A DNA stretch of 32,000 bases. Origin: Breznakia blatticola. Lineage in GTDB: Bacteria > Bacillota_I > Bacilli_A > Erysipelotrichales > Erysipelotrichaceae. Numbering within the stretch: the first letter of the stretch is position 1; every line of letters starts with the position of its first letter. Position numbers and translations under genes: made by a program. Positions 1 through 32,000 of the stretch are shown in pieces. The DNA lies in the NCBI RefSeq assembly GCF_004365815.1, contig NZ_SODD01000006.1:1-32000 (forward strand). Direction: 5' to 3'. The notes under the pieces are model-generated. The model made no database searches. It was not told the origin of the DNA and was given only the letters and a program-made list of their open reading frames with translations.

Positions 1-174
1 AATCTGCATCTTCTCAAACTGGTTATTTTGTTCTTGCTGCGCTAATAACTTCCGGTATTTATAATACTGACTTGGTGGTATATCATACATCTCCAAATAT
101 TCACTTTTTCTCATACCACTAGCTTCACAATCATTTATAATCTTTTGCCATTTCTTCATTGTTGTTTCTTTCAA
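1..174 (-). CDS. IS66-family accessory protein TnpA-like, N-terminal 58 codons (partial; runs off the window)
   Basis: My own translation: LKETTMKKWQKIINDCEASGMRKSEYLEMYDIPPSQYYKYRKLLAQQEQNNQFEKMQI. The W..I...C..SG......Y.......YY.[WY]RK pattern is typical of IS66 orf1/TnpA helix-turn-helix proteins. A GGAGG lies 9 nt upstream of a TTG at 174; an ATG at 159 is the alternative start. Confidence 0.6.
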   Translation of the reverse strand, partial: MKETTMKKWQKIINDCEASGMRKSEYLEMYDIPPSQYYKYRKLLAQQEQNNQFEKMQI

Positions 175-252
175 AATAAGGTACCTCCTTTTATAGAGAT
201 ACCCTATCATTTGTATGCTATTTTGAAAATCCGTGTATTATTTTACGCTTAC
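1..252 (-). mobile_element. Terminus of an IS66-family insertion sequence; the element continues beyond the window start
   Basis: Read on the minus strand from 252, the sequence begins GTAAGCGTAAAA. This matches the GTAAGCG start typical of IS66-family terminal inverted repeats. About 65 nt further in lie a GGAGG ribosome-binding site and a TnpA-like ORF. Confidence 0.55.
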
Positions 253-261
253 AACAAAAAC

Positions 262-349
262 GAGTATTATTAGCAACATGGGGTATTAGATTAGCTATTC
301 AAAAGGAGTATTATCAGCAACATGGGGTTTTAGATTAGCTATTCAAAAA
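262..349. repeat. Tandem direct repeat, 2 x 44 bp (262-305 and 306-349), 41/44 identical
   Basis: Copy 1 is gagtattattagcaacatggggtattagattagctattcaaaag. Copy 2 is gagtattatcagcaacatggggttttagattagctattcaaaaa. Confidence 0.95.
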
Positions 350-471
350 CAAGGGGATATTTTGTCCTATAGATAAACACCAGCAATATAGAAGTTCGGG
401 GTATATTGATTCTCAATATATCGCTAGCAAATAATAATTATATTTTCGCTAGTATCCTCATTTATTACCTA

Positions 472-1221
472 TTAGTATGGACTTTGATATGAACTACTTG
501 TACTATTATTGTCTGATTTACTTAAATTACACATTTTACAAGACAGTTGAATATTACATACATCATCTAATCCTCCATTACTTATAGCGACAATATGATC
601 AAAATGTCTTTCATCATCCTCTAACATTGTATATAAACCTGTTAAATCTTTTTTACAAAACACACAACATCCGTTATCTCTAAATATTACCGCTCGCTTT
701 ACCCATTTCGGAATATAACCCCTTTTTCTAACTTTTAAGTCAAATGAAGAAGCCATTTGCTCATTAAACCTTAACAAGAAATCTCTATTTTGAAATAAAA
801 TGTATTCCATTTCTATTGCAACGCTATAAATTATAGTCTCATAAAGATTTGCTTGTATCTTATCAATATAGTCAATATAAACATCGTATTTATCATAATA
901 ATCAATAGTATTCTCGAATATTTTCTCATCGATTACTAATTCAATATTTTTATACTTACTAATAGCTTGATTAAGCCAAAAAATAGGGTCAAAGTATGCA
1001 TTATCATTTTTTTCATCCATATATCTAACGTGTTCATCAAAGACGCTATCAACAAGCCAAAAACAGTATTCTCTTAAAATAGATACTTTAGGAAACTCAT
1101 CCACGATATGCAAAGGCTCAAAAAACTCAGCGTTTTTAGATAAATACTCAAATTTCCCCATAGACTCATTTGCTAACTGACAAAAATAATAAACATTAAA
1201 ATACTTCATATCTATTTGCAT
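472..1221 (-). CDS. HNH endonuclease domain protein with an unassigned N-terminal region of about 180 aa
   Basis: The C-terminus CCVFCKKD...HFDHIVAISNGGLDDVCNIQLSCKMCNLSK carries CxxC, HxDH, N and CxxCN, the classic HNH/zinc-finger core. GAGGAG lies 10 nt upstream of the ATG. Confidence 0.85.
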   Translation of the reverse strand: MQIDMKYFNVYYFCQLANESMGKFEYLSKNAEFFEPLHIVDEFPKVSILREYCFWLVDSVFDEHVRYMDEKNDNAYFDPIFWLNQAISKYKNIELVIDEKIFENTIDYYDKYDVYIDYIDKIQANLYETIIYSVAIEMEYILFQNRDFLLRFNEQMASSFDLKVRKRGYIPKWVKRAVIFRDNGCCVFCKKDLTGLYTMLEDDERHFDHIVAISNGGLDDVCNIQLSCKMCNLSKSDNNSTSSSYQSPY

Positions 1222-1331
1222 TATCTAAACACTCCTCACTAATACTGGTTCAGTTTTTGTTTTATATCATAGTTTTGTGTATCACATAGAGATTCCTATC
1301 ATTTTACACAGAAAAAGACTTTATTAATCAT

Positions 1332-2576
1332 CTATCTATCATAGAAATATTTCTCATTTAAATCATCAATTTGCGAGAAAATCTCCATTAGTACATTGAC
1401 TGCAATACTATTTCCAGCCAGTCTATATAATCGCTCTAAACTAAATAGACTGTATTTTGAAGACATATTAAAGTTATTATTCAATAGACTATTATAGTCA
1501 TCTTCTGAAAACCCCATTAGTAAAAAACATTCCCTTGGAGTCAAGTACCTGAAGTCAGATTTACCTTGACGATGTGGCATTGCAATCACACCTGAGTTTG
1601 GATGGCGATCTTGTTTTGTAGTAACTGTTGCAAGTATTTCATTCACTACATTTCCTTCATTATCAAGAATATGATGATTATCTCTATATATTCTTGCTCG
1701 AGACTTTGTATTATTTGGTTGAACGGATAATGCTTCGTTTAAATAGATCTCGTTAGCCATATTTAATCGCAAATAATTCTCTAGGTTTAATTCTACATTA
1801 GCATGAAAATTTGTTAAATCATTTTGTGAAAAATAATCATTTAATACTTGATCGAATCCCTGTGGTTGATCATTTATTCGAATACTCAACATATATGCTC
1901 TAACTCTTTTTTGCGGTAATCCGAAATTTTGAGCATTTAGCACCATCACTTTATTATAGTACCCATACTCTTCAAGTGTAACTAACCATTCATCAAAATT
2001 CGGCTTATTTCTTTTTCCTAGTATATTACTTACATTTTCCATTAATAAAAACCGAGGTTTTTCTTTATGAATAGTTTCCATTTCACTAAGTAATCTGTCA
2101 ATTTGCCATAACATGTTAGACCGATTTTCACTTAATCTATCAATCCCACCCTTATTTCCGTGCCAAAAACCAGCCACAGATAAATCTTGGCATGGAAATG
2201 AGTACGAAAGGCAATTACAATCATTTGGAATGTCAGTTGCACGCATTTCCATAATGCTGCCAACATTATTAGATCTTTCCTTTGCGCCTAAAATTCGACG
2301 TAGTACATCTGGTTTTTTATAAATCGAACTATTACTTTTAATCGGAACCTTTCCATTCATACTTAGTGAATAACGTTTAAACTCATTCATTACTTCTTCA
2401 TCAGTCATATTATTAAACTTAGAAAACTCCAAAGGACCATGATGAATTATATCATATGCTACCATTGCAGTAACATCCCAATCACATGTAACAAGAACTT
2501 CATGCTCAATTCCAGCATTTCGCAATGCCTTTCTTTGAGCACCTATTCCACTGAATGTCTCTGCTAACCTTATCAC
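1332..2576 (-). CDS. DNA (cytosine-5)-methyltransferase (Dcm-type)
   Basis: Motifs seen: I FSGIGA; IV SFPCQDLSVAG; VI LLMENVSNIL; VIII QKRVRAYML; IX RYLTPRECFLLMGF; X GNSIAVNVL. GTG start with GGGAGGA 5 nt upstream, 1 nt after the upstream stop codon. Confidence 0.95.
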   Translation of the reverse strand: MIRLAETFSGIGAQRKALRNAGIEHEVLVTCDWDVTAMVAYDIIHHGPLEFSKFNNMTDEEVMNEFKRYSLSMNGKVPIKSNSSIYKKPDVLRRILGAKERSNNVGSIMEMRATDIPNDCNCLSYSFPCQDLSVAGFWHGNKGGIDRLSENRSNMLWQIDRLLSEMETIHKEKPRFLLMENVSNILGKRNKPNFDEWLVTLEEYGYYNKVMVLNAQNFGLPQKRVRAYMLSIRINDQPQGFDQVLNDYFSQNDLTNFHANVELNLENYLRLNMANEIYLNEALSVQPNNTKSRARIYRDNHHILDNEGNVVNEILATVTTKQDRHPNSGVIAMPHRQGKSDFRYLTPRECFLLMGFSEDDYNSLLNNNFNMSSKYSLFSLERLYRLAGNSIAVNVLMEIFSQIDDLNEKYFYDR

Positions 2577-2577
2577 G

Positions 2578-3498
2578 TTATTCCTCCCACTTTGTTTTAA
2601 TCTGTCTACAATTCAATCCATTAAGATCAATTTGATACTGGATATTAGAAATGCTTTTTGGATATACATCATCTTTAAATGAATGTTTCGTAATTCTTGG
2701 AAACTTATCATCAATTGTATATTCCATTATGCTTAATAATCTAAATTTAATATTTCTTTCTGGCATATGCTTAGGGTATCCTAAATTGCCTAATTTTTCC
2801 TCTAGCTCTACTTTATGTTTTTCTGTAAATGTATTGCTTGCCAAAACATCATTGATAGAGATACCATTCATATCCACTTTTTCAAACCTGCAGAATAGTA
2901 ACTTTAAAGTTTTTTTTGAATCAAGTTGATACTCACTTGATATTGTAACAGCGCTACCATACCTAGCAACTGTCGACTTTACCTCATATCTACCTTTGTT
3001 TGTTTCAATATCGTTAACTCCATAGGTTTCAGCGAACCAGGTAGTATTCGGATTTCGTTCATAAATATTTTCATAACAAATCAACTCACCTAGTACATCA
3101 TAAATTCGCTTCGTTTTTATCGAATCTCCCAGTAGCTGTCTCCAAGATTCCCACCAAGCATACGGATTCGCAAAAGAACCATTTTTTAAATATTTGATGC
3201 CATTTAGTATAAACTCAGCACAAATAGACGAAAACTGTTCTCTTAAACCTTCTTCCTGTGTAACTAAAAGCAACCAACTTCCATCTCTGTTATTTATAAT
3301 TCTCTTTTTACTGCAAAGACTGACAGAGTTAAATTTTTCATCAATTTCAACTTCATAAAAGTTTTCAACCGCTATTCCATATTCTTTATTCGTACGAATT
3401 GTCCAAATTTCTAAGTCGCTATCCGCGTGAATACGCAAAGCTTGGTTATGATAAAGGTTTGCAAAATTTTTCTTCAAATCAAAACTGATATCATTCAT
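2578..3498 (-). CDS. PD-(D/E)XK motif protein (restriction-endonuclease fold, putative)
   Basis: YGVNDIETNKGRYEVKST gives D163-x8-E172-V-K174 (DNA about 2977-3012). The start overlaps the upstream stop as ATGA. The gene sits next to Z1, GHKL and Dcm genes, as do the annotated 'PD-(D/E)XK motif protein' families. Confidence 0.65.
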   Translation of the reverse strand: MNDISFDLKKNFANLYHNQALRIHADSDLEIWTIRTNKEYGIAVENFYEVEIDEKFNSVSLCSKKRIINNRDGSWLLLVTQEEGLREQFSSICAEFILNGIKYLKNGSFANPYAWWESWRQLLGDSIKTKRIYDVLGELICYENIYERNPNTTWFAETYGVNDIETNKGRYEVKSTVARYGSAVTISSEYQLDSKKTLKLLFCRFEKVDMNGISINDVLASNTFTEKHKVELEEKLGNLGYPKHMPERNIKFRLLSIMEYTIDDKFPRITKHSFKDDVYPKSISNIQYQIDLNGLNCRQIKTKWEE

Positions 3499-4163
3499 TG
3501 TTTTTCTCCATCTATAAAATAATTAAATAGGTAATCTACATATCCTACGAGACCGCCACTAAAAAAACATGGTTCTACCGTTTGAATCATTGCTGTATTT
3601 AAAATTAATACTTTTCTAAAGATATTTGTCGTTCTTTTCTTATAACTTGAATCCAGCAAAGAATATTTTAACATAATTTGACGATATAACGATATTAAAT
3701 ATCCTTTTCCACTACGCTCAACTAATTGCATTATTTCATCCGTCGAATTCCCTTCAACTACCTTAGTCGTTTCTTCAACACTACCTGCCCAACTTAAATG
3801 AATATACCACCAAAGTGTTTTCAACCATATTCTTCTCGATAGTTTATATAATCGGTCTTCATGCAAACCATTCCAACGGCTAGCAACTTGTTGAGGAAAA
3901 ACTTTTACCGATAAATATCTCCATACATCATCATTTGAAGCATCTCGTAAAGTAAAGTTTGCATCACGAAGATAAGAATACAGTGAGAGTCCAAATAAAT
4001 AATCAATTTTATATTTATTTTTCGTTGAAATTGCAATGTCTTTGTATATTTTTGCTAATCCATCATACAATTCTTGATATTCAGCATCAAAATCCGGTTC
4101 CAATTTATCAGTTGTAGATATAATTTCTTCACATTGACTTTTAGTTAATTCTTTCCAAACCAT
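3495..4163 (-). CDS. Hypothetical protein, 222 aa, no recognisable catalytic motif
   Basis: Long ORF inside a translationally coupled operon. GGGAGA ribosome-binding site. The start lies 4 nt after the upstream stop, and the stop overlaps the next start. Confidence 0.7.
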   Translation of the reverse strand: MVWKELTKSQCEEIISTTDKLEPDFDAEYQELYDGLAKIYKDIAISTKNKYKIDYLFGLSLYSYLRDANFTLRDASNDDVWRYLSVKVFPQQVASRWNGLHEDRLYKLSRRIWLKTLWWYIHLSWAGSVEETTKVVEGNSTDEIMQLVERSGKGYLISLYRQIMLKYSLLDSSYKKRTTNIFRKVLILNTAMIQTVEPCFFSGGLVGYVDYLFNYFIDGEKQ

Positions 4164-4167
4164 ATGA

Positions 4168-5103
4168 TTATCTCCCTATTTTCTCATTAAGTGTGTTTCG
4201 AATCGAATAAGATAATTTGTTTAAACTAGATACATCCCATTCAAAAGTAGTTAAAAAATAATGTATAGCTGCTGCAATAGAACCTTCTTGATAGTTTCCA
4301 CTTAAGATATTTTCCCAATCATTTTGATCACTTTTAATCTCATCAACTATAATCACTAATGCACTTGATATTATTTCGATTAATAGAGGAGATTTTTTAA
4401 TACTTAAACCTTCATTAATTATTTGAAATTGTGGGTGTGCACTATTCAAACATATTTGTAAATACTCCGAGGTGAAAGTTTCATTACATATATCTCCAAA
4501 TTCCATAAGGACACGCCATAAAGGAGCATTTGGTCTTGATTCAACTGTGATTGGAAACATTGATCCTCTTCCATCAAATATTAATTTAAATGGTAAAAAT
4601 TGTCCAAAAATTGTACCAGGAGTATTACAATAGAATTCATCTAAAAAATTCGGTTTCATACTTTCTAAATATATACTAAAATTAAAATCTACGACTCCAC
4701 GAAATTCACTTGCGTTTATTTTTTTTCGATAGTTGACCAATACCTTCTTATCCATTGGGTGTATTTCGTGAATTTTACATGATCCACGTTGTGATGAACT
4801 TACGGAATACCAATGTAAAGCGATTCCAAGCACTCCAAATGCATTTGTTACTCCTTCTTCACCAAACAAATGTCTTACATCAGTTATTTCCAACTCAACT
4901 TCAATTATTAATTCATTCTTTTGGGGACTGTAACCTGTCAAAGTAGAGACAATCTGATAGCTCATATTCTCTCTTTCAATATCGTCTATTTCAATTTCAC
5001 CTTCTTCATTTAGAAAAAAGAATTTTACATTATTTAGTGTAATTCCCATTAAGTCAAATAGATTTTCATCTATGGTGGGATACATGACAAATGAATTACT
5101 CAT
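4168..5103 (-). CDS. Hypothetical protein, 311 aa, no recognisable motif
   Basis: Long ORF. The ATG overlaps the stop of the GHKL gene by 8 nt. AAGAGG ribosome-binding site. Confidence 0.7.
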   Translation of the reverse strand: MSNSFVMYPTIDENLFDLMGITLNNVKFFFLNEEGEIEIDDIERENMSYQIVSTLTGYSPQKNELIIEVELEITDVRHLFGEEGVTNAFGVLGIALHWYSVSSSQRGSCKIHEIHPMDKKVLVNYRKKINASEFRGVVDFNFSIYLESMKPNFLDEFYCNTPGTIFGQFLPFKLIFDGRGSMFPITVESRPNAPLWRVLMEFGDICNETFTSEYLQICLNSAHPQFQIINEGLSIKKSPLLIEIISSALVIIVDEIKSDQNDWENILSGNYQEGSIAAAIHYFLTTFEWDVSSLNKLSYSIRNTLNEKIGR

Positions 5104-7183
5104 CTATTACCTCTTTTCCAATTACTTTTATTAGACCTTTAAAATCTCTAGAAATCGAACCAATACAAAGTTCGGCTCGAATCTTTCTGTTTTTTAAAGC
5201 GTTTCCTGAAAGCCGAATACAAAGGTAATTTTTTGTTGGTAAGTTATCCAAATTGCGGCCTCGCAATAACTTGCAAGTTATCCCCTCATATTGAGCATAA
5301 GGATTTTTATCGTCAATATATAACCCAATGCACTTGCCCTCTATTTTTTTGCCCATAATTGAATCAACATTAAAACTATATATAAAAAACGGAAATTCTT
5401 CATTGAATTCTTCCATCCAGTTTCTAAACGTAAAACTTCCAGTTTCTCTTTCAACACTTATAGTAATATCTATTTGATTATTATTTTTTCCGGTAAATAT
5501 CTCAACATCATTCTTTAAACCACGATTTGTAAGTTTTGAACTAGTTACCTTACAATTTGCATTCTTACCGGTAGCACTAAATGACTCACTTGACGCTCCA
5601 TTGCTTGATTTTATTAATGTACTACTTCTTCCAAACCCTGTTGAGGGCAATAATATCGCTGCAACCTGGCGACCTATCGCCTCGTCAATTTCAATTGTAT
5701 TAGATGCTGTATCTTCTTTATATTCATTAACTACAAACTTAGATACATGAGATTTAATCTTTCTTATTATTTTGTATTCCGGCTTGTCATCCCATCTAGA
5801 ATGATCACCTAACTCAATTGATCTAATGTATTGTTCCAAGTTATCATAATTTTCTCTACCATCCATTTGAAGCAGTTTATTTTCAGAATTAAGTTTAAAT
5901 ATTCCTATTAAATACTCATCTTCCTCAGTTTTTGGAATACCTCTTGTCCAATCGCTCTCAAATTCATAGTTAATAATTAAACAGGGTTTTCGAGTAAATG
6001 TAATTATAGGAAGGTTACCTTCAGTAGGAATGTCTAAACTGCAATAACTATATGGTGAAAAGTAGTTATGTGGTGGAGTCATCTTAAGTTCATATTTATT
6101 TACTTTAATAAACATTATTTTTCCTGCAAGTCTATTTGAACTAGAAGCAAACTCATTTGTTAGTATTACATCTTTGATTATCATTGGATTATGAAAACTA
6201 AGAAAGTAGCCCTCATTTTCATTATATAGTTCCTTTATAATTTTAAATAATGGCAAAATATCATTTTCGCTTAACACATTTCTATTTATAGACACTCTTA
6301 AAAATGGTCCATATTGATAATTGATATTATTGACACGCGGACCATACCACCTTTGAATTGCAACACGAAAATATGCACCCAAAGAATTTGTCCATGGATA
6401 TCTTGTATCATTATCACTATAAATCTGGTGAGCGTTATTAAGTAGATCTTCATCATTGACATAAGGAATTAATATAATTGTTCCAGTCTCTTCACCAAAG
6501 TATGGTGTTATATTAAAACAATGAAGAATTTCATTTATTTCTTCATCATCAGTGATCGGGCATGTTTCACCGGTATCTTTATACCTCTTGCCCCACCATG
6601 TTATACCAGCATAATTTTTGTACTTGTCTTTAGGAATAAATGTATCTTCCTTTTCATTCTCAACTAATGTGACAGCAAGTCGCTGTTGATATTGTCCATT
6701 GCTTAGCTTCACACGAGAATAATATAGCACCATTCCGATACCTACTCTAAAATACACTGTTTTCCCTAGCCCCCAAGAACCTCCTGCACCTTCTTGCTCT
6801 TGAGGCTTCATTATATGATAAATAAGTTTAAGCAAATTTCCTGCCTTATTACTCTCTGTAACTTCATCATCGCTCAAAGGACCTGTAAGTCCAACAGTAT
6901 TTTTATCAGAAAATGCTAAAAAACGATATCTATCCAATGGATATTTCAATGAAAAACTGTTATTTAGCTCATCCAAGTGTATTAGAAATTCTTTTGAATT
7001 AAAATCACCTGCTAAGACACCAAAATCAACATACTTTTTTGATAAATCCGATGCGTCCAAACTATTTTGAACAACCTCTCTAGTCAACAAGTCTAAAGTC
7101 GGAAGTTTATTATTTTGAATTGCACGAAACAATGAACTTCCTGTTTGTTGCATTCTACCATTTCTTAATACATCAATCTTCAT
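5096..7183 (-). CDS. GHKL-superfamily (HATPase_c / MORC-like) ATPase
   Basis: Bergerat-fold motifs: N-box EVVQNSLDAS; G1 DKNTVGLTG; G2 GAGGSWGLGKTVYF. I prefer the ATG at 7183 (AGGAA 7 nt upstream) over the track's TTG at 7207. Either start overlaps the Z1 gene stop at 7173. Confidence 0.8.
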   Translation of the reverse strand: MKIDVLRNGRMQQTGSSLFRAIQNNKLPTLDLLTREVVQNSLDASDLSKKYVDFGVLAGDFNSKEFLIHLDELNNSFSLKYPLDRYRFLAFSDKNTVGLTGPLSDDEVTESNKAGNLLKLIYHIMKPQEQEGAGGSWGLGKTVYFRVGIGMVLYYSRVKLSNGQYQQRLAVTLVENEKEDTFIPKDKYKNYAGITWWGKRYKDTGETCPITDDEEINEILHCFNITPYFGEETGTIILIPYVNDEDLLNNAHQIYSDNDTRYPWTNSLGAYFRVAIQRWYGPRVNNINYQYGPFLRVSINRNVLSENDILPLFKIIKELYNENEGYFLSFHNPMIIKDVILTNEFASSSNRLAGKIMFIKVNKYELKMTPPHNYFSPYSYCSLDIPTEGNLPIITFTRKPCLIINYEFESDWTRGIPKTEEDEYLIGIFKLNSENKLLQMDGRENYDNLEQYIRSIELGDHSRWDDKPEYKIIRKIKSHVSKFVVNEYKEDTASNTIEIDEAIGRQVAAILLPSTGFGRSSTLIKSSNGASSESFSATGKNANCKVTSSKLTNRGLKNDVEIFTGKNNNQIDITISVERETGSFTFRNWMEEFNEEFPFFIYSFNVDSIMGKKIEGKCIGLYIDDKNPYAQYEGITCKLLRGRNLDNLPTKNYLCIRLSGNALKNRKIRAELCIGSISRDFKGLIKVIGKEVIDE

Positions 7184-10031
7184 AATCAAATTCCTTATGT
7201 TTGGCAAGGTCTATTGTAATAGTAACAACGTGATTATCGTTTATTTTTTGTCCAGGCATTGTAATCATTAAACCAACAAGATCATCTACAGCACACATAT
7301 CTTCACGTGTTTTATTTATTTTATTAGAGTTTGAAAGATATTTATAATCCTTCTTTATACGATATATTGTCAGTAAAGGCGTTTTTTCTAAACCTACCAA
7401 TTTTCTATATGATTTATATTCTTGTGTGATTCTTTTTTGATTTCTACTTAAGCCTTTAAAATCAACACGTGATGCAAACTCTAATGGAACATCTGCAAGC
7501 AAATCAATTGGTGATCTTAAAATTCTTATATCAATAAGGTTTTTCTCGTCATTTTTTTCACTTATCAATTTTGAACGATTTGTTAATCCTAATCCATAAT
7601 TCTTTACCACCCAAGGATTTTGATCGTTAATTTTCCCTGATCCGTTAAATACGATGTTCCAGTTATCGTATTCTTGGCTAGAGTTAATTTCTTCAAACCA
7701 CTTTGTAAACTGTTCAATTTCGTGAAAAAAACTCGTTTCTTTTGGAGCTTGATAAACTTCCAAAAATGGTTTTATTACCTCGTTGAAATTGACGTTTCTA
7801 CAACAAAGACTTGTTCCGTCATGTGTAACATCAAAATCATCCAATTTTTGTATCAGTACATCTAAGTTTGCTAAGTTTGTAGCGACACTTTCTTCATTAT
7901 TAGAGAAAAGTGTAGTTTGTGTCGAGTACCCACTAAAATCAAAATTGGCATTGATTGCGGCTTGCATTTTATTTTTTGAAGTAATTGCTAGCCATGACAT
8001 TTTTGGTGTACTTTTAATGTTTACACCATATTCTTTTGGATCACATCCATTTTGAAAACGTTCTAAATCACTCCTTAACTCATAATCTAGCTCTGATAAG
8101 AATTCAAATTTTTCTTGTGCATCTGAATCCATCCAAATTCGAGGAAGTAGTTCATAACCTTTACGATACCCAAACCAACGTCCCATTTGCATTAATGTAT
8201 CTGCTTGCTTTACAGTACGAAGAAAATATGTAGAAACCAATCCTTCCATAGTTAATCCTCTAGATAAAGTACTCCCACCAATAACTATAAAAGCTGGAGC
8301 AAGGTTATCATCCTTTATTTCACTAGGATATGCTAAACGAACATGATCATCACTATCACGAGACATGTTGTTCGCGCAGTTATCAACACATATATGCAAA
8401 CCGTTATGATAGTTGAGATTCCCTTGTTCATCTAACTTTATATATGAAATCTTAGATAAAAGTTCTTCAATGTAAATTTCAATTTCTTCGAACATCGGAT
8501 AATCATTTATTTTTCTTGAGTTATAGTCATATAAAGGTAATGAATCTATGAATTTCCCTTTATCAAGTGCTGTTGTCTCGCGCATCCAAACTTTCTTGCA
8601 AGCTTCAATCGTTTGACTAACATTATGTTTATAACTTGTCAAAAGATTATGAAGAGAATGATAAATCGTATTGTGATCGGCTTGTCTTTGACTTACATGA
8701 ATTAATAACGTAACAGGTTTTCTACTTATCAAACTATTTACTTGAAAATGTCGCATAGTAGCTGCTGTACACAAAAACCATAATAAAGAATGCTCTAAAC
8801 TTTTTGGTGCACTAAAATTCAAATTACGTTCAGTTGCATTTTTTAACGCCTTTCTATCAAAATCGTCAGCATTTCTTACAATATCCATTCCATTATAGTC
8901 TTCAACACCACTAACACCAAAGATTTCTTGTGGACCAAAATATTCTTTTGTTTGATCTAAAAAATTTATAAAATTTCTTGGATATAAAGAGTCTATTGTT
9001 GATTCATTTAAAAAGTTTGCATATGGTGTAGCAGTGTATGACACATAATTTATTGCTTTCGCTTTAAAATCTTTATTTTTTATATATCCATTTTTTGTTC
9101 CTTCTACCAAGTCGATGATAAGTTTATTTATCTTTTTTCTCTCATCGTTAATTTCTTCAATTGACAGTGTTTCGTACATATTGCTTGTATTTACACTTGC
9201 CTGATCAGCCTCATCATCAATTATAAGAATCTTCATATTTTTATATTTATTTTCGTCATGATGAAGCCAATCATTTAACGCTTGTAGTCTTTTCGCATTT
9301 TTTAGACATACGGTAAAATATCTTTTTGATTGTCCATCATTAAAATTAAACAATTGTGATTCTTTAACAAAGCCACTTGAAGTAGACGGATGTTCAAGAA
9401 GTTGAAAACTAATATTGCAATTGTCTTGATAATTCAAATCGTTAATTAATCTTTCTTGTGTTTGAATTCTAAGATTATCGATAGTCCCGGATAAAACGAT
9501 GAACATATTCCATCCATAATCAGCAGCCATAGCTATCAAGCCAGCCATATTAGCAGTTTTTCCCGATTGTACATTTCCAACAACCATACCTTTTATTGAT
9601 CCAATTTGTCTTGTATCTATACTTAGTCTTTTAAGAGTTCTATGTGCACTGTCTTCAATTCCTGCAATGGCATCCTCATCGAATTTCTTTCTTTTTAGCA
9701 TTTTTCTGTAATTCACCCAAACAGTTTGATTTCCTTTAGGCACTTCAAATTCATTATTATCAGCTCCATTAGTGATAATCCCCGATTTTTTTGAATCCTT
9801 AAAAGCAATCATCTTTTCTTCACTCTCTTTTAATGATTTTACAATAGCATCCCATTCTTCAAGTGTAATTTCACAGAATCCATCTTCAAATACTTTACGA
9901 TTTAGAAATTCAACCAATCCTCTTTCATCTTTTTTAAGTCCTAGTGCAATATCATCCCAACTAATACCACGTTTTCTAGAATTACGTATCCAGTCACGGT
10001 ATTCATCATATCCTATTCCAAAAACATCCAT
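7173..10031 (-). CDS. Z1-domain protein with an SF2/DEAD-like P-loop NTPase core
   Basis: Walker A GNVQSGKTANMAG (aa 152-164); Walker B/DEAD IIDDEADQAS (aa 270-279); TATPYANF. The C-terminal block GGSTLSRGLTMEGL...DTLMQMGRWFGYRKGY is what I recognise as the Z1-domain signature. AAGGAGG ribosome-binding site. Confidence 0.85.
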   Translation of the reverse strand: MDVFGIGYDEYRDWIRNSRKRGISWDDIALGLKKDERGLVEFLNRKVFEDGFCEITLEEWDAIVKSLKESEEKMIAFKDSKKSGIITNGADNNEFEVPKGNQTVWVNYRKMLKRKKFDEDAIAGIEDSAHRTLKRLSIDTRQIGSIKGMVVGNVQSGKTANMAGLIAMAADYGWNMFIVLSGTIDNLRIQTQERLINDLNYQDNCNISFQLLEHPSTSSGFVKESQLFNFNDGQSKRYFTVCLKNAKRLQALNDWLHHDENKYKNMKILIIDDEADQASVNTSNMYETLSIEEINDERKKINKLIIDLVEGTKNGYIKNKDFKAKAINYVSYTATPYANFLNESTIDSLYPRNFINFLDQTKEYFGPQEIFGVSGVEDYNGMDIVRNADDFDRKALKNATERNLNFSAPKSLEHSLLWFLCTAATMRHFQVNSLISRKPVTLLIHVSQRQADHNTIYHSLHNLLTSYKHNVSQTIEACKKVWMRETTALDKGKFIDSLPLYDYNSRKINDYPMFEEIEIYIEELLSKISYIKLDEQGNLNYHNGLHICVDNCANNMSRDSDDHVRLAYPSEIKDDNLAPAFIVIGGSTLSRGLTMEGLVSTYFLRTVKQADTLMQMGRWFGYRKGYELLPRIWMDSDAQEKFEFLSELDYELRSDLERFQNGCDPKEYGVNIKSTPKMSWLAITSKNKMQAAINANFDFSGYSTQTTLFSNNEESVATNLANLDVLIQKLDDFDVTHDGTSLCCRNVNFNEVIKPFLEVYQAPKETSFFHEIEQFTKWFEEINSSQEYDNWNIVFNGSGKINDQNPWVVKNYGLGLTNRSKLISEKNDEKNLIDIRILRSPIDLLADVPLEFASRVDFKGLSRNQKRITQEYKSYRKLVGLEKTPLLTIYRIKKDYKYLSNSNKINKTREDMCAVDDLVGLMITMPGQKINDNHVVTITIDLAKHKEFDYED

Positions 10032-10080
10032 TTTATTCCTCCTTTAGTATACTTACAATACTTACCAAAATTATTAAAAT

Positions 10081-10118
10081 CAAAAACAAAAGAGATTATT
10101 TGTAAAAACAATCTCTTT
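10081..10118 (-). terminator. Rho-independent terminator of guaA
   Basis: On the minus strand: AAAGAGATT, a 12-nt loop, AATCTCTTT, followed by TGTTTTTG. Confidence 0.7.
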
Positions 10119-10202
10119 ATTTCGATTATAGTTAAATCAAATACTCATGAATAAAGATTGTCCCTTAAATATTATACAATATTTAATTAAGATAATCATT
10201 AA

Positions 10203-11747
10203 CTATTCAAACTCAATCGTCCCTGGAGGCTTACTAGTAATGTCTAATAGTACCCTATTCACATGATTAACTTCATTTACAATTCTACTCGAGATAACTG
10301 ATAGCACATTAAACGGAATATGTGCCCAGTCAGCAGTCATTCCATCAATTGATGTTACAGCGCGAATGGCAACTGCATAGTCATATGTTCTTTGATCTCC
10401 CATAACTCCAACAGAACGCATATTTGTAAGTGCTGTAAAGTATTGCCAAATCTCTCTATCTAATCCTGCTTTTGCAATTTCCTCACGTAGAATGAAATCT
10501 GAATCACGTACAATTTCTAGTTTCTCTTCAGTGATTTCACCAAGAACACGAATACCTAATCCTGGTCCTGGGAATGGTTGACGCCACACCATTGATTCAG
10601 GAAGCCCAAGTTCTGTACCTAATGCACGAACTTCATCCTTAAATAATGTATTTAATGGCTCAATTAATTTAAACTGCATATCTTCAGGTAATCCACCAAC
10701 ATTATGGTGTGATTTGATTGTTTGAGCTGTTTTTGTACCAGACTCAATAACATCTGTATATAATGTTCCTTGAGCTAACCACTTAATATCTTCTCCTTGA
10801 ACAAGTTTTTTCACTTCTTCATCAAATGTATAAACAAATTCATTACCAATGATTTTACGTTTTTCTTCTGGATCACTAACTCCAGCAAGCTTATTTAAGA
10901 AACGTTCTCTTGCATCTACTTTTGTAAGGTTGATGTTCATTTCTTTTCCAAACATCTCCATTACGCCTTCAGCTTCACCTTTACGTAATAATCCATGATC
11001 AATAAACATACAGTATAGTTGATCACCAATCGCTTTATGTAATAACGCTGCAACTACAGAAGAATCTACTCCACCACTAAGAGCAAGTAATACTTTATCA
11101 GTTCCTACTTGTTCACGGATCTTTGCGATTTCTGTATCGACAAAACTATGCATAGACCAATCAGCATCTGCATGACAAACTTCAAAGACAAAGTTTTTTA
11201 AAATATCATTCCCAAACTCTGAGTGACGTACTTCTGGATGAAATTGCAATGTATAAATATTCTTAGCTACATTGCTTGTTACTGCAAATGTGCATGTTGA
11301 ACTTGATGCGTCTTTTACAAATCCATCAGCAAGCTCACTTACTTGATCACCATGTGACATCCAAACAACTTGTTTTTTTGGCAATCCTTTGAAGATTGGT
11401 GAGTCATTCTCAATTTCGATTTCAGTTCTACCATATTCTTTTGAATCACATGCTTTAACCTTTCCACCATTCATATAGTGAGTCATTTGCATTCCATAAC
11501 AAATCCCTAGAATTGGAATCCCTGCTTCATATATTGCTTTATCTACTTTAAATGCATCTTCATCATAGACACTATTTGGTCCACCACTAAAGATAATCCC
11601 TCTAACATCACCTAATGCTTTAATTTCATCTAGACTCATATCATGTGGATGTAATTCACTATAAACTCCAAACTCACGAATACGTCTAGCAATCAACTGG
11701 TTATATTGACTACCAAAGTCTAATACAATAATTTTATCAGCCATCAT
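10203..11747 (-). CDS. guaA: GMP synthase (glutamine-hydrolysing)
   Basis: Full-length match to the GuaA pattern: GATase N-terminus ([27 protein letters not shown]), ATP-PPase SGGVDSS, C-terminal dimerisation domain ending PPGTIEFE. Confidence 0.97.
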
Positions 11748-11951
11748 TTTCTCCTTTTTTTATCTCACCTAGTGTAACATTTCCGGCAACTTTTTTCTAC
11801 ATTTTGCATACAATATACAAAAGAATGAGAATAGTTATAATACTTTGGATTAGTAATTATTTTTATCTGCTTTTATTATTCGTATTCACTCTATCACTCA
11901 AACAAGTTTAATCATTGAGATTTTTAATAAAATCCATGCTAAAATATAAGC

Positions 11952-13064
11952 ATGGTGAGTATATTTAAATTATTATTACTTGTGTTTCTTATTGTTGTTA
12001 CAGGGTATACAGCATTTAAATACATTGAGATTTTACGTATTAAGAACAAGAAAGTAAAAAGAGGCTTATATACATTTTTGTATTTTTTCCAGTTTATGTT
12101 TATTTTACGTTTCTTCTTAGTTCCTAGACTAACGACACATGGATGGCCAGTGTTATTTATTCTTTGGAGTACAAGTGTATTCTTTATGTTTATTATTCTG
12201 TCATTTATCTTTTTCGCATTTGTATCAATTTACAACATTATTCAAAAACGAATGATTCGTAAATGGTATGTTCCTAGAAGAGATATTATTATGCTATTAA
12301 TGGTATTCTCTATTATTATTGGAACATATTCAACGATTCACGCTCGAGTCATAACAACACAGAGTTATTATGTTCATGTGCAAAAAGAAAGTATACATAG
12401 TGAACTTCGCATTGCATACATTAGTGACTTACATTTAGGAAATTCAGTAGACATTAAAAAACTTAAGAAAATTGTGGATGATGTAAATAACGCAGAACCA
12501 GATTTAGTACTATTTGGTGGAGATATCTTTGATGAACTAACAAATGATTATCATCTAAAGAAATCAGTTGATGTGTTCAAACAACTAACCCCTACCTATG
12601 GTTCTTACTATGTGTTTGGTAACCACGAGGAACATCGCAGCAATCTAGGCATCTATTATGATGCACTTGAAGCAGCAGGTATTACTCCAATTGTGGACGA
12701 TGTGATGGTAGTTGCCGATGATATCCAACTTATTGGACGTGATGATTACACGAAGCATAAAGATCGTCCATCTCTAAAATCACTTGCTAAAAAGCTTGAC
12801 CAAAGTAAACCTATCATTGTTTTAGATCATCAGCCAATCATTGATGACTATCGTGATATTGATTTACAGCTATCTGGACACACCCACGATGGTCAAATAT
12901 TTCCATACAACTTATTGGTTGCAATTCAATTTCCGCACTCTTATGGCTATTTTAAAGAGCCATATCAAATGATAACATCAAGTGGTGCAGGAACTTGGGG
13001 AGTACCAGCTAGACTTGGTAGTGATTCAGAAATTGTAATTATAAACATGATTATGGATAGATAA
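11952..13064 (+). CDS. Membrane-anchored calcineurin-like metallophosphoesterase
   Basis: N-terminal hydrophobic segments, then DLHLGN, GGDIFD, GNHE and GHTHDGQ motifs. The start codon is uncertain because no clear SD precedes it. Confidence 0.85.
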   Translation: MVSIFKLLLLVFLIVVTGYTAFKYIEILRIKNKKVKRGLYTFLYFFQFMFILRFFLVPRLTTHGWPVLFILWSTSVFFMFIILSFIFFAFVSIYNIIQKRMIRKWYVPRRDIIMLLMVFSIIIGTYSTIHARVITTQSYYVHVQKESIHSELRIAYISDLHLGNSVDIKKLKKIVDDVNNAEPDLVLFGGDIFDELTNDYHLKKSVDVFKQLTPTYGSYYVFGNHEEHRSNLGIYYDALEAAGITPIVDDVMVVADDIQLIGRDDYTKHKDRPSLKSLAKKLDQSKPIIVLDHQPIIDDYRDIDLQLSGHTHDGQIFPYNLLVAIQFPHSYGYFKEPYQMITSSGAGTWGVPARLGSDSEIVIINMIMDR

Positions 13065-13065
13065 A

Positions 13066-13091
13066 CAAAAATGAGCTCGTGCTCATTTTTA
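13066..13091. terminator. Bidirectional terminator between convergent genes
   Basis: AAAAATGAGC tcgt GCTCATTTTT. Confidence 0.75.
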
Positions 13092-13805
13092 TTTTGTTTG
13101 ATTGTGTATCCACTGCAGTACATTCATCCAACGTTTCATTAAATATTGTGTGTGACCACCTTCATCAATGTATAGTTCAACTGAACGATTTGGTAATGTA
13201 TCAATTGTTGCTTGAGTTAAATCTTTTGTGAATAGTTTTTCTCCACTTGTCTCCATCCATTCTCGAGTACCACAAGAAAAGTATACTTGTGCTTGGTTAT
13301 TAAGTACTTGATGTTCATTAATAAATGTTAACCAATTTGGATACCAGAAAGATCCTGATAGACTTCCAACACCTGCAAAGTAATCTGTTTGATATAAAGA
13401 ATACGTCGAAAATAATCCAGCAAGTGAAAAACCTGTAAGATATGTAGGAACTTTAGGAATCTGCTGTTCTTCTAAAAAAGGTGGCAGCACTTGTAGTAAT
13501 TCATTTAAATATACCGATGCCTGTCCTGTAAAGTTCTCATAAATATCATGTAATTCACTAACATCCCATGGCGTATACTGTGCATCTCGATTACTTGGTT
13601 GTATCCCAATTACATACATTTCTTGTAATAAAGGATCACGAAACATCTGTCCTAAATTATTAAAAATACTATCTCCATCAAGCACCCAAACAATTGGATA
13701 TATTTTATCTTCTTGTATTTCCTTAGGCCGAAATATATAGATATCCACTTGCTCATTTAGCATTGTTAGTTTCTTCTTTGTAAGTCCTTGTATCATCGTA
13801 TCCAC
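13089..13805 (-). CDS. Alpha/beta-hydrolase, putative esterase family
   Basis: GFSLAGL nucleophile elbow (GxSxG). The overall layout resembles the 'putative esterase' (enterochelin-esterase-like) family. Confidence 0.75.
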   Translation of the reverse strand: MDTMIQGLTKKKLTMLNEQVDIYIFRPKEIQEDKIYPIVWVLDGDSIFNNLGQMFRDPLLQEMYVIGIQPSNRDAQYTPWDVSELHDIYENFTGQASVYLNELLQVLPPFLEEQQIPKVPTYLTGFSLAGLFSTYSLYQTDYFAGVGSLSGSFWYPNWLTFINEHQVLNNQAQVYFSCGTREWMETSGEKLFTKDLTQATIDTLPNRSVELYIDEGGHTQYLMKRWMNVLQWIHNQTK

Positions 13806-14008
13806 CCTTTCTTTCTACTATCATATCATGTTCAATCACTAAAGATGTATCTTGATACATAAATGAAAGCCTTATCAATGATAAATCCGATATTTTGTAG
13901 AGATATTAACTAGATAACCAACGTCATATGTGATAGCATACCAAGTGGACAAATCGTTTTAAAGTGAAAGGAGATAAACTTAGTTTATGCTAAGTTTAAT
14001 GATAGTAT

Positions 14009-14863
14009 ATGAAATTATTAGCATTTGATTTAGATGGTACATTACTAACAAGTAAACAGAAAATTGCTGATTCTTCTTTGGAAGTCATTCGCGCATTTCT
14101 TAAACAAGGAAATCGTATGTGTATAGTTACAGGTCGTAACTATGATTTAGTTAAACCAATTGTAGATTTATATCAACTTGATTGTGATCTACTATTAAAC
14201 AATGGACACCAACTTATCACTAAAGATGGAACCATTCAAAAAGAAAGCAGTATGAGTGATCAAACAGCACGTTCAATTCTCGAAATTCTAGTTGCCTATG
14301 ACTTTCTGTTTACTGTGCATACAACGAAAGGTAAATATATATTTGAAGATATTGATACATTCTTTGATAATCATATGAAAATTGTGAAGCAAAATCGTGG
14401 TGATGATTTCGATGATGTGAAAGATTCTCCACTAATGAAAAAAGATATCTTCTTAGCTAATACGCATGAAGTAACTAGTATTGATGAATTTATAGATACA
14501 GGTGCAAAAATCTTAAAAATCGATGCACGTAACTTCGATGCTGAAAAACGTGTAGAAGGTCGATTACGTATTGATAATTTACCTGAACTTGCTGTCCATT
14601 CATCATATGAAGCATTTATGGAAATTACTTCAAAAGATGCTAACAAAGCAACTTTACTACTTGAATATGCAAACAGTCTACAAATCTCTAAAGATGATGT
14701 ATATGTGTTTGGTGATAGTATGAATGACTATGAAATGTTTGAAACTTTCACGAATACTATTGCTATGGCAAATGCAGATAAACCGATTTTGGAACTTGCT
14801 AAATACATTACAGATACCAATGATAATGATGGAATCTATAAAGCAATGAAAACAATTTTATAA
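14009..14863 (+). CDS. Cof-type HAD-IIB sugar phosphatase
   Basis: N-terminal FDLDGTLL, a cap domain, and C-terminal GDSMNDYEMF. Confidence 0.88.
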   Translation: MKLLAFDLDGTLLTSKQKIADSSLEVIRAFLKQGNRMCIVTGRNYDLVKPIVDLYQLDCDLLLNNGHQLITKDGTIQKESSMSDQTARSILEILVAYDFLFTVHTTKGKYIFEDIDTFFDNHMKIVKQNRGDDFDDVKDSPLMKKDIFLANTHEVTSIDEFIDTGAKILKIDARNFDAEKRVEGRLRIDNLPELAVHSSYEAFMEITSKDANKATLLLEYANSLQISKDDVYVFGDSMNDYEMFETFTNTIAMANADKPILELAKYITDTNDNDGIYKAMKTIL

Positions 14864-14867
14864 ACAA

Positions 14868-14906
14868 ACACCATACCTAAATTAATCCGTTAGGTATGGT
14901 GTTTTA
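14868..14906. terminator. Terminator hairpin between convergent genes
   Basis: ACACCATACCTA, an 11-nt loop, TAGGTATGGTGT, followed by TTTATTT. Confidence 0.8.
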
Positions 14907-14907
14907 T

Positions 14908-16932
14908 TTAACTCACTTTGATTTCTTCTTCACATCTATATAGTTCATTAAGAACTTCAGTTGCTGTATTACATAGTTTCAAAGCATCGATAAAATTCGT
15001 TGTATTTACCATTCGCATTAGTTTCACAATAGCTGGAATATGCTCCTTTCGATCTTTACTAGCTAAACTAAACAATACATTTACTTTCTTTTGACCAAAC
15101 TCTATTGGTTTCTTACTTACCAACAAACTCATTCCACTTAGTTTAATTGAATCTGTATTTCCACAATGGAACAGCGCAAATCGTTCATCTGTCACCGAAT
15201 AAAATCCAGACTCTTCTATCCCTCTCAATATGGTAGTTTGATACTCATCTGTAACTAACTTATTCTCTAACAGAATTCCTGTTGAAAGATTGACTGCATC
15301 CTTCCATCGTGATATAGAATCAACAATACGTATAGATTCGATTCCGATTAAGTCACTAATATAACTATATCGTTGGGGAATGTTAACGTCTTTATAGCCA
15401 AGTTCCTCCTTAATAATAGTTAATGTTTTGTTACGATCTTTATCACTTAAGAAATCTAACCTTCTTTCAATATCAATATAATTTGTTAGTACATTTTTCT
15501 TTTCAAGTCCAAGCTTTTCAAGTTTGGCATGATCTTCTAATGTAAAGACAGCATTTACAACAGCCATTGCTTTTGGAACTGGCAATACTATTTTCGATGT
15601 GGATATAACAACATCAACATCTTCCCATTGTGTATATGCATCAACTTCATAAGCAGAGAAACTACCAACAACATCCACTTGATACTCATTTCTCAACGAA
15701 TCTTTTAATAGAGCTGTTGCTCCATAACCTAACCCACAAATCAGTAATACTTTCTTCAAAGAATTATGACGTAATCTTTGTATACTACCAATAAAATGAA
15801 TTGTTAGATACACAAGTTCTTCCTTTGTAATACTCTCCAGAATAGGTATTTGTTTTGTGCAAGCTTGAATTGCTTCATAAACGTACATATAGCTTTCTGG
15901 AATTACAGTTTCATCCATAGTATAAACATGTACATTTCCTTTGATTCTTTCAAGTAAAGGAGCCACATGATTTAATAATCCCTTAATTAATATTGTATCT
16001 TTTAGAAAATATACTTGTAGTGCATCCGACATCATTGAAATCATACGAGAAATAATATCTTCAGTAAGTATCAAATCTAAATTAATGTCAAGTTCTCCAT
16101 ACTTATTTGTGTAATTTGAATAGCTTAAGATTAAATGTTTTTGATTTGTTGTTAATGTAAGATGTAATATTTCTTCTACTTCAGTGATAGAACTATTTTC
16201 AATATCATTCGTTGATTCATAATGAGGAATTGTATACTTGCGCATAATGCAAAGACATGTAGTAAGCACATTTGCAACATACCAATCAAATGAGTTATCA
16301 CTGAAACTCCATTGCATTCGCTTTATTCTATTCAATATCCAGTGATATAACTTAAAAATAACTTCTTCACCAAATATATTATTTAAAAAGTCCATGACCT
16401 TATTCTCAAATAAATTAAGTGAATCAACTTCCTTTGTCAGTAAATATATGTATTTTTTTATCTCATTCATTCTAACAAGATAACTATTGTCCTCTGATTC
16501 CTTTAAAATGAATTTTCTATCATAAGACAAATGCATCTCATACAATTCAAGTTTATTCATTACATTATCAACATCATTTTGAACAGACCTTCGACTAACC
16601 TCAAGTTCGTCGGATAATCTACGTATATTAAGTTTCTCAACATTAAACAAAATGTAAAGACGGATTAGTGATTCTCTTTCATCGCTAGACAATTGAATAT
16701 CATTATTATCTAGCAATTCATCAAAGATATGAGAATTTGATATTAGAAGCTTTCCTTTTGATTGTTTTTCTATTTGTGGTAATCCACGAACTAGAAGCTC
16801 CTCATTTATTCCTTTAATGTCGTATCGAACACTTCGTTCTTTAATATCCAATTCACTTGCAATTTCTCTAAAACTAGTAGTTTTCTGATTCCTTAAGTAT
16901 TCAATAATTATAAGCATTCGAGCACTTAACAT
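14908..16932 (-). CDS. PRD-domain PTS-responsive transcriptional regulator (HTH + PRD + EIIB-like + EIIA-like; MtlR/LicR/ManR type)
   Basis: N-terminal HTH MLIIIEYLRNQKTTSFREIASELDIKERSVRYDI, and a C-terminal EIIA(Mtl/Fru)-like region. The start is moved to the ATG at 16932, which has GGAGGG 5 nt upstream; the track's 27 extra codons lack a ribosome-binding site. Confidence 0.8.
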   Translation of the reverse strand: MLSARMLIIIEYLRNQKTTSFREIASELDIKERSVRYDIKGINEELLVRGLPQIEKQSKGKLLISNSHIFDELLDNNDIQLSSDERESLIRLYILFNVEKLNIRRLSDELEVSRRSVQNDVDNVMNKLELYEMHLSYDRKFILKESEDNSYLVRMNEIKKYIYLLTKEVDSLNLFENKVMDFLNNIFGEEVIFKLYHWILNRIKRMQWSFSDNSFDWYVANVLTTCLCIMRKYTIPHYESTNDIENSSITEVEEILHLTLTTNQKHLILSYSNYTNKYGELDINLDLILTEDIISRMISMMSDALQVYFLKDTILIKGLLNHVAPLLERIKGNVHVYTMDETVIPESYMYVYEAIQACTKQIPILESITKEELVYLTIHFIGSIQRLRHNSLKKVLLICGLGYGATALLKDSLRNEYQVDVVGSFSAYEVDAYTQWEDVDVVISTSKIVLPVPKAMAVVNAVFTLEDHAKLEKLGLEKKNVLTNYIDIERRLDFLSDKDRNKTLTIIKEELGYKDVNIPQRYSYISDLIGIESIRIVDSISRWKDAVNLSTGILLENKLVTDEYQTTILRGIEESGFYSVTDERFALFHCGNTDSIKLSGMSLLVSKKPIEFGQKKVNVLFSLASKDRKEHIPAIVKLMRMVNTTNFIDALKLCNTATEVLNELYRCEEEIKVS

Positions 16933-17018
16933 AATATCCCTCCATCGCATTTCTACGATATCATATAAAATATGTCCAATACAAATACTGCAGCCACTTA
17001 TTTGTGACTGCATATTTT

Positions 17019-18290
17019 CTATATTGAATTTTCAATAATTCTAGATGTAACCCCTTTTAGATTGTAGCATTCTGCATAATCGCGAATTGGTCGTTTAATA
17101 TAATCGATAACATATCTATTTCCATCAATATTGTGTTCGTTTAAATTGTTGTACATTTTTTCAATTTCTTCTTTTACTTCTTCATCATTGAATGTATAGT
17201 GTCCAGCAATATCAAGAATTTCATTAGATAATACAGGGTCTGCTTGGATTTGATCAATCGTTAAATTCTTTTGATCTCCAACCATCCACTTACGCCAACG
17301 TTCGCTTTTTATTGCATGAATAAGTAACGTTTCTCTTGTATTTGATGCTTCTTTAATAAGCCCATACTCCATAAGTTTTTGTTCGACTGCAGCTAGATGT
17401 AAATATGCTCTAGTTTCTTGCGTACCATATTGAGGTGCAATATTTGTTGCAGTAATTTTTGAAGGAATATGCTCAAGTAGAGTCACATCATCAAGATAAT
17501 CACCATTATGCTCTTTTAAGCCAACATTATATTTTTTAGCCATTTGTGCTAAATCAAACGCATTTTTAAAATTAAACGTACCAATTTGTTCTGTTTTACG
17601 TGTCAATGTACCAGTTTGTCCAACAATAAATGTTGGCATTGGTAAACCACGAGCAACTAACTCTCTTTCCAATTTCTTAATAAATGTTTCATATGTCTCA
17701 GTTGAGGTTAACCCTCCGTTTGTCTCCTCAGTTCCTACCTCATATCCAATTTCTGGTAAATTATTTTCTTTTCTGACTTTTTCACAATATTCAATGAGTT
17801 CAACTGTGCGATCAATAACCACATCAAGTGGAATCACTTTTCCCATTTCGAATGGATCTTTTGTAGGATCAATCATCAATAAATCAAAACCTGATTTAAT
17901 ATCTTCTTCGTATGATTTTTTTCCAAGACTCATTGCTGTTTCTAAAGGTAAATGATCATTTCTTTCTTTATCTCGTTGCCATGGTCCTCCATGATCACGA
18001 CATAAGTAATATAAATTGTCATATTCAATTTCTTCTGCTACTTCTTTTACTGCATTGGCAAACGAATATTGATTCCACCCATTCACATATCCGCCACCTA
18101 ACTCATCTGCATCTACTTGATTTCTACTTGCAATAAACATCACTGGGTAGTCATCTTCTTTAGATAATTCTAGTGTTGCTTGAACGCAATTTTTTGACAT
18201 AGGTCCAATTCCTAAAAGTGTCGCACTTTCTCCATGTTGTTGAAGTTTTAACAGTCCTTCAACAACCTTTTTTATTGGCATTTTCTCCAT
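17019..18290 (-). CDS. GatZ/KbaZ-family protein (class II tagatose-bisphosphate aldolase accessory subunit / tagatose-6-P kinase-like family)
   Basis: N-terminus ...LLGIGPMSKNCVQATLELSKEDDYPVMFIASRNQVD...GYVNGW is typical of the family. The start is moved to the ATG at 18290 (GGAGGAG ribosome-binding site); the track extension overlaps the EIIC gene. Confidence 0.75.
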   Translation of the reverse strand: MEKMPIKKVVEGLLKLQQHGESATLLGIGPMSKNCVQATLELSKEDDYPVMFIASRNQVDADELGGGYVNGWNQYSFANAVKEVAEEIEYDNLYYLCRDHGGPWQRDKERNDHLPLETAMSLGKKSYEEDIKSGFDLLMIDPTKDPFEMGKVIPLDVVIDRTVELIEYCEKVRKENNLPEIGYEVGTEETNGGLTSTETYETFIKKLERELVARGLPMPTFIVGQTGTLTRKTEQIGTFNFKNAFDLAQMAKKYNVGLKEHNGDYLDDVTLLEHIPSKITATNIAPQYGTQETRAYLHLAAVEQKLMEYGLIKEASNTRETLLIHAIKSERWRKWMVGDQKNLTIDQIQADPVLSNEILDIAGHYTFNDEEVKEEIEKMYNNLNEHNIDGNRYVIDYIKRPIRDYAECYNLKGVTSRIIENSI

Positions 18291-18322
18291 ATTTTTTTCT
18301 CCTCCATTATTTACTCTGATCG

Positions 18323-19375
18323 TTATTTTACTTCTTCTATTTCCTCTACATTCGGTTTCGTAAAGTGTAGAATCGCAACAGATACTGCTACTCCAATTAA
18401 CATGGCTAACACATACCATAATTTACCATTTACTACTGGTAAGATAATTAATCCTCCGTGTGGTACAAGTGCTTCTACTGAGTTCATCATTCCTAGTGCA
18501 CCACCAACTGCACTACCAATAATAATCGCTGGAAGAACTCGTTTCATATCTTTAACTGCAAATGGAATCGCTCCTTCTGTAATTCCAATTAACCCCATAA
18601 AGAAAGCTGAAATTCCTAAATCTTTATCATCTTTTGTATATTTTTTTCGATCAATAAAAGTTGAGATTCCCATTGCTAATGGAGGTATTGCGACAGCAAT
18701 TCTATGTGCTCCATTTGGTGCATAGATTCCTTCAGCCATTAAGGCAAGTGTAAATGCTGTAGCCGTTTTGTTGATTGGCCCACCCATATCAACCGCTGTC
18801 ATCGCACCAATAATTGCACCAAGTAGTATTGCATTTCCTCCTTGCATATTACCAAGGACTTCAACAAGCCAGTCCATGAATACACCAATAGGAACTGCAA
18901 TAACATAAATATAAATTAATCCAAGTACTAATACTGTACAAATTGGAACAATTAAAATTGGCATAATTGTTTTGATTGTATTTGGTACCTTCCAAGTTTT
19001 ACACCAACGAACAAAGTATCCGACAGCAACACCAAGTATCATTGCACCCAAGAAACCCGTTTTTACTTGAGATTCTCCAATTGGGTTGTTTGCTACATAT
19101 CCAAGAATCATACCTGGTGCTATACCTGGTTTACCAGCAAGTGAATATACAATATATCCTGATAGTAATGGAATCATCATTGCAAATCCTGCTGCTCCTA
19201 AATCGTTTAAATTTTGCATAAATGGACTAGTTATTTTCATACCTTCATCCGTTGCTGTTCCTGTAGATAATGCTATTGCTAATAGTATCCCTCCCACAAC
19301 AACTGAAGGAAGCATATAAGACACACCAGTGTTAAATGCCTTCTGAATGTCTTTCCATATTTTATTGTTTTTCAT
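18323..19375 (-). CDS. PTS fructose-family EIIC permease
   Basis: Polytopic membrane protein of 350 aa. Position and composition are typical of Fru-family IIC, and it is flanked by IIB(Fru) and IIA(Fru/Mtl). Confidence 0.85.
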   Translation of the reverse strand: MKNNKIWKDIQKAFNTGVSYMLPSVVVGGILLAIALSTGTATDEGMKITSPFMQNLNDLGAAGFAMMIPLLSGYIVYSLAGKPGIAPGMILGYVANNPIGESQVKTGFLGAMILGVAVGYFVRWCKTWKVPNTIKTIMPILIVPICTVLVLGLIYIYVIAVPIGVFMDWLVEVLGNMQGGNAILLGAIIGAMTAVDMGGPINKTATAFTLALMAEGIYAPNGAHRIAVAIPPLAMGISTFIDRKKYTKDDKDLGISAFFMGLIGITEGAIPFAVKDMKRVLPAIIIGSAVGGALGMMNSVEALVPHGGLIILPVVNGKLWYVLAMLIGVAVSVAILHFTKPNVEEIEEVK

Positions 19376-19389
19376 AATTATATTCTCCT

Positions 19390-19704
19390 TTAAAGTTTTT
19401 CTGCTTCATCAATTAACTTCGCAACATTTTTAATTGCATCGCCTGGTTCAATATTAATTACTTTTCCTTGTTCTGCTTTTTCTTCAAAGCGCTCTTCACC
19501 ATCGATTCCAATCGCAACCGCTAAAATCACCACATCAGCTGCATCAATTGTTTCTTGTTCAAGTTCATTTTCCATTCCCATGCTGCCTTGCGTTTCAACT
19601 TGAATTTCATGATTTCTCTTTTTACATTCGACTTCTATCGCTTCCTGTGCCATATATGTGTGCGCTACTCCTGTAGGGCATGCTGTTACTGCTACTATTT
19701 TCAT
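19390..19704 (-). CDS. PTS fructose-family EIIB
   Basis: MKIVAVTACPTGVAHTYMAQEA carries the active-site Cys motif. The ATG at 19704 has an AGGAGG ribosome-binding site. Confidence 0.88.
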   Translation of the reverse strand: MKIVAVTACPTGVAHTYMAQEAIEVECKKRNHEIQVETQGSMGMENELEQETIDAADVVILAVAIGIDGEERFEEKAEQGKVINIEPGDAIKNVAKLIDEAEKL

Positions 19705-19717
19705 GTTATGTTTCCTC

Positions 19718-20185
19718 CTATAGTTCTTTATTAATTTCACTTAGCAATTTAAATGCTTCTTTTTTGGATGTCGCTTTAAGTAATGATTTTCTAAAATCAT
19801 TGTTTATTAATTTTCGACTTAATTGTGATATAAATTTCAAGTGTATATTTCCTTCATTTTTTGAAGGTACTCCAATCAAAAATATTAGTTGAACTGACTC
19901 TGCGTCATCTTCATTCCAGTAAAACGAATCTTTTACCTGAATAAATCCTATAAACGGTTTTTTTACAGTTTTTGCTTTTCCATGTGGTATTGCAACGTTG
20001 AATCCAACTGCTGTTGATGCTTCTTCTTCTCGTTTATAAACTGCTTCTAAAAACTCTTTACTGTCAGAAATTAATCCAACCTTTAGCGCTTGATTAACTA
20101 GTGTATCTAACGCTTCACTTTTTCTTGTCAAAGATGTGTTAATAAATATCATATCTTCACAGATCGGTTGAACATCTTGTAGCAT
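19718..20185 (-). CDS. PTS EIIA (fructose/mannitol family)
   Basis: AIPHG active-site His region. The ATG at 20185 is preceded by GGGGGA; the alternative start at 20215 cannot be excluded. Confidence 0.85.
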   Translation of the reverse strand: MLQDVQPICEDMIFINTSLTRKSEALDTLVNQALKVGLISDSKEFLEAVYKREEEASTAVGFNVAIPHGKAKTVKKPFIGFIQVKDSFYWNEDDAESVQLIFLIGVPSKNEGNIHLKFISQLSRKLINNDFRKSLLKATSKKEAFKLLSEINKEL

Positions 20186-20290
20186 GTACTCATCCCCCCA
20201 TTTCTTTCTTATCAATGTCGACCTTGATATTAGATAGTGTTTCCTATCTACACCTTAATCATAAATGAGTATCAAAAATAAAAAAGATGA

Positions 20291-20332
20291 AAAGATTGTA
20301 ATGTATTTTTACAAATCTTTCACCCAATTATA
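20291..20332 (-). promoter_or_regulatory. Candidate -10 box (TATAAT, 20327-20332) followed directly by a weak hairpin and a T-rich tract in the PTS operon leader
   Basis: On the minus strand: TATAAT tgggtg AAAGATTTGTA aaaatacat TACAATCTTT tcatcTTTTTTATTTTT. Confidence 0.3.
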
Positions 20333-20401
20333 GTAATAGACATTTTGATGTAACATAACAAAGAACTTCTCTTGCATTTCATTGCATTTTGAACTATTAT
20401 C

Positions 20402-20423
20402 TATTTAGATATTTATCTAAATA
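20402..20423. promoter_or_regulatory. Perfect palindrome, candidate operator of the ArsR/SdpR-like repressor
   Basis: TATTTAGATA tt TATCTAAATA has 10-bp arms and ends 14 nt before the sdpR-like ATG. Confidence 0.5.
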
Positions 20424-20437
20424 AAGAAAGGATACTT

Positions 20438-20710
20438 ATGGGATTTCACGAAACATTTAAAGCATTATCTGATCCAATTCGCCGTGATATACTCACCTAT
20501 CTAAAGAATGGTGAAGTTTCAGTTGGGGAGATCTCTGATCAGTTCAATGTTTCCAAGGCTACAATATCACATCACCTTTCCATTCTAAAGAAAGCAGATT
20601 TGGTATATGAGCATAAAGAAAAAAACTTTATCTATTATGGTTTAAATACATCTGTATTTGAAGAGTTATCCTTATGGGTAACCCAATTTATGAAAGGACA
20701 AGACAAATGA
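20438..20710 (+). CDS. ArsR-family transcriptional repressor, SdpR-like
   Basis: FKALSDPIRRDILTYL...ISDQFNVSKATISHHLSILKKADLV is a winged-HTH ArsR core. The gene is coupled by an ATGA overlap to an SdpI-like gene. Confidence 0.88.
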   Translation: MGFHETFKALSDPIRRDILTYLKNGEVSVGEISDQFNVSKATISHHLSILKKADLVYEHKEKNFIYYGLNTSVFEELSLWVTQFMKGQDK

Positions 20711-21375
20711 AAACCTTTAATAAAAAGTCATGCATTATTAGCTTACTATTATATGTAATTCCACTAACGATTATATTATTCACATACAATAACCTACCAG
20801 CTAGTATTCCTAGACACTGGGATGTAAATGGTGAGGTAGATGGTTGGATGGATAAATCTTTTATCTATATTGAAGTGTTTGGTATGCTTGCTTTCCATTT
20901 AGTTTTATTGTTTATACAACGAATTTTACCTGATAAACATGGAACAAAAAATAGCAAACTTGCAAATCTTATGTTCTATTACTTTATGCCAGTACTAACA
21001 ACCATTATTGTTGGTGCTAGTATTTTAAGTATTTACTCAAAACCACAAATCATTTCAACTATAGTATTTATTTTTATTGGCTTACTATTTATGGTGATTG
21101 GAAACTACTTACCTAAAATAAGACATAATTACTGGTTAGGTATTAAACTTCCTTGGACACTTGCCTCACCAATAAATTGGGAGAAAACGCATCGGTTTGC
21201 AGGACCTATTTGGGTAATCTCAGGACTATTCATTGTCATCCTAGGAATTATCTCAATCTTCCTTGATTCAGATGTATCGGTGTTTATTATCATCATGTTG
21301 ATTATTATTTTTGCAGATGTATTAATACCTTCTATCTATTCGTACAAACAATACAAAATCGAATCAAACAATTAA
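20707..21375 (+). CDS. SdpI/YhfL-family membrane protein (DUF1648-type N-terminus)
   Basis: LPASIPRHWDVNGEVDGW, then several transmembrane segments and NYWLGIKLPWTL. The start is set at the ATG overlapping the sdpR stop. Confidence 0.8.
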   Translation: MKTFNKKSCIISLLLYVIPLTIILFTYNNLPASIPRHWDVNGEVDGWMDKSFIYIEVFGMLAFHLVLLFIQRILPDKHGTKNSKLANLMFYYFMPVLTTIIVGASILSIYSKPQIISTIVFIFIGLLFMVIGNYLPKIRHNYWLGIKLPWTLASPINWEKTHRFAGPIWVISGLFIVILGIISIFLDSDVSVFIIIMLIIIFADVLIPSIYSYKQYKIESNN

Positions 21376-21395
21376 CGCCACATGGCGTTTTTTTG
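21374..21395 (+). terminator. Rho-independent terminator after the sdpI-like gene
   Basis: AACGCC acat GGCGTT followed by TTTTTTG. Confidence 0.7.
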
Positions 21396-21453
21396 TGCCA
21401 GGGTACTTGTTACAATATGTATATAGAAACAACAACGAAAGGAGTTATTGCAT

Positions 21454-21552
21454 ATGAAATTAATCAAAATCATTCTTTGGCTTTGCTTTCTTCCAATCGC
21501 ACTAGTTCTTGCATTCCTAAGTGGTTTTCAAAGTGCTGCAGGCAAACGATAA
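21454..21552 (+). CDS. Candidate small hydrophobic peptide, 32 aa
   Basis: My own translation: MKLIKIILWLCFLPIALVLAFLSGFQSAAGKR. AAGGAG lies 9 nt upstream, and a terminator hairpin follows. This ORF is absent from the supplied track, which shows a different frame. Confidence 0.35.
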   Translation: MKLIKIILWLCFLPIALVLAFLSGFQSAAGKR

Positions 21553-21572
21553 TTAAACCCTTTATAGTAAAA

Positions 21573-21613
21573 AAAGTCATTATCTCACTTCAAAATGAAG
21601 GAATAATGACTTT
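21573..21613. terminator. Bidirectional terminator hairpin
   Basis: AAAGTCATTAT, a 19-nt loop, ATAATGACTTT, with T-runs on both strands. Confidence 0.7.
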
Positions 21614-21619
21614 TACTAT

Positions 21620-22993
21620 TTAAGCAGTTGTTTTCTTACCAAAGAAATATGTCGCAACAAATGATATAACTAATGCGATAACCATAACTGCAACCGCAAT
21701 AATTAAATTTCCATTTGTTCCATCTGGATTTATGTATGCAGGAATCGAAATGAAACCTGGTGTAGAGATAACGTATTGTGTCATTCCTAGTAATCCAGCA
21801 AGTAATCCCCCGATACCTCCACCAATCATAGCTCCAATTAGTGGATAACGATTAGGAAATAATACACCATATACACCTGGTTCAGTAATACCACATAATG
21901 CAGTTACACCAGCAGAGATTGATACTGACTTATCTTCAGCATTTTTAGCAAGTAACGCTGCTGCTAGACACGCTCCACCGACTGCAACATTTGCTGGTGC
22001 CATCCCTGTACAAATCAATGGATCACTACCTACTTGTGCAAGTAATGCAAATATAACTGGATATGTACCGTTATTCATTCCGAAGAACACTAATAGAGGT
22101 GTAGTAATTCCTATAATCATTACCGCGATTGCTGGTACTACATCATAAATTGCAAATACTCCATCGGCTAACCATGTTCCTACTGTGTTTCCGATAGGCC
22201 CTAATACAATTAATGTTACTGGTACTGTAACTAATATTGTAAGTAAAGGTACAAATATTGTTCGTAAGTAAACTGGTGTATATTTTTGTAATAATCGATA
22301 TACAACAGACATAAATAATACACCAAGAATTACTGGGAATACCGTTGAGTTATAAGCAATTTGTGCAACATTAATACCAATGAAGTCTAAACCTTCCGCA
22401 TTATTAATTGTTGAATAAAGTAGAATTGCTCCTAAAAACGCTCCAAGGTATCCATTTGTTTTTAAGCGTGATGCAGCAGAGAGTCCAATGAATACAGGCA
22501 AGAAGTAAAATGCTGCCTGATTAATTGCATAAATAATCGTGTAAGTTCCTGATTCTGTACTTACCCCAAAGAAATTAGTTAAAAGTGTTAATACTGCTCC
22601 TGTTAATCCTCCTGCAACTAAAACTGGAATTAATGGAGAGAATGTTCCACCTATAAATGATAAAACACCATTTAGAACATTCCCTCTTTCCATTCCATCT
22701 GCTTTGGCAGCATCTGCATCTTCAATGGATCCACCAACTTTGATTCCATCTACTTTTTGAAATTCTGCGTATAAATTAGCAACATCTTGTCCAATTACAA
22801 TTTGATGCTCACCATTTTGAATAATTACATTTAATACACCTGGAATACTTTTAATTTTCTCAATATCAACTTTATCTGTGTTATTTATTTGTAGACGTAG
22901 GCGTGTCATACAGTGACTAACAGTAGCGATATTTTCAACTCCACCACTATATTCGATAATCGAGTCTCTGATATTTTTAAAATCTTTGCTCAT
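21620..22993 (-). CDS. PTS EIIBC component, glucose/sucrose/beta-glucoside superfamily
   Basis: N-terminal EIIB with VSHCMTRLRL (CxTRLR phosphocysteine motif), followed by a polytopic EIIC. Confidence 0.88.
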   Translation of the reverse strand: MSKDFKNIRDSIIEYSGGVENIATVSHCMTRLRLQINNTDKVDIEKIKSIPGVLNVIIQNGEHQIVIGQDVANLYAEFQKVDGIKVGGSIEDADAAKADGMERGNVLNGVLSFIGGTFSPLIPVLVAGGLTGAVLTLLTNFFGVSTESGTYTIIYAINQAAFYFLPVFIGLSAASRLKTNGYLGAFLGAILLYSTINNAEGLDFIGINVAQIAYNSTVFPVILGVLFMSVVYRLLQKYTPVYLRTIFVPLLTILVTVPVTLIVLGPIGNTVGTWLADGVFAIYDVVPAIAVMIIGITTPLLVFFGMNNGTYPVIFALLAQVGSDPLICTGMAPANVAVGGACLAAALLAKNAEDKSVSISAGVTALCGITEPGVYGVLFPNRYPLIGAMIGGGIGGLLAGLLGMTQYVISTPGFISIPAYINPDGTNGNLIIAVAVMVIALVISFVATYFFGKKTTA

Positions 22994-23113
22994 TTTATAT
23001 TTCTCCTTTTAAGTAAATTAAATTACGTTGTTATACATGTAACTCTTATTTCGTGACAATTTGCGCAAACTATCACATGGCAACACTTTTGAAACCGCTA
23101 CCATTGTGACTTC

Positions 23114-23122
23114 ATTATAACA
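23114..23122 (-). promoter_or_regulatory. Extended -10 promoter element for the EIIBC gene
   Basis: TGTTATAAT on the minus strand. Confidence 0.4.
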
Positions 23123-23293
23123 AAGACAATTTTAGATAAGGGGGCAAAAAGTTGCCCCAAACCTAAAGAATATAAAATTTGGATTCATCTTTCCCTACTT
23201 TCCTTATTTTCTATCCTTATATAAAGTGAAATTGGATATTTTTTGACTCATCTTTTCTGGGACAAATTTACGCCCCCTTACATTTTTTTGGAT

Positions 23294-23302
23294 TGCTATA
23301 AT
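23294..23302 (+). promoter_or_regulatory. Extended -10 promoter element for the GH1 gene
   Basis: TGCTATAAT, about 80 nt upstream of the ATG. Confidence 0.4.
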
Positions 23303-23380
23303 CGAAATGTAATGGTGGTTCACGAAATAACCATTACTTCAATTTGCGCAGACACAGTAAAAGAAAGAAGAGGAAAAAAT

Positions 23381-24856
23381 ATGCATTATAACCATGACCC
23401 TAAATTTCCAGAAGGGTTTTTCTGGGGAGCGAGTAGTGCTGCTTGGCAAGCTGAAGGTGCCACAAAAGCAGATGGTCGTACTCCAGCAATTATTGATTTA
23501 AATTCACAGAAAAAAAAGCCATTTGCTGACAACTCAATTGCAGCAGATCACTACAATCACTATAAAGAAGATGTTGCCTTAATGGCAGAATGCGGATTTA
23601 CATCATATCGTTTTTCACTAGCTTGGCCTAGAATCATCCCACATAGTGATAGAAAAGTAAATCAAGCTGGTATTGATTTTTATAACAATCTTATTGATGA
23701 GCTATTGCAATATAACATTACACCTATTGTTACACTTTACCATTACGATATGCCTGTTTGGGTTGAAGAAAAATGTAACGGTTGGTTAGATAGAAGTATT
23801 GTTGATGAATTTGAATACTACAGTAAAGTATGTTTCGAGCACTTCGGTGATAGAGTAAAATACTGGCTAGCAATCAATGAACAAAATATGCAAATTTGCT
23901 ATGGTGATTGGCTGGGAGTATCAAAAGGATGTGATGATTGGTTTAAGCAAAAATGGATTATCAATCATAATATGAACTTATGTTCAGCAAAAGCTGTAAT
24001 TGCATGCCATGAAATGGTTGAAGGCGGAAAAATTGGTCCTGTTCCTGGGATGGTTCCGATTTACCCTGAAACTTGTAAACCAATGGATCAAATTGGTGCA
24101 ATGAATGCAGAAGAATTTACAGAAAAACTGTGGAATGATACAAACGTCTATGGAAAATACAGTAACTTCTTAAAGAATTACTGGAAAAACCATGACATTG
24201 ATCCAGGAATCCAACCTGGTGATGAAGAACTTATGGCTAAAGCAAAAGTAGATTTTATTGGAGTTAACTGTTATCGCAGTAATACAGGAAAATATGCACC
24301 TGCAAATGCAAAAACACAAGACTACCTGTTAAATAAAGATGGAGTGAAAGGAAATTTAACTTTTCCTGTAGTTCCAGGTGAATATGCACTAACCAGTAAC
24401 CCTTATGTAGAAACAAATGATTGGGATTGGGAAATTGATCCAGTTTCATTACGCTATACATTACGTTATCTATGGGATCACTATCATTTACCAATGATTA
24501 TTACAGAAAATGGATTTGGAATGCATGAAAGTAAAGATGCAGATGGACAAGTTCATGATCCTGAACGAATTGACTTTTTACGAGAAAACATTTATCAAGT
24601 TGGTTTAGCAATTGAAGATGGATGTGAGGTGTTGGGATATAACCCATGGTCATTTACTGACATCCTTTCTACAGGAAATGGTATGGCAAAACGCTATGGT
24701 TTAGTATACATAGATGCAACCGATGAAGAACTAGTAAATGCAAAAGATTCTTCAGAACTTGCTATGAACAGAATCAAAAAAGATTCATTCTATTGGTATT
24801 CAAAACTAATCAAATCCAATGGACGTGATTGGGGTAAGGATATGCATCAAGAATAA
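23381..24856 (+). CDS. Glycoside hydrolase family 1, 6-phospho-beta-glucosidase-like
   Basis: FPEGFFWGASSAAWQAEGA, YRFSLAWPRI, INEQN (acid/base Glu) and ITENG (nucleophile Glu). The start is moved to the ATG at 23381 (GAGGA ribosome-binding site); the track's TTG-initiated 46 codons are leader sequence. Confidence 0.92.
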   Translation: MHYNHDPKFPEGFFWGASSAAWQAEGATKADGRTPAIIDLNSQKKKPFADNSIAADHYNHYKEDVALMAECGFTSYRFSLAWPRIIPHSDRKVNQAGIDFYNNLIDELLQYNITPIVTLYHYDMPVWVEEKCNGWLDRSIVDEFEYYSKVCFEHFGDRVKYWLAINEQNMQICYGDWLGVSKGCDDWFKQKWIINHNMNLCSAKAVIACHEMVEGGKIGPVPGMVPIYPETCKPMDQIGAMNAEEFTEKLWNDTNVYGKYSNFLKNYWKNHDIDPGIQPGDEELMAKAKVDFIGVNCYRSNTGKYAPANAKTQDYLLNKDGVKGNLTFPVVPGEYALTSNPYVETNDWDWEIDPVSLRYTLRYLWDHYHLPMIITENGFGMHESKDADGQVHDPERIDFLRENIYQVGLAIEDGCEVLGYNPWSFTDILSTGNGMAKRYGLVYIDATDEELVNAKDSSELAMNRIKKDSFYWYSKLIKSNGRDWGKDMHQE

Positions 24857-24862
24857 AACAAC

Positions 24863-24886
24863 AAAAGGTGTCGCAAGATACCTTTT
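24863..24886. terminator. Terminator hairpin between convergent genes
   Basis: AAAAGGT gtcgcaagat ACCTTTT. Confidence 0.6.
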
Positions 24887-25685
24887 ATAGTTTTGTTCCA
24901 TATTTTGTGTAATACGCATGATATAACATATCAAAGAAATAATTAAGCCCATACTTCCCTGCTATACTCTTTTCATTTGAATGATCATAATCGCTTAAAA
25001 ATAAAACTTCATGATACGTATTGGAGAATTCCTTTTCTCTTGCAGTGGTTATCAGTGTCTTATGTGCTTTCACATTAACAATCAAATCTTTTAACTCTTT
25101 GGCAAATTGTCCAGATGTTGAAACTACCATAAGATAGTCATTCTCACTTAATTCAAGTAAGCTTTGTTCATCGATATTTGTATCAGACATCACATTTACA
25201 ATCTTACCACTAAGTACTAACGGTCTTTGAAATTCCAACAACACCATATTGCTAGAATATGAAGAAAGTAACACAACATGATTGCTATTGTGTATATAAG
25301 AAACTATCTTTTCATAATCTGCTTCATGAATATTATGATCAACCTCTGCAGGCATCGTTAATAACTCATTTTGTGTCCATTTAGCATAATCTGTAAGACT
25401 TTCATGACCTTTTTGCAAACCAATAAAATATGAAAATTCGTGACTCATTGACTTAAACTCATTCTTTAAATCTTTGAAATTCTCATAACCAATGTATTTA
25501 CAAAATCTTCTCACCGAACTTCTTGAAACGAAACAATCATCTGCAACTGTGTAAATATTTGCATCTCTTAATTCTAAATAATGTTCTAAGAAATATTTCG
25601 CTAAAATATAGTTTGTATCATCTTTATCTTGCTCATTGATAACTTGAAGAAGTTTATTGATTAAGCTCAACTTGTATATACTCAT
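24885..25685 (-). CDS. MurR/RpiR-family transcriptional regulator (HTH_6 + SIS)
   Basis: N-terminal ...ANIYTVADDCFVSRSSVRRFCKYIGYENFKDLK HTH, then a SIS-like C-terminal half. The ATG at 25685 has GGAGG 5 nt upstream. Confidence 0.85.
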   Translation of the reverse strand: MSIYKLSLINKLLQVINEQDKDDTNYILAKYFLEHYLELRDANIYTVADDCFVSRSSVRRFCKYIGYENFKDLKNEFKSMSHEFSYFIGLQKGHESLTDYAKWTQNELLTMPAEVDHNIHEADYEKIVSYIHNSNHVVLLSSYSSNMVLLEFQRPLVLSGKIVNVMSDTNIDEQSLLELSENDYLMVVSTSGQFAKELKDLIVNVKAHKTLITTAREKEFSNTYHEVLFLSDYDHSNEKSIAGKYGLNYFFDMLYHAYYTKYGTKL

Positions 25686-25794
25686 AGACACCTCCACAAC
25701 TGTGATAAAAATATAGTAACATGAGATTAACCTAAAAAATAGTACATTATAGTAGTCAATTACTATATATTAATACATTTCAAACAAATGTTAA

Positions 25795-25833
25795 TGAAAA
25801 AAACAGAGGTGGATTTTTGATATTTCCACCTCT
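25795..25833 (-). terminator. Rho-independent terminator after the IID gene
   Basis: On the minus strand: AGAGGTGGA, an 11-nt loop, TCCACCTCT, followed by GTTTTTTT. Confidence 0.75.
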
Positions 25834-25853
25834 ATTTCAAATGCATTTCTTGT

Positions 25854-26738
25854 TTACACAATACCAAATGCCGACAAAGTAATACAAACAATAATTAGTC
25901 CGATAAGTATTGTTGTTGTTTTAACTTTCTTACCTAATAACCAATACATAATTAGGAAAAATACTGCTGGGAAGAATGCAGGCATAATTTGATTGATATA
26001 TCCCTGAAGTGGTTCTGCAAAATCCCCACTACCAATTTGAATTGGTAACTCAAAGTATATGTTTGTTGCTGCCATTCCACCAATAACCATCAATCCTAAA
26101 ATTGATGCTGCTGTTGTGATTTTAGAAATAATTCCACTATTACCTAAATCATTAAAGAACTTAGCTCCCAGTTTAAATCCTTTATCTAAACATACATAAC
26201 GTAAGATAAAGTGTGGCACATTAATAATCAGTAAGAATGCGATTGGACCCATGATATTTCCTTGGTTTGATAAAGAGATTGCTACTCCAGCTGCAATAAC
26301 TTTCAATGTTCCCCAGAAAAATGAATCTCCTACTCCAGCCATTGGTCCCATTAAACTTGATTTTACTGCATTAATACTTGAAGCATCGAATTCTGGATTT
26401 CGGGAATTTTCTTCTTCCATTGCTCCAGAAATACCAACTAACAACGTACAGATGTGTGGTGTTACTGACATAAACTCCAAATGACGTTGTAATGCAAGTG
26501 CACGATCTTCTTCTGAATCATACAGTCTACGAATAATTGGAGCCATCATATATGCATATGCTAAGTTTTGCATACGTTCATAGTTCCATGATGAATCAAG
26601 TGTTTTCACAATATTCAAAACTTCTTCTTCATCTTTGATAATTCCTATAATTATATTTAAATCCAAAAGATATCCTACATATGACTTTTTTAAATATTCA
26701 TTACTTTTCCCTTTAAAAAACCCCTTATCATCAGACAA
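25854..26738 (-). CDS. PTS mannose/sorbose-family EIID-like membrane protein; orphan, with an uncertain 5' end
   Basis: SSWNYERMQNLAYAYMMAPIIRRLY...LQRHLEFMSVTPH...GISGAMEE is the IID signature. The annotated ATG lies inside the asnS terminator stem, and the N-terminus is atypical. Confidence 0.6.
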   Translation of the reverse strand: MSDDKGFFKGKSNEYLKKSYVGYLLDLNIIIGIIKDEEEVLNIVKTLDSSWNYERMQNLAYAYMMAPIIRRLYDSEEDRALALQRHLEFMSVTPHICTLLVGISGAMEEENSRNPEFDASSINAVKSSLMGPMAGVGDSFFWGTLKVIAAGVAISLSNQGNIMGPIAFLLIINVPHFILRYVCLDKGFKLGAKFFNDLGNSGIISKITTAASILGLMVIGGMAATNIYFELPIQIGSGDFAEPLQGYINQIMPAFFPAVFFLIMYWLLGKKVKTTTILIGLIIVCITLSAFGIV

Positions 26739-26752
26739 TCTGATAACAAGGG
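26713..26752 (-). terminator. Rho-independent terminator of asnS
   Basis: On the minus strand: CCCTTGTTATCAGA ttg TCTGATGATAAGGGG (imperfect stem), followed by TTTTTT. Confidence 0.7.
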
Positions 26753-26761
26753 ATGTTTGTA

Positions 26762-28144
26762 CTAAAATTTTAAGTTTTTAGGTGTACGTGGGAATGGTTC
26801 AACATCACGAATGTTTTGCATACCTGTTAAATACATCAACATACGGTCGAATCCTAAACCAAATCCTGCATGTTTACAACCACCGTAGCGACGTAAATCC
26901 ATGTACCATTGTAAATGTTCACTTTCCATGTTCATTTCTTTCATACGCGCTTCTAATACGTCATAACGCTCTTCACGTTGTGATCCACCAACAAGTTCTC
27001 CAACTCCTGGTACTAATAAATCACACGCAGCAACTGTTTTGTTGTCATCGTTGACGCGCATATAGAATGCTTTGATATCTTTTGGATAATCTGTTAAGAA
27101 TACAGGACCATCTACAACTTGCTCACAAATGTAACGTTCGTGTTCACTGTTTAAGTCCATTCCCCAGAATACTTTGTTGTCAAATTTAACATCTGCTTTT
27201 TCTAGGATTTCAACAGCTTCTGTATATGTCATACGTTTGAACTGAGAATCACGCACTTTGGTAATACGGTTGATTGCATCTTTATCAATCATCGTGTTAA
27301 AGAAGTTCATTTCTTCTGGTGCGTTTTCTAATACATAATCAATACAGAATTTAATCATATCTTCAATTAAATCCATGTCATCATCTAAATCCGCGAATGC
27401 GATTTCCGGTTCAATCATCCAGAACTCACTTGCATGTCTTGATGTATTTGAGTTTTCTGCTCTAAATGCAGGACCAAATGTATACACATCTCTAAAAGCC
27501 ATCGCAAATGCTTCTACGTGTAATTGTCCAGTTACGGTTAAGAATGCTTCTTTACCAAAGAAGTCTTCTTCATAGTTTGCATCATCTCTAGTAGTTGCAG
27601 TAAACATTTCTCCTGCACCTTCTCCATCATTACCCGTAATGATTGGTGTATGTACATATACGAATCCTTGGTTTTGGAAGAATTCGTGAATTGCCATACT
27701 CAATACACTACGTAGACGGAAAATTGCATAGAACGTATTTGCTCTAGGACGTAAATGCGCAATTTCACGCATATACTCAAATGAATGACGTTTCTTTTGT
27801 AATGGATAACTTGGATCACAAGCACCTAGTAATTCCATTTCTTTCACTTCTACTTCAAATGGTTGTTTACCTTCTGGTGTTGCTTTCAGTTTTCCCATAA
27901 CACGAATGGCACTACCTGTACCATATTTTGTAATGGCATCATATCCTTTGATGTCACCTTTGTATACTAACTGACAATTTCGGAAGTAACTACCATCATT
28001 CATCTCAATAAATCCTACTTTTCCATTATCACGGTTGGTACGGATCCATCCTTCTAATTCTACATACTCTAATGAATCGATTTCCATGGTTGAGCCTGTT
28101 AGCATCATCTCATAGAGTTCTCTAATGGTAATAAATTCAAACAT
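26762..28144 (-). CDS. asnS: Asparagine--tRNA ligase
   Basis: Class IIb aaRS pattern: an N-terminal OB fold ([22 protein letters not shown]); motif 2 [21 protein letters not shown]; motif 3 [20 protein letters not shown] ribosome-binding site, with the start 2 nt after the rex stop. Confidence 0.97.
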
Positions 28145-28146
28145 CG

Positions 28147-28779
28147 TTACTCTCCTTTTTTATCTTTCGCGTTTGTTTCAAATACAAGTTCTTGTATACT
28201 ACTTACAACATCGACTACTTTTACGGATACGTAGTCTGGAACTTGTATATATTTATGCGTGAAATCAACGATTCCACGAATACCGTTTGCTATAAGTCGG
28301 TCCACAGTTTGTTGCACATTATCACTAATGGCAAGAATTGCAATACGACATCCTTCTGGCATTTCTTTTTCCAATTCATCGATTGGATAAACAGGTACGC
28401 CAAAACGAGTTCCTTGTCGATCTGGATTGCTATCAAAAGCAACTGCAATCTCCCCAACAACGTGGTCCCAATTGTTGTATTTTAGTAATGCACGTCCTAA
28501 ATTCCCTGCTCCTACTAAAATAATCTTCTCATCAAAATCCACACCTAATTGTTCATTAAATATTTCGATTAAGGTATCAATATCATACCCATATCCTTGC
28601 TTTCCTAAATTCCCCAATAAAGAAAAATCACGACGAATCGTCGTTGACTCAATTCCTGTTAAAGCACTTAAATCTTTAGACATGATTCTTTCATTTCCAT
28701 ATTTCTTCAATCGTCTAAGCGCTTTAAGATATACCGGATATCTTTGTAAGGTTGCCTTAGGTACTTTTCTACTTTCCAT
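28147..28779 (-). CDS. rex: Redox-sensing transcriptional repressor Rex
   Basis: [20 protein letters not shown]...[20 protein letters not shown]...GYGYDI...[12 protein letters not shown] (winged helix plus Rossmann GxGxxG). The start is moved to the ATG at 28779 (GGTGA ribosome-binding site); the track's 35 extra codons are leader sequence. Confidence 0.92.
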
Positions 28780-28904
28780 GTTTATCACCCATGTGTATTG
28801 TAACACATAAGTGCTACTTGTGAAATAATTAATTTTCGTCACAAGTGATTCTAATGAACATATAAAATGATATGTTTTATGCACTTCTTTTCACATATCT
28901 GCAA

Positions 28905-28932
28905 ATACAACAAAAGGCGAATAAACGCCTCT
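28905..28932 (-). terminator. Terminator-like hairpin between the ATPase gene and rex
   Basis: On the minus strand: (CAAG)AGGCG tttatt CGCCT, followed by TTTGTTGTATTT. Confidence 0.5.
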
Positions 28933-28971
28933 TGTTATCGTATGATTAACCCTCTCTGTTAACCTGTATAA

Positions 28972-29000
28972 ATCCTACACTTGAATAGCTAACTTGTCAA
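28972..29000 (-). promoter_or_regulatory. Candidate sigma-A promoter, TTGACA-17 nt-TAGGAT
   Basis: On the minus strand, the -35 TTGACA is at 29000-28995 and the -10 TAGGAT at 28977-28972, with an exact 17-nt spacer. Confidence 0.4.
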
Positions 29001-29002
29001 TT

Positions 29003-29019
29003 TTGTGAGTTTGTTCACA
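29003..29019. promoter_or_regulatory. Candidate Rex operator
   Basis: TTGTGAgtttgTTCACA matches the TTGTGAA-N4-TTCACAA Rex consensus, with TGTGA-N6-TCACA spacing. It lies 2 nt upstream of the candidate -35. Confidence 0.55.
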
Positions 29020-29058
29020 TGTGCTTCAATTTTATATGAGAGTTAAATTTGCATTTTA

Positions 29059-30663
29059 TTAAATCATTATATTTAAAGGCAATAAAAGTTTCTTAAATTC
29101 ACTTACATAAGACTCATTAAGTAAGTTGTATTTTACGACAGATTCATAATCTATTACATTTAAATTATCATTCATTAAGTATTTTTTTTGTGCATTGGCA
29201 TATTCTTCATCTTTTAAAGTTGCACTTAATATTACCTGTTTATTTAAACTTATATATATATCAATCATTTTCTTCTCTTTTGACGTTGATAACTCACCAT
29301 CTCTAAATGAATCTACTATTATCGGCAAGTCATGCTTTAACACATTCGATAAAGCAACAGTTCTACAAAAGTAATACTCATTTTCAGTACTACCTGAAAG
29401 AATCTTAGATGCTGTTGAAAAAATATCTTTATAAATCGTAGAGGTGTCTAATTCAATTTTTGCTTGAAGTTTGTTCATCTCATTTACTATATTATTTTTC
29501 ACTTCTAAAAACTTCTTGTTTTCATCTCCATTAATTGTTGAAGATATCTCTAAATCATTTTTTAGTTCAGATATCTCTACATCTAATTTTTCTATCTGCT
29601 CCAAATATTGGTTTACATTCTTAATTTCTTCATGATAAACCAAATAATCGAGAGTTTCTTTTGGTGTATTCATCATAAATGATCGCTTTGAATCGATTAT
29701 TTTAGCAATATTCAAATTATACTCTTCAACAATTTCGTTTTTAAGTAAAATTTGTCCTTCAATTGCTGAAATAATGTTTTTTCTAACATCCTTGTTGCTT
29801 GTATCGAATTGAAAGCCTTTTTTTATATATATCACTTTATCACTCCCACATTCTCCACAAATTAAGTTTCCCTCCTCAACCTTACGATTAAGAGAATTTA
29901 ACTCATGTATAAGTTCTTGAAGTTTTATAATCCTATTAATTTCTCTTGTTCTTTTTTTCTTTATTTCGATATGTTCGCTTTCCAATGTTTGTAACTGTAG
30001 TCGGACTGTCTCAGATTCTTCAATATCAATCGTCTTACTAACTGATTCAAATACTTTTTTATTGCTTTGAATAAATCTCACCTTTTTTTCTAAATTCTTT
30101 TTTTCGTCTTTTTTTAATTTAATATCGCTTTTAAGCTTTTCAAGATCTGAATTTGGTAAGATTGCATGTCCTGCGATACTGGCAATCATCTTCAAGAAGT
30201 CATCTTTATTACATCCCATTTTATTGATAATATTTGCCGGATTTCTTTTATCTTGAGGAATAATAGACATTTCATAATACACTGAAAAGTCTACAATTTT
30301 CTCCTTATTTGCTTTTTTATACTTTGGCAAGGGAATAATACTTGAATTTACAAAGTACTTAAACTCACTTATTGAATCGAAAATATGTAGTTTTTCATTT
30401 TCTATTAACAATATGCAATTTTTTCTTCGAACAATTTTTAGATCCTTTTCATTTATCGTGCACTCTAAGTAAGTATAGTAATTTTTTATATCTATTCCAT
30501 CAGGAAACGAATCTGAAGCACCTAGAGTATAACTTATGGATTGTAAAACAACCGTTTTTCCCTTGTTATTATCAAGGCTAAATAGGATATTAACTCCGTT
30601 ATTTATTCTACTTTCAACGTATGCTTCTTGTGAATTACCGATTGCCACTTTTTTAATTATCAT
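29059..30663 (-). CDS. Rad50/SMC-like ABC ATPase with a long coiled-coil insert and a central CxxC (LmuB-like architecture)
   Basis: Motifs by residue: Walker A NKGKT (aa 33-37); Q-loop IIPQD (aa 133-137); K/E/L-rich heptad-like region about aa 170-410; CGEC at aa 269-272 of 534; signature-like LSGS (aa 422-425); Walker B PIIVDSF (aa 447-453). AGGGGGA ribosome-binding site, and an 11-nt overlap with the upstream gene. Confidence 0.7.
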   Translation of the reverse strand: MIIKKVAIGNSQEAYVESRINNGVNILFSLDNNKGKTVVLQSISYTLGASDSFPDGIDIKNYYTYLECTINEKDLKIVRRKNCILLIENEKLHIFDSISEFKYFVNSSIIPLPKYKKANKEKIVDFSVYYEMSIIPQDKRNPANIINKMGCNKDDFLKMIASIAGHAILPNSDLEKLKSDIKLKKDEKKNLEKKVRFIQSNKKVFESVSKTIDIEESETVRLQLQTLESEHIEIKKKRTREINRIIKLQELIHELNSLNRKVEEGNLICGECGSDKVIYIKKGFQFDTSNKDVRKNIISAIEGQILLKNEIVEEYNLNIAKIIDSKRSFMMNTPKETLDYLVYHEEIKNVNQYLEQIEKLDVEISELKNDLEISSTINGDENKKFLEVKNNIVNEMNKLQAKIELDTSTIYKDIFSTASKILSGSTENEYYFCRTVALSNVLKHDLPIIVDSFRDGELSTSKEKKMIDIYISLNKQVILSATLKDEEYANAQKKYLMNDNLNVIDYESVVKYNLLNESYVSEFKKLLLPLNIMI

Positions 30664-31702
30664 AATATCCCCCTAACGTTACACTAATAATATATTTTGA
30701 AGACAGCTCAGATAATTCACTAGGCAAGTTAGTGATCTTATTCATTACATTTTGGTAGACATACTCTACATCATCACGTTTTCTGACTTCCTCAACTACG
30801 ACATCTAAAAAGCTAAATAATTCGACAGGATTATTTAGATTAAAAAAAGCACGACTAATTTCTGCATAGATTGATAGAATAATATCTTTTTGTTCTTCAT
30901 GACCTTTTTCATTCAAATAATTATTTGAAAACCGCAAGGGCGTACCAATAATATCATTGTTAAATAAATCATAACCAATAACTCTTGAAATTATAAATGA
31001 TTCAATGTTTTTTCTTTTTATATATTTTTTATATTTCTCACACTCCGATATTGAATTTATTTTTTCATTCTCTACACATATAAGTTTTAATGTCATTCTC
31101 ATAGTTGTAATTTCACCAAACATCATTTCTAATTTCGCATCATCTAGACTCTCTAACGCTTTCACAGGCAATGAATTGATTACATGCTCACTTTTCGTTC
31201 TGGAATCTACAACTATTTCAAGATTTGAAAAAAAATCAAAATAGACCTTTTCCTCAATAGATTTATGGTAATCGTGACCGTAAGATTTATCAATTTCATT
31301 ATAAAATGATTTCATAATTAAATCTTTTTTCTTTGGTTTAAAACAGTTTATATCCAATTTGATAAAATTTTCACCAGTATCAGGCGTAATTAAGTAATTC
31401 TTAGGCAAAACCCTACAGTATAAAACATATTGTTTAAAATATATATTAGAAAGGTGGTTGCTAAATAATGTAATTAATGATTCTCCAATTTTTGATGCAT
31501 TAAAGGAAGTGTAGTTTTTGGCTTGTGCATCGATTATATATTCAAATGCTAATGTGGAAGCTGATATATCATTAAACATGTCAACTAGAAAAATATCATC
31601 TACACTCTTGTTTTTTAGAGTATTCATTAAATAAAGCATAGCCTTCGTTTCATACTCTTCACCTTTAGGCATATTTTGTTCTGTTCTCTTGAATGTATAC
31701 AA
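30653..31702 (-). CDS. Restriction-endonuclease-like (PD-(D/E)XK / Mrr- or Cap4-like motif) protein, candidate effector (LmuA-like position)
   Basis: The N-terminal GEEYETKAMLYL...IFLVDMFNDIS...YIIDAQAKNY gives E16/E17, D41, and D58-A-Q60-A-K62 (DNA about 31517-31582). TTG start with GAGGTG 7 nt upstream. The nuclease assignment is an inference from a short motif. Confidence 0.5.
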   Translation of the reverse strand: MYTFKRTEQNMPKGEEYETKAMLYLMNTLKNKSVDDIFLVDMFNDISASTLAFEYIIDAQAKNYTSFNASKIGESLITLFSNHLSNIYFKQYVLYCRVLPKNYLITPDTGENFIKLDINCFKPKKKDLIMKSFYNEIDKSYGHDYHKSIEEKVYFDFFSNLEIVVDSRTKSEHVINSLPVKALESLDDAKLEMMFGEITTMRMTLKLICVENEKINSISECEKYKKYIKRKNIESFIISRVIGYDLFNNDIIGTPLRFSNNYLNEKGHEEQKDIILSIYAEISRAFFNLNNPVELFSFLDVVVEEVRKRDDVEYVYQNVMNKITNLPSELSELSSKYIISVTLGGYYDN

Positions 31703-31747
31703 ACATTCTCACCTCGTTCCTTAATTATGTAAATCGGCTCACAAATA

Positions 31748-31777
31748 ATTATACACTATTTATTTATATATTTGTAA
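31748..31777 (-). promoter_or_regulatory. Candidate promoter of the two-gene module (TTACAA-18 nt-TATAAT)
   Basis: On the minus strand, the -10 TATAAT is at 31753-31748 and the -35-like TTACAA at 31777-31772. Confidence 0.3.
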
Positions 31778-31818
31778 TCTATTTTTTTGTAGAAAATATC
31801 CATAAAATCGAATACGCA

Positions 31819-31856
31819 TATAAAAACAACGCCACTTTCTCAAGTTAGCGTTGTTT
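31819..31856 (-). terminator. Rho-independent terminator of the upstream GH1 gene
   Basis: On the minus strand: AACAACGC, a 15-nt loop, GCGTTGTT, followed by TTTATAT. Confidence 0.7.
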
Positions 31857-31871
31857 TATTATGTTTCATGT

Positions 31872-32000
31872 TTAATCCAAGTCTTCACCATTAGAAGTAA
31901 TTACTTTTTGCATCCATGCATAACTATCTTTTTTGATGCGTTTTGCACTACCTTTACCATAGTCATCAATGTCTACATAGATAAATCCATAGCGTTTACT
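31872..32000 (-). CDS. C-terminal 42 codons of a GH1 (6-phospho-)beta-glucosidase (partial)
   Basis: My own translation: SKRYGFIYVDIDDYGKGSAKRIKKDSYAWMQKVITSNGEDLD*. This is the typical GH1 C-terminus (KRYGFIYVD...R..K.S..W...VI..NG). Confidence 0.85.
   Translation of the reverse strand, partial: SKRYGFIYVDIDDYGKGSAKRIKKDSYAWMQKVITSNGEDLD

What the first reader, a model, noticed from the sequence alone, without database searches (positions are those of the whole stretch)
1332..10031. Six-gene translationally coupled operon: Z1/SF2 NTPase, GHKL (MORC-like) ATPase, two unknown proteins, PD-(D/E)XK protein and C5 methyltransferase. Candidate multi-component methylation-linked defence system.
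Seen directly in the sequence:
- All six ORFs are on the minus strand, and their junctions imply co-translation. Z1 stop 7173 and GHKL ATG 7183 overlap. GHKL stop 5096 and next ATG 5103 overlap. There is a 4-nt gap at 4163/4168, an ATGA overlap at 3495-3498, and a 1-nt gap at 2576/2578. Each gene has its own SD.
- Motifs: Z1 has GNVQSGKT, DDEAD and the GGSTLSRGLT...MQMGRWFGYRKGY block. The ATPase has GHKL N, G1 and G2 boxes. The nuclease candidate has D-x8-EVK. The methyltransferase has all the classic C5 motifs.

Established knowledge: Z1-domain proteins (Pfam Z1) and MutL/MORC-like GHKL ATPases have been noted by comparative genomics to sit next to C5 methylases. The analysis I recall is by Iyer, Abhiman and Aravind on MORC-like ATPases in R-M contexts. 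In those clusters the usual partners are AIPR and Vsr proteins.

Inference:
- I know of no biochemical mechanism for this combination.
- This locus lacks AIPR and Vsr. It carries instead two unassignable genes and a downstream HNH gene, so it may be an undescribed variant.
- It may be related to the recently named methylation-associated defence system (MADS). I cannot verify that from memory.
- Only about 50 bp separate the guaA terminator from the Z1 start, and I see no convincing promoter there.
Basis: partly seen in the sequence, partly recalled or inferred. Interest (0 to 1): 0.85.

Follow-up and report, generated by a model that had tools for sequence, protein, structure and literature searches.

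The report
Six-gene methylation-linked restriction operon
This is a real, tightly packed six-gene operon in Breznakia blatticola that most likely cuts unmethylated foreign DNA; the gene set was listed by computer analysis in 2022 but has never been tested, and four of its six proteins resemble no solved structure by sequence.

Summary

What I add, from 79 species-representative genomes:
- The core is followed by a swappable module. This is DUF4420 plus C5 methylase in either order (46 loci), an NgoFVII/CglI-type PLD nuclease plus methylase (21), or DUF4420 with no linked methylase (10).

The best reading is an NTP-dependent, methylation-gated restriction system related to CglI/NgoAVII and Mza.

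The GHKL call rests on motifs only; every profile test failed. DUF6339 has a confident all-alpha model with no fold match. The downstream HNH gene is not part of the system.

The parts
7173..10031 (-). [not shown]
5096..7183 (-). 695-aa ATPase candidate, possibly a paraMORC2-like GHKL; the fold is not confirmed. Conserved N-terminal ~520 aa, hypervariable C-terminal ~170 aa.
   Evidence: Invariant motifs E36/N40/D43, D93/G98/G101, G134-G135-x-W-G-x-G-K141, G234-T235, E457-x2-D460-H461. PADLOC PDC-M33A in 8 of 8 members. No Pfam, PDB, MutL or MzaB profile match. C-terminal mean pairwise distance 0.80 against 0.58 for the N-terminal part.
4168..5103 (-). 311-aa core protein with no family model: an N-terminal beta-sandwich (about 20-220) plus a C-terminal helical bundle (239-308).
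   Evidence: No hit in Pfam, PADLOC, NCBIfam or PHROGs. 678 clusters at 50% identity, all stand-alone and about 310 aa. AF2 pLDDT 82.7. Foldseek returns only generic Ig-like sandwiches, TMq 0.21-0.28. Invariant F183, W196, N220.
3495..4163 (-). DUF6339 protein (222 aa), all-alpha, with no fold match in PDB or BFVD.
   Evidence: PF19866 precomputed for the identical protein; 714 relatives, some NCBI-named 'DUF6339 family protein'. AF2 pLDDT 94.3, pTM 0.89. No Foldseek hit below E=1 in PDB or BFVD. No PDB profile hit. Invariant W81, R111, W113, W118-W119-Y120, G154-Y155, F182. The local Pfam scan gave no hit at E<=0.1.
2578..3498 (-). DUF4420 PD-(D/E)XK protein (306 aa), the predicted nuclease subunit. 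N-terminal ~130 aa of unknown role; catalytic E138, D163, E172-x-K174.
   Evidence: Pfam DUF4420 1.3e-21. NCBIfam MzaD 56.8 bits against a cut-off of 420. Catalytic residues present in 40 of 40 systems. The E. coli homologue MzaD cuts DNA in vitro (bioRxiv 10.1101/2022.06.16.496414).
1332..2576 (-). C5 cytosine DNA methyltransferase (414 aa, GTG start), the predicted self-protection subunit.
   Evidence: Pfam DNA_methylase 2.4e-47. TIGR00675 above cut-off. Best PDB matches 4dkj/8c56, E=4e-42, full length. 43-45% identical to the MTases of PLD-type loci.
10076..10118 (-). [not shown]
472..1221 (-). HNH endonuclease gene (249 aa), 110 nt downstream of the MTase. It is adjacent to the system but not part of it.
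   Evidence: Pfam HNH 3.2e-07. Not conserved next to the system.

Best explanation

Proposed working model (shown and inferred steps are marked):
1. The C5 methyltransferase marks host DNA at its target sites. (Enzyme family shown; specificity unknown.)
2. The DUF4420 PD-(D/E)XK protein is the nuclease. It occupies the same operon slot that an NgoFVII/CglI-type R protein (B3-like reader plus PLD nuclease) occupies in sister loci. It is therefore inferred to combine site reading, probably in its N-terminal ~130 aa, with cleavage.

The six genes are made from one polycistronic mRNA with translational coupling. Transcription either reads through the guaA terminator or starts at a weak unrecognised promoter.
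For: - Family membership: same gene set and sizes as Miller Type I.
- Modular effector: DUF4420-MT 23 loci, MT-DUF4420 23, PLD(RE_NgoFVII)-MT 21.
- Purifying selection on all predicted active sites: Walker A/B, E-D-ExK, PC/ENV/QxRxR are invariant.
- Defence-island context in relatives: other RM systems, Gabija-like, NERD/UvrD and Vsr genes.
- Sporadic distribution across Bacilli, Clostridia, and Chlorobiaceae, archaeal and Ca. Sabulitectum MAGs, plus pseudogenised copies in streptococci. This is typical of mobile defence genes.
Against: - No experiment exists for this family.
- Ten of 79 loci have the five-gene module without a linked C5 methylase. One Agrobacterium plasmid has a distant core-only version with no nuclease or methylase. 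Methylation gating is therefore not universal in the family.
- The GHKL fold of the second ATPase is unconfirmed.
- The methylase's specificity is unknown. Site-avoidance statistics in 32 kb are uninformative.
- No promoter was identified.
Confidence: 0.65

Rival explanations
1. [not shown]
Against: - 68 of 79 loci do have a C5 methylase translationally adjacent to the nuclease.
- Methylase and nuclease are exchanged together as a module, as in R-M systems.
- Three of the methylase-less loci still have a Vsr next to them (L045, L062, L066), which suggests methylase loss or an unlinked methylase.
- The Agrobacterium ATPase-candidate gene lacks the N-terminal motif block and follows a 270-nt gap, so it may be decayed.
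Confidence: 0.15
2. Two independent systems lie side by side: an ordinary Type II R-M pair (DUF4420 nuclease plus C5 methylase) and a separate four-gene system of unknown function.
For: The nuclease-methylase pair is swapped as a block against a constant core, and its internal order varies. The window's methylase is closest to methylases of PLD-type loci, while its core proteins are closest to those of DUF4420-type loci.
Against: - DUF6339 and DUF4420 overlap by ATGA here. The DUF6339-to-next-gene junction is 20 nt or less in 98% of systems.
Confidence: 0.08
3. The locus is a modification-dependent (Type IV-like) or abortive system that attacks modified phage DNA, with the methylase unrelated to self-marking.
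For: mzaABCDE restricts T4 carrying C, hmC or ghmC DNA, with different genetic requirements for each. Methylase-less variants exist.
Against: A tightly linked C5 methylase would make a 5mC-directed nuclease suicidal. Growth curves for Mza show no abortive phenotype. Nothing in the proteins resembles known methyl-cytosine readers in the family libraries searched.
Confidence: 0.05
4. It is a DNA-repair or epigenetic-maintenance module (MutL-like ATPase, helicase, nuclease and Dcm, analogous to very-short-patch repair) rather than a defence system.
For: It resembles the MutL/UvrD/Vsr/Dcm logic discussed by Iyer et al.. Vsr is frequently adjacent in the family (47 of 79 loci).
Against: The distribution is sporadic and laterally mobile, with defence-island neighbours. 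Copies are pseudogenised in streptococci. Nuclease folds are swapped. This locus has no Vsr at all.
Confidence: 0.04

Closest known systems
'Type I' putative defence system of Miller, Stern and Burstein 2022 (Nat Commun 13:5731, PMC9523054, Suppl. Table 11)
mzaABCDE (Gao et al. 2020; tested in E. coli in bioRxiv 10.1101/2022.06.16.496414)
   Different: - Scores are far below the equivalog cut-offs (231 vs 1500; 56.8 vs 420).
- No AIPR (MzaE) and no sigma factor (MzaA).
- The second ATPase is not detectably homologous to the MzaB HATPase_c_3 protein.
- The 311-aa protein and DUF6339 have no Mza counterpart.
CglI / NgoAVII / BceSIV NTP-dependent restriction-modification systems (Zaremba et al. 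2014, PMC4267653)
Type 3 MORC/paraMORC operons of Iyer, Abhiman and Aravind 2008 (PMC2292703)
   Same: An SF2 helicase with the DThhQXuRhFG C-terminal domain (here D611-T-L-M-Q-M-G-R-W-F-G621), a novel RE-fold protein with E-D-ExK, and a Dcm. paraMORC2 is described as common in Gram-positive bacteria and as having an ExxxH motif; here E457-x3-H461 is invariant.
   Different: The paper does not mention the 311-aa or DUF6339 partners in its text. The paraMORC2 identity of the 695-aa protein could not be verified by any profile comparison.
MADS (Maestri et al., bioRxiv 10.1101/2023.03.30.534895)
   Same: A multi-gene, methylation-based defence operon.

Membership tests
[not shown]
   [not shown]
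[not shown]
   DUF4420 1.3e-21 and DNA_methylase 2.4e-47.
[not shown]
   695-, 222- and 311-aa proteins in the same operon, with sizes and annotations matching Suppl. Table 11. Sequence identity to their cluster representatives could not be tested, because those sequences were not at hand.
mzaABCDE (NCBIfam/PADLOC definitions) | MzaC equivalog (NF041933, cut-off 1500 bits) | tested here: not met
   231 bits.
mzaABCDE (NCBIfam/PADLOC definitions) | MzaD equivalog (NF041934, cut-off 420 bits) | tested here: not met
   56.8 bits.
mzaABCDE (NCBIfam/PADLOC definitions) | AIPR protein (MzaE) and a HATPase_c_3 MutL-like ATPase (MzaB) in the operon | tested here: not met
   No AIPR or HATPase_c_3 hit for any of the seven proteins. 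hhalign of the ATPase-candidate family against Pfam-verified MzaB-type proteins gives probability below 1%.
[not shown]
   [not shown]
CglI/NgoAVII-type NTP-dependent R-M | R protein with a B3-like DNA-binding domain and a PLD nuclease domain | tested here: not met
   The window has DUF4420 (PD-(D/E)XK) instead. 21 of 79 sister loci do have RE_NgoFVII/PLDc_2 proteins in that slot.
CglI/NgoAVII-type NTP-dependent R-M | Three-gene system in which ATP hydrolysis is triggered by unmethylated sites | not testable with these tools
   Needs biochemistry. The family here always has six (or five) genes.
GHKL / paraMORC2 ATPases (for the 695-aa protein) | Bergerat-fold motifs I-IV in order (N box, G1, G2, GT) | tested here: inconclusive
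   Candidate motifs are invariant and in the right order, but the spacing is longer than in MzaB. G135-x4-G140-K141-T142 also fits Walker A.
GHKL / paraMORC2 ATPases (for the 695-aa protein) | Statistically supported homology to HATPase_c / HATPase_c_3 / MutL / MORC | tested here: not met
   - Pfam: none at E<=5 for 8 members.
- PDB profile: none.
- hhalign vs MutL: probability 2-4%.
- hhalign vs MzaB-type proteins: below 1%.
- Only PADLOC PDC-M33A hits, 2e-12.
- Miller et al. also report MORC2 as non-significant.
GHKL / paraMORC2 ATPases (for the 695-aa protein) | [quoted passage not shown] | tested here: met
   E457 and H461 are present in 59 of 59 systems. Whether the motif lies in an S5 domain could not be tested.
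MADS | N6-adenine methyltransferase with the mad1-8 gene set | tested here: not met
   The methylase here is C5. No PADLOC hit to a MADS component (PADLOC v2.0.0 may predate MADS).

The most novel reading that the evidence does not exclude
Probability: 0.3. Interest if true: 0.75.

Novelty: new member of a known kind. Interest (0 to 1): 0.5.

Why it matters
The family is widespread. The 311-aa protein family has 678 clusters at 50% identity. DUF6339 loci were found in 79 species-representative genomes, including staphylococci, streptococci, lactobacilli, bacilli and gut Clostridia.

It is absent from PADLOC v2, and its parts fail the NCBIfam Mza equivalog cut-offs. Current annotation would therefore call it, at best, a lone methylase plus hypothetical proteins.

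Five of its six proteins have no solved-structure relative by sequence, and one has a confident model with no fold match.

If the model is right, the family is a natural experiment in modular restriction. The same motor core drives two unrelated nuclease folds, and it pairs an SF2 motor with a second ATPase. The recent MANTIS work reports two ATPases coupling methylation to restriction, but in an unrelated system.

Practically, such systems are barriers to transformation and phage therapy in Bacillota.

Tried and rejected
- MADS and MANTIS: read and rejected as unrelated.
- HEF_HK/Response_reg_2 paraMORC-linked two-component elements (PMC8011034) and the VcSduA paraMORC3/Shedu system (PMC12137116): read; different proteins.
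- HNH as a seventh component: rejected.
- GHKL confirmation: all negative.
- Foldseek of the 311-aa model: only generic Ig-like sandwiches such as RhoGDI and UNC119, with low TM-scores. I treat this as uninformative.
- Foldseek of DUF6339 against PDB and BFVD: nothing.
- PHROGs: no hit for the five non-methylase system proteins scanned.
- IMG/VR scan for DUF6339: no viral contig.
- Covariation test to identify the sequence reader: weak and inconclusive.
- Methylase specificity from site avoidance: not significant. CpG O/E 0.73; GCSGC 2 observed vs 5.2±2.2 expected; GCWGC 28 vs 16.9.
- Promoter scan: not enriched and nothing convincing.
- Rfam and tRNA scans of the window: nothing.
- Exact-sequence look-ups of the Breznakia contig for more flank: not on record.
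- Composition: no GC anomaly across the operon.
Full report
**1. Observation**

The window is from *Breznakia blatticola*. The 311-aa and 222-aa proteins are 100% identical to EDD63_1066 and EDD63_1065.

The junctions are as described:
- 8-nt overlap
- 4-nt gap
- ATGA overlap
- 1-nt gap

Each start has an SD-like purine run. The second gene starts at ATG 7183 rather than at the longer TTG ORF, because all homologues align from there.

**2. What the proteins are**

- **DUF4420 protein.** Pfam 1.3e-21. It hits MzaD at 56.8 bits against a cut-off of 420.
- **Methylase.** A bona fide C5 enzyme: Pfam 2.4e-47, and TIGR00675 above its cut-off. Its nearest solved structure is 4dkj/8c56 at E=4e-42 over the full length. 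From my own knowledge these entries are M.MpeI, a CpG methylase. At this divergence the specificity cannot be transferred.
- **222-aa protein.** DUF6339. PF19866 is precomputed for the identical protein, and 714 relatives were found. The local hmmscan gave no hit at E<=0.1, a discrepancy I could not resolve.
- **311-aa protein.** No model in Pfam, PADLOC, NCBIfam or PHROGs. It nonetheless defines a real family: 678 clusters at 50% identity, all stand-alone and about 310 aa.
- **HNH protein** (472-1221). A generic HNH endonuclease.

**3. Structures**

- *311-aa protein.* AF2 gives pLDDT 82.7: a beta-sandwich followed by a helical bundle. Foldseek returns only generic Ig-like sandwiches with TMq 0.21-0.28.
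- *DUF6339.* AF2 gives pLDDT 94.3 and pTM 0.89, all-alpha. There is no Foldseek match below E=1 in PDB or BFVD.

**4. The GHKL question**

The 695-aa family has invariant motifs that look like GHKL boxes, in the correct order:
- R-E36-x2-Q-N40-S-L-D43-A
- D93-x2-T-x-G-L-x-G101
- G-G-S-W-G-L-G-K141-T
- E-T-G234-T235
- E457-x2-D-H461, which fits the ExxxH signature Iyer et al. give for paraMORC2, a family they describe as common in Gram-positive bacteria

No statistical test supports the fold:
- Pfam: nothing at E<=5 for eight members.
- PDB profile: nothing.
- hhalign against E. coli MutL: probability 2-4%.
- hhalign against four Pfam-verified HATPase_c_3 MzaB-type proteins from canonical Mza plasmid loci: below 1%.

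Miller et al. likewise list MORC2 as a non-significant HHpred hit. The G-x4-G-K-T stretch also fits a Walker A loop. I therefore call it an "ATPase candidate, probably paraMORC-like". Both structure-prediction slots had already been used on the two unknown proteins.

**5. Conservation as a unit**

Three distant homologues of the 311-aa protein (33-36% identity) sit in the same six-gene cluster.

A DUF6339-profile scan of one genome per species returned 79 loci. I annotated them with HMMs built from my own alignments. The core is complete and colinear in 63 of 64 loci with enough contig; the remaining one is a parser artefact.

| Effector module after the core | Loci |
|---|---|
| DUF4420 then MT | 23 |
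| MT then DUF4420 | 23 |
| PLD then MT | 21 |
| DUF4420 with no linked C5 MT | 10 |
| none detected (archaeal MAG) | 1 |
| contig ends right after DUF6339 | 1 |

- Core junctions are 20 nt or less in 97-100% of 58 complete systems.
- All predicted catalytic residues are invariant.
- A Vsr lies within 10 kb in 47 of 79 loci. There is none in this window.
- The HNH gene does not recur.
- No viral contig carries the family.
- The window is a mosaic. Its core proteins are closest to those of DUF4420-type Bacillaceae loci, but its methylase is closest (45%) to methylases of PLD-type loci. Its gene order is also the PLD-type order.

**6. Prior knowledge**

- mzaABCDE protects E. coli against T4, and purified MzaD cuts DNA.
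- Miller, Stern and Burstein 2022 list the very gene set of this window as "Type I" of a putative defence system, absent from PADLOC and DefenseFinder. It is a context-based prediction only.
- No searchable paper mentions DUF6339, and I found no later experimental study.
- MADS is an unrelated N6-adenine system. MANTIS is Gao_RL.

**7. Mechanism**

The best-supported reading is an NTP-dependent, methylation-gated restriction system:
- the methylase protects self DNA;
- DUF4420 is the nuclease, sitting in the slot of the CglI-type R protein;
- the three remaining core proteins form an obligatory accessory sub-complex of unknown role, possibly a second ATP-driven clamp.

What is shown: protein families, active-site conservation, operon structure, modularity and co-inheritance. 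What is inferred: the roles of the subunits, the gating by methylation, and any function for the 311-aa and DUF6339 proteins.

Methylase-less loci and a distant core-only Agrobacterium plasmid locus keep open a methylation-independent role for the core.

**8. Verdict**

This is a genuine and well-conserved system. As a gene set it has already been catalogued in silico, so the locus is a new and rather divergent member of a known, uncharacterised kind, not an undescribed variant.

It remains a worthwhile experimental target. There are no biochemical data, there are two orphan proteins, the second ATPase is unverified, and the nuclease module is demonstrably interchangeable.

Noticed in passing
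window 5096-5620 (C-terminal ~170 aa of the 695-aa protein): The C-terminal region after the conserved LLP-x3-FG motif is hypervariable across the family: mean pairwise distance 0.80 against 0.58 for the N-terminal part. It could be a specificity or anti-evasion domain.
   Followed up: partly
window 6757-6783 (G134-T142 of the 695-aa protein): The motif GGSWGLGKT, read as a GHKL G2 box, also matches Walker A (GxxxxGK[ST]) exactly. The fold assignment is therefore ambiguous without a structure model.
   Followed up: partly
window 1332-2576 versus loci L004, L007, L009, L055: The window's methylase is 43-45% identical over its full length to methylases that partner PLD (NgoFVII-type) nucleases. 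It is only ~31% identical over ~110 aa to methylases of three other DUF4420-type loci (L001-L003). The locus looks like a module-swap mosaic.
   Followed up: partly
L045, L054, L058, L061, L062, L063, L066, L067, L069, L072: A subclade in Bacillaceae, Paenibacillus and Planococcus has the five-gene module (core plus DUF4420) with no adjacent C5 methylase. Downstream genes are unrelated: helicases, AAA ATPases, Macro, NERD, PLD-ResIII. Three of these loci still have a Vsr nearby.
   Followed up: partly
[not shown]
   Followed up: partly
L020 (Chlorobiaceae MAG) 51-13272: Two copies of the system in tandem. The first copy (cut at the contig start) has DUF4420 but no methylase, and the second is complete.
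   Followed up: no
[not shown]
   Followed up: no
L025, L032, L038, L043, L048: The methylase ORF (~560 aa) also matches a Vsr HMM, so these appear to be Dcm-Vsr fusion proteins.
   Followed up: no
L071 (Methanomassiliicoccaceae archaeon MAG) 4199-10678: The four-gene core occurs in an archaeal MAG with no DUF4420 or PLD gene detected downstream. Two C5 methylase genes lie 1.4-3 kb away.
   Followed up: no
window 10172-10177 (minus strand): A perfect TATAAT hexamer preceded by TTG lies between the guaA stop codon and the guaA terminator hairpin. If it is used as a promoter, the terminator would sit in the 5' leader of the operon. No acceptable -35 element was found.
   Followed up: no
window, whole 32 kb: GCWGC is over-represented: 28 observed against 16.9±4.1 in dinucleotide shuffles, with 0 of 100 shuffles reaching 28. 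CpG O/E is 0.73 with TG/CA at 1.19. The meaning is unclear, and this may be codon usage.
   Followed up: no
window 3495-4163: Discrepancy between tools. The identical protein carries a precomputed PF19866 (DUF6339) hit in the protein database, but the local Pfam hmmscan returned nothing at E<=0.1.
   Followed up: no

Follow-up and report, generated by a model that had tools for sequence, protein, structure and literature searches.

The window analyzed here, a stretch of 32,000 nucleotides from Breznakia blatticola, carries a pair of minus-strand genes between a GH1 gene (upstream) and rex and asnS (downstream). The first gene, A (30653..31702), starts with a TTG codon and encodes a predicted LmuA-like effector of 349 aa; the second, B (29059..30663), encodes a 534-aa LmuB-like protein predicted to be an ABC ATPase of the Rad50/SMC type. 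The ORF listing returned the two overlapping reading frames of the original prediction, which share 11 nt (30653-30663) where the stop of A and the start of B meet (junction read from the sequence, 30653..30676). A Shine-Dalgarno sequence for B (AGGGGGA, 30674-30668) lies 5 nt ahead of the ATG, still within the 3' end of A. Thus, A and B are likely to be translationally coupled. The TTG start of A is backed by a Shine-Dalgarno sequence of its own (GAGGTG, 31715-31710), 7 nt upstream, and agrees with the conservation of the N-terminus (‘MYTF..E’) among A homologues; the NCBI/nr entry of the protein (P0001) has 339 aa and is missing the first 10 residues. Besides the GAGGTG sequence, the 5' region of the module (31703..31819, minus strand) contains a perfect -10 hexamer (TATAAT, 31753-31748) and a weak -35, which we regard as a putative promoter; a scan of this A+T-rich region for sigma-70 consensus sites returned 20 sites versus 21.8 expected in shuffled sequence, a number not above chance. 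The ORFs in the flanking intergenic DNA are spurious, none exceeding 31 aa, and there is no third gene. The G+C content of the module is 27-29 %, versus 35-37 % for rex and asnS.

The edges of the variable segment can be read from a comparison with the closest relative (MTC7). The upstream gene ends at 31872 with a GH1-type C-terminus that shares 93 % identity with the last part of a full 485-aa ORF in this relative, and homology between the two genomes stops at the GH1 stop codon. After it, an intrinsic terminator of the GH1 gene (31820..31857, minus strand; -19.4 kcal/mol, z = -5.9, with a run of U residues after the hairpin) marks the upstream boundary. The hairpin fold and the location of rex and asnS downstream of the pair bear out the placement first given to the module, between a terminator and the rex region. 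On the other side, a 13-bp stem-loop some 120 nt past the stop codon of B (28908..28938, minus strand; -18.4 kcal/mol, z = -5.5) probably terminates the A-B transcript. The downstream boundary is a 40-bp shared element (28994..29032, minus strand) comprising a Rex-operator-like palindrome, TGTGAACAAACTCACA, followed by TTGACA; blastn aligned it to the closest relative (L005, 9183-9222) with 95 % identity over 40 bp and found the DNA on either side unrelated. With boundaries at the GH1 stop and at the 40-bp element, the acquired segment therefore spans 29033-31871. A search for att sites and for direct or inverted repeats around the module gave only A+T-rich chance matches. In none of 80 related genomes, one of which encodes an AsnS with 98 % identity, does the pair lie near rex, and the closest relative carries a different cargo in the same GH1-rex slot. 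The pair is strain-specific and horizontally acquired, in agreement with the accessory status expected of it.

Homologous pairs preserve this layout in very different surroundings. A was immediately upstream of B in all 13 loci compared, which include chromosomes, plasmids and prophages, and the A-B junction was overlapping or abutting in all 12 of these loci other than that of the window. The effector-then-ATPase order with no third gene, as noted originally for the window, is also the layout of the 12 other loci. Neighbors of the homologous pairs include IS3 elements, a relaxase/MobC/AbiGi cluster and a resolvase/SIR2 combination; plasmid-borne pairs have IS21, IS110 or an integrase nearby, and a prophage-borne pair has the late regulator on one side and terS on the other. 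In Aliarcobacter, the pair adjoins a separate pair of genes, for an SMC_N/AAA_23 ATPase and a metallophosphoesterase, that is SbcCD-like in look. A tblastn search of a phage GenBank collection gave no match to the family, unlike the prophage-like contigs of IMG/VR, in which matches were present. The distribution is patchy, with members in Bacillota, Gammaproteobacteria, Bacteroidota and Campylobacterota. The pair is an accessory module that travels with plasmids, prophages and islands rich in IS elements.

Protein B has the motifs of an ABC ATPase head split by a coiled coil, as the original prediction had described. Its Walker A (N-K-G35-K36-T37), Q-loop (Q137-D138), apical C269-x-x-C272, signature S423-G-S425 and deviant Walker B (I-I-V-D451-S) were all located (the prediction had listed GKT, Q-loop, LSGS and IIVD) and are 100 % conserved in 121 family sequences, the CxxC zinc-hook motif and D451 included. 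In 120 of the 121 sequences D451 is followed by S, C or A, of which C and A are outside the published D[Q/S/T/E] set. In the AlphaFold model (pLDDT 82), two antiparallel helices (~172-257 and 291-403) form the predicted coiled coil and a beta-hairpin at its apex bears the CxxC. The PADLOC LmuB models matched B with E-values of 6.2e-17, 3.2e-12 (residues 10-530 versus 14-559 of 565) and 4.7e-12. As a single sequence B had no match in the PDB, and a profile of its family had one real match among PDB sequences, the LmuB of 9ux7, an LmuAB-DNA complex (7e-8, full length). In this alignment the Walker A, QD, CxxC, SGS and DSF of B are all in register. The same alignment overturned one element of the original prediction, to which the C-terminal head (‘IIVDSFRDGE’) had looked un-Lamassu-like: the segment is the deviant Walker B typical of a short LmuB, and its ‘DSF’ aligns to the ‘MDSF’ of the 9ux7 protein. 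Foldseek searches with the model of B also placed 9ux7_A first (1.5e-19), followed by YydD and the Salmonella and Vibrio LmuB proteins, with SMC and Rad50 structures further down; the TM-scores for both A and B were modest (0.41-0.47) and the rmsd large, as expected of flexible two-domain and coiled-coil proteins, which limits their precision. Identity to BcLmuB in the structural alignment is approximately 17 %. A Pfam scan of B had no match at E <= 1; of 35 family members, none matched DUF3732 and only two matched AAA_23, weakly. The profile and fold matches indicate that B is a full-length homologue of type I LmuB.

The evidence for protein A comes from its predicted structure and a conserved motif. 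The AlphaFold model (pLDDT 85.8, pTM 0.84) places a predicted Cap4/PD-(D/E)xK-type nuclease domain at the N-terminus (~1-110) and a bundle of helices at the C-terminus (~181-349), with a middle region between them, and its N-terminus follows an alpha-beta-beta-beta-alpha-beta order. The E...D...D-A-Q-A-K pattern reported at the outset corresponds to E18, D41/D45 and D58-A-Q60-A-K62. Among 125 family sequences, E18, D41, D45 and K62 are conserved in 100 % and D58 and Q60 in 99 %. These residues lie in the model on alpha1, at or beside beta1/beta2, and on beta3 of the predicted PD-(D/E)xK core, and the position of the catalytic lysine (K62) compares with K59 in BcLmuA and K57 in VcLmuA. The best Foldseek matches of the model were LmuA structures (9hr5, 2.3e-5; then 9nxx and 9uxl), which aligned full-length in ~390-400 columns; DUF4297(-HerA), Cap4 and HamA came next. 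None of the Pfam DUF4297 and Cap4 models or the PADLOC LmuA models matched A at the sequence level. Only chance matches were returned from the PDB sequences by the single sequence of A, as was the case for the family profile, whose chance matches were to Sec7 domains. An exhaustive search with the profile (1.84 billion representatives) returned 369 clusters, the best 150 of which all belonged to the family itself (~340 aa) and provided no bridge to DUF4297 or LmuA. As A has no sequence link to LmuA, DUF4297 or Cap4, its assignment rests on the predicted fold and the motif, by which A is a predicted nuclease with an LmuA-like fold. There was no Metallophos match and, by domain or by fold, A is not an Mre11/SbcD phosphoesterase. 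Two apparent fusions, of the A N-terminus with a Mur ligase domain (P0279) and with a PtuA C-terminus (P0286), were considered as domain swaps and judged to be chimeric or disrupted gene calls, not a sign of modularity.

A PADLOC run matched both proteins, encoded by adjacent genes, end to end with the models PDC-M22A (1e-238, residues 11-349 versus 1-339 of 339) and PDC-M22B (9.2e-178, 1-532 versus 1-532 of 535). PDC-M22 is a candidate system of PADLOC-DB v2 (CAS_00094, FAM_01214>>FAM_00652) proposed by ‘guilt-by-embedding’ from genes that lay inside BREX, DISARM or type I RM loci (Payne et al., bioRxiv 10.1101/2024.01.29.577857). The supplementary table of the same study gives 162 for PDC-M22, which we take as RefSeq instances (bioRxiv 10.1101/2024.01.29.577857). 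A and B belong to this same family, a catalogue name with no function or mechanism attached. A full-text literature search for ‘PDC-M22’ found no main-text mention and no stated relation to Lamassu, only the candidate of the supplementary table. Scans of Pfam and NCBIfam with both proteins and with 23 and 35 family members gave, beyond the weak AAA_23 matches, chance-level results (CTK3, SipD, DUF3287). The inability to establish DUF4297 or DUF3732 homology by eye was, therefore, well founded, as neither Pfam model matches any member of the two families.

The closest characterized counterpart of the pair is type I Lamassu, the LmuAB system of Bacillus cellulasensis NIO-1130 (bioRxiv 10.1101/2025.06.23.660979), which corresponds to ‘clade S’ of short Lamassu (PMC12663957) and appears to be the system in PDB entries 9ux7 and 9ux8 (LmuAB-DNA complex). 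This type lost LmuC and has demonstrated antiphage activity (bioRxiv 10.1101/2025.06.23.660979; PMC12663957). Its short LmuB has a prototypical Walker A and a deviant Walker B of the form hhhhD[Q/S/T/E], is ~600 aa rather than ~800 aa in length and carries a short coiled coil with 0-2 CxxC motifs (PMC12663957). Like A-B, type I LmuAB is encoded by two genes on one strand, effector then ATPase, with no LmuC; its LmuB, like B, is a Rad50-like ABC ATPase of short length (~530-560 aa) with one CxxC and a ‘DSF’ Walker B; and its LmuA shares with the model of A the Cap4-type nuclease N-terminus and helical C-terminal domain. However, A and B (349 and 534 aa) are shorter than their type I counterparts, B is distant in sequence, A has no detectable similarity to LmuA/DUF4297 models, and PADLOC files the pair separately. 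The type II systems (LmuACB/DdmABC of Vibrio cholerae and Salmonella enterica; 9hqu, 9hqx, 9hr5, 9uxh, 9uxl) share the LmuB fold (E about 1e-11), contribute the LmuA folds that match A best and have in common with the pair a Cap4 nuclease effector, predicted in the case of A, and a short coiled coil. Yet type II systems have lmuC between A and B, for which the pair has no room because its genes overlap by 11 nt, and VcLmuB lacks the zinc hook, whereas the CxxC of the B family is invariant. Cap4 (CBASS), DUF4297-HerA and Hachiman HamA also share the predicted N-terminal nuclease fold of A (probability 0.92-1.0, ~240-340 aligned columns) but work with other partners (SAVED, HerA and HamB, respectively) and have neither an LmuA-type C-terminal domain nor an SMC-like partner. 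The LmuB model matches (6e-17), the profile and fold matches to 9ux7, the proximity of the A fold to LmuA and the LmuC-less layout all support the early reading of the pair as a short, divergent system of Lamassu type. We conclude, with a probability of about 75 %, that the locus carries a horizontally acquired anti-phage or anti-plasmid module of the type I LmuA-LmuB Lamassu kind without LmuC, from the very divergent PDC-M22 sub-family.

The separate PADLOC entry, the lack of matches to LmuA, DUF4297 and DUF3732 models and the ~17 % identity of B to BcLmuB could also be read as signs of an independent nuclease plus SMC-like system, Lamassu-like only through shared Rad50/SbcC ancestry and operating, for example, by Wadjet-like loop-extrusion plasmid restriction or direct end-resection. 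We find this unlikely, because B is matched best, in sequence as in fold, specifically by LmuB proteins, type I first, with Rad50, SMC and JetC at least seven orders of magnitude worse in E-value; B and 9ux7 LmuB have in common the deviant DSF Walker B and an aligned CxxC; and the best fold matches of A are full-length LmuA. The coiled coil (~230 aa) is, furthermore, far shorter than in loop-extruding SMCs, and the locus has no genes for kleisin, KITE or JetD-like partners.

The residence of the family on plasmids, in prophages and beside IS elements, and the published toxicity of over-expressed Lamassu, whose effector is kept inactive by LmuB, would also suit a selfish addiction or stabilization module, akin to toxin-antitoxin systems, in which B restrains nuclease A mainly to keep the carrier element. 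Arguing against such a role, which we consider improbable, the pair in the window is chromosomal and has neither a mobility gene nor a repeat or att site next to it, the family came to light through genes lodged within BREX, DISARM or type I RM systems, and its closest characterized relatives provide defense against phages and plasmids. Addiction and defense are not mutually exclusive roles.

Rad50/SbcC-Mre11/SbcD, the proposed evolutionary ancestor of Lamassu, resembles B in its ABC head, antiparallel coiled coil and CxxC zinc hook, with significant fold matches among Rad50 and SMC structures, but differs from the pair in its much longer coiled coil, metallophosphoesterase partner, canonical Walker B and status as core genes. 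Despite these likenesses, the housekeeping genes that flank the pair and the label ‘DNA repair exonuclease SbcCD ATPase subunit’ that one source gives to a homologue, a host housekeeping or DNA-repair complex for SbcCD/Rad50-Mre11-like end processing rather than immunity is very improbable, given the absence of the pair at this locus in 80 of 80 related genomes (including the one with the near-identical AsnS), its patchy spread over at least four phyla on plasmids, prophages and IS-flanked islands, a partner that is not an Mre11/SbcD phosphoesterase and the separate SbcCD-like gene pair next to it in Aliarcobacter.

For the preferred Lamassu reading, the solved BcLmuAB, VcLmuACB and SeLmuACB complexes suggest by analogy how the module could operate: the pair probably responds to DNA ends by setting a nuclease free. 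A dimer of B, probably joined at the zinc hook, would keep one monomer of A inactive via the C-terminal domain of A. The B heads would then engage the DNA ends, or the replication intermediates, of an invader, with ATP turnover next. Once set free, A could oligomerize and pair its nuclease domains, and the indiscriminate DNA cutting that would follow could abort the infection. As B is so distant from BcLmuB in sequence, mechanistic details may differ.

These results connect PDC-M22, an anonymous PADLOC candidate, with type I Lamassu, whose mechanism is understood, and provide a concrete, testable mechanism for the candidate, although they leave general concepts unchanged and concern a family already catalogued. 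Pfam DUF4297 and DUF3732, NCBIfam and the PADLOC LmuA models miss this branch and, thus, the prevalence of Lamassu may be under-counted. More tentatively, and with some doubt on our part, PDC-M22 could represent a distinct minimal Lamassu lineage, with the smallest LmuB so far (~535 aa), an obligate and invariant zinc hook, an LmuA diverged past sequence recognition, a range of at least four phyla and a place in the late-regulator/terminase slot of temperate phages. If so, the trigger, or the way in which the effector is sequestered and oligomerizes, may differ from BcLmuAB and VcLmuACB, and the pair would offer a compact model of a two-protein SMC-like sensor that operates without LmuC. For this gut Erysipelotrichaceae strain, the finding points to strain-specific defense cargo where a sugar-utilization gene and rex enclose a small variable slot, with the same type of module also carried by temperate phages and plasmids.

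The PADLOC search suggested in the original prediction matched both proteins end to end to models of one defence candidate, PDC-M22: the nuclease-like protein A (30653-31702(-), 349 aa, TTG start) to PDC-M22A (1e-238) and the Rad50/SMC-like ABC ATPase B (29059-30663(-), 534 aa, ATG start) to PDC-M22B (9.2e-178). The window pair thus belongs to the PDC-M22 family. Both proteins are also 100 % identical to entries annotated as hypothetical in Breznakia blatticola (Erysipelotrichaceae), on a 70.9-kb contig. The PDC ("phage defence candidate") systems were obtained from genes lying inside BREX, DISARM or type I RM loci and entered PADLOC as untested candidates (Payne et al.). PDC-M22 corresponds to cassette CAS_00094 (FAM_01214>>FAM_00652), and the figure of 162 given for it is read here as RefSeq instances (Payne et al.); a full-text literature search found no main-text mention of it. 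The HMM comparisons proposed earlier succeeded in part: PADLOC models of the Lamassu ATPase LmuB also matched B (6.2e-17; 3.2e-12 over residues 10-530; 4.7e-12), whereas Pfam, including DUF4297 for A, gave nothing, and the combined Pfam and NCBIfam scans returned no family for A, B or 58 family members.

The two minus-strand ORFs overlap by 11 nt and are bounded, as originally described, by a GH1-type gene with its terminator upstream and by rex and asnS downstream. Gene A starts at the TTG at 31702, because a Shine-Dalgarno sequence (GAGGTG) lies 7 nt 5' of it and the encoded MYTF..E N-terminus is conserved in homologues (M(x)YTF/YxF..(T/S)E in 22 of 22 aligned, with Y2 and E8 invariant). The NCBI/nr entry for gene A (P0001) has 339 aa and lacks the first 10 residues of the window ORF (31672-31702), consistent with a start at M11. 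A strong Shine-Dalgarno sequence for B (AGGGGGA) falls within the final codons of A, 5 nt ahead of the B ATG, and suggests translational coupling. The tail of the GH1-type gene (C-terminus KRYGFIYVD...SNGEDLD) ends at 31872, the rest lying beyond the window, and is followed by a terminator hairpin (31857-31820; -19.4 kcal/mol, z = -5.9). On the other side, rex probably spans 28147-28779(-) and encodes 210 aa, because relatives align only from residue 36 of the over-extended, mechanically called ORF (28147-28884(-), GTG start, 245 aa). As originally described, the module has no third gene: ORFs in the intergenic DNA around the pair do not exceed 31 aa. The G+C content of the module is 27-29 % vs 35-37 % for rex/asnS.

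Protein B is a divergent LmuB. A profile built from 35 members of its family had a single genuine match among PDB sequences, the 562-aa "Lamassu protein LmuB" of the LmuAB-DNA complexes 9ux7/9ux8 (E = 7e-8; residues 20-492 against 21-534). Motifs that line up between the two are Walker A (NNKGKT in the B family, NTKGKS in 9ux7), the Q-loop (GQDK, DQDD), the apical CxxC (CaeCgS, CQYCHS), the signature (FSGS, ISGS) and Walker B (IIIDSF, FCMDSF). In the AlphaFold model of B (pLDDT 82, pTM 0.63), an antiparallel coiled coil (~172-257, 291-403) splits the ABC head and ends in an apical beta-hairpin bearing C269-x-x-C272. Foldseek ranked 9ux7_A first (1.5e-19), followed by B. subtilis YydD and the LmuB proteins of Salmonella and Vibrio (about 1e-11), and then by SMC, Rad50, MukB and JetC. 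GKT, Q137-D138, C269, C272, S423-G-S425 and D451 are invariant in 121 B-family sequences, 120 of which have S, C or A immediately behind D451. Short Lamassu LmuB proteins carry a hhhhD[Q/S/T/E] Walker B and 0-2 CxxC zinc hooks (PMC12663957); the S variant conforms to this pattern, whereas C and A fall outside the published set. Each B chain has only a single conserved CxxC pair, which seems to favour a Rad50-type inter-subunit zinc hook over an intramolecular ribbon. Weak Pfam "A2L zinc ribbon" matches were also noted in 7 of the 35 profile members (best E = 0.0035), which we assume to be located at the CxxC apex (~262-290).

Protein A is LmuA-like by predicted fold and motif. Its AlphaFold model is confident (pLDDT 85.8, pTM 0.84) and begins with the alpha(12-28)-beta-beta-beta-alpha(69-84)-beta topology of PD-(D/E)xK nucleases, after which come a middle region and a C-terminal domain made of helices. 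All top Foldseek matches were Cap4-type nucleases, led by LmuA structures (Salmonella 9hr5, 2.3e-5; 9nxx; Vibrio 9uxl), with ~390-400 aligned columns that cover both domains; DUF4297-HerA, Cap4 and Hachiman HamA came after LmuA. Across 125 family sequences, conservation reaches 100 % for E18, D41, D45 and K62 and 99 % for D58 and Q60, K62 being comparable to the catalytic lysines of BcLmuA (K59) and VcLmuA (K57). Neither the PADLOC LmuA models, Pfam DUF4297 nor a PDB profile search provided a sequence bridge from A to LmuA/DUF4297, and in an exhaustive A-profile search of 1.84 billion representatives the best 150 of 369 clusters contained only A's own compact family. In two metagenomic proteins, the N-terminal ~150 residues of the A family are followed by a Mur-ligase middle domain (P0279) or a PtuA/PDC-M01A C-terminus (P0286); both are probably chimeric assemblies or insertion-disrupted genes and not genuine fusions.

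The short, divergent Lamassu-type system envisaged in the original prediction is supported for B by sequence and predicted fold and for A by predicted fold and motif. The pair would work like a short type I Lamassu (LmuAB), to which most testable criteria assign it; the exceptions are the legacy Pfam signatures and recognition of LmuA at the sequence level. That the pair is an independent SMC-nuclease system is unlikely. Besides the homology and fold assignments, the catalytic and ATP-binding motifs are intact, the two genes are strictly coupled, and their distribution is accessory and mobile. By analogy with solved Lamassu relatives, a B dimer joined by zinc hooks would keep one A monomer inactive via the C-terminal domain of A. 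Once the B heads bind ends or replication intermediates of invading DNA, turning over ATP at a moderate rate, A would be freed and could then tetramerise and pair two nuclease domains; the resulting non-specific DNA cleavage would abort the infection.

The accessory status of the pair is evident at the rex locus. Presence in all relatives had been named as evidence against such status, yet neither A nor B was found near rex in any of 80 Erysipelotrichaceae genomes with rex recovered (at most 10 kb on either side, less where the contig ended sooner), in which asnS was next to rex in all except three short or truncated loci. A role as a host DNA-repair complex is likewise unlikely. In the closest relative, Erysipelotrichaceae bacterium MTC7 (96 % identity to the window in Rex and 98 % in AsnS), a complete 485-aa ORF starting with a GH1-like motif matches the GH1 tail of the window at its end (93 % identity), and the GH1-rex spacing is 1.36 kb vs 3.09 kb in the window. 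Homology stops exactly at the GH1 stop (31872), returns only at a 40-bp element (29032-28994, 95 %) and resumes from 28847 into rex, which delimits the acquired segment as 29033-31871. We found no flanking repeats or att sites around the module. The MTC7 slot (contig L005, 8643-9990) has unrelated cargo, a 149-aa ORF without family and, beyond the 40-bp element, one of 178 aa that faintly matches a Csx1/Csm6 HEPN region (E = 7e-4). The GH1-rex slot may act as a minor hot spot of variable and possibly defensive genes. The element (28994-29032(-)), kept in MTC7 ahead of the 178-aa ORF, contains a palindrome resembling a Rex operator, TGTGAACAAACTCACA, together with TTGACA and TAGGAT as a promoter-like pair. 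In the window, a strong 13-bp hairpin (-18.4 kcal/mol) follows ~35 nt past it, with 130 nt more before rex; element and hairpin (28908-29032(-)) may represent an orphan promoter-terminator whose 178-aa ORF has been lost, or a rex leader.

Another defence-looking cluster (472-10031(-)) adjoins guaA (10203-11747) in the same window. It encodes an HNH endonuclease (472-1221(-)), a C-5 cytosine methyltransferase (1332-2576(-)), a DUF4420 PD-(D/E)xK protein with a weak MzaD match (2578-3498(-)), three proteins without confident family (222, 311 and 703 aa, the last with a partial PDC-M33A match) and a 952-aa Z1-domain protein matching PADLOC MzaC (7e-52). The whole resembles an Mza-like or Dcm-associated restriction cluster.

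In all 12 further loci (4 chromosomal, 2 plasmid and 6 IMG/VR viral contigs), B is immediately preceded by an A-family gene that abuts or overlaps it, which makes 13 of 13 including the window. The chromosomal pairs adjoin an IS3 transposase in Pectobacterium, sit amid relaxase, MobC, AbiGi and KAP NTPase genes in Flavobacterium and near resolvase, SIR2_2 and adenosine deaminase genes in Aliarcobacter, and also occur in "Bacilli bacterium PM5-9"; the plasmid pairs of Paenibacillus larvae and Cytobacillus firmus are flanked by IS21, IS110, IS200 and integrases. In the Aliarcobacter butzleri contig (L003, 7696-10012), the genes directly 3' of the pair encode adenosine deaminase, a Ham1-like NTP pyrophosphatase, SIR2_2 and then a resolvase, and may form a further nucleotide-targeting defence cassette of this island; 5' of the pair are SMC_N/AAA_23 ATPase and metallophosphoesterase genes, SbcCD-like in look. 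The interval between late regulator and terminase genes is a classic accessory slot of temperate phages. Two independent prophage-like IMG/VR contigs (L088, 2141-8783; L091, 2372-9126) carry the pair there, between a phrog_36 late transcriptional regulator and the small and large terminase genes, so phages, too, carry the module as cargo; no match to the pair was present in the GenBank phage collection. That the pair is purely an addiction module of these mobile elements is unlikely. These results tie PDC-M22 to Lamassu and show that standard domain models miss this branch.
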